This document shows positions 1 through 64,000 of a stretch of 64,000 nt of DNA, piece by piece. Positions within the stretch are counted from its first letter, which is position 1. Every line of letters begins with the position of its first letter. This DNA comes from an uncultured Acidimicrobiales bacterium. Lineage in GTDB: Bacteria > Actinomycetota > Acidimicrobiia > Acidimicrobiales > UBA10347. The stretch covers positions 1,495-65,494 of the forward strand of contig CAWUSE010000013.1 of NCBI GenBank assembly GCA_963925805.1, read 5' to 3'. The notes under the pieces are model-generated. The model made no database searches. It worked only from the letters and a program-made list of their open reading frames with translations, and was not told where the DNA came from. The translations under genes and the position numbers were made by a program.

Positions 1-511
1 GCGATAGCAGCGGAGCTAGGGGTGTTTTGTCATAGGCGAGTTCGACAACGCCAGGCTTGGCGATGTCATTGCCGATGGCATCGATGGTGACTTGGCCACC
101 CTTGATGAGTCCTGCCAGTGCTGCAGTTCGTTCGGCGTTTGGCTCACCGGCTGAGTTGACAATCGCTATGCCGGCAATCGTGTTATGGCGTGATGCTAGC
201 CAGAGGGTAAGCGCCCCTCCCATCGACAGACCCGTCACGAACACGCGGTCGCAGCGCGATGCTAAGTCCAAATAGACCTGTTCGACATGCGCGGACCAGT
301 CTGGCCAGCCTGTGTTCAACATGTCGTCAACGTTGGTGCCATGGCCAGGAAGGCGAGGCATCTCTACGGTGTGGCCTGCGCGGATACAGGCTTGGGCGAT
401 GGGGTCCATCGACTGGGGTGAACCGGTAAAGCCATGGATGACCAACACGCCGATGGGCCCGCCTCGATGCGAGAGCGGTTCGGCGCCGGGCAGTATCTCT
501 AGGTCAGTCAT
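1..511 (-). CDS. alpha/beta hydrolase (carboxylesterase / monoacylglycerol-lipase-like), C-terminus beyond the window edge
   Basis: Absent from the ORF track because it is open at the window edge. Reverse-strand translation from ATG (complement of 509-511) reads MTDLEILPGAEPLSHRGGPIGVLVIHGFTGSPQSM...VFVTGLSMGGALTLWLA. It has the HGFTG oxyanion motif and the GLSMGG nucleophile elbow (G-x-S-x-G). The + strand ORFs 57..275 and 312..530 are antisense shadows. Confidence 0.75.
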   Translation of the reverse strand, partial: MTDLEILPGAEPLSHRGGPIGVLVIHGFTGSPQSMDPIAQACIRAGHTVEMPRLPGHGTNVDDMLNTGWPDWSAHVEQVYLDLASRCDRVFVTGLSMGGALTLWLASRHNTIAGIAIVNSAGEPNAERTAALAGLIKGGQVTIDAIGNDIAKPGVVELAYDKTPLAPLLS

Positions 512-1310
512 CGGTTGGCTCCGGTTTTGAGGGTGACAAAAATATGTGCGGGGTTACTGTCTTGAGTGTTGGGCCCCACCCAATCTTGGTGCGTATGACG
601 CTCAGTCTAGATGTCGCAGCCGTAGCGATGAAGCCGAAAGCCTACCGAAACCAGGCGCAACGTTGCCCGAGGACAGGGAGTGGGGCTCGCCCTGAAACCT
701 TGTTGAGATCAGCCACCAAAGTGCTGTTGCCGCGCTGCAATAGCAACGATGCCAGTTGCAGTAAGGCGCACATCGGGCAACATGGGAGTTCTGCCGCATC
801 CCGATGAGGGACGGGAAGCCCTAGGCCGCACAACGTGACGAGGCTCGTGTCGATCAACGCCTCGCGCATGATGGTCCACATGGCCCTGGGCAGGTAGCGG
901 CCCCAGTTCGCAGTCCCGTTGCGTCCTAGCCGAGACGCCCATTGCCAGACGTTTAAGGGGTCGGGTTGAGTGCGCAGCGCTTAGCGGCAAGACTGCATAC
1001 TGTGGACGACGAAAACCGCAGTGCGAATGAAAGTTTGGCCATCAACATCGTGTGCACCGCAATCGAAAATGATTGGGGCGACGACCGGCCCAACATGCTG
1101 ATGCACCCACCGTGCCAATGCCATCGCTGCGCGTCCGAACTCCCGTCGTTATTAGCTGACGATGGCTCGTGGCTGCTGGTCCACGGACAGCGCCAACGAC
1201 GGCGAGTCGAACCAGCCGAGCTTGGCGAAACGGGCCGCCACATTCTCGGATGACAAGTTGCGCCCGTTCCTGCAAGAGAGTAAGCGCCTGTCAAGGTAGG
1301 TTCGTCTGTA

Positions 1311-2252
1311 ATGAGTGATTTAGCTATCGAAACGGTGGGCTTGAAACGCTCGTTCGGCGACGTTCAGGCAGTGAAGAGTGTCGACCTGCGGGTACAAGAT
1401 GGAGAGATCTACGGCTTTCTGGGTCCAAACGGTGCCGGCAAGTCCACGGTGGTAAAAATGCTGATCACGCTGCTGCGGCCAACCGGCGGCAAGGCAACTG
1501 TGCTTGGTCACGATGTCGTATCGGGAGCGTCGAAGATCCGGCTGCGTATCGGGGCGGCGTTGCAGGATGCGTCGCTTGACGAAAAGCAAAGCGGTCGCGA
1601 GATCTTGCGGCTGCAGGGTGCGCTATACGGCCTGACCCGGAAAGAAACTGACGTTCGAATCGAAGAACTCAGTTCGCTGATTGATGTCGAAGCAACCGAT
1701 CGTTGGATCGGGACCTATTCCGGCGGTATGCGCCGCCGGCTTGATCTAGCCGCGTCGTTGATGCACAGCCCCGATCTGCTCTTTCTCGACGAACCGACCA
1801 CCGGGCTTGACCCGCACAGCCGGGTGCAAGTATGGGACGAGGTCCGTGCCCTGAACAAGGAACTGGGCACAACGATCTTTCTGACCACTCAGTATCTCGA
1901 AGAAGCCGACGAACTTGCCGATCGAGTAGGCATTATCAACAATGGCCTCATTGTTGGCGAGGGCACTCCCGAAGCACTCAAACGTTCTATCGGCGCCGAC
2001 GTAATCCAGGTCAGTGTTGATGATAACGAAAGTGCGGTTGCAGCGCTCCAGGCGTTGCCGTGCGTCGATAAGGTCGAAACTGGCCCACGGGCACTGCTGG
2101 TATCGGTCAATGATGGCGCAGCGGCTGTGTCACCGGTTGTGATCGCGCTTGATGGCGCAGGTGTCAAGATTGGCGAGCTCACGTTGCGCACGCCGACCCT
2201 GGACGACGTCTTTCTGGAACTCACGGGCGACCGAATTGAGGTCTCCGGATGA
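1311..2252 (+). CDS. ABC transporter ATP-binding protein (ABC-2 / DrrA-like exporter subfamily)
   Basis: 313 aa. Walker A GPNGAGKST, ABC signature YSGGMRRRL, Walker B LLFLDEPTTGLD. ATGA overlap with the permease gene. Confidence 0.9.
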   Translation: MSDLAIETVGLKRSFGDVQAVKSVDLRVQDGEIYGFLGPNGAGKSTVVKMLITLLRPTGGKATVLGHDVVSGASKIRLRIGAALQDASLDEKQSGREILRLQGALYGLTRKETDVRIEELSSLIDVEATDRWIGTYSGGMRRRLDLAASLMHSPDLLFLDEPTTGLDPHSRVQVWDEVRALNKELGTTIFLTTQYLEEADELADRVGIINNGLIVGEGTPEALKRSIGADVIQVSVDDNESAVAALQALPCVDKVETGPRALLVSVNDGAAAVSPVVIALDGAGVKIGELTLRTPTLDDVFLELTGDRIEVSG

Positions 2253-3076
2253 CCGTCACCGACACGCCACGCGCCGCAACTGTCCGTTCCAACGTGCAGG
2301 CGCGGCCATCGGGCTTTCTACGCGACTTGTGGACGGTCGCCAAACGAGCGATACGGGCCATCCCGCGTGAACCCGAAGCATTCTTGCCTGCACTCTTCAT
2401 CCCAGCGTTCTTCTTCATCGTGAACGTTGGAGCGCTACAAGACCTGACCGAAGCGATCCCAGGAGCTACCGACTTCAGCTACAAGAACTTCCAACTGCCA
2501 ACGGCAATTATTTTCGCGGTCACTGGCATAAGCCGGGCAACGGCCCTCGTCACTGACATTCAGACCGGCTACTTCGATCGGCTGTTGCTCAGCCCAGTGC
2601 GGCGTTTGCCACTGTTACTGGGACTGATGGTGTCGGATTTCATGCTGGTTATGGCGTTGTGTATCCCGGTTCTCATTCTGGGCGTAATAGTTGGCGTGTC
2701 GTTTGGAACCGGTGTGCTTGGGCTGTTGCTGTTCATCCTGATCGGAGCGTTGTGGGGCTTGGCCTTTACCGGCTTCCCCTATGCGATTGCGTTGAAGACA
2801 GCCAACCCAGGCGCTGTCGCGTCAAGCTTTCTGTTGTTCTTCCCGTTTGCGTTTCTGACCTCATCGACCGTGCCACTGGAAAATCTCACGCCATGGATGC
2901 GAGGGATCGCCCGATTCAACCCGATCACGTACGTCCTCGAAGGCATGCGTAGCTTGTTGTCCGCGGGTTGGCAATGGGGCGAGATCGGTAAGGCATTGTT
3001 GGCCATTGCAATCCTGGGAACCATCAGCCAGACGATGGCGATGCTTGCGTTGCGCGGGCGACTGGCGCAGAACTGA
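2249..3076 (+). CDS. ABC-2 type transporter permease
   Basis: 275 aa with multiple hydrophobic segments typical of ABC-2 permeases. The start overlaps the ATPase stop (ATGA at 2249-2252), implying translational coupling. Confidence 0.85.
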   Translation: MTVTDTPRAATVRSNVQARPSGFLRDLWTVAKRAIRAIPREPEAFLPALFIPAFFFIVNVGALQDLTEAIPGATDFSYKNFQLPTAIIFAVTGISRATALVTDIQTGYFDRLLLSPVRRLPLLLGLMVSDFMLVMALCIPVLILGVIVGVSFGTGVLGLLLFILIGALWGLAFTGFPYAIALKTANPGAVASSFLLFFPFAFLTSSTVPLENLTPWMRGIARFNPITYVLEGMRSLLSAGWQWGEIGKALLAIAILGTISQTMAMLALRGRLAQN

Positions 3077-3102
3077 CGAGTGCCGACAGAGCGAACCCAG
3101 GG

Positions 3103-3621
3103 TCAGCCTTCGATTGAGGCTTTGAGGTTTGCGAGAGTGGTGACCATGCCGTCGGCAACCATGTCGGCTCGACCCTGCACCCGTTCTTCGGGTGCGTCGA
3201 CAAGTGATGGCGGCAGCTGCGTCATCTTCCAGGTTTCGGTTACTCGTGTGCCCTGATCGGTCGCTTCCAAGTGGTAGCCCCATTCAGCAACAGGGTTATC
3301 TAGCGCTCCGACGGTGAAACAAAATGCCGAGCCAGGGTCACAGCGCACGACCTCGGCGACGGCGCTCCATGTGCGGTCGCCTATCGCGTTGTTACCTTCA
3401 AAACGGTCGCCCACATTGGTGCCGTTGCCGAGGATCCAGCTTCCGCCCGTATTCTCAGGACTCCATTCGCCCATTCGTTCGAGGCTGCTGACGATGTTGT
3501 ACACGTCAATAGGTGTGGCGGCGATTTCGACAGTTTTTGCGTGTTCCCAAGACATGGACGCACGATATTGCCCGTAGCGACCTAGCTCCAAGCCGCCAGC
3601 GTCAATCGGTTTGTGAACCAC
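3103..3621 (-). CDS. SRPBCC-superfamily (polyketide cyclase/dehydrase-like) small protein
   Basis: 172 aa of uniform coding appearance. Size and Trp/Glu-rich pattern match SRPBCC ligand-binding proteins (recognition only). The start could instead be the internal Met 22 codons downstream. Confidence 0.65.
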   Translation of the reverse strand: MVHKPIDAGGLELGRYGQYRASMSWEHAKTVEIAATPIDVYNIVSSLERMGEWSPENTGGSWILGNGTNVGDRFEGNNAIGDRTWSAVAEVVRCDPGSAFCFTVGALDNPVAEWGYHLEATDQGTRVTETWKMTQLPPSLVDAPEERVQGRADMVADGMVTTLANLKASIEG

Positions 3622-4046
3622 GGGTAGAAGGATCGGCCGGCCGGCGCCTCTTCGCTGGAGCGAGTCTTCTAAAGCTGCTCTTCGAAGGTGGCGCTTGCGC
3701 TTAGCTCAAGGTCATTGGACAACGGTTGAACAAAGCAAAGGTTGGGAGCTGTAGCGATGCACCTGTGTTGGACTGGCTCTGTTGTTGGTTGTAGTGCCAC
3801 CAAAGTTTCAGCACGGCGGGTCCCGTCACGACCACAATTACGAGCAAGTTTGCTGCGGCCGTTCAGAGTTCGCTGGGCAAGAATGGTTAGCTAACACACT
3901 CGGAGTGCGCCGCTGTTAACTGTCAAACTTTGGTCCTCACCTCTTGGCTGACTGCGGCGAAGCGGGGTGCTATCACGGTGCGGGTACCCAGTGAAACAGG
4001 GGGCGGAAGGTTCTGTTGCTAAGTGGGCCGGCAGTTAGTGGGGCCT

Positions 4047-4832
4047 TTACGCGTTGAGCATCGATATACCACCGTCGACAGGCACAGTTACACCGTTGAT
4101 ATAGGCGCCAGCCCGGCTGGATAGCCAGATGACGGTGCCAGCGACATCTTCAGGTGTGCCGATGCGGCCCCGAGGATTCGTGCCCTCGATGTTCGCGCGG
4201 ATCTTCTCGTCCTCGAGCATGTAGGCCATCATCTTCGACTCGAAGGGACCTGGAGCGATGCAGTTCACGGTGATGTTGCGGTCGGTCAAGAACTTGGCCA
4301 TATGGCGAGCCAGCATGTGGATGCCGGCCTTCGACGCCGAGTACGAAAAGTTGTCGCCAACCGGCACACGGATGCCATCGACTGAGCCGGTCATGATGAC
4401 TCGCCCGGGGTCGTCGGGGGTGGCTGCAGCGGTGAGTGGCTCTAACAACGCTTGAGTGAGCATGTAGGGCGCCTTGACGTTGATGTCCATCACCTTGTCG
4501 AAGCCGACATCGGGGAACTCGCCCATGGGGGCACCCCATGCGGCGCCAGCGTTGTTGACCAGGATGTGGAGTTCGTTCTCACGCTCGCGGAACGCAGCAA
4601 CGAATGCGGCGAGACCTTCGGCAGAAGACATGTCGGCCGGAATCGATATGCACTCGCCAATGGCACTCAAACGTTCGGCGGTTGCATCGCATGCGTCGGC
4701 CTTGCGGGCAGTGATATAGGTACGCACGCCGTTCGTGACCAAACCCTCGGCGATCATTTCACCGATACCCCGCGACCCGCCAGTCACGATTGCAACCTTG
4801 CCAGCAACACCAAACAATTTTGTCAAATCCAT
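4047..4832 (-). CDS. short-chain dehydrogenase/reductase (SDR)
   Basis: 261 aa. Cofactor motif TGGSRGIG, NNAG, catalytic YSASKAG (Y-x3-K). Confidence 0.9.
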   Translation of the reverse strand: MDLTKLFGVAGKVAIVTGGSRGIGEMIAEGLVTNGVRTYITARKADACDATAERLSAIGECISIPADMSSAEGLAAFVAAFRERENELHILVNNAGAAWGAPMGEFPDVGFDKVMDINVKAPYMLTQALLEPLTAAATPDDPGRVIMTGSVDGIRVPVGDNFSYSASKAGIHMLARHMAKFLTDRNITVNCIAPGPFESKMMAYMLEDEKIRANIEGTNPRGRIGTPEDVAGTVIWLSSRAGAYINGVTVPVDGGISMLNA

Positions 4833-5300
4833 GATCTAAAACTACTCGCGACAGGTGGCGCTTTTACAGCTTCAGTCACGCTGGTCAGCGGCCCGGCACC
4901 TGACAGGTCGTACCTCAAGAGGCGCGGTCATGTCCAGGTTGCCAGTGGCGAGGAGCGAGCGAACTAAGTTCACGGCTCTGACCTTGTCCTCACGTTCGGT
5001 AGCGTCGACGAAGCCCTTTTGGTCTACCGGAGCATCGGCGAGCGCCGACATGTCGTGGGGCCAGAGGTCGCGGTTCGACTCAGAGAACCCGCCCAAGGCT
5101 TGGGTCAGAAAACCTGTACCTGGGGGCGTGCGCTGGTTAGGGCCCCTTCGAGAATTGGGGTGGAAAGGCAACACCAGGCTTTGCGTGGCAAGCCGAGTTG
5201 TTTCTTAAACCCAGCAGTTCGAAGGCAACCGTGCGGTCAGCCGAATTAAAAGCCCCGAGCGCCCGGTTCCCTTTAGACCTAGCAATCGGTCTCGCTGGTG

Positions 5301-6245
5301 TCAGGTAACGGTCGAAGTGAATTTGCGCATGAGCCAGGGCCCGGCCTGGACGGGTTCGTGCCGAGGCGACTCGTCGCCGACCCGGCAAGTAGGCAGGCAC
5401 TCAATGGTCGCGTCCCAGTTGGCCATATGGAAGAACGCAAATGATTGCCGAGGTGCCGTATCGGTGCGTGCGACCCGGTGGACCGTCGACCGCCATTGGT
5501 TGTTTGTCCACTGCTCGATTGAGTCGCCGAGATTGACCACGAACATGTCGGGTCCCGGCGAAACGCCGACCCAGCTTCCGTCAGCCTGTCTGATCTCTAA
5601 CCCGCTGACGTCGTCGGTACGAAGGATTGTCAGGGTTCCATAGTCGCTGTGTGCGCCAGCCCGAAGCGAGTTCGCAGCGGCGTCGACATCGATAGCGGGG
5701 TAGTGCAATGCTCGCATTGATGTGATCGGCTGGTTGATTAACGTTTGAAAATAGTCAGCGGGGAGTTCAAGAGCTAGTGCCATCACCATCATCAGTCGTT
5801 CGGCTACCTGTGCAAGCTCTTGGTAGTACGCCGTCCATGTAGACCGCAGACGAGTCGGGTGTTTGGGCCACAAGCTAGGAGAGCGGATCCACGCCTGGTC
5901 TTGGGCTGTCAACGCTCCAGCACCGCGACCACAATCTGGTCCGACTGAGAGCGACTCTTTCAGGTCCGGCCCACTTGGCGTGCCATCGTCGAGCGATTTG
6001 GCGAGGGTCTCGAACTTGAACGGCGAGTAGCCATAGGGGTAGCCAGGTTCGGGGAATTCGATACGTCGTTTCTCTCGTTCGGGCAGCGCGAAGAACTCGG
6101 CCGCTGCAACCCAGGCGTCGTCGGCGACCTGTCTAGATACGACGGAGAGAGGTAGTTGAAAAAAGCCCGTGGTTTCGCACGCTTCGGCCATGACCGCAGC
6201 CTGCTGTTCGAGTGGGGTGTCGAAGTCGATCACGGCGAGTTCCAT
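5301..6245 (-). CDS. 2-oxoglutarate/Fe(II)-dependent oxygenase (isopenicillin-N-synthase-like family)
   Basis: Track ORF 5301..6497 trimmed to the Met of MELAVIDFDTP (complement of 6243-6245); the upstream extension is Arg/Cys-rich junk. It has GFFQL near the N-terminus, H-x-D in GAHSDYG, the distal His in STVHRV, and RQSFAFF (R-x-S). Confidence 0.8.
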   Translation of the reverse strand: MELAVIDFDTPLEQQAAVMAEACETTGFFQLPLSVVSRQVADDAWVAAAEFFALPEREKRRIEFPEPGYPYGYSPFKFETLAKSLDDGTPSGPDLKESLSVGPDCGRGAGALTAQDQAWIRSPSLWPKHPTRLRSTWTAYYQELAQVAERLMMVMALALELPADYFQTLINQPITSMRALHYPAIDVDAAANSLRAGAHSDYGTLTILRTDDVSGLEIRQADGSWVGVSPGPDMFVVNLGDSIEQWTNNQWRSTVHRVARTDTAPRQSFAFFHMANWDATIECLPTCRVGDESPRHEPVQAGPWLMRKFTSTVT

Positions 6246-6359
6246 CAGCTGCACACTAGTAGGAAGGCCTTGCATGGGCAGCAGTGCAGGTTCGCCGCCC
6301 GGCCAACTACGAGAGCCACCGGCAGATCTTCTAGCGTGGTGTGAGAAGACGACGAGAGG

Positions 6360-7520
6360 TTGACTATGGCTGGCGATGAAATGATGCGCGGTGTGGGTGA
6401 CGGCTTGCCCGTTCCTGAGTTCGAGGCTGCAGCGTGGGCAACCCCCAAGCCGCTGGCTGAGGCGACGGTTGCAATCGTGACGTCCGCAGCACTGCATCGC
6501 AGCGGCGATGAAGGCTTCCAGCCTGGTGACACCGAATATCGCCTACTCCCGAGCGATGCTCGCGATCTCGTGCTCGGGCATTGGAGCCCAAACTTTGACC
6601 GGTCTGGTATTGCGATTGACCTGAACGTGGTCTTTCCCATCGATCGGCTCGATGAACTTGCCGCTCAGGGTGTCATCGGTGCCGTGGCACCACGACATGC
6701 ATCGTTTGCCGGCAATCAGCCGGACGACGTTGCGACGATCCGAATCGACTCCGGTCCTCGTGCTGCTGCACAACTCAAGGCTGACGGTGTTGACATCGTG
6801 CTGCTCACACCTGTTTGACCACTCTGCACGCGTACCGTGAGTACGCTTGCCCATGTCTTCGAAGCTGCTGGCATCGCCACCGTCACCTTGGCTGCAACCA
6901 AGTCCGTCGTTGAGCGAATGCAGCCTCCCCGTGCGCTGTTCTGCGAGTTCCCGCTAGGCCGCCCGATGGGAAAGCCTGGCGACGCTGAATTCCAGCACGC
7001 TGTGTTGGCCCGCGCCTTTGCCATGCTCGATGCTGAAACAGGCCCGGTGCTCGAGATCTATCCCGAGGTCATCGAGGCTGACGAGACGCCGTTGAGCTGT
7101 GCCTTGCCGCCTCGATTCGATCCATCGCTTCCGGCGGCCGTCGACGAAGCTAATGGCATGCGCAAGGCGTTCGATCGAGCTCTCGAACGCAGAGGCGTCA
7201 CCTCAGTCGGTCGTGTCGTTGACCCCGATGGGGTTCCGGGTGCCCTGCAGATCTTTGATGACATTGCCAACGGGGCGCTCTGGAAAGAAGCTGGGATTCC
7301 TGGTGGGAACACCACAGCGGTTTGCCACGATATTCGCACGTACTACGAGGAAGCCGCGCTCGAACTGGTCGATGGGCCACCGCCAAGCGGGCGGTCTGCA
7401 GAAGCGTGGTACTTCGAGTCGACCCAGGCTGGCCGAACGGTCATGGCCGCACGAGTTGCGATCAAAGAGCAGGGCGCTCCTCATCCGGTTTGGTTCTATA
7501 TGGCCCCGGGTCACCGTTAG
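6360..7520 (+). CDS. GrdB-family (glycine/sarcosine/betaine reductase component B-like) protein with in-frame UGA, probable selenocysteine at 6816-6818
   Basis: Track ORFs 6360..6818 and 6837..7520 share a frame, and the TGA at 6816-6818 is the only stop between them. Read-through gives ...DIVLLTPV-U-PLCTRTVSTLAHVFEAAGIATVTL... This matches my recollection of the Sec site of clostridial GrdB (U-G-T-C-T-R ... E-x-A-G-I-P-V). The joined length of 386 aa fits a full GRDB domain, and a SECIS-like hairpin follows. Confidence 0.7.
6826..6850 (+). promoter_or_regulatory. SECIS-like stem-loop downstream of the in-frame UGA
   Basis: GCACGCGUAC-CGUGA-GUACGCUUGC forms a 10-bp stem with one C/U mismatch and a 5-nt apical loop containing G and U. 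The loop lies 18-22 nt 3' of the UGA, within the spacing reported for bacterial SECIS elements. Confidence 0.45.
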
Positions 7521-7854
7521 CTTCCCGGCCGGCCCGACTGGGATTGGCGGGGTATTCCGCAAAGTGCGTATGAATTGCCAGTCATCGTCTCCTAGTTCGA
7601 GCGAGGCGACAGACATGATTGCCCAAGGGCACTTGCTAGACGGTGTTGTTGACCATCTAGTCGCCAACATCATGTCGTGAATAGTGGCCAAAGCCCGCGC
7701 TAAAGGACTCGACAAGCGCTCCTGTAGCTTCAAATGCACGTGCGCAGTGAGGCCGCTCGAAGCTGTGTGCAAGCTTCTGTAGAACACGCTTACTGGCCGA
7801 GATGAACAAATGGAGCCTCACCTGCCAAGCTGTTCTTCTCGACAAGGAGTAGAT

Positions 7855-8652
7855 GTGGCTAACAATCAGCTAAACGACAAGGTTGCCGTAATCACCGGTG
7901 GCGCAAGTGGCATTGGCCGGGCGTGCGCCCGACGGTTTGCCGCTGAAGGAGCCCGGGTTGTCCTTGGCGATATCAATATGGATGCGGCTATCGACGCCGC
8001 TGCCCAGATCGAATCGACGGGCGGCACGGCCCATGCTGTGCGACTTGACGCTGCATCTCCTACCGAGAATGTTGCGATGATTCAGGCTGCGCTTGATAAA
8101 TATGGTCGTGTAGATGCTGTTGTAGCTGCTGCGGGTCTGTCTCATGCTGGCTATGTCAGCGGCGAGCGACATGCACGCGCCACTGAGGGTTTGCTGCACC
8201 AGTCACCTGAAGACTGGCAACGGGTGATGGACGTGAACCTGACTGGCGTGATGTTGGTTAACCAGGCAGCGGCTCAAGCCATGATCGAGGGTGGTACCCC
8301 AGGCACGATCGTGAACATAGCCTCCGTTGCGGCCAAGGTACCGCTCCGCGGTGCTGTGGATTATTGCGTTTCAAAGGCAGGAGTTTGGATGCTGACGAAG
8401 GCGTTCGCTCTTGAAATGACCGACTATGGCATCAGGGTTAATGCCATCGGCCCGGGCTTTATTGAAACCCCAATGACGGCTCGCGCTGGCGCACACGCCG
8501 AGGGAGCAGCCCGCATGTTGGGAATGACTCCCATGGGTCGCCTTGGCGTGACTGACGAGATTGCCAACACCGCTCTCTTCCTGTCGACCGACCAATCCTC
8601 GTACACGACAGGCCAAATACTGTTTCCTGCTGGCGGTATGTTCACGGGATGA
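7855..8652 (+). CDS. short-chain dehydrogenase/reductase (SDR)
   Basis: TGGASGIG cofactor motif and catalytic YCVSKAG (Y-x3-K). The track ORF starts at 7810, but GTG 7855 is preceded by AAGGAG (7844-7849) and gives the usual short N-terminus before the Rossmann motif. Confidence 0.9.
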   Translation: MANNQLNDKVAVITGGASGIGRACARRFAAEGARVVLGDINMDAAIDAAAQIESTGGTAHAVRLDAASPTENVAMIQAALDKYGRVDAVVAAAGLSHAGYVSGERHARATEGLLHQSPEDWQRVMDVNLTGVMLVNQAAAQAMIEGGTPGTIVNIASVAAKVPLRGAVDYCVSKAGVWMLTKAFALEMTDYGIRVNAIGPGFIETPMTARAGAHAEGAARMLGMTPMGRLGVTDEIANTALFLSTDQSSYTTGQILFPAGGMFTG

Positions 8653-9455
8653 CCAACGAGATCACCGACCATTATTCCTTTGGGGGTTTGCGCACCCGTA
8701 TCGAAAATGGCCTCGCCATGCTCGACGGCGATCCCACGGTTGAAATGCTGGGTCCAGTAGACGAGTTTCACGTCGGTGGGCGGCCTGCGACTGCTCACTT
8801 CGTGGAGCAACTCGATCTTGATGCGGGTAGCCATGTGCTCGATATCGGAAGTGGCCTTGGTGGCACCGCTCGCTTCATGGCAGCGTCGGCTGGCGTCACT
8901 GTTACTGGCGTTGACCTGACTGAAGAATACGTGCAAGTCGCGACCTGGCTGACCAAGCTTGTGGGACTCTCCAACTCGGTGCAGTTCATCCATGCATCCG
9001 CCGCAGAATTGCCGGTTCCCGAACAAGCCTTTGATGCCGCCTCGATGGTTCATGTCGGTATGAACATTCCAGACAAGGCGGCTGTTTTCACAGATATTGG
9101 TCGCCAACTTACTCCTGGTGGGGTGTTCGGGATCTATGACCTGATGGTCACCGGCGAGGCTCAACCGGACTATCCAGTGCCATGGGCGGCAACAGCCACT
9201 ACCAGCTTTCTGGAAACCCCAGCACAGTACGTTGCACATCTCGGGTCGGCGGGCTTCAGGTCGGTCCAGGTCATCGACCGGACCCCGGCAGCACTCGCTG
9301 TATTTGACCAGTTGGCTTCAGCTACGAGCAACGGGCCACCGGCGCTTGGGCTGCATCTCGTGATGGGCCCCGACACAGCGACAAAGTTCGCCAACCTGGT
9401 GACGGCCGTGCGCTCCGGGGCTATTGCTCCGACAGAAATAATTGCGCGCCGCTGA
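8649..9455 (+). CDS. class I SAM-dependent methyltransferase
   Basis: 268 aa. SAM motif I VLDIGSGLGG. ATGA overlap with the upstream SDR gene. Confidence 0.85.
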   Translation: MTNEITDHYSFGGLRTRIENGLAMLDGDPTVEMLGPVDEFHVGGRPATAHFVEQLDLDAGSHVLDIGSGLGGTARFMAASAGVTVTGVDLTEEYVQVATWLTKLVGLSNSVQFIHASAAELPVPEQAFDAASMVHVGMNIPDKAAVFTDIGRQLTPGGVFGIYDLMVTGEAQPDYPVPWAATATTSFLETPAQYVAHLGSAGFRSVQVIDRTPAALAVFDQLASATSNGPPALGLHLVMGPDTATKFANLVTAVRSGAIAPTEIIARR

Positions 9456-9542
9456 TTGGTGACCCGCGTGTTCAACGGCGAACTGCGCGGACCTGGGATA
9501 GTCGGAGCGGCCGCTCCTGCTCCTGGCTACTAGGTTTGCGAT

Positions 9543-11279
9543 ATGAGCGAACCGTCAGAAAAGGCCGTACATCTGCGCACGGACGGGTGGTATGGCCGTC
9601 CACTCGCTGGTTTCGCCTATCGGAGCTGGATGAAGCGCGGGTTGCCCGACGATGCATTTACCGACGGCAAGCCACATATCGGTATTGCGTCGTCGTGGAG
9701 CGAGCTGACGCCCTGCAACTCCCACCTGGATGAGATCGCCGAACACGTGAAGCGAGGCGTCTGGGAAGCCGGAGGCATTCCGCATATCTTTCCCACGACA
9801 TCGCTGGGCGAAACGCAACTTCGGCCAACAGCCATGCTGCTCCGCAACCTGATGGCCATGGATGTAGAAGAGTCTCTGCGAGGTAATCCCGTCGACGGCG
9901 TCGTGCTGCTTGGCGGCTGCGATAAGACGACACCCGCACAACTTATGGGAGCAGCGTCGGTTGATCTGCCAACGATCGTGGTGTCTGGCGGACCGATGCT
10001 GAACGGTCAATACCGAGGGCAATCGCTCGGGTCAGGTACTGATCTGTGGCGCTTTAATGACGAAGTGCGGTCTGGGCGTATGTCGATCGAAGACTTCCGA
10101 GATCTCGAGTCCTCCATGACGCGCAGCCGAGGGTCGTGCAACACCATGGGAACAGCATCGACCATGGCGTGTATGTCCGAAGCGCTTGGCATGTCGCTGC
10201 CGCAGAACGGGGCCTTGCCAGCCGCCGATAGCCGGCGACTACGCCTGGCTCATCTCTCGGGCCGGCGTGCCGTCGAAATGGTGCACGAAGGGTTGACGAT
10301 TTCCAAGGTGCTCACCCGTGCCAACTTTGAGAACGCCATCCGAGTCTTAGCGGCGATCGGAGGCTCTACGAATGCGGTAGTGCACCTGCTCGCTATTGCA
10401 GGGCGTCTGGGTGTTGACCTTGAGCTCGCGGACTTCGATCGCTTCAGTGCAGAATCACCGTTGCTCGTTAATCTTAAGCCCTCTGGTGACTACCTGATGG
10501 AGGATTTTGCTTATTCAGGTGGGTTGCCAGCGGTGATCGCCAAGCTCGGTGACATCATCGACGGGACTGCTCCCACCGTGATGGGTACACCGTTCGCGAG
10601 TTACGCCGATCCGGTCGCGGCTGAACATGCTGACCCCAACGTGATCCGTGGCCTCGACGACCCGCTGCTCGACGAGTCCGGTATCGCAGTGCTCAGCGGA
10701 AATCTGTGCCCTGGTGGGGCCGTGATCAAACCGAACGCCGCAACACCGGAGCTCATGCAGCACCGAGGGAGAGCCGTGGTGTTCGAGTCGATCGAGGACT
10801 ACCACGAACGCATCGATGATCCTGATCTGGACATCGATCCCACGTGTGTGCTCGTGTTGAAGGGCTGTGGGCCTAAGGGGTATCCCGGCATGGCAGAGGT
10901 CGGCAACTTCGGCCTGCCGGCGCGACTCCTTGCCGACGGTGTGACCGACATGGTCCGCATAAGCGACGCTCGGATGAGCGGCACAGCCTACGGCACTGTT
11001 GTGCTGCACACCGCTCCCGAGGCAGCGGCCGGTGGCCCCCTTGCTGTGGTGCAGGATGGCGACATGATTTCACTCGATGTGGCAAATCGTTCGCTCAACT
11101 TGGAAATCGACGCTTTCGAGCTAGCAGACCGACTAGCAGCATGGGATCCGGCGCCCCCGAAATACACCCGCGGGTATTACCGCTTATACATCGAGCACGT
11201 TTTGCAGGCCGACAAGGGTTGCGACTTCGATTTTCTTGTCGGCTCCAGCGGAAATGAGATCGCTCGCGATAGTCACTAA
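9543..11279 (+). CDS. IlvD/Edd-family dehydratase (dihydroxy-acid / sugar-acid dehydratase)
   Basis: 578 aa. Family signatures IGIASSWSELTPCNSHL, GGCDKTTPAQLMGA and SRGSCNTMGTASTM (Fe-S ligand regions). The substrate cannot be told from sequence alone. Confidence 0.9.
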   Translation: MSEPSEKAVHLRTDGWYGRPLAGFAYRSWMKRGLPDDAFTDGKPHIGIASSWSELTPCNSHLDEIAEHVKRGVWEAGGIPHIFPTTSLGETQLRPTAMLLRNLMAMDVEESLRGNPVDGVVLLGGCDKTTPAQLMGAASVDLPTIVVSGGPMLNGQYRGQSLGSGTDLWRFNDEVRSGRMSIEDFRDLESSMTRSRGSCNTMGTASTMACMSEALGMSLPQNGALPAADSRRLRLAHLSGRRAVEMVHEGLTISKVLTRANFENAIRVLAAIGGSTNAVVHLLAIAGRLGVDLELADFDRFSAESPLLVNLKPSGDYLMEDFAYSGGLPAVIAKLGDIIDGTAPTVMGTPFASYADPVAAEHADPNVIRGLDDPLLDESGIAVLSGNLCPGGAVIKPNAATPELMQHRGRAVVFESIEDYHERIDDPDLDIDPTCVLVLKGCGPKGYPGMAEVGNFGLPARLLADGVTDMVRISDARMSGTAYGTVVLHTAPEAAAGGPLAVVQDGDMISLDVANRSLNLEIDAFELADRLAAWDPAPPKYTRGYYRLYIEHVLQADKGCDFDFLVGSSGNEIARDSH

Positions 11280-11746
11280 AGGGCCCTTTAGCGACTGAGG
11301 CTTCGGGCTACTTCGCTTTAGCGGTTCGTCCTGTTGTCGACAGAGCGATCTACGCCGATCAGCCCAGCTGGTCGGCCGTATCGATCACTGCATTTGTTCA
11401 AAGCCTTCCTATGGCGGCAATGCGGCGATCCATCACCTGCCTGTCCAACGCTGCACCTTTGTGGTCGCCGGCTGAGGATGGCGTCGTTGTTGGATAGCGC
11501 TCGAATCGGCCTTCTGAATTTGTCGAGGGGCGCAAGCTACCCGCACAGTGGCCATGATCGATTCAGGGCGAACTTGCTGAGTTGCCGAGCCGACCTGGGT
11601 CCACTGGAAGTGCAAAGCATGAGCGGTATAGATGACCGAGTCTGTTGCATCAACGCGATCATGGGTGTCGAGCCAGACCAGAATCGTTTAGGTTACGTCC
11701 GTGCTTCCCGCCCACCGCTTCCCGCCCACCGAACCCTAAGGAAGCC

Positions 11747-13891
11747 ATGAACGAACGAGAAGCCAGCATCGAACCTCCTCGTCCAACCGCCGACGAAGTC
11801 ATCGCCGAACTGACCCGTGACATTCAGCTGCTCGCCGGTCCCGATGCCGTGCCGAGGCCAGAACAGATCGAGGCTGTCACCGCCGTCGTTGCCAATCGTC
11901 AACGGACGTTGCTGGTGGCGCGCACGGGTTTCGGTAAGTCGGCGGTCTATTTCTCGTCGACTCGTATGTTGCGCAGTCGGGGCTGGGGTCCAACTGTCGT
12001 GGTGTCGCCCTTATTGGCGCTAATGCGGGACCAGGTTGCTGCCGCCCAAAAGCTTGGGCTCAATGCAGTCACCATCAACTCGTCAAATATCGACTCGTGG
12101 GACGAGATCGAATCCCAAGTTGCGGCTGATGCTGTCGACCTCATGCTTATCGCCCCAGAACGTTTATCGAATCCAGGATTTCGGCGACGTGTTTTCACTT
12201 CGCTTCGACAACGAGCGTTTATGCTCGTGTGCGACGAAGCCCATTGCATCAGCGATTGGGGGCATGACTTTCGTCCTGACTATCGCCGGCTTCGACAGTT
12301 GTTGGCCGATCTTCCTGCATGGACACCGGTGCTGGCCACAACAGCCACGGCAAACCAGCGAGTGACCGACGATGTCGCTGCCCAGCTCGGTGATGACAGC
12401 CTCGTGCTGCGCACCACCCTGGACCGAAAGTCGTTGCATCTGTCGACCGTTGATCTGCCTGATGATGCCCACCGCCTGGCATGGCTGGCCGAAACCCTGC
12501 CGCAGTTAGATGGCTCGGGCATCGTGTACACGCTGACGGTGGCTCAGGCCCATGAGACCGCCGAGTGGCTGCGCTCCCAAGGTCATGAGGTTGGCGCTTA
12601 TACCGGCCAGGTCGATCCAGATGAACGATTGCAACTCGAGGCCGACTTACGAGGAAACCAGTTGAAGGCGCTGGTGGCGACAAGCGCTCTAGGCATGGGC
12701 TTTGACAAGGGCGACCTAGCGTTCTGTGTGCATCTTGGGCTGCCGCCCACCCCAGTCGCCTACTACCAGCAAATTGGCCGTGCCGGTCGCAACATCGCTC
12801 GGGCCGAAGCGATCGCCGTACCGCGGCCCGCAGAAGACGCTCGCATCTGGAAATGGTTCGAGTCGGTTTCCATGCCCAGCGAAGAGCTGTGCGTCACGGC
12901 GCTCGATCAGTTGAATCCACATGAACCAACGGGTATTGCGGACCTAGAGCGTTATGTCAACCTAGGGCGCAGCAGGCTGTCGACACTGATGAATATCCTC
13001 GAGGTTGATGGCGCTGTAGAACGTGTGGGCTCAGGCTGGATCCGTTCCGACTTTCCCTGGGTTTACAACCATGAGATAGCGGCCACGCTGCGCGAGTTGC
13101 GGCGAACCGAAGGTAACGAAATGTTGGCCTGGGCTCAACTCGACACGTGCAGGTTGCGGTACCTCCGAGAATCGCTCGACGACGCCGAGGCGGCCGCCTG
13201 CGGCCGTTGCGATCGTTGCACCGACCACACCTGGCAGTCCGACCCTGACCCAGTTCTCGTGGCGAAGGCGACATTGCACCTGGAAGGCGGCGATGTACTA
13301 ATCGAGCCACGAAAGCAGTGGCCAACGCGCCTCGAAGCACCAAAGGGTCGCATCGCTGCTGACTCTCAAGCCCGGGTCGGCAGGGCTTTGGCCAGACTTG
13401 GTGACGGTGGCTGGGATACCGTCGTCGAAGGGCTGTTCAAGCTGGCCCGCAACGGTGACCCGCTCGAAGTGAGCGAGGACATGGTGCAGGCATGTGCTGG
13501 TGTTCTTAAACGTTGGGACTGGGCGGAGCGCCCGACTTGGATCTGTCCAATGCCGTCGCGGCGAAGCCAGTCCGTTATCGACGCTGTCGCCGACGCAATC
13601 GCAGCGCTGGGCAAGTTACCCGTGCATCGGGCCATCGTGGCTGACCTGTCAGAGTTGGCACCCGCCGACCAGTACCAGACAGAGCAAGCCAATTCGGCGC
13701 ATCAGGTGTTGAACATGTGGCACCGGCTACGAGTTGACCCCTTGCTGTTGCCTGCCGGGTCGGTTGGCGGTGGGCCGGTGCTGCTCATCGACGATGAGGT
13801 TGAGAGCCGCTGGACCGTCACCGTTGCTTCGCACCGGCTGGTGCAAGCTGGAACCGGTCCGGTCCTGCCGTTTGCTTTGCGCTCTCGCTGA
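11747..13891 (+). CDS. recQ: RecQ-family ATP-dependent DNA helicase with PRTase/ComF-like C-terminal motif
   Basis: Track ORF trimmed to ATG 11747, which is preceded by AAGGAAG. Walker A TGFGKS, DEAH box VCDEAHCISDWGHDFRPDY, ATTATAN, QQIGRAGR, Zn motif CGRCDRC. The C-terminus PVLLIDDEVESRWTVTV resembles a phosphoribosyltransferase-type motif. Confidence 0.9.
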   Translation: MNEREASIEPPRPTADEVIAELTRDIQLLAGPDAVPRPEQIEAVTAVVANRQRTLLVARTGFGKSAVYFSSTRMLRSRGWGPTVVVSPLLALMRDQVAAAQKLGLNAVTINSSNIDSWDEIESQVAADAVDLMLIAPERLSNPGFRRRVFTSLRQRAFMLVCDEAHCISDWGHDFRPDYRRLRQLLADLPAWTPVLATTATANQRVTDDVAAQLGDDSLVLRTTLDRKSLHLSTVDLPDDAHRLAWLAETLPQLDGSGIVYTLTVAQAHETAEWLRSQGHEVGAYTGQVDPDERLQLEADLRGNQLKALVATSALGMGFDKGDLAFCVHLGLPPTPVAYYQQIGRAGRNIARAEAIAVPRPAEDARIWKWFESVSMPSEELCVTALDQLNPHEPTGIADLERYVNLGRSRLSTLMNILEVDGAVERVGSGWIRSDFPWVYNHEIAATLRELRRTEGNEMLAWAQLDTCRLRYLRESLDDAEAAACGRCDRCTDHTWQSDPDPVLVAKATLHLEGGDVLIEPRKQWPTRLEAPKGRIAADSQARVGRALARLGDGGWDTVVEGLFKLARNGDPLEVSEDMVQACAGVLKRWDWAERPTWICPMPSRRSQSVIDAVADAIAALGKLPVHRAIVADLSELAPADQYQTEQANSAHQVLNMWHRLRVDPLLLPAGSVGGGPVLLIDDEVESRWTVTVASHRLVQAGTGPVLPFALRSR

Positions 13892-13913
13892 GGCCACAGA
13901 GCATCCCGGTAGC

Positions 13914-13961
13914 GGTAATCAGAGTGTTTGGTAATCAGAGCGTTTGGTAGTCAGAGCGTTA
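13914..13961. repeat. 3 x 16-nt tandem repeat overlapping a stop codon
   Basis: GGTAATCAGAGTGTTT / GGTAATCAGAGCGTTT / GGTAGTCAGAGCGTTA sits in the gap between convergent recQ and the secreted-protein gene. Unit 3 contains the stop codon (13951-13953) of the minus-strand gene. Confidence 0.9.
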
Positions 13962-15858
13962 CTGAACCCCGGTTGCGACGAAATGAACGAACGCCCATAC
14001 CGGCACAGAAGAATGAGAACAGGCTAAGTCCAACGATCACGCCGGGAAGAAGTGTCGACTCGTCTTCGAGCATGATCGTCACCGTCTCGGCAAGCAACTC
14101 ACCGCCCTCGTCCGGAGCAGCCACCGCTTGCGCCGTGGGTGGTGCCAACGTGTTCGGCGTAGCGACTGCGGTGGGGGTCGCCAACACGATCACTTGCGGC
14201 GTCGGCCTAACATCGGGGATCGGTGTGGAAGCCGGCTCGGTTGGCTGATCGTCGGTGGGTTCTCTAGCTGACTCCGGCGTCGGCGCTGGTGTCGGGTCAG
14301 CCTCGGCTGGAGAAGGCGTCGGCGTGGGCAGTGCGCCAATTAATGGGTCGCGGGGCTCTTGATCAGCCTCGTTCGGGACGCCGTCGCCGTCGATGTCGAT
14401 ATCGCAGACGTCGCCGTCGCCGTCGCTGTCAACATCGGCCTGATCTGGGTTTGCGATCAGATCGCAGTTGTCTGGCTCAGGGTCTGCAATTCCGTCGCCG
14501 TCGACATCAGAAACCGTAGGTGTCGGCACGGGTGTTGGTGCGGGCGCTGTTACTGGAGCTGTCGTGATTGTTGGGTCACTCGGGGCGAAGTCGGCGGCGT
14601 TGTCTACGCCGTCGCCATCGATGTCGATATCGCAGACGTCGCCGTCGCCGTCGTTGTCCAGGTCCGCTTGATCGGGGTTGGCGATTGCATCGCAGTTGTC
14701 AGGCTCAGGGTCAGTGACACCGTCGCCGTCGACATCACTGGTGTTGGTGACTGGGTCGGGTGTGACTACTGGACCGGGCCGGGCGAGCGGAGCGTTCACC
14801 GTGTTCTCGTCGATCTCGCGAGTGACGCCGCCGTAAGTCCTTGTGACGTTGAGTCGGTACTGATGGATGCGAGCGTTGGTCCACAGGTCGTCGGATGGGA
14901 TCTCGAGCCCGTAGTTGTCGGGCTGACCGTTACCAGTCGCCACCCATACGGCATCGGGGGCATCAAAGCCAGGCCGGCCCATGGTCCGACTGAGATCCCA
15001 CATCGTCGAGGACCGAGAACCGTAGACACCGGAGACGTAGCCGGCGCTGTGGATGCCTTCGGTCCATGCATCGAGGAAGGCCAGAACCGCCTCGGCGCAC
15101 CCGGGGCGATAGGCCTCCATGTCGTAATAGATTGGGTTTCCTGGGCCGATGCCCAACCGGCTTACAGAGTCGACAGCATCGGTGGCCGAAGCGAAGCCCT
15201 GGTTGCGGGCAGTTGCCGGGTCAGCAGATAGGCCTTCGAACCGAGCAGTAGCGCATTGGTCCGGAGCCTGGAATCCGACATAGATCGGGATGATGCTCCA
15301 ACCGTCGGCATGAATTTGGCTTATCCACGGCGCCGTCAGGTTCGACTGGATCTTGTCGGCCCGGTTGTCCCACGAACTGTTCACACCGATATAGACCCCA
15401 ACAGCAGTGAAGGGGGAAAAGTCTTTCCAGACCGCCATTTGGCTTGCAGTCATTGCTGACCTTGCGTCGAATGCAGCGCCAACTGGCGCATCGGGCGGAG
15501 GGGGAGCGGCGCTGCCGGTCAAGGTGAATGAGGTGCTGGTGCCAGAGCCCAGCCCCCTAACGGTTACCGCCCACGTCTGGGGGCTGCCGCAGTTCCATCG
15601 CATTTCTACTCGACCAGAGTTGTCAGCGACCCGGCGCGAAAAGACGCCATTCAGCTCCGGTGCTGAGAACTCGACGGTCTCGCCGGGAATGAACCCGGAC
15701 ACGATCCCAAGTGGTCGCACAATGACATCACAGACGAACGGGTTCTCAAACAGTTGGACCTGCAGCGGCTGCTGGGCCGATGCGACTGGGGTGAGGGCGA
15801 CGATGCCAGTAATCGCACACGCAATCAGCACTAGAAGTCGTTGGGAACCAGTATTCAT
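13951..15858 (-). CDS. secreted, C-terminally anchored protein: DUF1906 (Rv2525c-like glycoside-hydrolase-like) domain plus thrombospondin type-3 Ca-binding repeats
   Basis: Track ORF trimmed to the Met of MNTGSQRLLVLIACAITGIVALTPVASAQQ (signal peptide). The central region resembles DUF1906 (...GVYIGVNSSW..., IIPIYVG, YYDMEAY, YVSGVYGS). It carries two copies of DVDGDG.xDPEPDNCDxIANPDQADxDxDGDGDVCDIDIDGDGV (TSP3-type D-x-D-x-D-G repeats). The C-terminus is a hydrophobic helix plus a basic tail (GLSLFSFFCAGMGVRSFRRNRG). Confidence 0.8.
   Translation of the reverse strand: MNTGSQRLLVLIACAITGIVALTPVASAQQPLQVQLFENPFVCDVIVRPLGIVSGFIPGETVEFSAPELNGVFSRRVADNSGRVEMRWNCGSPQTWAVTVRGLGSGTSTSFTLTGSAAPPPPDAPVGAAFDARSAMTASQMAVWKDFSPFTAVGVYIGVNSSWDNRADKIQSNLTAPWISQIHADGWSIIPIYVGFQAPDQCATARFEGLSADPATARNQGFASATDAVDSVSRLGIGPGNPIYYDMEAYRPGCAEAVLAFLDAWTEGIHSAGYVSGVYGSRSSTMWDLSRTMGRPGFDAPDAVWVATGNGQPDNYGLEIPSDDLWTNARIHQYRLNVTRTYGGVTREIDENTVNAPLARPGPVVTPDPVTNTSDVDGDGVTDPEPDNCDAIANPDQADLDNDGDGDVCDIDIDGDGVDNAADFAPSDPTITTAPVTAPAPTPVPTPTVSDVDGDGIADPEPDNCDLIANPDQADVDSDGDGDVCDIDIDGDGVPNEADQEPRDPLIGALPTPTPSPAEADPTPAPTPESAREPTDDQPTEPASTPIPDVRPTPQVIVLATPTAVATPNTLAPPTAQAVAAPDEGGELLAETVTIMLEDESTLLPGVIVGLSLFSFFCAGMGVRSFRRNRGSVTL
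14377..14738. repeat. intragenic duplication (two ~134-nt copies, 228-nt period) encoding the TSP3 repeat module
   Basis: Copies at 14377..14510 and 14605..14738 align over nearly their whole length by eye, for example ...GCCGTCGCC.TCGATGTCGATATCGCAGACGTCGCCGTCGCCGTCG... in both. The period is 76 codons. Confidence 0.85.
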
Positions 15859-16112
15859 CGACCTGAAAAGTAGTTGGCGCGGCGACCTAAATGACGGCGC
15901 GTGGCAAATTGTGCGATCTTTCACAGGTGCCTTGCGGAGGTAACTAGATCTATGGACAACTTGTGGAAGGGCTGCCGAGCGGTATCTGGAAGACGATCAA
16001 CACGTTGAAGGTCGAACAGGCAACTGTTCCTTGGGTCTGAACCGGCCGGTAGTCGGTTCTCCGTCAGCAGAACTCTGAATCCCGAGTTCCGATGACGGAG
16101 CAATGTACAGCC

Positions 16113-16255
16113 ATGAAAATGCGGGTTTTATTCGTTTGCACAGCGAACGTCTGCCGATCGCCTATGGCGTCGGCACTTTTCGCAAGACCTGGTCGATAAG
16201 TCCGATCTGATTCTGACTATGACCAGCGAGCACGCTCGTGACGTCGTGTCTCGGT
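16113..16255 (+). pseudogene. remnant of a low-molecular-weight protein-tyrosine phosphatase / ArsC-type gene (internal deletion and frameshift)
   Basis: ATG 16113 encodes MKMRVLFVCTANVCRSPMASALF with the C-x5-R-S P-loop, then stops after 28 codons. A different frame continues DLVDKSDLILTMTSEHARDVV, a conserved mid-protein block of the family. Roughly the middle third and the C-terminus are missing. Confidence 0.6.
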
Positions 16256-16284
16256 TCCTCCGGCCTATCTGGGTGGTTGCCAGT

Positions 16285-16320
16285 TTTGGTTTCTCAGTCT
16301 CGTTTGGTTTCTCAGTCTCG
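16285..16320. repeat. perfect 2 x 18-nt tandem duplication spanning the yajQ stop codon
   Basis: TTTGGTTTCTCAGTCTCG occurs twice (16285-16302 and 16303-16320). The second copy holds the last two codons and the stop of yajQ (stop at 16312-16314). Confidence 0.9.
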
Positions 16321-16800
16321 GAAGTTTCCGAACTGCAGCGGGATGTCGAAGTCGCCTTCTTTTAGCGCCTGCATGACTTCTTGGAGCGCATCACGTTTCT
16401 TGCCGTTAACGCGGAGTTGCTCGCCTTGGGTCGAGCTCTGTACGCCCTTGAGGCCCAGGGCCTTGATGAACTTGTTCAGTTCCTTGGCCTTGTCGCTGGA
16501 GATACCTGCGGTCAATGTGAGAAGTTGTCGAGCGCGACCACCTGAGGCCTCTTCAACATCGCCATAGTCGAGTGCCTTAAGCGACACACTGCGCTTGACG
16601 AGCTTCTCTTGCAAGACTTGGCGTAGGGCGCTCAAGCGGTCCTCGTTGGATGAGTTCATCGTGATCGAGCCTTCCCCAAGCTCAATCGAAGAGTTGGTGC
16701 CCTTGAAATCGAAGCGCGTAACGATTTCTCGGCTGGCTTGGTCGACTGCGTTTCGGACTTCCTGCATGTCAACTTCGGACGTCACATCAAAGGTAGGCAT
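16312..16800 (-). CDS. yajQ: YajQ-family nucleotide (cyclic-di-GMP)-binding protein, UPF0234
   Basis: 162 aa. MPTFDVTSEVDMQEVRNAVDQASREIVTRFDFKG is the canonical YajQ N-terminus. Confidence 0.9.
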   Translation of the reverse strand: MPTFDVTSEVDMQEVRNAVDQASREIVTRFDFKGTNSSIELGEGSITMNSSNEDRLSALRQVLQEKLVKRSVSLKALDYGDVEEASGGRARQLLTLTAGISSDKAKELNKFIKALGLKGVQSSTQGEQLRVNGKKRDALQEVMQALKEGDFDIPLQFGNFRD

Positions 16801-17344
16801 GGCCCCAGACTAGCCACCCGTTCGGTGCTCAATTGCCGCTCTTGTCTTCGTGGCGCACTCCACTAGCGCTAAGCCAATGGAGTCGTCGATGAGGCCTGGC
16901 ATGGCAGGCCTCGTTTCTGGATCCTCATCATCTGATGTCACCGCCGGGCAAATGGTTCGACAAGTCCAACCCAGGCGACATGGAGCTATCGCCGTCGATC
17001 TCAGTTCTGGCGACACGCTGCTGTTGGGTCTTATGAGCGATCCTGGCGAAATGGGCGAGCTGAGTCACGTCGACAGCGCCCAAACAGCGCAAGCGAATGA
17101 CTACTTGACGCCATGATGCACATCACCAACGGTGCCCCGTTCAGCTAGGTCTTCCTATCGTGAGGTAAATCATTCACTCGTGACCAGGGTCCATATTCAA
17201 CGACTGCGTGGGCAGGGGATGGCGAACCCGCAGCTCCCGGTTCGATAGGCCGCCAGCATCATCAGGATCGTTCCGGGTGAAGATCTTGCGGTGGGGCGTC
17301 TGGTGAACAACCCCGTAACGCCACCAAACCGCTCCTGGGGTTGT

Positions 17345-18154
17345 TTAGCTATTGGTCCAGTCGCGATGCTGGCCGGGCAGGCTGCTCATGCCCAATCGGG
17401 CGTCAGACGTCTGGCTCGCCATGATTTGATTGCGATTTTCGAGGTCGATGCCCGCGCGCAAACTCGGAATCTCGAGGTTTGACCACATTGCTTCTTTGGT
17501 CATCCACACGCCAAACGGGCTGTTCGCTGCAATCTCTGCGGCGACGCCCATCACGGTGTCCTCAAGTGCGTTATCGGGAACCATGCGGCTAACCAGACCG
17601 ATGCGTTCGGCCTCGGCAGCGTCGAACACTCGGCCGGTCAGCAGCAACTCCCACGCACGGCTCGCACCGATCAACCGGGGAAGCATCCAACTCACGCCAA
17701 TGTCGCATCCCGATAGGCCAAGGCGAACAAACGCTGTCCCAAACTTGGCGCTTTCGCTGCAGTACCGAATGTCAGATGCACAGGCAAAGGCGAACCCGCC
17801 ACCAGCAGCGGCACCATTAACAGCAGAGATAATGGGCTGCCGGACATCGCGCATGTGATGCACGATTTCGGCAATAAGTTGCTGCGTCGCCATCCCTTGT
17901 TGCACCCGACCGAGGTCCTCGGTGCCCGGCACTGTTCCAAAACCATTCAGGTCAAGCCCGGCGCAGAACCCTTTGCCAGCGCCGGTCAAGATGACCGCCC
18001 GACAATCATGGTCTGCGTCTACCGCATCGAGAGCAGTATGTAACGCTTGCACCATGTCAAGTGTCAACGCATTGAGCTTGTCGGGACGATTCATCGTGAG
18101 CCGGGTTACGCCTTCGGCAGGCTGGTCTATCAACACAGTGTCACTCAAGGTCAT
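17345..18154 (-). CDS. enoyl-CoA hydratase/isomerase (crotonase) family protein
   Basis: 269 aa. Crotonase oxyanion-hole region AVILTGAGKGFCAGLDL and AVNGAAAGGGF. Confidence 0.9.
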   Translation of the reverse strand: MTLSDTVLIDQPAEGVTRLTMNRPDKLNALTLDMVQALHTALDAVDADHDCRAVILTGAGKGFCAGLDLNGFGTVPGTEDLGRVQQGMATQQLIAEIVHHMRDVRQPIISAVNGAAAGGGFAFACASDIRYCSESAKFGTAFVRLGLSGCDIGVSWMLPRLIGASRAWELLLTGRVFDAAEAERIGLVSRMVPDNALEDTVMGVAAEIAANSPFGVWMTKEAMWSNLEIPSLRAGIDLENRNQIMASQTSDARLGMSSLPGQHRDWTNS

Positions 18155-18508
18155 GCCCCTGGCCTAGCACTGGGCAAACGGCCAGGCCAAAGCGCTCTAG
18201 CGCCCAGGTGGACTCTGGAACCGATCCGCCAGCTCGCAGGCCCAACGTGTTCTTGCTGCCATCGGCGAAAATCCCAAGGTTTAAAGACCTCCGGGGCAGC
18301 GATAAAATGTGAGCAGCAGCGACGAGAGCCCGGTGATCTTCTGGCCCGAAAACGCTGGCTTTAGAGAAAGGCGCGGTGGGATCCAAACGGTCCGACGCCA
18401 GCTGCTCGAAACACCAAATGTCAGTTCGAAGTTGGGTGATTGTTCACGAGTAGGACTGATCAAACGGGCGTCGAACTAGCTGTTCGAAGCGACTCGACTG
18501 CGTGGTGT

Positions 18509-18551
18509 AAAACGAGAGAACCACGGCCCGCCGAGGCGAGACCGTGGTTCT
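18509..18551 (-). terminator. intrinsic terminator candidate after tRNA-Tyr
   Basis: On the minus strand: AGAACCACGG-(15 nt)-CCGTGGTTCT, then CTCG and TTTT. This is a 10-bp GC-rich stem followed by a short T tract. Confidence 0.5.
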
Positions 18552-18560
18552 GTTCACAAG

Positions 18561-18643
18561 TGGGCCAGGGAGGATTTGAACCTCCGAAGTGAAATCACGA
18601 CGGGTTTACAGCCCGTTCCCTTTGGCCGCTCGGGCACTGACCC
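18561..18643 (-). tRNA. tRNA-Tyr (anticodon GTA)
   Basis: Minus strand GGGTCAGTGCCCGAGCGGCCAAAGGGAACGGGCTGTAAACCCGTCGTGATTTCACTTCGGAGGTTCAAATCCTCCCTGGCCCA. It folds as a cloverleaf with a 7-bp acceptor stem (one G-U), anticodon loop CTGTAAA, the long variable arm typical of bacterial tRNA-Tyr, and T-loop GGTTCAAATCC. Confidence 0.92.
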
Positions 18644-18740
18644 TTGTGGAGCTAGAACCTTATCTAACCGACAAGGTCCGCCCACCCTGATTCCGCAGGG
18701 TCTTTTATGCAACGTTGATTGGGAGTGGTGAGGGGCGTGT

Positions 18741-19922
18741 CTACATCGCCATTGCGGTGTACATGGCAACACCCTGAGCCATAGCGTCTTCGTCGATGGT
18801 CATCAGGTTCGAATGGTTTGGAGCCGCTTCCTCAGGGGTCAGGTCTGGAGCGCACACACCCAGGAACGCCATAGAGCCAGGAACCTTGTTCAGCACATAG
18901 CTCCAGTCCTCGGCACCCATCACAGCTTCTCGCATGATGTGGAACGAACCTTCGCCAACAACAGCCTCGGCGACTGCAGCAGCGCGCTGGACTTCTTCTT
19001 CGTTGTTGATCGTCACCGGATAACCAGCGATGATCTCGGCGTTACACGAGCAGTTGTGGGCCTGAGCGTTGTGATTGGCGACGTTCATCAGGTTGGTATG
19101 CAGCGTGTCACGCACATCTTCGTTGAGCGTGCGAATCGTGCCTTCCATGAACGCAGAGTGAGGGATGATGTTGTTGGTGGTGCCGGCGTTGATGTGAGAA
19201 ACGGTGACTACAGCAGCCTCGCTGGCAGGCGTGGTGCGCCCGACCATGGCATGCAGGCCAAGCACCGTCGAGGCGGCTGCGGGTATGGGGTCGATGCAGC
19301 CATGAGGCATCGAGGCATGCCCGCCCAAGCCATTGATCGTGATCTCGAAACGGTCAGCACTGGCCATCAGCGCGCCGCCGCGGCTAAAGAAGTGGCCGCT
19401 ACGCATTTGGGTGAATACATGAAGAGCAAAGGCACGGTCGACGCCGTCGAGCACACCCTCGTCGATCATGTACTTGGCACCGTGGTGGCCCTCTTCGCCT
19501 GGCTGGAACATGAACCGGATCTTGCCGGTGAGTTCAGACTTGTTTTCGGACAAAAGGCGGGCGGCGCTGAGCAGCATGGCGACATGAGCGTCGTGGCCGC
19601 AGGCATGCATCATCTGCTCATTCTGCGAACGCCAGGCGACGTCCAAGTCTTCCTGCAATGGCAGTGCATCCATGTCGCCGCGCAGCAGAATGGTTGGGCC
19701 AGGCTTGCCTGTGTCCAGGTCAGCGACGACGGATGTCAATGCCTTGCCGGTGGTGATGTCCAGTCCAAGCCCGTCGAGTGCTTCCAGAATTTTTTTCTGG
19801 GTCTTCGGCAGATCGAGCCCAAGCTCAGGGTCGGCATGAATCGCCCGGCGGAGTTCGACCGTGTGGTCCTGCACGCCTTGGGCGGCCTCGATGAGTTCGG
19901 TTCCAACGTCAGCTAAGTCCAT
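18741..19922 (-). CDS. M20D-family amidohydrolase (hippurate hydrolase / N-acyl-amino-acid amidohydrolase-like)
   Basis: 393 aa. LRRAIHADPELG, LLRGDMDALP and metal-binding ACGHDAH. The 367-aa + strand ORF 18813..19916 is its antisense shadow. Confidence 0.9.
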   Translation of the reverse strand: MDLADVGTELIEAAQGVQDHTVELRRAIHADPELGLDLPKTQKKILEALDGLGLDITTGKALTSVVADLDTGKPGPTILLRGDMDALPLQEDLDVAWRSQNEQMMHACGHDAHVAMLLSAARLLSENKSELTGKIRFMFQPGEEGHHGAKYMIDEGVLDGVDRAFALHVFTQMRSGHFFSRGGALMASADRFEITINGLGGHASMPHGCIDPIPAAASTVLGLHAMVGRTTPASEAAVVTVSHINAGTTNNIIPHSAFMEGTIRTLNEDVRDTLHTNLMNVANHNAQAHNCSCNAEIIAGYPVTINNEEEVQRAAAVAEAVVGEGSFHIMREAVMGAEDWSYVLNKVPGSMAFLGVCAPDLTPEEAAPNHSNLMTIDEDAMAQGVAMYTAMAM

Positions 19923-20075
19923 GCGCCGACTGTACTCCCGCTCGCCCCTGCGGGAGGTTTGTGTTGCCGCTTGACTTCGACGGCTTCCGGCATTCGCCAG
20001 ATCTGAGACCCAGAACCTGGTTGCTTGCTCCGGTACAACGCGCTTTGGGTCCGGGGCTGTTCGCCCAGAGATGGC

Positions 20076-20453
20076 TTAGTTTGCCTCGGCGATCAACTCG
20101 ATCTCGACGGCGGCACCGAGTGGTAACGCGGCGACACCGATCGCGGTCCGAGCGGGGTATGGCTTCGAGAACTGCTGGGCGTAGACCAGGTTCATCGCCT
20201 CGAAGTCGGCCATATCGGTCAGGAACACATTGACCTTGACCACCTCGTCTGGGCCGAGGCCGGCATGGCCAAGAACCGAGAACAAGTTGACAAAACACTG
20301 CTGTGTCCGATCGCCCGCGTCGCCTTCGACAAGTGACTTAGTTTCAGGATCGATTGGTGTTTGGCCAGAGCAGAAGATGGTTGATCCGGTCTGCACCGCC
20401 GAACTATATGGACCCACCGCGATGGCATTCGGTGGATCGATCGCTTGTCGCAT
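20076..20453 (-). CDS. RidA/YjgF-family reactive-intermediate deaminase
   Basis: Track ORF trimmed to the Met of MRQAIDPPNAIAVGPYSSAVQTGSTIFCSGQ (125 aa, the usual size). The C-terminal ARTAIGVAALPLGAAVEIE is typical of the family. Confidence 0.85.
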   Translation of the reverse strand: MRQAIDPPNAIAVGPYSSAVQTGSTIFCSGQTPIDPETKSLVEGDAGDRTQQCFVNLFSVLGHAGLGPDEVVKVNVFLTDMADFEAMNLVYAQQFSKPYPARTAIGVAALPLGAAVEIELIAEAN

Positions 20454-20577
20454 ATCAGCTGTCACTTCCGTCGAGAGGTCAGCGACGGTCCCAGCCCCGC
20501 CCGAACCCGGAGAGGTGTTACTGCTCTGGCGCATGCCAGGAGGGAGGTAGCGGCTCGCCAGGGCCTGCCCACCGGCA

Positions 20578-21096
20578 TCAGAGCATGAGTTGCATTTCGG
20601 TCACGTCGAGCCAGCGGCCGAACTTGCGGCCGACCTCGCGTTCGACGCCAACGACCTCGTAGCCGAATGCTTGGTGCAAGGCGATCGAAGCTGGGTTGCC
20701 TTCGGCGATGCGGGCAATCACCGAGTGGAAGCCGAACATTCTGGCTCGTTCGACGAGTTCAGCCATCAGCATTCGTCCGAGTCCACGACCTTGAAAGTCG
20801 GGGTCGACGTAGACGGAGTTCTCGACGGTAGGCCGGTAGGCCGCCCGGTCTTTGAACGGCGAGAGTGAAGCGAAGCCGACGACGCTGTCGTCCAGCTCGA
20901 CGACGATCACGACGTGGCCACCGCTTCGTTCGGCCAGCCAGCGGATCTGTTCCTCAAGTGCCCGCGGTTCAGCGTCCAGGGTCGCAGTGGTTTCAAGGAC
21001 CTCGCGGTTGTAGATACGCATGAGCGTCGCTGCATCGTTTGTACGAGCGTCGCGTACATGGCTTTTGGAGTGTGTGAAAGGTTCAGTCGTGGTCAT
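20578..21096 (-). CDS. GNAT N-acetyltransferase (phosphinothricin / methionine-sulfoximine acetyltransferase-like)
   Basis: Track ORF 20578..21498 trimmed to MTTTEPF (172 aa); the upstream extension is Arg-rich out-of-frame-like sequence. Acetyl-CoA motif A is VDPDFQGRGLGRMLMAEL. Confidence 0.85.
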   Translation of the reverse strand: MTTTEPFTHSKSHVRDARTNDAATLMRIYNREVLETTATLDAEPRALEEQIRWLAERSGGHVVIVVELDDSVVGFASLSPFKDRAAYRPTVENSVYVDPDFQGRGLGRMLMAELVERARMFGFHSVIARIAEGNPASIALHQAFGYEVVGVEREVGRKFGRWLDVTEMQLML

Positions 21097-21407
21097 TGGT
21101 TCACGTGAAGGTAGGCGGTCCGGACTGTGCCCGGATGTATGTGACCCAGGATTCCAGAAAAACGGTTCGTCAAGTCGACATGCCATGACATTGTTGTTCG
21201 CTCGGGCAGCTGCCGTTTGCTCTTTTAACTCCGTCGGCAGTGCGCTTGCATCGCAGGCAAGACCGGTTCTGGTCGCATGGGTCGAGCCAGTGGGTGCACG
21301 AGGGAATAACGCAGTGCTCGATCGAGAGCGACGCGCTTCGACAAGTCGAGTACGCCAACGGGTTCTGGCCAAGGTGGCGGCCAGCTCTGGGGGCAGCAGC
21401 AGTGGCG

Positions 21408-21686
21408 TCAGCTTGAGACTGGGCGAGCGGCGGCGATGGCGATTGCTTCGCCTGCGTCGCACACCTCGGCGTGCAGCGTGCCTGCTTCGACCATGCACAA
21501 GTCGCCGGTGCGCATTTGTTGTTCGTTGGATTCAAACTTGAGTGTTAACTCGCCGCTGGTCATGAGCAGCACCGCGTCGAATGGATGCGCGTGCATTTCG
21601 GGATTGCCTCGTTCGGCAAAGTTGACGGTGTAGGGCTCGTCGTAGCCACCCTCGGTCCGGATGCGGTCAAACTCGGTTCTGCTCAT
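21408..21686 (-). CDS. cupin-domain protein
   Basis: 92 aa single barrel with HAHPFDAVLLMTSGELTL ... GDLCMVEAGTLHAE (His-containing cupin motifs). Confidence 0.65.
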   Translation of the reverse strand: MSRTEFDRIRTEGGYDEPYTVNFAERGNPEMHAHPFDAVLLMTSGELTLKFESNEQQMRTGDLCMVEAGTLHAEVCDAGEAIAIAAARPVSS

Positions 21687-21802
21687 CGGGAAAACCTACG
21701 ACACAGATCGATTCCTGCGGAAACTGTGATCAGCTGAGCAGGTTGATCCAGTGGCCTGCGTTGTCGGCCGCGACCTTGTTGCGGCAACGTCGGCGGGCGC
21801 GT

Positions 21803-22015
21803 TCATGTCGTGGTTACGGCTCGATGACGTTGCCGGCGCTGCAGGGCTGCGGTGAGTTCGAAGTCGAGCGCGCTGGCAATCTCAGCGAGGCGACCGCGTT
21901 GGGCACTGTGGTAGTCGTTGGCTTCATACCGGTTGATTGCTGCGGTCTTCAGGCCGACCCGCTCGGCGAGTTGAGCTTGCGTGAGGTCCGGTGCAACGCG
22001 AGCGTTAACCAGCAC
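21803..22015 (-). CDS. XRE-type helix-turn-helix protein (antitoxin-like)
   Basis: 70 aa with a GTG start. PDLTQAQLAERVGLKTAAINRYE is a classic XRE HTH. It is preceded in the same frame by an open stretch interrupted only by one TGA (see findings). Confidence 0.6.
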   Translation of the reverse strand: MLVNARVAPDLTQAQLAERVGLKTAAINRYEANDYHSAQRGRLAEIASALDFELTAALQRRQRHRAVTTT

Positions 22016-22359
22016 TGGTCCGAGTCAGCGCAGGTCCTCGATTGGGATTTCATCGGTGGTGGCCAGTGCGTCGAAGTCAGCTTCGAACTGTGCGATGTGG
22101 GTGCGGGTTTGCGAGATCACAAGGCGCCGGCCGATGGCGTCCTCCCCAGCGGCTTCAAGATCGGCGGGCCGGTCGACGAACTCGTTGAGCAGGGCCACAG
22201 TGATCTTGTGTTGGTTGAGGGTGACAGCTTGAAGCTGGCTCTTCGCATACGCCGGTAGCGGACCGGCATCGCGCCAGCATGGTGGCCGGTTGTGCATCGA
22301 AACCCGCTGGTCCGATAACTTGAGCGACGGTTGACAATCCTCAGGAGCAAATCGGCGTA

Positions 22360-23229
22360 ATGGAAGGCCCCACCTCCCACACGTATTTCTCTCAACGGCT
22401 CCGGCTCCACTACGTGGACTGGGGCAACGAGGACGCGCCGGCGATGCTGATGGTCCATGGCGGCCGCGATCACTGCCGGAACTGGGACTGGGTCGCTCAG
22501 TCATTTCGCGAGAACTACCACATCATTGCACCAGACCTGCGCGGCCACGGCGACAGTCAGTGGGCTGTGGGCTCCAGCTATCACCACGTGGACTATGTCT
22601 ATGACATTGCTCAGCTGATTCACCAGAAGAAGATGGACCCGGTCACCATTGTCGCCCACTCCATGGGCGGTGGTGTCTCACTGACGTACGCGGGTTTGTA
22701 TCCCGAGACGGTGGCGAAACTGGTCGTGATCGAGGGCATGGGTCCACCGCCGGAGATGCTCGCCGAGCGGGTCGATGTTCCCGTCCAGAAGCGGCTCGAT
22801 AATTGGGTGCACGACCTACGCAAGTCCTCGGCGCGCCTGCCACGGCGCTACCCCACGCTCGAGGAAGCGTACGAGCGAATGCAGACCGAGAATCCTCACC
22901 TGACCGAGGAACGGGCCCGCCATCTGACCATCCATGGAAGCAATCAGAACGAGGACGGGACCTTCAGCTGGAAGTTCGATAACTATGTGCGCAACTTCTC
23001 GCCGATCAGGGTGCCGTTCGACGACCAGCACGAGCTCTGGAGCCGCATCACCTGCCCCACGTTGCTGGTCCGCGGCAGCGAGTCGTGGGCGTCAGATCCT
23101 GCAACCGATGGCGGGGCCGACCACTTCCAGGACGTTCAGGTGGCGAACATCGACGGCGCCGGCCACTGGTCGCACCACGATCAGTTGGACACGTTCCTGA
23201 ACCTGACTCGTACCTTCCTGGCCGACTGA
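22360..23229 (+). CDS. alpha/beta hydrolase
   Basis: 289 aa. HGGRDHCRNWDW, nucleophile elbow AHSMGG, C-terminal catalytic-His region GAGHWSHHD. Confidence 0.85.
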   Translation: MEGPTSHTYFSQRLRLHYVDWGNEDAPAMLMVHGGRDHCRNWDWVAQSFRENYHIIAPDLRGHGDSQWAVGSSYHHVDYVYDIAQLIHQKKMDPVTIVAHSMGGGVSLTYAGLYPETVAKLVVIEGMGPPPEMLAERVDVPVQKRLDNWVHDLRKSSARLPRRYPTLEEAYERMQTENPHLTEERARHLTIHGSNQNEDGTFSWKFDNYVRNFSPIRVPFDDQHELWSRITCPTLLVRGSESWASDPATDGGADHFQDVQVANIDGAGHWSHHDQLDTFLNLTRTFLAD

Positions 23230-23462
23230 GGTACGGGGTCAGCGTCCGCAGCTGTGGCATGGCAGGGCAGGCACGTGCAGTATCTAGCAGAGCGACTCGA
23301 CGGTCTTTCAAGCCTCCAGGTCCCAGGCGATGGTCGGGTGGGCGAGCAGGGGGCTGTCGTGTTTAGTCTGAAATAGTGCATGGGCCTGACGAGCCGTCAC
23401 GGGCCAGCGGCAACGAGGAGCATCAACAGATCTGAAGCTTCCGTCGACGCGAGTGGGCGGCC

Positions 23463-24392
23463 TCAGGTGTTAAGGAAGTTCAGGGGGTGGCCGGGACAAT
23501 GCCATTCGTGGGCTTGCAGGGTGCCGAAGGCCGAGGCGGTGATGTAGGCCGTGCGCAAGTCGGGACCGCCGAAGCACACATTGGTAACCATTGGGTCGCC
23601 GGGTACGGGCACGATCGCTCGCAGCTCCCCCTGGGGTGAGAAGGCGGTCACTGCGCCCGTCCCCAAGGTCGCGACGCAGACATTGCCCTCGGAGTCAACC
23701 GCCAATGAGTCGACCCGACCATCGCCGGGCACCGTACCCAACAGCACCGATGGAGCGCCGGCGGTCGAGGCCAGCTGGTGGCCGGCAGCCTTGATCACGC
23801 CGGGGCTATCTAGCTCCCAGTATCGGACCCGCCCCGTCATGGTCTCGGCAAAATACAAGCGATCCTCGGCGGGTGATAGACCCACGCCATTCGGCGTGAT
23901 GAGCGGTCGTGCCACGGCGATGACCGACGAACCATCGGCCTTCGCGTAATAGATCGCGCCCCGATCGAGTTCCTGTTCGCGGCCTTTGCCCAGGTCGGTG
24001 AAATAGAAACCGCCGTGGCGGTCGAACACGATGTCGTTTGGGCCCTTGAGCGGCCAGCCCTCGGCTTCGGTGTAGAGCGTGGTCACCGCACCGGACGCCA
24101 GGTCGACTCGCTGGATCGAACCACCGCGATAGTCGGTGGCCTGCACACCGGGTAGCAGCATGCCCTCGACGTTGCGCCAGCTGAATCCGCCGTTGTTGCA
24201 GATGTAGACGGCGCCATCGGGCCCGATCGCTGCGCCGTTCGGCCCGCCACCGCAGTCGGCCACGACCGTCACGGTGCCGTCGGGCAGCACCCGACTTAGT
24301 GTTTGTCTCTCGATCTCGACCAGCAGGATCGAACCATCGGCCATGGCGATCGGTCCTTCTGGGAACCGCAGTCCTTCAGCAATCTGTTTCAC
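23463..24392 (-). CDS. SMP-30/gluconolactonase/LRE-family protein
   Basis: 309 aa. FPEGPIAMADGS, GPNDIVFD, PNGVGLSP and repeated propeller-blade patterns. Confidence 0.85.
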   Translation of the reverse strand: MKQIAEGLRFPEGPIAMADGSILLVEIERQTLSRVLPDGTVTVVADCGGGPNGAAIGPDGAVYICNNGGFSWRNVEGMLLPGVQATDYRGGSIQRVDLASGAVTTLYTEAEGWPLKGPNDIVFDRHGGFYFTDLGKGREQELDRGAIYYAKADGSSVIAVARPLITPNGVGLSPAEDRLYFAETMTGRVRYWELDSPGVIKAAGHQLASTAGAPSVLLGTVPGDGRVDSLAVDSEGNVCVATLGTGAVTAFSPQGELRAIVPVPGDPMVTNVCFGGPDLRTAYITASAFGTLQAHEWHCPGHPLNFLNT

Positions 24393-24927
24393 TGCCTCGT
24401 TCTACTACGGTTCTTGGCGCGAACTAGCACCGCTCCATGGCGCCAAACAGAGTCCTGACACGCGGTGAGGACGACCGTTCGGCTCTCGGCCAGGTCAGAT
24501 CCGGGGGGAACGACGTTTTTGTCGCATTGGTAAAGACACGTGTCAAAGCCTCTTCTGCCATCTTGGCCCGGCCGTGTCTCACTCCCATCGCCGATCTGCA
24601 ACGCCGGGTGTGGCGTCCTGTCGGTCATTCGGTTTTGCGTGGTTGGTTTGTTGCTTGGCGGCCACCCTGACCGAACACCACGACGCGCCACTCGACGTGC
24701 GCATCGTCAGCTTCCATCGGCCGAATCGCGACCTGGCATCGTTGCTCACAAGCTGACAGGGCGCGAGGCGTCGACTCGTCGCATCTCTATCGGGACAAGG
24801 ACGGTCATCGTCGCCGCTGCGCTCTGGTTTGCGTGGGGCTCTAAGGTCGATGGCGTAGGCCCATGCCACAGAACGCGGCATTCGCATCGCCGGATGATTC
24901 TTCGGCCCGACCATCCCAGGAGCTGCC

Positions 24928-26298
24928 ATGAGCACATCGATCGACACTCTTACCGGTGAGACCGTGGACCTGCTGCAGGCGCTCATACGGAATCAGTGCG
25001 TCAACGATGGCACGCCTGAGTCAGGTCACGAAGTCCGCAGCGCCGAACTGCTGCGCAACGAACTCGAGGGCTTCGGCGTCGACTTCGAGCTGTTCGAGAC
25101 CGAACCCGGCCGCGTCTCGCTCGTTGCCCGGTACGAGGGCACCGACCCCGACGCCCCTGATCTGTGCCTTTGTGCCCATACCGATGTCGTGCCAGCAAAC
25201 CCCGACGGCTGGACCAACGACCCGTTCGGCGGCGAGCTGATCACCTCGCCCGATGGTGTCGACGAAGTCTGGGGACGCGGTGCGGTCGACATGTTGAACC
25301 TGACCTCGTCCATGCTCGTAGCGTTCCGCGAGGTCATTCGAACCGGCAAGCGGTACCCCGGCGACATCGTCTATTTCGCGGTGGCCGACGAAGAAGCCGG
25401 AAGCGTGCTCGGCGCCAAGCAGTTGCTGGCGGACCACTGGGACGTGCTGCACTGCGACTACGTCATCAGCGAATACGGCGGCACCCCGTCATTCGGCGAC
25501 AACGGCACGACCGTATTGCTCACCACCAGCGAAAAACACTCGGGTGCCCGCCGCATCACTGTGCACGGCACCCCGAGCCACGGCTCGATGTCCTACGCCA
25601 CCGACAACGCACTCATCAAGGCATCCGAGATCGTCCGCCGCATCGCAGCAGCCGAACTCACGCCCCGACTCGACGACGTGTTCGCAGCCCGCGTCGGCGC
25701 ACTCGGCCTTGACCCCGAAATTCAGAAACAGCTGCTCGATCCAGCCCACATCGCCGATGCTCTGGCCGCGCTTCCACCGGCGTTGGCCAGCAACCTGCAC
25801 TCATGCAGCCATATGACGATCAACCCGAATACGATCCACAGCGGCGAGAAACTCAACACCGTTCCCGACACTGCAGTGCTCGAACTCGACATCCGCATGC
25901 TGCCGGGTCAGACCCAGCAAGACGTCGACCGGCTACTTCCCGAGATCATCGGGCCCGACCTGATGCCGTCGGTCGAGATCGAGTGGTACCGCGATGACCT
26001 CACCAACGGTTTCGGTGTTTCGTCGACCGAGTCACCGCTATGGGATGCACTCGGCGACGCGATCCGGGTCGCCTATCCAGAAGCGACGGTGATGCCCAGC
26101 CTGGTCACCGGCGGCACCGACTGTCGCTTCTACCGCGAGCGTGGCATCCCCGCCTATGGCGCCGGCCTGCTCAGTGACAAGGTCCCGCTCAGCGAGTTCC
26201 TGAGCCGGTTTCACGGCAACGACGAGCGCATCGACGTCGACTCGCTGCGACTCACCACCCAGCTCTTTCTCGACGTGTTCGACCGCCTCTGGCGGTGA
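24928..26298 (+). CDS. M20/M25/M40-family metallohydrolase (ArgE/DapE/ACY1-like)
   Basis: 456 aa. Metal-ligand motifs CAHTDVVPA and VADEEAGS. Dimerisation-domain-size insert present. Confidence 0.85.
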   Translation: MSTSIDTLTGETVDLLQALIRNQCVNDGTPESGHEVRSAELLRNELEGFGVDFELFETEPGRVSLVARYEGTDPDAPDLCLCAHTDVVPANPDGWTNDPFGGELITSPDGVDEVWGRGAVDMLNLTSSMLVAFREVIRTGKRYPGDIVYFAVADEEAGSVLGAKQLLADHWDVLHCDYVISEYGGTPSFGDNGTTVLLTTSEKHSGARRITVHGTPSHGSMSYATDNALIKASEIVRRIAAAELTPRLDDVFAARVGALGLDPEIQKQLLDPAHIADALAALPPALASNLHSCSHMTINPNTIHSGEKLNTVPDTAVLELDIRMLPGQTQQDVDRLLPEIIGPDLMPSVEIEWYRDDLTNGFGVSSTESPLWDALGDAIRVAYPEATVMPSLVTGGTDCRFYRERGIPAYGAGLLSDKVPLSEFLSRFHGNDERIDVDSLRLTTQLFLDVFDRLWR

Positions 26299-26339
26299 TT
26301 GTGCTGGCGGTTCGACCCGCACAGAATAGTTGGAGAACT

Positions 26340-26560
26340 TGGCCGCTACGAACCTGGTCGCGCCCCGTTTCAACGGCAGCAATCCGATTGCCGCCGATCA
26401 AGAACTCGGCCTGATCGGGTGGCGACCCGACGATCAGGACGGCGATGAGAGTGAACGACGCGACACCGGCCTTGGCGGCGCCGTAGCTGGATGCGACCGG
26501 CCACGATCAGGTTGGCGGCACCAGCCGACAGAGAGCCAAGTTCGTTGCAGGATGCCAGGG
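26340..26560 (-). pseudogene. fragment of an SDR gene (frameshifted, both ends missing)
   Basis: The minus strand encodes ...NELGSLSAGAANLIVAG. After a +1 shift it continues SSYGAAKAGVASFTLIAVLIVG...GGNRIAAVETG. That is the SDR catalytic Ser ... Y-x3-K block (YGAAKAGV at complement 26462-26485) followed by an IRVNAVAPG-like segment. It sits in the 278-bp spacer between the M20 and acyl-CoA dehydrogenase genes. Confidence 0.4.
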
Positions 26561-26576
26561 CGACTAAACAAGCTGG

Positions 26577-27722
26577 ATGACCCTTCTATCCGAAGAACAA
26601 CAGGCGATCCGGGCCACAGCTCGTTCGTTCGCCGAGCGTGAGATCGCCCCTCATGTCGCCGAGTGGGACCGCGACGGCGGAGCGCCACGTGATCTGTACC
26701 GCAGGATGGCAACGGTCGGTCTGATGGGTGTGATGGTTGCGCCCGAGTGGGGTGGCGCCGGCGCTGACTTCACGTCATACGCACTCGCCATCGAAGAGAT
26801 CTCGGCCGCTGACGGCGGGATCAGCAACATGATGGCAGCGAACAACTCGCCAGTCGCGGCTGCGATCGAACAGCTTGGTACCGAGCAGCACAAACGCGAG
26901 TACCTGACCAAGCTGACGTCGGGAGAGTGGCTTGGTTCAATCCACCTGACCGAGCCGCACACCGGATCCGACGCGGCAGCGATCACGACACGTGCTGTCA
27001 AAGACGGCGACGAATACGTAATCACCGGCCAAAAGGCCTTCATCACCGCCGGCTCGACGTCCGACGTTGCCATGATCATCGCGGTGACCGACCCGTCGCT
27101 TGGAAAGCGCGGCATCTCCGCGTTTATCACGCCGACCGATAACCCCGGCTACCACGTCATCTCCAAGGAGGCCAAGCTCGGTCACCGCACCAACGACACC
27201 TGCCAGGTTGCCTTTGAGAACATGCGGGTGCCGGCTTCTGACGTACTGGGCGAGATCGGGCGTGGCCTCAGCATTGCGCTTGGCAACCTGTCACTCGGCC
27301 GGATCGGCGTCGCCGCTCAAGCAGTAGGAGGGGCCCGCGCCGCGCTCAAAGCTGCTCACGCATACGCGAAAGAGCGACACACCTTCGCCAAGGCCATCAT
27401 CGAACACCAGGCCGTCGCTTTCAAGCTCGCCGATATGGCGACCGAAATCGAAGCTGGCCGCCAGCTATATCTGCACGCTGCGGCCCTGCGTGACGCCGGG
27501 ATCGAATGTGCCCGCGAGGCGTCGATGGCCAAGCTCTTCGCTTCTGAGATGGCCGAACGCGTCGCGTCGGCTGCGATTCAGATCCACGGCGGCTATGGCT
27601 TTCTCAACGACTATCCCGTTGAAAAGATCTACCGCGATGTGCGGGTGTACCAGATCTATGAGGGCACGTCGGAGGTGCAGAAGATCATGATCTCGCGCCT
27701 CCTCGATGGTCTCGATCTCTAA
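26577..27722 (+). CDS. acyl-CoA dehydrogenase
   Basis: 381 aa. LTEPHTGSDAAAITT, FITAGS, catalytic-base region IYEGTSEVQ. Confidence 0.92.
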   Translation: MTLLSEEQQAIRATARSFAEREIAPHVAEWDRDGGAPRDLYRRMATVGLMGVMVAPEWGGAGADFTSYALAIEEISAADGGISNMMAANNSPVAAAIEQLGTEQHKREYLTKLTSGEWLGSIHLTEPHTGSDAAAITTRAVKDGDEYVITGQKAFITAGSTSDVAMIIAVTDPSLGKRGISAFITPTDNPGYHVISKEAKLGHRTNDTCQVAFENMRVPASDVLGEIGRGLSIALGNLSLGRIGVAAQAVGGARAALKAAHAYAKERHTFAKAIIEHQAVAFKLADMATEIEAGRQLYLHAAALRDAGIECAREASMAKLFASEMAERVASAAIQIHGGYGFLNDYPVEKIYRDVRVYQIYEGTSEVQKIMISRLLDGLDL

Positions 27723-27814
27723 GTCCACGCACACCTGTAACCCGCTGCGGGCCAACAGTTCCGTCCAAGGCCACGCGTGCCGTGCTCTCGTCGTAGAGGG
27801 TTGTCACGAGCGAC

Positions 27815-28241
27815 GTGAAGTCTCCGACGATCACGGCTTGGTTGCCGATCAGCCCATGCCGCAGGCCTGGCGAGTGCTCCTTGGCCCCGCTGGACCCGAC
27901 CGAAACGTTCGCCAACGCCGTGCAAAACAAAATCCGCCGAGTTGTCGTCGACGCCAAGGGTGTCATCATTGACATCGACACCGCCAGAGCCTTCACCGGT
28001 ATGGCACGAGACGCCGTACCGATCAACGGCCGCGAGTGTTGCTGGCCGGGCTGTTCGGTCCCCACCTCAAGATAGGAGACCGATCATCTGCACGATCACG
28101 CCAAAGACGACAGAACCAACCCGGGAGCGGGGACCGAGATGCGGCAGACATAATCGATGGAAACAAAAGGGCTACAAAGTCTGGCGAGACGCACCCGGCC
28201 AGAACCGTGTTCACCGACCTGACGGCACCGAGATTGCATGA
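27815..28241 (+). pseudogene. decayed HNH endonuclease (DUF222-type) C-terminal fragment
   Basis: ORF 27815..28075 encodes ...RRVVVDAKGVIIDIDTARAFTGMARDAVPINGRECCWPGCSVPTSR*. After a +1 frameshift, ORF 27942..28241 encodes ...PIICTITPKTTEPTRERGPRCGRHNRWKQKGYKVWRDAPG..HRPDGTEI. The pattern C-x-WPGC ... CGRHNRWK ... W(R)D..G is that of actinobacterial DUF222/HNH proteins. The D-H catalytic pair is replaced (C-T) and the N-terminal two thirds are absent. Confidence 0.6.
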
Positions 28242-28426
28242 AGTGACCCGGCAGGTCAGCCGCGCCTGCCAGCACAACCTCTTCGCTCGTCGGGCGATAG
28301 GAGAACAACTGGTCACCGATCGCAGGCAGAGCCCTAACCGAAACCCACAGAATCACGAAACGCACAAAATCGAGTGGCTTCAATCTGCCTAGTGGATAAG
28401 GTTTCGACTCGGCAATAACAACGCCT

Positions 28427-28502
28427 GCTCCCTTAGCTCAGTCGGTAGAGCGCTTCCATGGTAAGGAAGAGGTCAAGAGTTCAACTCTCTTAGGGAGCTC
28501 CA
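28427..28502 (+). tRNA. tRNA-Thr (anticodon GGT), CCA encoded
   Basis: GCTCCCTTAGCTCAGTCGGTAGAGCGCTTCCATGGTAAGGAAGAGGTCAAGAGTTCAACTCTCTTAGGGAGCTCCA forms a perfect cloverleaf with anticodon loop ATGGTAA. Confidence 0.95.
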
Positions 28503-28573
28503 CCGGTTTCGATACGTCTAGCAATGTTTCAGTATGTAGTTACTGAGCCATGGCTGACGTTGAAGCTTTCCGG

Positions 28574-28647
28574 GGCGCCATAGCTCAGCTGGTGAGAGCG
28601 CTCGACTCATAATCGAGAGGTCGACAGTTCAAATCTGTCTGGCGCTA
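28574..28647 (+). tRNA. tRNA with CAT anticodon (elongator Met; lysidine-modified Ile2 cannot be excluded)
   Basis: GGCGCCATAGCTCAGCTGGTGAGAGCGCTCGACTCATAATCGAGAGGTCGACAGTTCAAATCTGTCTGGCGCTA folds as a cloverleaf with a G1-U72 wobble and anticodon loop CTCATAA. The anticodon stem CTCGA/TCGAG lacks the three G-C pairs of initiator tRNA. Confidence 0.9.
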
Positions 28648-28784
28648 CAACTTTATGCAAATCTGCCCAGCGGGACCCGGTCGGGTCACGCTTGGGCGGA
28701 AGTGCATGCTCACCGCACGGTGACCCGCACGATGACCAGTGCTTGCGGCAGAAAAGTCCTTGGCGACTTGTATGCCGCTAAGGC

Positions 28785-29459
28785 ATGACGTCTGCATGGC
28801 CTATAGAGTCTGGTGCAGTGGAAGATGACCTCAAAGAGCTGATCGCCAAAGCCAAACAAGGCGACCGTTCTGCGTTTGATGAACTGGTCAAGGCCACTTA
28901 CCATAAGGTGCACGGTCTTGCACTTCGACTAACGGGCAATGAACACGATGCTGACGATGTTGTGCAAGACACCTATGTGCGGGCTTTCCGTAGCCTGCAG
29001 AAGTTCCGCGGTGATGCCCGGTTCTCTACGTGGCTACATCGGATAACCGCCAATAGCGCATCTACATTTATGGGTCGCCGTCAGCGCGATTCGCGCCACG
29101 ATGACATCGACGGCGTGATCGACCTAGCTGATCACCGTCAAGCCAATGACCCCGAGTTCGCTCTTCAGAATGGCGCTGTTGGTCAGCGGCTTCGACGAGC
29201 GTTGGACAATCTTCCCGAACGGCTCCGCAATGTCGTCGTGCTGCGCGATGTGCATGGCCTGAGTCATCGCGAAATTGCGCAGGAACTTGACATCAGCGAA
29301 GCCGCCGCCAAAGTGCGGCTGCATCGGGCTAGAGCGCGCCTGCGCGATGGCCTGGCCGCATGGCGACCCACACGTGCGTCCGCTCCCGACGAGCCCGCTG
29401 ATGACACGGTCTTCGACGCTGACGTGATAGATATCGAAGCTCACCGCAGCGCAAGCTGA
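28785..29459 (+). CDS. sigma-70 family RNA polymerase sigma factor (ECF / group 4 size)
   Basis: 224 aa. Region 2 DADDVVQDTYVRAF; region 4 HTH LSHREIAQELDISEAAAKVRLHRAR. The start is ambiguous between ATG 28785 and in-frame GTG 28818. No intact anti-sigma ORF lies downstream. Confidence 0.85.
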   Translation: MTSAWPIESGAVEDDLKELIAKAKQGDRSAFDELVKATYHKVHGLALRLTGNEHDADDVVQDTYVRAFRSLQKFRGDARFSTWLHRITANSASTFMGRRQRDSRHDDIDGVIDLADHRQANDPEFALQNGAVGQRLRRALDNLPERLRNVVVLRDVHGLSHREIAQELDISEAAAKVRLHRARARLRDGLAAWRPTRASAPDEPADDTVFDADVIDIEAHRSAS

Positions 29460-29731
29460 GGTCTCGATAGCGGCGATACTTCGATCGTTGTCCATTCGGC
29501 TGTGCGACGCACGCCGATATCGACGGCTGTCAACTGACCGCAACGGTTCCCTAGACCAGTCTTTGCGAGGCCGCCTTCGCCCAGGAAGAACGCATCAATG
29601 CTGGTGATGCACTGCTGATTGTCCGCTACACCTTGGGGCTTGATCTGGTTGGTCTCTGCCCGGAATGACCGGGTGATCAGAACCGACGTGGCGATTGGTG
29701 GACAGAGAGATAGTGTGACGTGTCAAGTTGA

Positions 29732-29805
29732 AGGGCCGTGGCTCAACTGGCTAGAGCACCGGTCTCCAAAACCGGAGGTTGTGGGTTCGATCCCCACCGG
29801 CCCTG
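29732..29805 (+). tRNA. tRNA-Trp (anticodon CCA)
   Basis: AGGGCCGTGGCTCAACTGGCTAGAGCACCGGTCTCCAAAACCGGAGGTTGTGGGTTCGATCCCCACCGGCCCTG has anticodon loop CTCCAAA and occupies the classic position immediately upstream of secE. Confidence 0.95.
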
Positions 29806-29847
29806 CAAACTTGCAAGTACCCACACCCAACAAAGGTCCCAAAGACC

Positions 29848-30156
29848 ATGTCTGATACGACTGGATTGAATCGACAGACCCGCCGCTTCGCCCAGAAGCA
29901 GGGCCTCCTCGATGACGACGGCGAACCCGTACGTCAGAAGCGAGAACCACGAGCTGGTTCGAACGAACCGCGTACGCCGCCCGCCCAGTTCTTCCGCGAG
30001 GTGCGGAAGGAACTCAAGCTTGTTTCTTGGCCAAGCCGTGACGAGGTAATCAACTATTCGTTGGTTGTCTTTACCCTGCTGCTGTTTTTCACCGCCTTGG
30101 TGGCCAGCCTCGACTTCGGTCTTGGCGAAGCAATTGTGAAACTCTTTGAACGATGA
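29848..30156 (+). CDS. secE: preprotein translocase subunit SecE
   Basis: Track ORF trimmed to ATG 29848, because the upstream part overlaps tRNA-Trp. FFREVRKELKLVSWPSRDEVINYSLVVFTLLLFFTALVASLDFGL is the conserved SecE TM segment. Position is tRNA-Trp/secE/nusG. Confidence 0.85.
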   Translation: MSDTTGLNRQTRRFAQKQGLLDDDGEPVRQKREPRAGSNEPRTPPAQFFREVRKELKLVSWPSRDEVINYSLVVFTLLLFFTALVASLDFGLGEAIVKLFER

Positions 30157-30908
30157 GTGATGTGAACGAAGCAACCCCAGCCGACGAGAACCCAGCGGAA
30201 CAAGTTCCTGCCGCTGCCACCACCGCAGATGAGCGCGTTGAGACCGCTAGTGATACGCCGGTCCTTGACGAAGATGCGCTGATCTACGAAAAGGTCGAAG
30301 CGGTCGATGGCGAGGGCGAAATCGTCGCCGCTCCCAAGGCAATCAGCCCGTATGACCGCCCCGGTAAGTGGTACGTCGTTCATACGCAGTCGGGTTACGA
30401 GAAGAAAGTCAAACAAAACCTCGAAGCTCGAACCGCCAGCATGAACATGGATGGCCGCATCCACGAAGTCGTCATTCCAATGGAAGACGTCGTCGAGTTC
30501 CGCCAGGGCAAAAAGGTCGTTGTCCAGAAGAAGATGTTCCCGGGCTACCTGCTCGTGCGCTGTCGCCTCGACGATGACTCCTGGTTCGTGATCCGGAACA
30601 CGCCTGGCGTAACTGGTTTCGTCGGCCAAGGTTCCAAGCCGTCACCGTTGCCACGCCGCGAAGTCGAGACGTTCTTGCAGATCAAGAGCGACGAAGACGC
30701 CGCAACCTCAGCTGGCCAGAAGAAGACTCGCACCCGAAAGCTCTACGAAATGGGCGAAACGGTTCGAGTCAAGGAAGGTCCCTTCGCCGACTTCAGCGGC
30801 GAAGTCATCGAGCTCAACGAAGATCAGCTCAAGGTCAAGGTGTTGGTTAACATCTTCGGCCGTGAAACACCCGTCGAACTCGAATTTGCGCAGGTCGCGA
30901 AGCTCTAA
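30153..30908 (+). CDS. nusG: transcription termination/antitermination factor NusG (with acidic N-terminal extension)
   Basis: 251 aa. NGN domain WYVVHTQSGYEKKVKQNLE; KOW motif GETVRVKEGPFADFSGEV. ATGA overlap with secE. Confidence 0.95.
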   Translation: MSDVNEATPADENPAEQVPAAATTADERVETASDTPVLDEDALIYEKVEAVDGEGEIVAAPKAISPYDRPGKWYVVHTQSGYEKKVKQNLEARTASMNMDGRIHEVVIPMEDVVEFRQGKKVVVQKKMFPGYLLVRCRLDDDSWFVIRNTPGVTGFVGQGSKPSPLPRREVETFLQIKSDEDAATSAGQKKTRTRKLYEMGETVRVKEGPFADFSGEVIELNEDQLKVKVLVNIFGRETPVELEFAQVAKL

Positions 30909-31098
30909 TAACGCACTAATAATGAGCAGTGTGCCAGCCACCTGTTCGTTATCCCAAAGTACCTTTACCGCAACGCAGGTTGTTCGGCTGTCTATTCGAC
31001 GGCACACTTTCCTGTCGCTGTTGGTAAAAACCGACACCAATCGCCCAACTCCAATCGGAGCAGCTCCCGAGCTGTGCCACGAGAAGTAGTAGAAAACC

Positions 31099-31524
31099 AT
31101 GGCTAAGAAGAAAATCGCCGCACTCGTAAAGATCCAGATCCCCGCCGGCGAGGCATCGCCAGCGCCGCCGGTCGGTACCGCACTCGGTCCGCACGGTGTC
31201 CAGATTATGGACTTCTGCAAGGCGTATAACGCCCGAACCGAAGGCCAGCGCGGTCAAATCGTGCCAGTCGAGATCACGGTGTTCGAAGACCGGACGTTCA
31301 CGTTCGTAACGAAGACACCACCGACAGCATTCTTGTTACGCAAGGCCGCTGGCCTTGACAAGGCAGCACACGAGCCTGGCCGTGAAGAAGCTGGCACCGT
31401 TACTGGCGCTCAGGTCACCGAGATCGCAGAGATCAAGCTGCCAGACCTGAACACCCTCGACATCGAGCAAGCCAAGCTGCAGGTCGAAGGCACCGCACGT
31501 TCCATGGGTCTGCGCGTCGTCTGA
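31099..31524 (+). CDS. rplK: 50S ribosomal protein L11
   Basis: 141 aa. [44 protein letters not shown]. Confidence 0.97.
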
Positions 31525-31682
31525 TCGCTGCGGCTGGCCGCTTGTGTGGACGGCTGCTGATTAGCTGAGAGCGCGTCAGTGCTCATAGCGAAAGCAATAA
31601 CGAAGTATTACTAGCACTACCAACGCACTGGGACCACCTCGCCCAGGCGCTCTGGCACAACCGAGGGACCGAAAGGGAAACC

Positions 31683-32366
31683 ATGGCTGGTAAACGATAC
31701 GAGGACGCGGTAAAGCGTTACGACCGAGAGCATCTCCACTCTGCGGACGAAGCCATCGAGCTCGTCAAGAGCCTGGCTACTGCCAAGTTTGATGAGTCGA
31801 TCGAACTAATCTTGCGATTGGGTATCGACCCTCGAAAGACCGAAGAAGCCCTCCGCGGCACTGTCGCGCTGCCTTCGGGTACTGGTCGCGTTGTGCGAAT
31901 CGCCGTGTTTGCCCAAGGTGAAGCTGCAATCGCAGCTCGTGAAGCCGGCGCCGATCTTGTTGGTGCTGACGACTTGGCTGAGCAGATCGAAGGCGGCATG
32001 CTCGATTTCGACGTCGCTATTGCTACGCCAGACATGATGCCGACCGTTGGTAAGTTGGGCCGTGCGCTCGGTCCTCGTGGCCTTATGCCGAACCCCAAGA
32101 CCGGCACGGTCACCATGGATGTCGCCAAGGCAGTTAATGAATTCAAGGGAGGCCGTGTTGAATACCGTGCTGACCGCTTCGCCAACGTTGCTGTGCCAAT
32201 TGGCAAGGTCAGCTTCAGCTCTGAAGATTTGGCAACGAACTTAAATGCCGTAATCGACGAAATCATCCGAGTTAAGCCAGCCACCGCCAAGGGGCGCTAC
32301 ATCAAGAAAGTCGGCCTCGCGTCGACCATGGGTCCGGGCGTGAAGGTCGACCACAGCGCGTTCTAA
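31683..32366 (+). CDS. rplA: 50S ribosomal protein L1
   Basis: 227 aa with typical L1 sequence (...RLGIDPRKTEEALRGTVALPSGTG..., GPRGLMPNPKTGTVT). Confidence 0.97.
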   Translation: MAGKRYEDAVKRYDREHLHSADEAIELVKSLATAKFDESIELILRLGIDPRKTEEALRGTVALPSGTGRVVRIAVFAQGEAAIAAREAGADLVGADDLAEQIEGGMLDFDVAIATPDMMPTVGKLGRALGPRGLMPNPKTGTVTMDVAKAVNEFKGGRVEYRADRFANVAVPIGKVSFSSEDLATNLNAVIDEIIRVKPATAKGRYIKKVGLASTMGPGVKVDHSAF

Positions 32367-32606
32367 GCATAGTCCGGGCAAGTCTTCTGAGTTTGCGGGG
32401 TGGGGAGTCGTCCTCGCCCCGCTAGTCTCAGCAACTGACAATTTCATCGTCACCAAAGACATCGGGTGCTCGTACGAGCGTAAGAACCAGACGGTTCACC
32501 AGACGAGGGGACAACCGCTCAATTGAGCGTGTTGCACCGGTCCTTGATGACCCTGCACACGCTCATCATTCGTTTTTCGCACGAGTAACCCGCCAGAGAG
32601 GCGCAC

Positions 32607-33359
32607 ATGGATAACCCAAATCCAGCCAAGGTCGCAAAGGTCGACGAGATCGCCACCAAGCTCGAAACTGCTGGCACTGTCGTCGTCACGGAATACCGTG
32701 GTCTCGATGTTCCTGCTCAAGCTCAGCTCCGCGCTGCAGTGAAGGACGCAGGCGGCGAATTCAAGATCTACAAAAACACGTTGACCAAGCTCGCCGCTGA
32801 ACGCACCGGTGTGGCGCTTGGAGAACACCTCGCAGGCCCAACTGCGTTGGCCTTCGCCTATGCCCCCGAGGGCGGCCAGGCAGACCCTGTCTCGTTGTCA
32901 AAGGCACTCACCGAGTTCCAGAAGACCAACGATGCATTGGTGATCAAGGGCGGTGTCATGGACGGCGCCGTTATTGGCCCCGACGACGTGACCGCACTAT
33001 CCAAGGTGCCACCTCGCGAAGAGATGCTCGCCATGTTTGCTGGCCTCTTGCAGGCCCCTATGTCACGCTTCGCTGGCTTGCTCAACGCAATGCCCACCAA
33101 GCTCGCACAACTCATGCAGGCTCTCATCGAAAAGGGCGGCGCAGGCGTCGCATCCGAAGAAGTCCAAGCTGCTGAAGAAGCGCCAGCTGAAGAGGCACCT
33201 GCTGAAGAAGTAGCTGCCGACGAAACCGACGCAGCTCCGGCTGCTAAGGAAGATGCCGTAGAACCAGAGTCAACTGACTCTGATGACGCTGCCGCATCTG
33301 ACCAGACCGAAGAGTCAGCAGCAGCTGACTCCGAAGACACCAACGATAAGGAGGACTGA
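32607..33359 (+). CDS. rplJ: 50S ribosomal protein L10 with ~70-aa acidic C-terminal extension
   Basis: 250 aa. The L10 core is ...[35 protein letters not shown]... The tail is [25 protein letters not shown]...SEDTNDKED. Confidence 0.95.
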
Positions 33360-33361
33360 TT

Positions 33362-33733
33362 ATGTCCGCTGTTGAAGACGTCCTAACGACCATTGAGGGC
33401 ATGACTGTCCTCGAGCTGAGCGAACTGCTCAAGGCATTCGAAGAGAAGTTCGATGTCACTGCAGCAGCTCCAGTTGCGGCCGCTGCTCCTGCAGCAGGTC
33501 CTGCCGAGGCTGAAGACGAGCAGACAGAGTTTGATGTCATTCTGATCGCCGAAGGCGCAAAGAAGATTGCTGTCATCAAGGAAGTCCGTGCCATTACCGG
33601 TCTCGGTCTGAAAGATGCCAAGGAACTCGTCGAAGCTGCTCCTAAGGCTGTCCTCGAAGGCGCCAACAAGGAAGACGCTGAAAAGGCAAAGGCTGCTCTC
33701 GAAGAAGCCGGCGCTCAGGTCGACCTTAAGTGA
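33362..33733 (+). CDS. rplL: 50S ribosomal protein L7/L12
   Basis: 123 aa. Ala-rich hinge and C-terminal domain [24 protein letters not shown]. Confidence 0.97.
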
Positions 33734-33741
33734 TCTGTCGG

Positions 33742-33792
33742 CCCGGTCGTGCACCCATTCTTGGGATCGCACGGCCGGGTCGAATTTCGTTT
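33742..33792 (+). terminator. intrinsic terminator candidate after rplL
   Basis: CCCGGTCGTGC ... GCACGGCCGGG form an 11-bp stem with one G-U (33742-33752 / 33769-33779) and an inner CCC/GGG pairing. T-rich TCGAATTTCGTTT follows. Confidence 0.55.
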
Positions 33793-33884
33793 CCACCCCA
33801 CCTCGCTTCCTTCGCGTTTCTGAGTCTCTGCTCTTCGTGAGCAACGGTTCAGAAAGGTGAAGGACAACCCCGAAAGACGTTTCC

Positions 33885-34259
33885 ATGAAGCCTGAAATTC
33901 ATCCTGCGTACCGCGATGTAGTGTTCCTGGACACCCAGAACGGCACCAGCTTCATCACCCGCTCGACAATCAAGACCCAAGAGATGACTGACGTCGAAGG
34001 TGTCGAGTACCCGTTGGCCAAGGTCGAGATCTCGGCTGCTAGCCACCCGTTCTACACCGGCACGATGACCATCATCGATACCGCTGGCCGTGTTGAGCGC
34101 TTCGAGAAGCGTTATGGCCGCCGCAAGCAAAAGGCCGGCGCAGCTGAAGAGGCACCAGTTGCCGACGAAGCCCCAGTGCTAGCCGAGGCACCAGCTGCTG
34201 AAGAGGCACCAGTCGAGGCTCCAGCCGAGGACACTGTTGCCAGCGAAGAAGAAGAATAG
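33885..34259 (+). CDS. rpmE: 50S ribosomal protein L31, type B (no Cys zinc motif), with acidic C-terminal extension
   Basis: 124 aa. MKPEIHPAYRDVVFLDTQNGTSFITRSTI...SHPFYTGT...IDTAGRVERFEKRYG lacks the CxxC of type A. The tail is AAEEAPVADEAPVLAEAPAAEEAPVEAPAEDTVASEEEE. Confidence 0.9.
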   Translation: MKPEIHPAYRDVVFLDTQNGTSFITRSTIKTQEMTDVEGVEYPLAKVEISAASHPFYTGTMTIIDTAGRVERFEKRYGRRKQKAGAAEEAPVADEAPVLAEAPAAEEAPVEAPAEDTVASEEEE

Positions 34260-34354
34260 TCCGCCTCGTGTCGCGACGGCTGTGCATCGCACGCCGCTTG
34301 CGATCCTGGAAGGTTTTGGGCGGGAGCTCTTGCCCGTCCGTGGTCTGACTCCAC

Positions 34355-35338
34355 ATGGCACTTTCTCAAGAACAGCGCTCTGGTCTGTGGCAGGCCAAAT
34401 TACGCAGCATCGCTCGTGACCATTTCGGTCGAGACGGTGGAGTGGGATATGCCGTGCCTTGGGGAGCCGCAATCGAGACAGACGGCGCATGGACAGCGTC
34501 GCTCGAGGTTGCGCCTGAGCGCTCTTTCGGCCAAGCGCTGGTTCTCGCAGCTCGGCACAATGCAACTTCGCTAGATCTTGTGGTTGAAGAGAACCCCGGC
34601 GCAGTTGCTCGCCGAGCCAGCCTCTTCAAGCCATCGCCGTCCGTCTGGCGTATCCAGGGAAAGACTCTGACACCGGCTGAGCCGGAAATAACAGCGCCTA
34701 TTGAGCCGGCCGATCTAGAGCCGCACATCCAAGCGCTACTCACTCTCGATGATGTCGACATCATCGTCGAGCATGGAGCCATCATCGGCGAGTGTCTGGG
34801 CCTCGAGGTTGCTCGAGTTACCGGCGCTGGAGCCGAACAGCGACTGGACGTGGGGGTCGGGGCGTATGACCAGGGCGCGTTCGCTGTGATCAATCCCGGT
34901 ATGACTCCGGTCGAATCGCTCGCCGAAGTGGTGACCCAGGTTCTGACACACCGCCGCTCCGATGCCCTGACTCACCCAATTAATCGGTTGGTCCGCGAGC
35001 GTTGGGTTCGCTGCGTGCTCCTGGCTGATCCCGCAGCGGTTGGCCTCACCCACCTCGAGATAGTTGAGCCCATGCAACAACGCTCTGGTATCAAGGACAT
35101 CGCTGCCGCCTCGGCTCTGGGAAAGACGGCGACCGGCGAGCTTGTCTTGGTGGCATGCACGGTTGGCATTGATTTGGACGCTGTTCCGGCGGCCGTCGAC
35201 CTTGCCGAACGGCATCAGACAGACCGGATCCTGATGGTCATGCCGGACCGAGACCGGCATGCAGTCGTTCAGGCAGTCGCTGCCCGGTCGCGTCGTCCCA
35301 TTGGATTTGCAACAGCACCCGAACCATGGCCAAGCTGA
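34355..35338 (+). CDS. hypothetical protein
   Basis: 327-aa ORF of uniform coding appearance with no motif I recognise. It sits between rpmE and the prfA cluster. Confidence 0.6.
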   Translation: MALSQEQRSGLWQAKLRSIARDHFGRDGGVGYAVPWGAAIETDGAWTASLEVAPERSFGQALVLAARHNATSLDLVVEENPGAVARRASLFKPSPSVWRIQGKTLTPAEPEITAPIEPADLEPHIQALLTLDDVDIIVEHGAIIGECLGLEVARVTGAGAEQRLDVGVGAYDQGAFAVINPGMTPVESLAEVVTQVLTHRRSDALTHPINRLVRERWVRCVLLADPAAVGLTHLEIVEPMQQRSGIKDIAAASALGKTATGELVLVACTVGIDLDAVPAAVDLAERHQTDRILMVMPDRDRHAVVQAVAARSRRPIGFATAPEPWPS

Positions 35339-35393
35339 TCCATGAGGCCCCACTCGGACGACGTTCGTCGCACATGTTCCAACCTGATGGTGG

Positions 35394-35926
35394 TTACTCG
35401 ATGGTCGGTGCCCGGTAGAGCACGACTTGCTCGACAAAGCTAACCAACGCTGAATCGTCGCTAGGCATGAACCACGCAGCTAGGACAACCTCGACCGATC
35501 CCATGTTGGCGGAGCGAAGGACCGGGGGATCGGAGACGGTTTCGCTATGGCCCCCAATAGCGCAGGTCTGGACAGCGATTCGCTCGTCCGAAAACGGTTC
35601 GCTGCGGAGTTGGTGGGTGCAGGCAACCCTGGGTCTTTTATCGCCAGGCGAACGGGTTCGGCGTTGACGTCGGGCTACGCGCTCATCTAGCGGGTTGTTT
35701 AGAGGGTGCACTACCGAAACGGTTCCTGCAGCTTCTCTTCAATCGTTGTGTCGAAGACCTCAAGCCACAGCATTGGGTGCATGAGTCGCAGCTCTTTTTT
35801 AGTCTCGACATAGCCAAACAGCGTCCTAGCACCCTTGCCCGGCGCAGACGAGAAAGCGGTGAGGGGGATCGTCGAGACGATCGCGGCAGGAGGCGAGGTT
35901 CGAACTCGGGATGGCATTTCACGCAA
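35394..35926 (-). pseudogene. possible decayed TetR-family regulator
   Basis: Minus-strand ORF 35711..35926 contains ...SSAPGKGARTLFGYVETKKELRL..., which resembles the TetR HTH consensus (AGVSKGTLYxYFxSKEEL). The frame then breaks, and ORF 35394..35711 continues in another frame. The assignment is weak. Confidence 0.3.
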
Positions 35927-36045
35927 TGATTGGTGCGAGTTTCCGAGTCCAGAAAACTGCGGATCAGTGTGTCGTCGACAGGCAGTGCGGTCTTTGCGAG
36001 CTAACTATGTGACGAATCCCGCCACACGTGCGACCGAATTTGATC

Positions 36046-36075
36046 GTCAAGCGGGTAGTTGTCAAGCGGGTAGTT
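36046..36075. repeat. 2 x 15-nt perfect tandem repeat upstream of prfA
   Basis: GTCAAGCGGGTAGTT occurs twice (36046-36060 and 36061-36075), followed by an AT-richer stretch (CACGTAAATTTAGCTGTCATTACTGTATTTG). Confidence 0.9.
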
Positions 36076-36396
36076 CACGTAAATTTAGCTGTCATTACTG
36101 TATTTGTCCGCCGTTGGCTCGACGGCCATCAGCCGGCGGCGCTGAGACAGCACCGTCCAGCATGTCAAGAGCGATAACCGCAACATCGATACCGTCGGTT
36201 TTACGGAGAATGTTGGGAGAATGTTGACCGCCGACTCTGCGTCGTTGTAACTACACCCTGAGAGCTTGACGGGATAGGTACGTGGCTACGAATTGGGGTT
36301 GGTAATGGTGAGACCGGTACAAGATTGGTTTTCACGAACTATCGAAGGGGCTAAGCCGGGTGCCGAAGGCACGAGGTGAGCCAGTAGCTTTGTCTG

Positions 36397-37464
36397 GTGA
36401 GCGAACTGCACGACGAGCTTGAACGAGAATTTGCCGACGTAGAGCAGCAGCTTGTCGACCCCGAACTGGTCAAAGACCGGTCGTTGTACGCACAGGTCAC
36501 TCGGCGTTACAAGGAACTCGGTGCGATCGTTGCCTGTATTACTGATCTGGGTACCGCAGAGCAGGACGTGGCCGACAGCAAAGAGATGCACAGGGAGAGT
36601 TCGGGCGAAGACCGAGTCCTCTGGGCCGAAGAAATTTCGTTGGCCGAAGCGACCGCAGCCGATGCGGCATACCGACTCGATGAACTGCTCATTCCCAAAG
36701 ACCCCAACGACGGCCGTAACGTGATTGTCGAAATTCGCGGAGCCGAAGGTGGGGAAGAAGCGAACCTGTTCGCCCGCGACCTGTTCGAGATGTACCGCAG
36801 TTACGCATCAACGCAGCCGTGGCGTCAAGAGATGCTCGAGGCAAACCATTCTGATATGGGCGGCTTCTCGACCGTGATCTTCCTGCTGAAGGGTGAGGCC
36901 GTCTGGTCGCATCTGAAATACGAGGGCGGTGTCCATCGTGTTCAGCGAGTCCCGGTTACCGAGTCACAGGGTCGAGTCCACACCTCGTCCGCCACGGTGT
37001 CTGTACTCCCTGAGGCCGATGAGGTCGATATCAGCATCAACGAGGGCGATCTACAGGTCGATGTGTACCGGGCGTCAGGCCCCGGCGGACAGTCGGTGAA
37101 CACCACCGACTCAGCCGTGCGGATCACGCATAAGCCGAGTGGCTTGGTCGTGTCCATGCAGGACGAAAAGAGTCAGCTGCAGAATAAGGCCAAGGCAATG
37201 CAGGTTTTGCGAGCTCGGCTGCTGCAAGCCGAACAGGATAAGGCCGCTGCCGAGGCCAGCGATTTACGTAAGGGCCAGATCGGTGGCGGCGGACGTAGCG
37301 AGAAGATCCGTACCTACAACTACAAAGAGAACCGGGTCACGGACCATCGCATCGGCCTGACCCTGTACAAGCTCGATAAGGTTCTGGCCGGAGCGCTGGA
37401 AGAAGTCGTGGATCCACTTATGCAACACGAACGCGCCGAACAGCTTTCAGCGAACGAGGAATGA
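36397..37464 (+). CDS. prfA: peptide chain release factor 1
   Basis: 355 aa with a GTG start. RF1-type tripeptide P-V-T (RVPVTESQGR) and GGQ motif (SGPGGQSVNTT). Confidence 0.97.
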   Translation: MSELHDELEREFADVEQQLVDPELVKDRSLYAQVTRRYKELGAIVACITDLGTAEQDVADSKEMHRESSGEDRVLWAEEISLAEATAADAAYRLDELLIPKDPNDGRNVIVEIRGAEGGEEANLFARDLFEMYRSYASTQPWRQEMLEANHSDMGGFSTVIFLLKGEAVWSHLKYEGGVHRVQRVPVTESQGRVHTSSATVSVLPEADEVDISINEGDLQVDVYRASGPGGQSVNTTDSAVRITHKPSGLVVSMQDEKSQLQNKAKAMQVLRARLLQAEQDKAAAEASDLRKGQIGGGGRSEKIRTYNYKENRVTDHRIGLTLYKLDKVLAGALEEVVDPLMQHERAEQLSANEE

Positions 37465-37522
37465 ACCCAGTGGGACTTGGGACGCGAGCGAGGCACGCGG
37501 CTCAAGTAGTCGGCGGCTGGCG

Positions 37523-38461
37523 ATGACGGACCATGCCTCAAAGGGTTCAACGGAACAGTCGAAGCGAAATGAACCTGCGAGTGCGAATGACGCTGGCACG
37601 CCATGGCGCGCTTTTTATGAAGAGGCCCGGGGCCGACTCGAGTCGGTTGGTGAAGAGGCCGCCGAAATCGACGCTCGTCGGATCGTCGAAGAAGCGTCTG
37701 GGTCAGAACCGGGCGAGTTCATCCTGATGCTTGACAAGCCAGCTATGAAGCGCGGCGTGGTGCATTTTGACGCCATGCTCGAACGCAGGCTGGCCGGTGA
37801 ACCGTTGCAGTATGTGCTTGGGCGATGGGGCTTCCGTACCCTCGACCTTGCTGTCGACGCTCGAGTATTAATCCCTCGTCCGGAAACCGAAGGCGTGGCC
37901 GAACTCGCCTTAGCCGAAGTGGTGCGAGCTGCCGCCGAAGGTCGTGTGCCTCTCGCTGCCGATCTAGGCACCGGTAGCGGCTGCATTGGCCTGTCGCTTG
38001 CCGCTGAACACAAAACGGTGCAGGTTGTCTGTACCGACCAAAGTGCCCATGCGGTCGCTGCGGCTCGGGCAAACGCCATCGGTTTGGGACGCCCGGCAAC
38101 ACGTATCGAAGTCCGCCATGGAAGCTGGTTCGAGGCATTGCCGATCGACCGCAAAGGCGCCTTCGATCTAATCGTGTCGAACCCGCCTTATATCGGTACT
38201 GACGAAGTCCTTCCGCCGGTGGTGGCCGACTGGGAGCCAACCGACGCCTTGTTCGCTGGGCCCACGGGTCTTGAGGATGCGCAGGTGCTCATAGCGGGGG
38301 CAACCGACTGGCTGCGAAGCGGGGGAGCGCTTGTCCTCGAGCTCGGCGAAACGCAGCTCAGTGCTGCGAGAGAGTTGGCCATTCAACATGGTTATATCGA
38401 AGTCGCTGTGCACCGTGATCTCGCCGAACGAGATCGGGCATTGGTGGCGCGCAAGCCATGA
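37523..38461 (+). CDS. prmC: release-factor glutamine N5-methyltransferase
   Basis: 312 aa. SAM motif DLGTGSGCIG, catalytic NPPY (VSNPPYI). Lies downstream of prfA. Confidence 0.9.
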   Translation: MTDHASKGSTEQSKRNEPASANDAGTPWRAFYEEARGRLESVGEEAAEIDARRIVEEASGSEPGEFILMLDKPAMKRGVVHFDAMLERRLAGEPLQYVLGRWGFRTLDLAVDARVLIPRPETEGVAELALAEVVRAAAEGRVPLAADLGTGSGCIGLSLAAEHKTVQVVCTDQSAHAVAAARANAIGLGRPATRIEVRHGSWFEALPIDRKGAFDLIVSNPPYIGTDEVLPPVVADWEPTDALFAGPTGLEDAQVLIAGATDWLRSGGALVLELGETQLSAARELAIQHGYIEVAVHRDLAERDRALVARKP

Positions 38462-39063
38462 GGACAGACGCAGCCGGGCTTGCCGCCGCGATCGAGGCGC
38501 TCAACAGTGGCGAACCAATCGTTGTTCCGACCGACACGGTCTATGGCCTGGCGGTTCGAGCTGGCGACGCCGCTGCCCTCGATCGGGTCTTTGCGCTTAA
38601 ACGTCGCCCAGCGGAACGTTCTGTTGCTGTGCTCGTAGGCGATGTCGATCAGGCCGCGGAGTTTGTAGCACTGAACAGCTACGAGCGGCGAGTGGCCGAC
38701 ACCTGCTGGCCGGGGGCGCTCACGCTGGTGCTCAATCGGCTGGAGACCGCCGACACGTCGATAGGGCGCGACGACGGCACTGTTGGCGTCCGTTGCCCCG
38801 ACAACCCGTTCGTGCAGATGCTGGCCCTCGCCGTCGGCCCGTTAGCAACAACCAGCGCGAACATCAGTGGTGAGCCCACACCGGTTGAAGCTGTTGACGC
38901 CGCACGAGCACTCGACGGCTCGGTTGCCGTTGTGATCGATGGCGGGCGTTGCGAAGGTGTCTCGTCGACCGTGGCCCGCGTTGATATCTGCGGCGACGTC
39001 ATGGTTCTTCGACAGGGTCTGTACAGCCAACATGACCTTGAAGAGATCGCTCACCGCTGCTAA
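38458..39063 (+). CDS. tsaC: L-threonylcarbamoyladenylate synthase (YrdC/Sua5 family, short form)
   Basis: 201 aa. VVPTDTVYGLA, KRRP, TSANISGEP. ATGA overlap with prmC. Confidence 0.85.
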   Translation: MRTDAAGLAAAIEALNSGEPIVVPTDTVYGLAVRAGDAAALDRVFALKRRPAERSVAVLVGDVDQAAEFVALNSYERRVADTCWPGALTLVLNRLETADTSIGRDDGTVGVRCPDNPFVQMLALAVGPLATTSANISGEPTPVEAVDAARALDGSVAVVIDGGRCEGVSSTVARVDICGDVMVLRQGLYSQHDLEEIAHRC

Positions 39064-39816
39064 CCATGTCTGCCGCAACGGTTCGCGAATTGAGACGCGG
39101 TCCAACAGTGCAACAATGCCTTGGCTCGCGCGTTGCCGTGGAAACCCACCACGGAAGAACCTTCTTCTGTCCAACTACGAACTTCGGTTCTTCCAGTCAA
39201 CACCACGCCGTAGTTCGGCTACGTCTCTGAGCCCTACGGCTGCAGCTAGCCAGATCTTAGGTTTCCATCCGGACTTGCGAATTTCGTCAGTGTGAGCTTT
39301 GGCGCTCCGTAGTCCGATGGCAACTCGGTTTCCGACACTTGGTGTCTCGACCAAGCAGCAACAGTGGACTACGCCCACTGCGACGACACCGTTTCTCGGT
39401 TATGGGCGGGTGTGCTGGTCTGCGACGTCTTGGTGTTTTGAAAGGAAAGCCATAGCCAGAGCGACCCGTAAAGATGGTCAGCTGTTCCTAACGAGATGCA
39501 GTGGGCTCTGCGCGGATCTTACACAGCGTCAGGAGTCTCAGCTGATTGGATCGAGCCGCCTCGTCGGCACAGACGACTATGTGTGGAGTACCTAACCCGG
39601 CGGTGGTTGCACATGTGTCTATCGGCACGGGTCGAAGCACCGTTTGAGCTCTGTTGACGGTGCCTTGCGGGCTACCTGCAACGCTTGGCGACGTCAACGC
39701 CGGGTCTATTGGCCACGGTGTGAACAGGTCAGATGTGCGATGGAAGGGGCCACACGCTTCGTAGGTGAGGAAAATTGGAACATTATTCGCTTCAAATGTG
39801 GCATGGTGCGGGACTT

Positions 39817-39832
39817 TGTGGATAGATTCACA
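39817..39832. promoter_or_regulatory. CRP/FNR-family-type operator candidate upstream of the atp operon
   Basis: TGTGGATAGATTCACA matches TGTGA-N6-TCACA with one mismatch. It lies 88 nt upstream of the atpZ-like GTG start. Confidence 0.3.
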
Positions 39833-39850
39833 AGTGTCAAAGCAAGTATG

Positions 39851-39870
39851 AAGGACCCATTTGGGTCCTT
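39851..39870. other. perfect 9-bp inverted repeat (AAGGACCCA-TT-TGGGTCCTT)
   Basis: Read directly from the sequence, 50 nt upstream of the first atp-operon gene. It could be an operator or a leader hairpin. Confidence 0.6.
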
Positions 39871-39919
39871 GTCACGTGTTTGATGCCATTTCTAAGCCGC
39901 AAACACCGTCGAGGTCCAT

Positions 39920-40195
39920 GTGACATCTTCATCAAATCGTGAAGTTGGCAGCGGATTTATTGGCTCTTTGCAGCACAGTTCTGGTTCGTATGAACTGGTT
40001 GTCGGTGCAGTGCTCGCCGGCCTGGCTGGGTTCGGAATTGACAGCATCGCCGGAACAAGGCCTGTGTTCACAGCCACCTTTGCATGTCTTGGTCTCGCCG
40101 GTGCTGCGACCAGCATCATCTTTAGCTACCGAGCACGCATGGTGCTCGCCGAAACTGATCGTACTCAACGCCGCGTTCAGGGCTCAGCGTCATGA
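39920..40195 (+). CDS. AtpZ/AtpI-family small membrane protein
   Basis: 91 aa with a GTG start and two hydrophobic helices (ELVVGAVLAGLAGFGI, FTATFACLGLAGAATSIIF). First gene of the atp operon. Confidence 0.6.
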   Translation: MTSSSNREVGSGFIGSLQHSSGSYELVVGAVLAGLAGFGIDSIAGTRPVFTATFACLGLAGAATSIIFSYRARMVLAETDRTQRRVQGSAS

Positions 40196-40674
40196 CGATG
40201 AGCGACTCAAACTCCATGCTTAATAGCTATGACGGCCCATCGCCGGCTCTCGAAGTCGCAGTGGACATTGCCAAGCGGGGTGCCCTTATCGCCCCCGCAG
40301 TCATCTTGGTGGGTGCCCTCATTTGGGGTTCCGCAGGTGCCGCATCCGTTGCGGTTGGCCTTGGCTTAGTCCTGGTTAATTTGTTGCTCTCGGCATACAT
40401 CATTGCTCGTGCCGCACGAATCTCATTCGCGGCGCTCGCCGGTGCTGCGATGTTTGGCTTCCTCCTTCGACTTGGTATTATCACGGCCGTCGTGCTGCTG
40501 ATAAAAGACGAGACCTGGGTCGACTTGGTCGCCCTAGGAATGACAATTATTGTCACCCATCTTGGGCTCCTCTTTTGGGAGACCCGTTATATCTCAGGCA
40601 GTCTTGCCTATCCCGGTCTCAAGCCGGGAACAAAACTGATCCGTCGCTCTGACAGGGAGTCCGTAGCATCGTGA
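40192..40674 (+). CDS. atpI: ATP synthase protein I-like membrane protein
   Basis: 160 aa with about four hydrophobic segments. ATGA overlaps on both sides (with the atpZ-like gene and atpB). The call is based on position. Confidence 0.6.
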   Translation: MTMSDSNSMLNSYDGPSPALEVAVDIAKRGALIAPAVILVGALIWGSAGAASVAVGLGLVLVNLLLSAYIIARAARISFAALAGAAMFGFLLRLGIITAVVLLIKDETWVDLVALGMTIIVTHLGLLFWETRYISGSLAYPGLKPGTKLIRRSDRESVAS

Positions 40675-41489
40675 CGAATGTGCTTGCAATCTTTGCCGAA
40701 GGTGAAGGTTCCGCTGTTGAATTTCCACCCATCGAGAACGTGGTCGAATGGCCCGCTTTCTTTGGCGGGGATACGTTCTATGAGTTCAACAAGATCGCAC
40801 TCATGGGGCTTATAGCCGTCGTGGTGCCAACGGTATTGTTCCTCGTGGCCCGTGCTAGTTCCTCGACTGCTCCCTCGAAACTTCGAGTATTCGTCGAAAG
40901 TATCGTCAAATTTATCGAAGAGCAGATCGCCAAGCCTGGTATCGGCCATGGCTTCGAGCCCTACGTGCCGCTGCTGACATCACTCTTCCTCTTCATTGCA
41001 ATCGGCAATCTGTTCGAGGTCATCCCATTTTTCCAAATGCCGATGAACGCTCGTATGGCTAATCCACTCGTGCTGGCACTGGTGGTTTGGGCGATCTTCA
41101 TCTACGTCGGCTTTAAGAACCAGGGCTTCCGCTACTTTAAAGACATCGTCTGGCCGGGGCACGTACCGCCAGCGCTACGCCCACTCGTTGGCTTCATCGA
41201 GTTCTTCTCGGTCTTCATCGTGCGCCCTTTCAGCCACGCAATCCGGCTTTTCGCCAACATGCTTGCAGGACACATGCTGCTCATCACGTTCTCGGTGCTG
41301 ATCATTGCAACGCTCGGTCAGATCGCCGCCAGCGCCAGTGGCGTTGTGCTAGCTCTCGGATTCGTCGGCTCTCTCGTCGGGCTGATTGGCTTCACTGCCT
41401 TCGAAGTTGGTGTCGGCATTATTCAGGCGTTCGTGTTCTCGATCCTCGCCGCCGTTTATATCGGCAGCTCTCTTCACCCGGCCCACTAG
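40671..41489 (+). CDS. atpB: F0F1 ATP synthase subunit a
   Basis: 272 aa. The essential Arg lies in FSHAIRLFANMLAGH. Confidence 0.95.
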   Translation: MTNVLAIFAEGEGSAVEFPPIENVVEWPAFFGGDTFYEFNKIALMGLIAVVVPTVLFLVARASSSTAPSKLRVFVESIVKFIEEQIAKPGIGHGFEPYVPLLTSLFLFIAIGNLFEVIPFFQMPMNARMANPLVLALVVWAIFIYVGFKNQGFRYFKDIVWPGHVPPALRPLVGFIEFFSVFIVRPFSHAIRLFANMLAGHMLLITFSVLIIATLGQIAASASGVVLALGFVGSLVGLIGFTAFEVGVGIIQAFVFSILAAVYIGSSLHPAH

Positions 41490-41493
41490 ATAA

Positions 41494-41850
<357 letters not shown>

Positions 41851-41892
41851 TTCGTTCCTGATGGAACGTCTGTCGCATCGAGGAGGTGTTAC

Positions 41893-42450
41893 ATGACGCT
41901 GCCTATTACATCTCTCACCGGGATGCTGGCTCTAAGTGAAGAGGCGTCCGAAACTCAAGAGACGATCAACCCTGTATTACCGGTTGGTTTTGAGATCTTC
42001 TGGTCTGCCGTGTTTTTCTTCACTCTGCTCGCGCTCATGAGGTACGTACTGTTGCCGCCGATCCAACAGGGTCGAGAAGAGCGAGCGGCTCGGTTAAGTG
42101 CAGGAAGAGATTCAGTCTCCGATTCCGATTCCGAACTTGCACAGATCCTGGCCGCTCACAAAGAGCAAATCGCTGTTGCCGAAGCGGAAGGGGCAGCGAT
42201 CATAGATGCTGCTCGAGCCGAGGCCGATGGCCAACGTGCCCAAGCTGTTGGTGCCGTCGAAGAAGAGATCACGAAGTTGCGCTCAAATGCGCAAGCCGAG
42301 ATTGACGTTGCTCGTTCGACCGCTCTCGCCGGAGCTAAGGGTTCGGTCTCTCAGCTAGCGGTTGGCGCTGCCACCAAGGTGCTCGGACGCTCGGTTGACC
42401 TTGCTTCAAACCAGTCGGTTATCGACTCATACCTGAATAGTGGGAGCTGA
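41893..42450 (+). CDS. atpF: F0F1 ATP synthase subunit b
   Basis: 185 aa. One N-terminal TM helix (FWSAVFFFTLLALM) followed by a long Ala/Glu/Arg-rich helix. Confidence 0.8.
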   Translation: MTLPITSLTGMLALSEEASETQETINPVLPVGFEIFWSAVFFFTLLALMRYVLLPPIQQGREERAARLSAGRDSVSDSDSELAQILAAHKEQIAVAEAEGAAIIDAARAEADGQRAQAVGAVEEEITKLRSNAQAEIDVARSTALAGAKGSVSQLAVGAATKVLGRSVDLASNQSVIDSYLNSGS

Positions 42451-42988
42451 CGTGTTGGCATCACTAACCGTCCTAGCCAGCGAAGCGCCCAACGGCAAGT
42501 TCCTGCCAGGTGACATCAAGGAGTTCTGGTGGGGTTCGCTTGCGTTTCTTATCGTCTTCGGCCTGCTGATATGGAAACTGTCGCCGGTGATCAAGGAAGC
42601 GCTCAACAAGGGTCAAGCAGCAGCAGTTGCCGACACGACCGCCGCCGAGCAGGCTTTCACCGATTCACGAATCAAGATTGCGGATGCGACTGCCAAACTG
42701 GGCGATGCGAACGCCGAGTCTGACAAGATTGTGTCTGACGCTCAGCAAACTGCGCAGCAGCTGCGAGTCGACTCTGCTAATCGAACCCAACAATTGGTCG
42801 ACGAGATGTGGGCAAAGGCCCAGATTGACGTCGAGTCGATGAAAGTTCAGGTCGGCGCAGATATCCAGGCCGAGGTCGCAGCGCAAGCCATTGGTGCCGC
42901 CGAACAGGTTGTGCATGCAAGCCTTGATGATGCGAGCCAGAGTGCGCTAATTGACGACTACATCATTCGCTTGGGGGTTTCGCTATGA
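42440..42988 (+). CDS. F0F1 ATP synthase subunit b' (second b-type subunit)
   Basis: 182 aa with a GTG start overlapping the atpF end. The architecture is the same (TM FWWGSLAFLIVFGLLIW plus a long helix). Confidence 0.75.
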   Translation: MGADVLASLTVLASEAPNGKFLPGDIKEFWWGSLAFLIVFGLLIWKLSPVIKEALNKGQAAAVADTTAAEQAFTDSRIKIADATAKLGDANAESDKIVSDAQQTAQQLRVDSANRTQQLVDEMWAKAQIDVESMKVQVGADIQAEVAAQAIGAAEQVVHASLDDASQSALIDDYIIRLGVSL

Positions 42989-43509
42989 GTGATCACATCC
43001 ATGGTTACGCCGACGCGATGTTGGCAATCGCCCAGGCCGAAGGCGATGTAAACGGAATCAGCGACGAGCTTTTCACTGTTGGCCGCGCCGTCGATACCAA
43101 CGACGACCTGCGTGCAGCTATCAGCGATTCCCATATGTCCGCTGAGCGCAAAATCCAGATCATGGATGATTTGCTCGACGGCAAGGCACGAGCTGCAACC
43201 AAGGGCCTTGTGTCAATGGTTGTTGGCGCTGGCCGCGGCGCTGACCTTGGCAAGATCGCTTCAGCTCTCGCTGAACGAGCCGCTACCTCAGCGGGCAAAC
43301 AGGTCGCGACCGTACGTTCGGCTGTGCCCCTGTCCAACGACCAACAGAGCCGCCTAGCAGCTGCACTTGCAGCCAAGCTTGGCACCGAGGTCGATGTCAA
43401 AGTAATTCAGGATCCGTCAGTCGTTGGTGGCTTGATCACCACCGTCGGCGACACCGTTATCGATGGAAGCGTGCGCACGCGTTTGAACCGCCTGCGCGAG
43501 TCGCTCTAG
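42985..43509 (+). CDS. atpH: F0F1 ATP synthase subunit delta (OSCP)
   Basis: 174 aa. The C-terminal DPSVVGGLITTVGDTVIDGSVRTRL is typical of delta. ATGA overlap with b'. Confidence 0.85.
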   Translation: MSDHIHGYADAMLAIAQAEGDVNGISDELFTVGRAVDTNDDLRAAISDSHMSAERKIQIMDDLLDGKARAATKGLVSMVVGAGRGADLGKIASALAERAATSAGKQVATVRSAVPLSNDQQSRLAAALAAKLGTEVDVKVIQDPSVVGGLITTVGDTVIDGSVRTRLNRLRESL

Positions 43510-43524
43510 CCCCCGAGGAGAACT

Positions 43525-45150
43525 ATGTCTGATCTCACGATCGACACCAGCGCCATTACTGCGGCGCTAACCAAAAATCTCGAAGGGTTCGAGCCATCGC
43601 TCGAAGCCAGCCAAGTCGGCCATATCATTGAGGTTGGCGACGGTATTGCCCGTGTCTCAGGTCTGCCCAACGCGGCGGTCAACGAGATGCTCGAGTTCGA
43701 GAACGGCTCAATCGGTCTTGCACTGAACCTTGACGAATCCAGCATTGGTGCCGTTGTGCTCGGCGAGGTCGACGAGATTCAGGAAGGCCAGACCGTTCGC
43801 TCAACCGGCGAGATCTTGTCCATGCCTGTCGGCGACGCCTTGCTTGGCCGTGTGGTCAACGCACTGGGTACGCCAATCGACGGTAAGGGCCCACTCGTGG
43901 GTGCTCTGACCCGGCAGATGGAAGTCCAGGCGCCAGGCATCATGGGTCGCAAGCCGGTGCACGAGCCAATGCAGACTGGCATTAAGGCAATCGATGCACT
44001 CATCCCGATCGGCCGTGGTCAGCGAGAGCTGATCATTGGAGACCGCAAGACGGGCAAGACGACGATCGCTCTTGACACAATCATTAACCAGCGTGGCCTA
44101 GGTGTGAAGTGCATCTACGTTGCGATTGGCCAGAAAGCCTCGACGGTTGCCCAGAACGTAGCCGTGCTCGAAGAGGTCGGCGCCATGGAGTACACCGTGG
44201 TCGTTGTCGCTCCAGCATCTGACCCTGCACCGTTTAAGTACTTGGCGCCGTTCGCTGGTTCGGCGATTGGTCAGCAGTGGATGGATGATGGCGATCACGC
44301 CCTTGTTGTTTACGACGATCTGTCGAAGCAGGCCGAGGCATACCGCCAGATGTCATTGTTGCTGCGCCGCCCACCGGGCCGCGAGGCATACCCCGGCGAC
44401 GTCTTCTACTTGCACAGCCGTTTGCTAGAACGTGCTGCCAAGCTCAGCGACGAGCTGGGTGCAGGTTCACTTACCGCTCTTCCTGTCATCGAGACGAAGG
44501 CCGGCGACGTTTCGGCGTTCATTCCGACCAACGTGATTTCGATCACCGATGGCCAAATCTTTTTGCAGGACGACATGTTCAAGTCGGGCCTTCGCCCAGC
44601 AGTCGACGTAGGCGTATCGGTGTCTCGGGTGGGTTCTGCCGCACAGATCAAGGCCATGAAGACCGCCGTGGGCACGCTCAAGTCTGACTTGCAGCAGTTC
44701 CGTGAGCTCGAGGCCTTCGCCTCCTTCGGTTCTGACCTCGACCCGGTGTCACAGTCACAGCTCGACCGTGGCTACCGGTTGACCGAGCTTCTCAAGCAGG
44801 GCATTAACTCCCCTATGCCAGTTGAGCAGCAGGTCGTATCGATCTACGCCGGTACCAACGGCTTTCTCGACTCGGTGCCTGTCGTCGATGTCGGCCGGTT
44901 CGAAAAGGAACTGCTTGAATACGTTGGCGGCCGCCATAGTGCGCTGTACGACGGGATCAAGAGCTCTGGCAAGGTCGATACCGACGAACTTGACTCGATC
45001 ATCGGCGCATTCCTTGCGCAGTTCGAATCAAGCTCACCTGTCGGTGGCGATGCGCCCGATGCCGAGGCCCAATCAGCTGCGTCGACCGGCATGGTCGACA
45101 GCGATGTCACTCTTCCCGAGACCGACATCGCTCGACCTCAGGAGGGCTGA
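43525..45150 (+). CDS. atpA: F0F1 ATP synthase subunit alpha
   Basis: 541 aa. Walker A GDRKTGKT. Highly conserved throughout. Confidence 0.98.
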
Positions 45151-45153
45151 GCC

Positions 45154-47581
<2,428 letters not shown>

Positions 47582-47593
47582 TCGGGGTCTGCT

Positions 47594-47995
47594 GTGCCGA
47601 TCCACGTCGAGTTCGTCTCGCCTGAACGCATCATCTTTACGGCCGAGGCCAAAGAGATCATCGTGCGTACAAGCGACGGCGAGATCGGCTTCATGCCTGG
47701 TCACGTCCCGTTCGTGGGCGTATTGCAGGTCGCTGAAGCTCGTATCTACGATGCCGACGGATCGACGGTGCACTCATTTGCGGTGCATCGTGGCTTTGTC
47801 GAAGTTGCTAACAACCATTGCACGATTCTGAGTGATGTCGCCGAAGCTGCGGCGGACATTGACCCCGATCGTGCAGAGATTGCCCAACGCAATGCCGAAG
47901 AGGCTCTTGCTGCGGACAAGGAAGATGCCGACGCTGCGGCTGCGCTTCGCCGAGCTCAGGTCCGCATCGAAGTGTCAAAGAAGGCATCTGCGTAA
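47594..47995 (+). CDS. atpC: F0F1 ATP synthase subunit epsilon
   Basis: 133 aa with a GTG start. Beta-sandwich N-terminus (VEFVSPERIIF...GEIGFMPGHVPF) and a helical C-terminus. Confidence 0.93.
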   Translation: MPIHVEFVSPERIIFTAEAKEIIVRTSDGEIGFMPGHVPFVGVLQVAEARIYDADGSTVHSFAVHRGFVEVANNHCTILSDVAEAAADIDPDRAEIAQRNAEEALAADKEDADAAAALRRAQVRIEVSKKASA

Positions 47996-48082
47996 ACACC
48001 CGGTTCGGGTCGTAGCTCGCAACCCGAATTCTTGCTTCCCTTTGTGAGGTAAGAATTCGATGAGTTGTACTGATCAAAATTG

Positions 48083-48121
48083 CATGGATCCGGGCTGAAG
48101 CCCCGGATCCATGTGCGTTTT
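48083..48121 (+). terminator. intrinsic terminator candidate of the atp operon
   Basis: CATGGATCCGGG-CTGAAGC-CCCGGATCCATG forms a 12-bp perfect stem, followed by TGCGTTTT. Confidence 0.6.
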
Positions 48122-48546
48122 GAGCCCGGGTAAGAGGCCTGTGGAGTTGTTCGCTCATCTCGATGGGGCTTCGGTCTTCGCCGGGACGTGTGGCCTCGCT
48201 GTGGTCGCTCACGTGCGCTCTGATGACCCCCAGGAGGCTGTATTAGGCCGGATATCGCATGTGCGTGTGTGGTATCGCCATGCCTGATGGCGTTGGCTTT
48301 TCTGAGTGCACCCGATGGCGCTTGCGTATCGGGTGAGGATCTCCATGTGCGTTGGCGCTGCAGACCAGCGAGACGTGCGCAGAGAGGCCCCTGATCCTGG
48401 GCGCTAGCAGCGTGCCTGGTTCGCCGTGTGAGGCGCACAGCCTTGGCGTGTAAAGGGTGAGGTCGGTGAAGCACCTGGCGTCTGCGTCAACGAGTGTTCG
48501 GCTTCGCTCGGAGCGGAGGTTGCCCTTCTTGCGATGGCACGAGACG

Positions 48547-49650
48547 TCAGCCGACGGATTTAGGGGTTACATCGATGATGCCGATACTGGGTCGCACCCC
48601 GAAGCGGACCTGAGGTGCGTCGCTACGTTCTAGGCCCACACCGGTTGAGACGTATACCGGGTAGTTCTCGACCAAACCAATGCCGCCGGCAGCTAGATCC
48701 CTGGGTATGTCGCTAAACGTGACTATGGGGCCAATGAACGGCAACGATAATTGTCCGCCGTGGGTGTGCCCGCTGACAATCAGGTTGACGTCGCTGCCAG
48801 GTGGAAGTTCAAATACGACGTCAGGACGGTGTGAAAGCACGATGGTTAGGGCATCGCTTGGCTGGCTGAGTTCGGCGAGGGTATCGAGGCGACTGTTCGT
48901 TGCGAAGGTGGTAACGCCAGCGAGTCGGATGGGCTGGTTGTTGATGGTTAGATTCACGATTTGGTTATCGACATACAACGCTCCTGCGGCGTCGGCGATG
49001 AGGATGAGTTCTGCTGGGCGGTCACTATCACCCGATACGACTGCGACGGCACCGACAGCTTTGACGAGTGCAGTTAGCAGTTCGATGAAGGCGGGGACCT
49101 CTGCCTGAATCTGATCGGGCTCTCCCTGGAAGAAGTCACCAGAGACAAGAACAATGTCGGGTTGCGCCTCGATCAGTGCTTCGACGGCGTTCCATTCGTG
49201 CTTCCCGACGTTCGGAGTCTGAAGATCAGAAAGGACGCCGATACGAACCGCCTGTTTGACCGGGGCAGAGACGGTGACGATGTCAACGGCGAGCCAGTTC
49301 GGTTCAATGTGTGTGCCCCAGACGCCGAGCAACGCAATCACGAGAGCGAGACCACCGCTCAATCGGAGTAGTCGCGTCCGTCGCCGCCTGAAGAAGGTGG
49401 CAACATACCAGCCGCCGAATATGACAGGGACACTGACAACAACCAGTAGGTAAAGCAGATGGAGGTAGCCGAACAGGCCAAGCGGGTGAATTTGGCTGAC
49501 GGCCACCGTCCCGCCACCAAGCGCGACCATGCCGACTACGAACGCCTTCTCGATTTCTCGGATAGATGAGGGTGGGCGAAAGTAGTTAGCCGCCAAAGTC
49601 GCTACCGCAGCGCTAACCGCGAGAAACAGAAGGATGCGGCTCAGACCCAT
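48547..49650 (-). CDS. membrane-anchored metallophosphoesterase (calcineurin-like)
   Basis: 367 aa. N-terminal hydrophobic helices are followed by phosphoesterase motifs VLVSGDFFQG and VSGHTHGGQ. Confidence 0.85.
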   Translation of the reverse strand: MGLSRILLFLAVSAAVATLAANYFRPPSSIREIEKAFVVGMVALGGGTVAVSQIHPLGLFGYLHLLYLLVVVSVPVIFGGWYVATFFRRRRTRLLRLSGGLALVIALLGVWGTHIEPNWLAVDIVTVSAPVKQAVRIGVLSDLQTPNVGKHEWNAVEALIEAQPDIVLVSGDFFQGEPDQIQAEVPAFIELLTALVKAVGAVAVVSGDSDRPAELILIADAAGALYVDNQIVNLTINNQPIRLAGVTTFATNSRLDTLAELSQPSDALTIVLSHRPDVVFELPPGSDVNLIVSGHTHGGQLSLPFIGPIVTFSDIPRDLAAGGIGLVENYPVYVSTGVGLERSDAPQVRFGVRPSIGIIDVTPKSVG

Positions 49651-49805
49651 GACTGGCCAGTGTGCCAGCTATGAGCTGTGACCTAGGCGCGTCGAACTCT
49701 GGGAGGTTGGCAATCCTTGCGGCGACAAGTCACCTGCGTCTCTGGGTCTGGGAAAATCGGTAACCGCGAGGTGGCTTCACTTCGAAGTGCCGCTCTACTA
49801 CTGAG

Positions 49806-50765
49806 ATGGAACATAGACGACTCGGAAAATCTGGCATCAAGGTCAGCGTGCTGTCATTTGGTAGCTGGGTCACCTTTGGTGATCAGCTTGATATCGACAA
49901 AGCCACCGAAAGCATGCAGGCCGCGTGGGACGGTGGTGTCACCTTCTTTGACAATGCCGAGGCATACGCCGGGGGCCAATCCGAAGTCATTATGGGCGAA
50001 GTCCTTCGTCGCATGGGCCTTGATCGCAAGACCTACACCATCTCGACAAAGCTTTACTGGGGCATCACTGATGGCCCCAATACCAAGAACACGTTGAACC
50101 GCAAGTACCTGCTCGAAGGCATCGACAGTTCACTCGAACGTCTTGGTCTTGACCATGTGGATCTCCTGTTCTGTCACCGTTCTGACCCGGAGACGCCAAT
50201 GGAAGAGGTCGTCTGGGCAATGAGCGACATAATCGCTCAGGGCAAGGCGCACTACTGGGGTACGTCCGAGTGGACCGGCGCCGAGTACACGGAAGCCTGC
50301 GATGTTGCGGCACGACTCAACCTGCGTGCGCCTGTTATGGAGCAACCGCAATACAACTTGTTCGAACGTCACAAGGTTGAGACTGACTACGCCGACATCT
50401 ATGACACCCACGGCATGGGCTTAACCACATGGAGCCCACTTGCGTCAGGTCTACTGACCGGCAAGTACAGCGATGGCATTCCCGAGGGAAGCCGTGGTTC
50501 GCTCTCCGATTACAGCTGGTTGCGAGATCGACTTACTGATGAGCAGGCGTTGGCCAAGGTCCGTGAACTCGGCCTTGTCGCCGATGAGCTAGGTGCATCG
50601 TTGGCGCAATTGTCCATTGCATGGTGTGCAGCGAATCCACGCGTTTCCACGGTTATTACCGGCGCTAGCCGTGTGGAACAGGTTCATCACAACATGGAAG
50701 CAGCAGACCTTATCCCCAGCATGACCCCCGAGGTCATGAACCGCATTTCAGCGATCTTCGGCTGA
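49806..50765 (+). CDS. aldo/keto reductase (Kv-beta-subunit-like subfamily)
   Basis: 319 aa. [47 protein letters not shown]. Confidence 0.9.
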
Positions 50766-51138
50766 GAGCTAGCGATAAGTCGTCGATGACAGCGTCGTCG
50801 ATGATGACCGATACCGAACCGGCCAGGAAACTCTGACCCAACGTGGGAGTGTCCTTAACCAAGCATGTCCATCAAGCTGGTGAGTGGCCTCAGGTGATGC
50901 TGATGTTGGACAGGTCATCTTCGGGCTTGGGAAAATCCATGGTGAAGCCATCGTTCTCACCGGTCTTTCACGAGGATGAGTCAGCGACGCTACCTGTCTC
51001 GACGCGACATTTCGACACGTCGAACCACATTGCGCGCTCAGCAGTACTCATGGTGCCATGCTGTCGCGTCTGGTGCGCAAATACAGGTTTGGCTGCCCAT
51101 ACGGCATGCATAGGGTGCAGCGCCCCTACGCTGCTGCC

Positions 51139-52497
51139 ATGGCGACAGGTGTCCGAGAACCCGTTGCAGCCGGAAGCCTGTATGCCGCAGACTCCCAAGA
51201 GCTGCGTACCGAGATAGATGCGTCAATCAACAGCGCACATAGCGAGTTCACCAGCCCGAAGCTGCTGATCGTTCCCGACCATGGTCTTGCTGCGGCCCCC
51301 CATGTCGCTGGAAACGGCATGATCATGCTTGAAAGCGAGCGGGACCATGTGAAACGAGTGATCATTATCAGTGATTACCGCCCCGGCATTGGTGGCCGTG
51401 AGATCCAAGGAATCGCCGTCCCGCGTGCTATCGCTTTTCGCACCCCACTTGGTGACTTGTTGACGGATCGCGTTGCCATCGACAGTCTGCATGGCCATCC
51501 GAGTGTGGTCACCAATGACCGCCCCTTCGAAAAAGACACCTCGATCGAAGTTCACCTGCCGCCGATCCAACGGCTACTTGGAGCGGTACGAATTATTCCG
51601 ATACTGGTCGGCGAAGCCTCGGTGGCTGAAGTCGTTGATGTCCTTGAACGGCTGTGGGGGTCTCGCGACACTCTGCTGGTGGTTAGTTCATCGTTCGGCT
51701 CTGGGACAGATCCCGAAGAGGTGGGTGAACAAGGAGAAGCAATACGAAGCGCGCTACTTCGAGGTGAGTTGGCCTCTCTCGCTCGCACCAATATGTCGGC
51801 TCCAAAGTCCTTGGCCGCGGCGATGACGATCGTTGGACGCCGGTCCATGGGTCTGCTCGAGCTGGCCAGTGACACTATTGAAGACCCCTATGGTGGCGAT
51901 GAAGTCTTCAATGTCGGTGCGCTTGCCGCGTGGGAGTCGACCGACATGGCACTCGCCGAGGCCGACGCCGAGCATCTGCGTGCGCTCGCCCGGGCTGCAG
52001 TCGAGTTGACGGTGCTCGGCGGCCGAGTCGAAGGCAGCAACATGGGCCGCGTTCCACCGGCTCTAGCGGCGCGACGCGCGTCGGTGGTCACGCTTCGACA
52101 CAACGGCCAGACACGAGGGTCAGCCGGCACGATCGAGGCGGACCGGGCCCTGGCCGGTTCCGTTGTGCGTAATGCTGCAGCCGCTTGCGCTGACCCGCGA
52201 CTTCCATCGATTCAACCCGCCGAACTCGCGGATCTACAGATGACGATTTCGATCGTCTCACCCATCGAACGGATCTTCCCCCAGACGCCGGACGAACTCA
52301 GTCAGATGCTCGAAGTTGGACGCCATGGCGTATTGGTTACGTCACCAGCGGGCCGTGCTGCCCAGCTACCGGCCATGTGGTCTCGGCTGCAGACCCATGA
52401 AGCATTCATAGGCATGGTTGCAAAGAAGGCACACGTCTCGACTCCTGATGGCATTAGCAGCGCAGCGTGGTATCGGTTCGAGACCATCGACTATTGA
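51139..52497 (+). CDS. fusion protein: Memo-like (AmmeMemoRadiSam protein B-like) N-domain plus AMMECR1 C-domain
   Basis: The start is set at the Met of MATGVREPVAAGSLYAADSQEL (Memo-type R-x-P-x-x-AG-x-Y N-terminus); the track ORF begins at 51058. The C-terminal ~190 aa resemble AMMECR1 (...RASVVTLRHNGQTRGSAGTIE...VLVTSPAGRAAQLPAMW...). Signature residues are substituted (see findings). Confidence 0.75.
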   Translation: MATGVREPVAAGSLYAADSQELRTEIDASINSAHSEFTSPKLLIVPDHGLAAAPHVAGNGMIMLESERDHVKRVIIISDYRPGIGGREIQGIAVPRAIAFRTPLGDLLTDRVAIDSLHGHPSVVTNDRPFEKDTSIEVHLPPIQRLLGAVRIIPILVGEASVAEVVDVLERLWGSRDTLLVVSSSFGSGTDPEEVGEQGEAIRSALLRGELASLARTNMSAPKSLAAAMTIVGRRSMGLLELASDTIEDPYGGDEVFNVGALAAWESTDMALAEADAEHLRALARAAVELTVLGGRVEGSNMGRVPPALAARRASVVTLRHNGQTRGSAGTIEADRALAGSVVRNAAAACADPRLPSIQPAELADLQMTISIVSPIERIFPQTPDELSQMLEVGRHGVLVTSPAGRAAQLPAMWSRLQTHEAFIGMVAKKAHVSTPDGISSAAWYRFETIDY

Positions 52498-54182
52498 TGG
52501 CCGAGCGCCCAAGGAGGCGATGGCATCCTGGGATGCTGGTCGTCCTATTCGCGCTGATTTCTCTCGGGTGCAGGTCTACGCCAATCGCCCGTGCTGGCAA
52601 TGAGGTTGTACTGATGGCCACCTCTGTGGCGTCAGAACCCTCGGCCTCGCCGCCAACCGTTTACCCTTCGCCAAACGAGGTCCGAGCAACCGAGCCAACA
52701 ACAACCTCGTCGGCAGCCAGAGCAACCGTCCTACCATCGCCGTTACCAGAGCCGACTCCGGCGGTCACGATTGCCGATCTATTGCTAATGTCTTCTTTGA
52801 GCGAGACCGAGTGCCCCGAAGACGTTCGTGCCGGCCGGGTGGCGTGCTCGATTGCGACACTGCCACGAGATGTGGATTCACACGAGCCTGGCGAGACCGT
52901 CGAGATCATGGTCGCTCTGGTCGACAACGGAGATCCAAACAATGTTGGTCCCGTGGTCTTCCTGCAAGGTGGCCCTGGTGTCGGCAGCGTCACTCAGGCC
53001 GATAATTTCGTCGGGGCAGATCACGATCTCCTCTTCGTTGACCAACGGGGCACCGGGTATTCGACTCCAACGTTGAAATGCCCTGAGGTCGATGTGCTGT
53101 GGGAAGGTCAGTACAGCGATGACCCAGCAGTCCGTTTACCCGATGGCGAGGTGTTCCTGAAGGCTGCTTACGCCGACTGTGGCCGACGGCTCACCGCTGA
53201 AGGAATCGATTTCAACCTGTTCAATACTCGGTCGGCTGCCGTGGACATCGAACTGTTGAGGCAGTTGTTCGGCTACGAAGAGTGGTCGATATGGGGGAGT
53301 AGCTACGGCACCCGGTTAGGTCTGACGATCATGCGAGACCATCCAGACGGGGTCCGAGCTGCGGTACTTGACTCGGTCGTGCCGTTCGAGGTTGACTTCT
53401 TCGCTGCCATCCCAGAGAACGGCATGCGGGCGATCGCTGCCCTCGACCAAGCATGCGATAACGCTCGATGCTCATCGGATCATGGCGACTTTATGAGCGT
53501 CCTGTCTGAACTGGTGCTTGAACTGAACAGGGAGCCTGTGGCGGTGATCGCAACGATGCCGATCACAGGGAAACAGTGGCCCTTTCGGGTTGGTGGTGAA
53601 CAACTCATCGACCTTGTATTCACCCAGCTCTACAGCACGCGCTCGCTTGGGGCTTTGCCCCGCCAGGTCTCTCGGGCGAGCTTCGGCGGGCTTGAAGAGA
53701 TGGTTGCAGCGTTCGTGAGTCGAAGAGAACCGACCCAATTCGACCTGTCGCTCGGGTTGTATTACACGACGTGGTGTCGCGAGGAGTTCCCGTTTTACGA
53801 CGAGTCCATCGACGATGATCTTCTCTCAGAGCTGGAGGAGCAGTTCGGAACTGCTGTCGCCGGCGCGTTGAGCAGCGATGGCATCGCGGCGTATTGTGAC
53901 ATCTTTGAGGTAACCCCTGCGCCAGCGGTAGAAAATCATCGGCTGGTGAGCCCGATCCACACACTCGTGTTTGCGGGTGCGTTCGATCCGATTACGCCGC
54001 CGGCGTGGTCCCTGCAGGTCGCTGACTCGCTGTCGAACTCGGTGTACGTCGAGATGTCGAACCATGGCCATGGCATGGCTACCGCGTGCCCCATGGCCAT
54101 AAGGCTGGCGTTCCTGATAAACCCGACAGCGGCACTGGACACATCCTGTGCGGACCAGGCTGGTGGCCCTGAGTTCGAATAG
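52497..54182 (+). CDS. secreted (probably lipoprotein) alpha/beta hydrolase, tripeptidyl-aminopeptidase / S33-like
   Basis: The start is set at ATG 52497, overlapping the upstream stop (TGATG). Signal MAERPRRRWHPGMLVVLFALISLGC has a lipobox-like SLGC. VVFLQGGPGVGS (GGPG) and nucleophile elbow GSSYGT. Confidence 0.8.
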   Translation: MAERPRRRWHPGMLVVLFALISLGCRSTPIARAGNEVVLMATSVASEPSASPPTVYPSPNEVRATEPTTTSSAARATVLPSPLPEPTPAVTIADLLLMSSLSETECPEDVRAGRVACSIATLPRDVDSHEPGETVEIMVALVDNGDPNNVGPVVFLQGGPGVGSVTQADNFVGADHDLLFVDQRGTGYSTPTLKCPEVDVLWEGQYSDDPAVRLPDGEVFLKAAYADCGRRLTAEGIDFNLFNTRSAAVDIELLRQLFGYEEWSIWGSSYGTRLGLTIMRDHPDGVRAAVLDSVVPFEVDFFAAIPENGMRAIAALDQACDNARCSSDHGDFMSVLSELVLELNREPVAVIATMPITGKQWPFRVGGEQLIDLVFTQLYSTRSLGALPRQVSRASFGGLEEMVAAFVSRREPTQFDLSLGLYYTTWCREEFPFYDESIDDDLLSELEEQFGTAVAGALSSDGIAAYCDIFEVTPAPAVENHRLVSPIHTLVFAGAFDPITPPAWSLQVADSLSNSVYVEMSNHGHGMATACPMAIRLAFLINPTAALDTSCADQAGGPEFE

Positions 54183-54288
54183 GAGGTAGTTCGGGTTTCC
54201 AGTTCCCGAGCTAATGGCCCTTGCAGCTTCTCGGTAGCCGGGGGAACTTGCTTCGGAGCGCTCGGGCCGTAGATTTGGCGAACGCCGA

Positions 54289-54315
54289 CAGGATGAGCGA
54301 AGCGAATCTGGACTA
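54289..54315. repeat. 27-nt intergenic repeat containing the quasi-hairpin GGATGAGCGAAGCGAATCT
   Basis: CAGGATGAGCGAAGCGAATCTGGACTA is identical at 26 of 27 positions to 59189-59215. It ends 5 nt from the glpX stop codon, in a convergent gap. Confidence 0.85.
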
Positions 54316-54319
54316 TTCG

Positions 54320-55306
54320 TCAGCTTAAGTCGATGCCCGAGAACTCGTCGAGCTTGTCCAACTGATGCGATGCATTGATCTGGCGGACGGTGCCGGACCT
54401 AGATCGCATGACCAAAGACTGCGTCGTGGCACCATTTGCGTTGAAGCGGACCCCTTTGAGCAAGTCTCCTTCGGTGATCCCTGTCGCAGCGAAGAAACAG
54501 TTGTCGCCTGACACGAGATCATCGGTGTGAAGGACCTTGTTGAGGTCATATCCAAGTTCGATCGCTGCTTGTCGTTCGGCGTCGTCGCGGGCCCAGACAC
54601 GGCCTTGGATCTCGCCACCCATACATTTCAGCGCGGCCGCACTGATCACGCCTTCGGGCGTGCCACCGATGCCGATGAGCACGTCGACGTCAGCGTCAGG
54701 CCACGCGGTTGCGATCGCTCCGGCGACGTCACCATCGGGAATCAGTCGGATACGTGCGCCGGCTTCGCGGATTTCGGCGATAAGCGCTTCGTGGCGGGGC
54801 CTGTCCAGCACCACTGCCGTCAGATCGCGAATACGTTTGCTCTTAGCTTGAGCGATGTGGTGCAGGTTCTCGGTTACGGTCGCGTTCAGGTCAATCGCTC
54901 CGGCACATTCGGGCCCAACGGCAATCTTTTCCATGTACACGAATGGGCCGGGATCGAACATGGTGCCAGCATCAGAAACCGCTAATACTGCGAGTGCGTT
55001 GCCACGGCCATACGCCGTCAGGGTGGTGCCGTCGATCGGGTCGACCGCAACGTCCACGGTCGGTCCGGAGCCATTCCCGAGTCGTTCACCGTTGTACAAC
55101 ATTGGTGCTTCGTCTTTTTCGCCTTCGCCAATAATGACGGTGCCATCCATGGCGACGGTGGTCAGCATCAGGCGCATTGCCTCGACGGCGGCCCCGTCGG
55201 CGCTTTCTTTGTCTCCTCGTCCCATCCACCGGCTAGCGGCGAGTGCACCGCTCTCCGTCACTCGCACTAATTCGAGGGCGAGGTTTCTGTCTGGGCTATC
55301 ACTCAT
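54320..55306 (-). CDS. glpX: class II fructose-1,6-bisphosphatase
   Basis: 328 aa. [37 protein letters not shown] and the rest are typical GlpX. Confidence 0.95.
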
Positions 55307-55427
55307 ATGTGCTCCGCACGTTGACGTTGCCAGAGATCCTAATTGACAGCCTCAAGCTGAACATCACAAATGCACCCCTGATCGTGAGAAGGTTGCCCTT
55401 GACCCATTCTGTGGTCATGATTACGGG

Positions 55428-56261
55428 GTGACTTCGACGACAGATGACAACGACGGCCGCGTTTGGTGCTTCCAATGCGGCAATGAATACGACGAGGAAA
55501 TCACCGAATGCACCGAGTGCGGTGTTCCTACGACCTGCGATCCACCTATCGATGTGTCTTCGGTCGGTGATGTCGACGACGATCAGCTTGCGTATGAGTT
55601 CCACGAATGGACGGGGCAAGGCCGGTCGACGCTCGATGGCATGCTCACTCGAAGCGGGATCGATCACGCGTGGCAAGGGGCAACTCTGATCGTTAGAGAA
55701 GTCGACGAAGAAGCCGTCGACGAAGCTGTCGCACAGGCAGAAATTGTAGCGATGCCTACGTTGGACCTATCTCAGCCGACGATGGTCTACGAACTCGGCG
55801 AACTCGATGATGATCAGCACACTCGGTTGCTACGCCGACTGGGCGAGAACGGCCTGTCCCATGCGTTCGACAAAGACGGAGATCTTTTCGTCTACGAGAA
55901 AGACGAAGAAAAAATCGACGAGGTCTTCTCCGGGCTCGATGAAGCAGATCCTGATGAGCGCGAGTTTGGTCAAGGTGTTCCTGGTGTCGATCCCGTCAAC
56001 GTGATGTCAGACCTCTTCGTCGCAGCGGCCCGCCTTCGAAAGAATCCGAATGATGCCAAAGGAGTTGTAGCACTCGTCGAAGTCGCATCGATCATCGAGC
56101 AGATGACGCTTCCCTACGGTTTAGGTGCGGACGTATGGGGTTCGGTCGTAGATCAGTCGGCTGATCTCAGTGATGTACTGTCAGGCGACGACGACTCAGG
56201 CGATGTCACTATCGAAGAGATGTCGATACAGCTGCATGAATTTATGCGCAGGCTGGTCTGA
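55428..56261 (+). CDS. acidic protein with N-terminal zinc ribbon and two internal ~50-aa repeats (function unknown)
   Basis: 277 aa with a GTG start. CFQCGNEYDEEITECTECG (C-x2-C ... C-x2-C). Repeats: LAYEFHEWTGQGRSTLDGMLTRSGIDHAWQGATLIVREVDEEAVDEAV and MVYELGELDDDQHTRLLRRLGENGLSHAFDKDGDLFVYEKDEEKIDEVF. Confidence 0.6.
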   Translation: MTSTTDDNDGRVWCFQCGNEYDEEITECTECGVPTTCDPPIDVSSVGDVDDDQLAYEFHEWTGQGRSTLDGMLTRSGIDHAWQGATLIVREVDEEAVDEAVAQAEIVAMPTLDLSQPTMVYELGELDDDQHTRLLRRLGENGLSHAFDKDGDLFVYEKDEEKIDEVFSGLDEADPDEREFGQGVPGVDPVNVMSDLFVAAARLRKNPNDAKGVVALVEVASIIEQMTLPYGLGADVWGSVVDQSADLSDVLSGDDDSGDVTIEEMSIQLHEFMRRLV

Positions 56262-56354
56262 CTCCGCCGCTTTACTGACCCAGTAATAGTGCCCGGTGCC
56301 GCAGATGCATCGTCACCGGAACACGCTTACAGAAGACTAGCCTTCTGCGTTGTG

Positions 56355-57065
56355 ATGTTGGCCGAACTTGAGGTGTATCACTCTCGCCCGATTGCACCGA
56401 CGCGACGGGTAGCTATTGGCCGAACAATCTTGCCCGTCGAAGACTCGCCGGGGTTCGGTGGCCTGCTTCTCGGATCGATCGTGGCCAAGTACAGCCAGAG
56501 GATCGACTCTGAACTTCTCGAAGAGCTCGAGATCCTGAGCTATCAAGTCGAGCAAGGTCAACGGATTCCTCAGCCTCGGCTACGGCATCGGCTGCAGAAG
56601 GACCGGATTGGCCTAACCCGGTCGGTCCATCAACTGGAGCGGTTGCCGAACAACAAGCTGCACCTGAATTTCGAATCGCAACACAACGCGCCTACTCAGT
56701 ACGTACTTGCTGCGGTGTACTCGGCAGGCAGGCTCGATCCCGGCCCTCGCACCGACGTTATGAAAGTCATCCGTCGAGCAATTGGCTGGCAGGGCGATGC
56801 CGACAGTGACGACGTATTGCTTAGCCACTTGAGTAGCAGTTTTGAGCGCTATGCGCTGTCCTCGTCCAGTCAGGCCGACCCAGTTGCCTGGGCCCTCGAA
56901 GTCTTAGGGTTCAAGGCTGATGACGACGTCCCCGACTCTGACACTCTGCGTAAGAGGTTCCGCAATGCTTTGCGAGAAGCCCATCCCGATGTCGGTGGCG
57001 ACACCGACGAGGCCGCCCACCGTATTGCTGAACTGACCGAAGCCCGGCGTATTCTGCTGGCTTGA
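56355..57065 (+). CDS. J-domain-containing protein (C-terminal DnaJ domain, unknown N-domain)
   Basis: The C-terminus LRKRFRNALREAHPDVGGDTDEAAHRIAELTEARRILL carries the HPD tripeptide. The start is ambiguous between GTG 56289 in the track and ATG 56355 (MLAELEVYHSRPIAPTRR). Confidence 0.7.
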   Translation: MLAELEVYHSRPIAPTRRVAIGRTILPVEDSPGFGGLLLGSIVAKYSQRIDSELLEELEILSYQVEQGQRIPQPRLRHRLQKDRIGLTRSVHQLERLPNNKLHLNFESQHNAPTQYVLAAVYSAGRLDPGPRTDVMKVIRRAIGWQGDADSDDVLLSHLSSSFERYALSSSSQADPVAWALEVLGFKADDDVPDSDTLRKRFRNALREAHPDVGGDTDEAAHRIAELTEARRILLA

Positions 57066-57081
57066 CCGCGCAGAACCTAAG

Positions 57082-59073
57082 GTGACGATGATGGCGCTGA
57101 TGCTGGGAATCGACACCGGTGGCACGTTCACCGACGCTGTCCTTGTCGACGATGGCGCCAGCAACGCCGTCGTGGCGTGGGCCAAGGCGCCAACCACCCA
57201 TCACGATCTGGCTATCGGCGTGGCCGGCGCCGTGCGAAATGTTCTAGCCAACGTGGGTTGTGAAAGCGCTGCCACCATCGCACTGGTGTCGGTCTCGACG
57301 ACATTGGCGACCAACGCCTTGGTTGAAGGGCACGGCGAACCCGCTGGTTTGTTCACCTTTGGTTTCTCTCGCGCCGAACTCGAGCGAACTGGGCTGAGTG
57401 TTGCGGTTGGGCCAGCGCTTCTTGTGCCCCTAGATGGTGGCCATGATGCCCACGGAAACGAGCGGTCACCCCTTGACCTGCGCGCTATCGAGCAGCGAGC
57501 CTGGGAGCTCGCAGGTCAGGTGTCCGCCTTTGCGGTTGCTGCTCAGTTCAGCGTGCGGAATCCCGGTCATGAACAAGAAGCAGCCGAGTTAATTCGCTCG
57601 GTGACTGGCTTACCCGTGACATCGAGCCATGAACTCAGTGCGAAACTCGACGGCCCCCGCCGCGCGCTCACTGCCGCTTTGAACGCACGCCTGCTTGGGA
57701 CGATCGACCGTCTTAACGTGGCCGTCGCCACGGTTCTGGCCGACAACAGCATCGATGCGCCACTCATGGTTGTGCGAGGCGACGGATCGCTAGTCTCGGC
57801 TGCCTTCGCTGGAGCCCGCCCGATTGAAACCATCTTGTCAGGCCCAGCGGCCAGTGTGGTCGGGGCTCTGCATCTTGCAGATTTACGTGAAGGCTTGGTA
57901 GTCGACATGGGCGGTACGACCACCGATGTTGCCGTGATCGTTAACGGGCGTCCGTCGATCACCGATGGGGGAGCGGTGGTGGGCAGCCACCGCACAATGG
58001 TCGAAGCGGTCGACATGACCACGGTTGGGTTGGGTGGTGACAGCGAGGTTCGCATCGACGCCACCGATGTTCTAGGCCCTGTTCTGCTTGGCCCCGAGCG
58101 AGCGATTCCGATCAGCCGTCTTGCCCTCGACTATCCGTCGGTCCATGCTGTTTTGGACCGTCAACTTGCCTCTTCTGGGTCGTTAACGAGCGACGGCCGT
58201 CTCTTGGTGTCCACCGCTCCAGCTGATGTTGAAATCAGCGATCTTCGTGAGGCTTCCGTGCTTGCCCGACTGGCATCTGGCCCAGCGCCGGTTAGCGAAG
58301 TAGCGACGTCTGCGCTGGAACAGCGCGCTGCTGTTCGGCTCCAAGCGCGTGGTCTCATTCGCGTGGCGACGATGACGCCGACCGATGCCAGCGCAATCGT
58401 GAATTTCGTGCCCAATGTCGATACCGAGGCGGCTCGCAAGGTCGCCGCGATCCTGGCACGGCAGATGAACCCGATGGGGGGTGTCGTGGCCGACCAAGCG
58501 ACGGCCTTGGCCCAACTCGTTATTGAAACGTTGAACCGGCGTTCTGCTGACTTCGTGTTGAGGGTTGCTCTCGACGCAGACGATGTCGACCATCGTGGCG
58601 GCGACGGCCTTCTTTCGGCATCTCTGGCCGGTCACCGCAAAGTGACGACTGTGCAGATCTCGCTGAGTTCGCCGCTAACCGCCATCGGGGCTCCAGCGGG
58701 CGCGTATTACCCGGCTGTTGCAGCGCTGGTCGGGACTTCAGCGTGCGTGCCGGATCACGCCGATGTTGCTAATGCAGTTGGCGCTGTTATTGGTCAGGTA
58801 CGGGTGCGTCGTAGCGCGACGATCACACAACCAAGTCGAGGCCAATTTCGGGTCCATCTGGATGGCCAGCCAACTTTTGGGTCGGTGGAGAATGCCCGCG
58901 TTGCGGCCAGAGACCTACTTCAAGTTGCAGCGTTAGTTGATGCTGAGTCTGCAGGGGCTTCGACGCCTGAACTGACCGAGACGTGGCAAGAACGCATTGC
59001 CCATATGAACGGCCAGGATGTTTTTGTTGAAGGCACGCTGACAGTTGAAGCATCTGGCCGTCCGCGCTTCTAG
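57082..59073 (+). CDS. hydantoinase/oxoprolinase-family protein (HyuA-like)
   Basis: 663 aa. N-terminal LGIDTGGTFTDAVLVDD (ASKHA phosphate-1 motif) and a second GGTTTDV motif. The start could be one of the nearby in-frame Met codons. Confidence 0.85.
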   Translation: MTMMALMLGIDTGGTFTDAVLVDDGASNAVVAWAKAPTTHHDLAIGVAGAVRNVLANVGCESAATIALVSVSTTLATNALVEGHGEPAGLFTFGFSRAELERTGLSVAVGPALLVPLDGGHDAHGNERSPLDLRAIEQRAWELAGQVSAFAVAAQFSVRNPGHEQEAAELIRSVTGLPVTSSHELSAKLDGPRRALTAALNARLLGTIDRLNVAVATVLADNSIDAPLMVVRGDGSLVSAAFAGARPIETILSGPAASVVGALHLADLREGLVVDMGGTTTDVAVIVNGRPSITDGGAVVGSHRTMVEAVDMTTVGLGGDSEVRIDATDVLGPVLLGPERAIPISRLALDYPSVHAVLDRQLASSGSLTSDGRLLVSTAPADVEISDLREASVLARLASGPAPVSEVATSALEQRAAVRLQARGLIRVATMTPTDASAIVNFVPNVDTEAARKVAAILARQMNPMGGVVADQATALAQLVIETLNRRSADFVLRVALDADDVDHRGGDGLLSASLAGHRKVTTVQISLSSPLTAIGAPAGAYYPAVAALVGTSACVPDHADVANAVGAVIGQVRVRRSATITQPSRGQFRVHLDGQPTFGSVENARVAARDLLQVAALVDAESAGASTPELTETWQERIAHMNGQDVFVEGTLTVEASGRPRF

Positions 59074-59120
59074 CGGGAGGGCAAAGACAGATGTAACGGG
59101 CGCCAGGCGCCTGTTCATGG

Positions 59121-59138
59121 TGAGCGAAGCGAATCCGG
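59121..59138. repeat. partial copy of the GAGCGAAGCGAATCC repeat
   Basis: TGAGCGAAGCGAATCCGG is identical to the core of 59193-59210, which lies 72 nt downstream. Confidence 0.8.
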
Positions 59139-59188
59139 GTGGTGGTGGGTTGTTGAAGTCGCTGGGATCGCAGAGTGTTTAGCTCGGG

Positions 59189-59215
59189 CAGGATGAGCGA
59201 AGCGAATCCGGACTA
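59189..59215. repeat. 27-nt intergenic repeat containing the quasi-hairpin GGATGAGCGAAGCGAATCC
   Basis: CAGGATGAGCGAAGCGAATCCGGACTA. Outer GGAT/ATCC and inner GC/GC are complementary around a GAA loop, with GA/GA opposed. It ends 6 nt from the MFS gene stop codon. Confidence 0.85.
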
Positions 59216-59220
59216 CCCGG

Positions 59221-60738
59221 CTACTGGTCTTCAGGGTTGAGTTCTTCGAGTTCGCGTTGTGAAGTTTCGGGGTAACGAGCGACGACGAATACGGCTAACA
59301 ATGGCACGATCGCGAGTACCGCGAATGCCTTGCCAAAGCTCCAATTCCAGTTTTCAGTTACTTGCCCAACAAAGACTAGGCCGATGACGCTGCCGACCAC
59401 GGCGACACAGGTGAGCATGCCGTTTGCTAGCCCTCGCCGTGAGGTCGGGAAGAGTTCGGGGCCGTAGACACCGAGTGCAGGGATTGTTGCTGCGCCCACG
59501 ATGGTGGCAAGCGAGCCAGTAATCCACATGATTGAGCCACCGAATCCGTAACGAAGGACGGCGAAACCAATGCCGCCGATGATTCCAATAATGCCAACCA
59601 CGCGTCGACCTCGGCGGTCGGCCTGGGGGCCTGCGATGGCGACACCGATCCCGATGGGTGTATTTACGATGGCGGCGTACAAGCTGATGCGGGTTGCTGA
59701 GAAGCCGCGCGTCTCGCGCAGGTACTCGTTCTGAAAGTTCGACGCTGGGGCGGAGAACATAGAGAGAGCCACACCAACGGTTGCCAACATGATGAAGCGT
59801 CGCTTCATGGTCGATGTGATCGGTGCTGGTGCCTCCTTGCGTTTGAGGTGAGCCTGGAATCTTCGTGACTCTTCGAGACGTTTCGACAAGCCAAACAGCA
59901 CCGGGAAGATGAGGATGGCTGCCAGGAATATGAGCCTCCATGCCCGGGGCCCGGTCCCGGCGAGGGGCAGAAGCCACAGCACCATTCCAGAGCCCAAGCC
60001 AGCGAACAATGTGAGGACAGAGGTAATCCATGCCCGTGACCCGGCAGGTGACTCTTCGGCGGCGATGACACCGATCAGAATGCCGAAGCCGGTGGCGAAA
60101 CCCCGTGACAATGTTTGAGTGCCTCCGAAGAACCAGATATTTGGAGACACGGCGGCGACGACAGCAAACAAGGTTGAAAGCGTTCCGGCAAGCAGGAGCA
60201 TGCGACGCCGCCCGACGCGGTCGGCCTCCCGGACAACGAGCAGCGCCAACAACGCTCCGCCTCTGGTCAAGCTCGTGACCCACCCCTGGGTCGATGTCCC
60301 CTTGTCGAACTCTTCGGCTACGAACGTGATCGTCTGCGATAACAACGTGCCTAGATATGCCGCAGCAAGAGCGGCAAAGATGAGCAGCGCGAACGACTGT
60401 GCTCCCTTTGCGTCGAAGCGTTCGGGCGGCGCCCAAAACGGTGCGTCGACACGGTGCGGACGTCGCAACTGCCAGCTGATAAGTGGCGAGGCGACCACTC
60501 GCCAAATTGGCAGCGCAAGCCTGTAGTCAATGGTCTCTGTGACGCGGTAAAGGCCATCGGCGTCGACCGATGATTGTTCCTCGACGTGGATCGCTCGGTG
60601 CCACTGTGTGAACGGGCCATCGGCGAAGCCGAAGCCGCCCGGGGTCGCGGTCTCTTCAACAAGCCAGTCGACCCGCGGGGTCTGCAGCTGTTGCAGGGCG
60701 TCCTGGTTTACCAGGTGCTGATTGACCACACGTGCCAT
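59221..60738 (-). CDS. MFS transporter with ~125-aa cytoplasmic N-terminal extension
   Basis: Track ORF trimmed to the Met of MARVVNQHLV. It has about 12 hydrophobic segments. MFS motif A copies are READRVGRRRMLL and GPQADRRGRRVVG. The 383-aa ORF 59354..60505 is an Arg-rich alternative frame. Confidence 0.85.
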   Translation of the reverse strand: MARVVNQHLVNQDALQQLQTPRVDWLVEETATPGGFGFADGPFTQWHRAIHVEEQSSVDADGLYRVTETIDYRLALPIWRVVASPLISWQLRRPHRVDAPFWAPPERFDAKGAQSFALLIFAALAAAYLGTLLSQTITFVAEEFDKGTSTQGWVTSLTRGGALLALLVVREADRVGRRRMLLLAGTLSTLFAVVAAVSPNIWFFGGTQTLSRGFATGFGILIGVIAAEESPAGSRAWITSVLTLFAGLGSGMVLWLLPLAGTGPRAWRLIFLAAILIFPVLFGLSKRLEESRRFQAHLKRKEAPAPITSTMKRRFIMLATVGVALSMFSAPASNFQNEYLRETRGFSATRISLYAAIVNTPIGIGVAIAGPQADRRGRRVVGIIGIIGGIGFAVLRYGFGGSIMWITGSLATIVGAATIPALGVYGPELFPTSRRGLANGMLTCVAVVGSVIGLVFVGQVTENWNWSFGKAFAVLAIVPLLAVFVVARYPETSQRELEELNPEDQ

Positions 60739-60876
60739 AACGTTCGCTCCGATCCTACCGGCGAGTCGGTGGGCCTGAAGTTCACCATTAGGGAACGGTC
60801 CCGGACGCCACCGCCGACCCTGTTGCAAGTTCTATGCTTGGTCGGTGAATCGACCCGAGAAAGCCGAGGCCCTGTC

Positions 60877-62181
60877 ATGAGCGAGAGTCTGCTGGTACGA
60901 GGCGGAAAGTCGCTGTCAGGTTCTATCACGCCGTCGGGCAACAAGAACGCCGTGTTGCCGATGCTGTGCGCGACATTGCTGACCGACGAGACGATGACGG
61001 TGCGCAACGTGCCAGACATCACCGATGTAAACAAGATCGTTGACTTCTTCGAGATGTTGGGGTCACAAGTGGAATGGGATCGCGACGCGAAGACCATCGA
61101 GGTCAATCATGGTGGCGCTGGATTGGACTCGCGGACAGTGATCGATGCGCTGCCACCTGGCATGCGCAGTTCCGTCATGCTCTTTGGCCCGTTACTTGCG
61201 CGAGTCGGCACGCTCAATGTCTCAGACGACGCTACGGGCTGTTCACTTGGAGCGCGCGAAGTCGATCCACATCTCGACATTCTGGAAGGCTTCGGTGCCA
61301 CCATTGAATGGGGTGAGCGGCGCGAGATCCGATTACCCGGGAGTTTCTCGGCGAACGAGCACTGGATGGATTACGCCTCGGTCACCACGACTGAGCACTT
61401 CGTCATGTGCGCAGCGCTCGCGAACGGCACATCGACGCTCGTCAACGCTGCGAGCGAACCGCATGTGCAAGACCTGTGCAAAGTGCTCGTCGAAATGGGT
61501 GCCAAGATCGTCGGCATCGGCACGTCGGTGCTGAAGATCGAAGGTGTGCCAGCCTTGAGGGGCGCCGACGTGCGTGTCAGCGATGACCACCACGAGATCT
61601 TCACCTTCTTGGCTATTGGTGCCATGACCGGCGGCGACGTAAGTGTCGAGCACTCTGTGCAGCACCACTTCCCGCTGATGGATCGCACCCTCGAGAAGTT
61701 CGGGGTTGAAGTCGAGCAGACTGCAACTGGGTCTCGCGTGTCAACGACTGAGCGGCTACGCGTCGAACAACCTCGAACCTCGCATCTGCTTCAAAAAGTC
61801 GAAGGTGCGCCCTGGCCATATTTCCCTGTTGACCTGATTCCACCCGTCGTCGCCCTAGCCACCGTCGCTGACGGCGACATGTTGTTTTGGAACAAGGTTT
61901 ACGAAGGTGCTTTCGGTTGGGTTCCCGAGCTGGCCAAATTCGGTGCGCAGGTCACGGTGTGTGACCCGCATCGAGTCATCGTGTTCGGCCGCGATGACCT
62001 GCGCCCCGCTGTCGTCGATGCGCCGTACATCATTCGCGTCACAATCGCGCTGTTCATGGTCGGTGCCAGTATCGACGGAGAGTCGATCATTCGAAATGCT
62101 TCGCCGGTGCGCCGGGCGCACCCAAATTTTGTCGAGAACCTGCGCTCGCTCGGAGCTGATGTCGAATGGGTAACCGAGTAG
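60877..62181 (+). CDS. murA: UDP-N-acetylglucosamine 1-carboxyvinyltransferase (MurA family, active-site Cys retained)
   Basis: Track ORF 60574..62181 trimmed to ATG 60877 (MSESLLVRGGKSLSGSITPSGNKNAVLPML). The active-site loop DATGCSLGAREVDPHL aligns with E. coli PGGCTIGARPVDLH. Confidence 0.88.
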   Translation: MSESLLVRGGKSLSGSITPSGNKNAVLPMLCATLLTDETMTVRNVPDITDVNKIVDFFEMLGSQVEWDRDAKTIEVNHGGAGLDSRTVIDALPPGMRSSVMLFGPLLARVGTLNVSDDATGCSLGAREVDPHLDILEGFGATIEWGERREIRLPGSFSANEHWMDYASVTTTEHFVMCAALANGTSTLVNAASEPHVQDLCKVLVEMGAKIVGIGTSVLKIEGVPALRGADVRVSDDHHEIFTFLAIGAMTGGDVSVEHSVQHHFPLMDRTLEKFGVEVEQTATGSRVSTTERLRVEQPRTSHLLQKVEGAPWPYFPVDLIPPVVALATVADGDMLFWNKVYEGAFGWVPELAKFGAQVTVCDPHRVIVFGRDDLRPAVVDAPYIIRVTIALFMVGASIDGESIIRNASPVRRAHPNFVENLRSLGADVEWVTE

Positions 62182-62329
62182 GGGCCCTACGAGGTGCTTC
62201 GTTATGGCTGTTTGAGGCTCGCGGGTTAGCGCTCCCGAGATCTTTGGCTCCAGCGGGCCGTATCAGTTCGCCAGCGGTATGCCAGCGTTCAACGTCCGAA
62301 GAAGGCCGATCTCAGATCGCCTAGGCGGG

Positions 62330-62494
62330 CTACTCGATATCGACTGGATCTGTTTCGACGGCCTCGACGTTCGCTTGAGCCAGCTTGGTGTTGGCCCGGC
62401 GGTTCGCCAGGAACAAGACGCCAGCGAACACTACTAATGGGCCGGCCACCATCAGGATCTCGTCCCAACCGCCGTCGTGCGCGATCAGGCTCAC
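62330..62494 (-). CDS. small single-pass membrane protein (hypothetical)
   Basis: GTG start (complement 62492-62494) overlaps the upstream gene stop as GTGA. 54 aa: VSLIAHDGGWDEILMVAGPLVVFAGVLFLANRRANTKLAQ..., one TM helix followed by a basic stretch. Confidence 0.45.
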   Translation of the reverse strand: MSLIAHDGGWDEILMVAGPLVVFAGVLFLANRRANTKLAQANVEAVETDPVDIE

Positions 62495-63039
62495 TGCGTA
62501 CCCCAGTTCGGGTATCGTTCCTTGGCGTAGCCCGATTCGATGCGTGTCTTGAGGCGCCGCAGATTGCCCTTCCATAGAGACTTGAGGATTGGCCGTGCTG
62601 CCATGGCGCCCAATGGTCCAGCGAAATACCAGGGAAACGTGAGTTGCTCAACCCACGAGAGAATCGTGTTCGAGCCGCTTGCACGCAATCGAAACTCGCC
62701 GGTGCCCGAGACGATGCCTTGATGGTGCACCTCTATGGCCTGGGTGTGTTTCCAGTTGGTTATCTCTATCACGTTGGCCATTCGGAAGGGCCCCACGACG
62801 GTCTTACATTCGAAGCGAGTCCCCACGCCGCTGTGACGATCTGTCAAGAAGCGGATCTCCTCGGTATCTTGAATCCAATCGACATAGTTGGCGATGTCGT
62901 GCACCTGGGACCACACGAATGCCACCGGAGCGTCGATGACGACTTCGATAGCGATGCCGGGCCGACGTGATGATCGGCGACTATCGCGAGTCTGCCTATC
63001 CCTTGAGAACCGTGCCACCGGATAAGCGTAGGTGTTCAT
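62491..63039 (-). CDS. SRPBCC-family protein
   Basis: 182 aa. IEVVIDAPVAFVWSQVHDIANYVDWI...GTGEFRLRASGSNTILSWVEQL is typical of polyketide cyclase/dehydrase-like SRPBCC proteins. Confidence 0.75.
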   Translation of the reverse strand: MNTYAYPVARFSRDRQTRDSRRSSRRPGIAIEVVIDAPVAFVWSQVHDIANYVDWIQDTEEIRFLTDRHSGVGTRFECKTVVGPFRMANVIEITNWKHTQAIEVHHQGIVSGTGEFRLRASGSNTILSWVEQLTFPWYFAGPLGAMAARPILKSLWKGNLRRLKTRIESGYAKERYPNWGTQ

Positions 63040-63421
63040 TGCTGGATAACCCGATGTGCGGGTTACTCGACCACGAGGCGCTCTTGGTCCTCTACGAACC
63101 TCTAATCGTCGTGAAAGTCGGCGTGATTCTATGAATCAAGGCCTGGGTAGAAGGCTCAACTGTCGTCATGACCGTCTCCCCATTACTCCTCTCGTGGAGG
63201 TCTCGCTAGTCGAAGCGCACCTCAGCAGCGTCTCTAGCGGGGCTTGTAGAACCGTGCTCGTAGAACCGTGATCGGCTCAAGGAGCCATTGCAGAAGCCAA
63301 TCATCGTTCGTTTGCGGCTGTGACTTGTCGCTTCTGTCACGAAGCGCGGTCGGAGAAATCCCCCAAATGGCCGGGCGGTGAGGCTCGAACACCGTGGTGT
63401 GAGACCTGCAACACTCCCGTT

Positions 63422-64000
63422 CTAGATCCGTTTGTACCAACTCACGTGGCGATGCCCGGAGTCATCAAACGGTGTGCCTAACCAATCGCTGTATCGCTCG
63501 AGGAGCACCATGCCGGCTGCGGTTGCGCTTGCGTCTAGTTCTTGCGGCGATTGGTAGAAAAGTCGCCACGGTCGACACACGATTGGTGAGCCCAACTCGA
63601 CATGACTCCCCACGATGACATCTGGCTCATCTAGATCTGGCCCAGTAATAATTGCTATACGGGCATCGGGGTCTGCCGGATGTTGTCGGATGCTGATACC
63701 AAATGGCGTTGCCTCGCTGGTCATAGCAATGAAGGATTCAACGGCTGCGACCCCGCCAGGACGGATGACACGGGCGATCTCGACAAAGCAGCGTTGCTGC
63801 TGCTCGTGACTATCCAGGTTTAACAATGTGTTGTATGCAATGAGAGCTGCATCAACGCTGTTGGAAGCAAGAGGGATAGCCGTCATGTCTGCTGCGATGG
63901 GTCGAGGGCCCGGTGCAGCGAATCCGAGCATCTGAAACGATGCGTCCAATGCAACGACCTGGAACCCTGCATCGTGCAGAGGCGATGCCAGCCGACCCGT
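63422..64000 (-). CDS. class I SAM-dependent methyltransferase (N-terminus beyond the window edge)
   Basis: The reverse frame stays open to the window end: ...TGRLASPLHDAGFQVVALDASFQMLGF...SVDAALIAYNTLLNL...IRPGGVAAVE. This is the post-motif-I to motif-III region of Rossmann-fold methyltransferases. The track shows only the part from an internal Met (63422..63949). Confidence 0.75.
   Translation of the reverse strand, partial: TGRLASPLHDAGFQVVALDASFQMLGFAAPGPRPIAADMTAIPLASNSVDAALIAYNTLLNLDSHEQQQRCFVEIARVIRPGGVAAVESFIAMTSEATPFGISIRQHPADPDARIAIITGPDLDEPDVIVGSHVELGSPIVCRPWRLFYQSPQELDASATAAGMVLLERYSDWLGTPFDDSGHRHVSWYKRI

Follow-up and report, generated by a model that had tools for sequence, protein, structure and literature searches.

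The window analysed here is a stretch of 64,000 nucleotides (64 kb), with positions counted from its first letter. Its forward strand carries two successive open reading frames in the same frame, 6360..6818, terminated by the TGA at 6816-6818, and 6837..7520. Translation of 6360-7520 meets that TGA as its single internal stop and then runs open to the TAG at 7518-7520; this agrees with the preliminary description of the region, according to which no other stop separates the two ORFs, and the read-through peptide given there, DIVLLTPV-U-PLCTRTVSTLAHVFEAAGIATVTLA, is reproduced. The start codon is most likely the ATG at 6366, since a Shine-Dalgarno-like GAGAGG lies 6 nt upstream of it and public gene calls on identical contigs show a 150-aa upstream product. 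The joined product is thus 384 aa long with the UGA at residue 151, and not 386 aa as had been stated. The features identified are collected in Table 1.

Table 1. Features of the interrupted gene and its RNA hairpin, in window coordinates.
Feature	Position	Strand	Basis or remarks
Shine-Dalgarno-like GAGAGG	6354..6359	+	Read from the sequence; 6 nt upstream of ATG 6366
Probable selenoprotein CDS, complete, 384 aa, Sec151	6366..7520	+	Stop TAG 7518-7520; one in-frame TGA
PrdB-like alpha/beta catalytic domain, residues ~6-227, spanning the UGA	6381..7046	+	TIGR04483, BLASTP, Pfam GRDB
UGA codon, probable Sec151	6816..6818	+	TGA in relatives, annotated Sec of prdB, Cys in most full-length homologues
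U-P-L-C putative redox motif, Sec151...Cys154	6816..6827	+	Loop at the N-terminus of helix 153-167
Extended SECIS hairpin, GCACGCGUAC / CGUGA / GUACGCUUGC	6826..6850	+	9/10 positions paired, one C.U mismatch
SECIS core, 6-bp stem (6830-6835 with 6841-6846) and 5-nt apical loop CGUGA (6836-6840)	6830..6846	+	Fold and comparative pairing
GTG (Val158), probable false start of the 227-aa downstream ORF	6837..6839	+	Sits in the SECIS loop
Family-specific helical C-terminal domain, residues ~241-384	7086..7517	+	AlphaFold2 model shows helices from residue 257 to 377

The immediate neighbours of the gene encode a divergent 2OG-Fe(II) oxygenase, short-chain dehydrogenases, a methyltransferase and ilvD, and the remainder of the window is taken up by housekeeping genes, including secE-nusG-rplKAJL, prfA-prmC and the atp operon. 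Of the 52 long ORFs in the window, 31 end at TGA in the ordinary way, among them prfA, atpA and rplJ, so any recoding at 6816-6818 would be local rather than part of a global reassignment, just as the preliminary description had it. A GC3-based scan of the window for further TGA-interrupted frames, which discriminates poorly at 59% G+C, yielded no credible additional selenoprotein gene. Scans of the gene's surroundings for promoters and terminators gave nothing informative.

A scan for relatives, taking one genome per species, returned more than 536, the best 80 of which were analysed; these are Acidimicrobiales, Ilumatobacteraceae and Microthrix-related MAGs, along with a few labelled as Chloroflexi, and show 64-82% amino acid identity to the protein considered here. 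All of these best 80 have TGA at exactly the codon of residue 151, in the common context V-U-P-L-C-[TS]-R-T. Nei-Gojobori comparison with the window sequence puts dN/dS at about 0.11 before the TGA and about 0.14 after it, synonymous sites being close to saturation; such low values on either side argue that both halves are translated in this frame and are under purifying selection.

When the joined sequence was used in a protein search, the close relatives listed (70-92% identity) were all 227-aa fragments starting at the GTG, and the distant ones (45-57% identity) were full-length, with 380-400 aa and a query coverage of 98-100%. The close relatives listed come mostly from Acidimicrobiales MAGs. 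In alignment A1, which comprises 36 sequences, P152, C154 and R156 never vary. It had been anticipated that the UGA column would hold Cys or Sec in homologues; this is so for Sec in PrdB and for Cys in about two thirds of the full-length homologues (n = 35), but not for a minority with Gly (n = 6), Ala (n = 2) or Ser (n = 2). The occurrence of these three residues in some close full-length homologues suggests that some members of the family can do without Sec or Cys in this column, and makes it less safe to assume that Sec serves as the essential nucleophile.

A tblastn search of plasmid records led to genuine PGAP-annotated prdB genes, including one on a Terrisporobacter plasmid record that has an in-frame TGA and lies directly downstream of prdA. 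BLASTP aligns its product with residues 6-221 of the present protein at 35% identity (E = 1e-36), placing Sec151 in the column of the annotated Sec and conserving Cys at +3 and Arg at +5, so that the U-x-x-C motif previously noted is indeed shared with genuine PrdB. The likeness extends to the D-proline reductase PrdB of Clostridium sticklandii and the Peptostreptococcaceae, where the Sec lies at about residue 150 in U-x-x-C-x-R, followed by an E-x-A-G-I-x-T helix, and where the UGA is likewise followed by a SECIS hairpin inside the coding sequence.

The best NCBIfam match is also PrdB (TIGR04483; E = 6e-39, residues 21-221 against positions 17-218 of the 238-position model), though its score of 133.8 bits lies below the curated cut-off of 300. 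Scores against the GrdB, GrdF and GrdH models are 30-47 bits, against cut-offs of 602-800; TIGR01917 (GrdB) gives 30.1 bits (cut-off 602.2), and TIGR01918 (various_sel_PB) gives 37.8 bits (cut-off 65.45). The joined protein does match Pfam GRDB (PF07355), the domain with which it had initially been associated, at 25.1 bits, above the gathering threshold of 22, with residues 14-148 aligned to positions 206-345 of the 347-position model. As judged from these profile comparisons, the protein is PrdB-like rather than GrdB-like, and falls within the Pfam GRDB superfamily only in the broad sense, so that its initial assignment to the GrdB family gives way to PrdB as the closest relative.

In the AlphaFold2 model the joined chain forms a single unit, predicted with high confidence (pLDDT 94.6, pTM 0.92): a PrdB-type alpha/beta domain is packed against a helical C-terminal domain, and the Sec loop connects strand 144-148 to helix 153-167.

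These observations bear on one alternative, that the locus encodes two separate polypeptides, 150 aa ending at the UGA and 227 aa beginning at GTG 6837, which assemble after translation. All public annotations do call two ORFs, and a GTG is available 18 nt past the stop. This GTG, however, is not preceded by a Shine-Dalgarno-like sequence, and it lies inside the loop of a hairpin; the six codons from the TGA to the GTG (PLCTRT), which would go untranslated, contain the invariant P152, C154 and R156; both the full-length homologues and genuine PrdB continue past the junction as one chain; the match to the PrdB model and the strand, loop and helix of the AlphaFold2 model run through it without a break; and the frame is kept in 80/80 of the best 80 of more than 536 species-level relatives. 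Separate translation of the two halves is accordingly judged very improbable.

The hairpin that had been described downstream of the UGA is present, with its loop 18-22 nt beyond the A of the UGA and its core stem starting 11 nt after that codon. When the T of the TGA is numbered 0, positions 14-19 of the core pair with 25-30 around a loop at 20-24. Thermodynamically, the 61-nt segment containing the hairpin is unexceptional (z = -1.15; 28/200 shuffles fold as well), and a search of Rfam for a SECIS family match, even at E <= 10, gave none. The comparative data are more informative: every one of the 80 Sec-type relatives (the best 80 of more than 536) keeps 6/6 core pairs, and all six form in 59/59 distinct sequences. 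Among these 59 sequences, the pair 6833/6843 (17/27) covaries without exception between U-A (n = 22) and C-G (n = 37), although each state may be a single clade and the covariation may therefore represent only one or a few evolutionary events; the pair 6832/6844 (16/28) varies between G-C and G-U. Below the core, the pairs G10-C34 and C/U11-G33 of the extended hairpin are conserved, and A12-U32 occurs in 7/59 sequences (alignment A2).

Constraint at the RNA level is also seen in the codons for T155, T157, V158 and S159, whose third positions are invariant (zero entropy); the gene's other conserved codons with four- or six-fold degeneracy (n = 141) have a mean third-position entropy of 1.54 bits, with no value below 0.05. 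Five non-Sec homologues, having Gly (GGG), Ala (GCT) or, in three cases, Cys in place of Sec, retain only 2-4 of the 6 core pairs. It is on this comparative evidence -- pairing, covariation and synonymous-site constraint -- and not on folding energy that the hairpin is accepted as real. The published bSECIS model (PMC13188914) specifies a loop of 3-9 nt with a G in its first two positions, a stem of 4-16 bp, a distance of 16-37 nt from UGA to loop and a minimum free energy of -7.5 kcal/mol or lower; the present hairpin lies within all four limits, with the loop CGUGA (G then U), a 6-bp stem, 17 nt between UGA and loop and a minimum free energy of -11.9 kcal/mol. The earlier view of it as a SECIS-like element is thereby strengthened.

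A second alternative accepts read-through but not selenium, with the UGA decoded as Trp, Cys or Gly by a suppressor tRNA or by near-cognate decoding stimulated by the hairpin. Consistent with this, neither the 64-kb window nor 1.1 Mb of related loci yielded a selA, selB or selD, ARAGORN detected no tRNA-Sec in the window or in 86 loci, and some homologues have Gly in the UGA column. (One tblastn match to E. coli SelD/SelB, at locus L033, obtained with approximate query sequences, turned out to be CysN/CysC.) On the other hand, TGA still ends more than half of the long ORFs of the window, housekeeping genes included, which speaks against any global reassignment; the UGA stands at the position where Sec has been established by experiment in the PrdB/GrdB family; the hairpin shares its geometry and its loop G-U with SelB-dependent SECIS elements; and selA/B/C/D are documented in the class Acidimicrobiia, having been reported in another of its orders, Actinomarinales (bioRxiv 10.64898/2026.04.03.716425). 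Decoding as a standard amino acid thus appears no likelier than the separate translation of two polypeptides.

A third alternative takes the stop for a premature one, arising in a pseudogene or through a sequencing or assembly error. In its favour, there is just one in-frame stop and the relatives do include uninterrupted forms, but the idea is effectively refuted by the TGA being found in 80 different species (the best 80 of more than 536), by the purifying selection on both halves, by the conserved RNA structure after the stop, and by the occurrence of the exact downstream protein in 154 blocks of the assembly collection and in all six separate assemblies inspected, which excludes an assembly error.

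The evidence for a Sec codon at 6816-6818 is strong, and the probability that 6366..7520 is a single gene encoding a 384-residue selenoprotein, with Sec151 at the UGA, is put at roughly 0.92. The central proposal of the preliminary description, one selenoprotein split in two by ORF calling, is borne out by the TGA in 80/80 of the best 80 of more than 536 relatives and by its alignment with the Sec of prdB. The statement there that the product is as large as a full GRDB domain is incorrect in detail, since the protein is not collinear with GrdB: it combines a domain of PrdB size, in which Sec falls at about residue 150, with a family-specific C-terminal domain.

This C-terminal domain, about 145-160 aa in length, has no match in Pfam. 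A profile search of PDB sequences produced a single chance match (E = 0.97), and a Foldseek comparison of the AlphaFold2 model with the PDB gave nothing at E <= 1e-3, so that the fold offers no functional hint. The domain is found in only 201 of 1.84 billion representative proteins and almost always in the same architecture; nearly all of these 201 are full-length homologues or pieces of 225-235 aa, the length expected of Sec forms cut at the TGA, and almost none show the domain in another architecture. Two candidates for such an alternative arrangement were set aside, P0141 (1019 aa), which contains no Pfam domain, and P0185, which looks like a chimeric call.

PrdB is 241 aa long, and the present protein adds about 160 residues at its C-terminus; the genuine locus has an adjoining prdA, whereas none accompanies the present gene; and the hosts of PrdB are Stickland-fermenting anaerobes, while the close relatives of the present gene belong to aquatic Acidimicrobiales MAGs. 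GrdB, GrdF and GrdH (PF07355, TIGR01917/TIGR01918) belong to the same superfamily and have Sec in a UxxC at the homologous site, with matches that span model positions ~275-400, but the GrdB type is about 430 aa long, with some 200 extra N-terminal residues and its Sec near residue 350. The same 380-400 aa architecture, at 45-57% identity, is found in Cys-type proteins of Pseudomonadota, Solirubrobacterales and others, named [quoted passage not shown] at NCBI; these differ in having C-P-x-C in place of U-P-L-C, or in some cases Gly, Ala or Ser, and in lacking the conserved hairpin.

The family is very probably also the one encountered in marine surveys under the name of PrdB, to which it is likened by description. 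The Sargasso Sea survey (Zhang, Fomenko & Gladyshev 2005, PMC1088965) ranks "proline reductase PrdB", with UxxC and pfam07355, third in abundance among selenoprotein families (42 Sec forms, 1 Cys form); the GOS survey (Zhang & Gladyshev 2008, PMC2398784) places PrdB among the top families, with 235 Sec and 110 Cys forms. A marine origin, the UxxC motif, a pfam07355 match and far more Sec than Cys forms are shared. A difference is that the surveys list the proteins plainly as PrdB and, in the passages searched, mention neither a C-terminal domain, nor a stand-alone context, nor an Acidimicrobiales host. On these accounts the UxxC "PrdB" has been known as a marine selenoprotein family since 2005, and the present gene is best seen as a further member of it.

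No PrdA homologue was detected in 1.41 Mb, comprising the window and the fetched loci; no grdA or grdE partner was seen among the gene's neighbours; and no neighbour is conserved across 80 other-species loci, the largest apparent cluster of conserved neighbours being an antisense artefact of the gene itself. With neither prdA nor a conserved neighbour, the gene is regarded as stand-alone. The absence of a PrdA-type pyruvoyl partner nearby suggests that the protein is most likely a self-contained reductase, not a proline-reductase subunit, and, taken with the extra domain, makes a role as a classical D-proline reductase subunit unlikely.

In the proposed scheme, SelB carrying Sec-tRNA(Sec) would bind the hairpin and deliver Sec at the UGA, as in established bacterial Sec decoding and on the assumption that the sel machinery is present, and the UGA would then be read as Sec151 instead of as a stop. 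By analogy with PrdB and GrdB, the selenol of Sec151 would be the nucleophile of a reductive reaction; Cys154 would resolve the adduct by forming a selenenyl-sulfide, which would be re-reduced by thioredoxin or another thiol system. Both the catalytic mechanism and the coupling to thioredoxin are thus inferred from the analogous enzymes. Tentatively, and at somewhat less than even odds, the protein may be the founding member of a class of self-contained selenoenzymes in which a PrdB-type Sec/Cys domain is joined to a helical domain that replaces the pyruvoyl partner, carrying out a reductive reaction in aerobic Acidimicrobiia of aquatic habitats and in some MAGs labelled as Chloroflexi. If so, it would explain the abundance of "PrdB" in oxic surface oceans, where Stickland fermentation is implausible.

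What is added here to the picture of the known family is that the gene has a distinct architecture, stands alone and is systematically mis-annotated; neither a new recoding mechanism nor a new kind of genetic element is revealed. What a stand-alone "PrdB" does in oxic water is a modest question, made testable by the domain limits, invariant positions and confidently predicted structure obtained here. The gene also marks its carriers, widespread marine and freshwater Acidimicrobiales, Ilumatobacteraceae and Microthrix-related MAGs, as putative selenium users, adding to the recent report of Sec machinery in Actinomarina (bioRxiv 10.64898/2026.04.03.716425). With an annotation rule combining V-TGA-P-L-C-[TS]-R-T with the conserved hairpin, hundreds of records would be mended and marine selenoproteins counted more accurately; in all six assemblies inspected for their gene calls, the gene is split into two hypothetical proteins, of 150 aa and 227 aa.

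Among the full-length homologues aligned with the window protein, the closest (52-57% identity) carry glycine (n = 6), alanine (n = 2) or serine (n = 2), not cysteine, in the column of selenocysteine 151. Cys154 is retained in these Gly, Ala and Ser forms, most of which also have an extra cysteine eight residues beyond the Sec column, in a T-V-C motif; this suggests that, where lineages gave up selenocysteine, a C154/C159 pair may stand in for the Sec/Cys pair. A shorter, 302-aa Cys homologue with the motif C-P-V-C-H-Q-T-C, lacking the family-specific C-terminal domain, is encoded on the Roseomonas haemaphysalidis plasmid NZ_CP061179.1, tail to tail with a SelO (protein adenylyltransferase) gene across a gap of 4 nt.

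The genuine prdB gene of Terrisporobacter has its own SECIS hairpin, CGCUCUGCAG...CUGCAGAGAGCG, which is unrelated in sequence to that of the window gene but lies at a similar distance from its own UGA; thus the two genes share a homologous Sec site, but the sequence of the SECIS is specific to the lineage.

Locations of relatives, neighbouring genes and unusual proteins
Feature	Location	Remarks
Gly-form homologue	L089:4557-5705	Sec column codon GGG
Ala-form homologue	L090:6001-7155	Sec column codon GCT
Shorter Cys homologue	L092:4869-5777	302 aa
Terrisporobacter prdB	L091:2200-2925	own SECIS hairpin
Sulfatase (PF00884)	L033:8957-11398	downstream of selenoprotein gene, same strand
Sulfatase (PF00884)	L089:5727-7253	downstream of Gly-form homologue, same strand
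Protein P0141	residues 699-828	C-terminal domain; 1019 aa
Protein P0199		C-terminal domain in 11 stretches; 3476 aa
Window ORF	57082-59073 (+)	663 aa

P0141 and P0199 are the only ones of the 201 representative proteins bearing the C-terminal domain in which its length setting differs greatly from that in the rest. Each may be a true fusion or a chimeric gene call, and no Pfam domain was found anywhere in P0141.

The neighbouring genes hint, though weakly, at a connection with sulfur or organosulfate metabolism. The commonest neighbour is an AMP-binding ligase (13 loci), and in a minority of the Sec-type loci (about 15 of 80) the next gene downstream, in the same orientation, encodes a sulfatase; one of these loci, L033, also has cysNC, cysD and a TauE-like exporter upstream.

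Elsewhere in the window, the assembly collection gave no exact match for the 663-aa ORF, whereas the other window proteins tested have exact matches in 96-178 blocks; this gene may vary between strains, or its start codon may have been wrongly chosen.

Four MAGs labelled Chloroflexi/Dehalococcoidia (L074, L081, L082 and L083) carry Sec-type copies that share 64-67% identity with the window protein, and this points to horizontal transfer or mis-binning. The labels of the "Bifidobacterium breve" MAG (L049) and of the "Paracrocinitomix sp." record (P0004) are implausible, both contigs being Acidimicrobiales-like.
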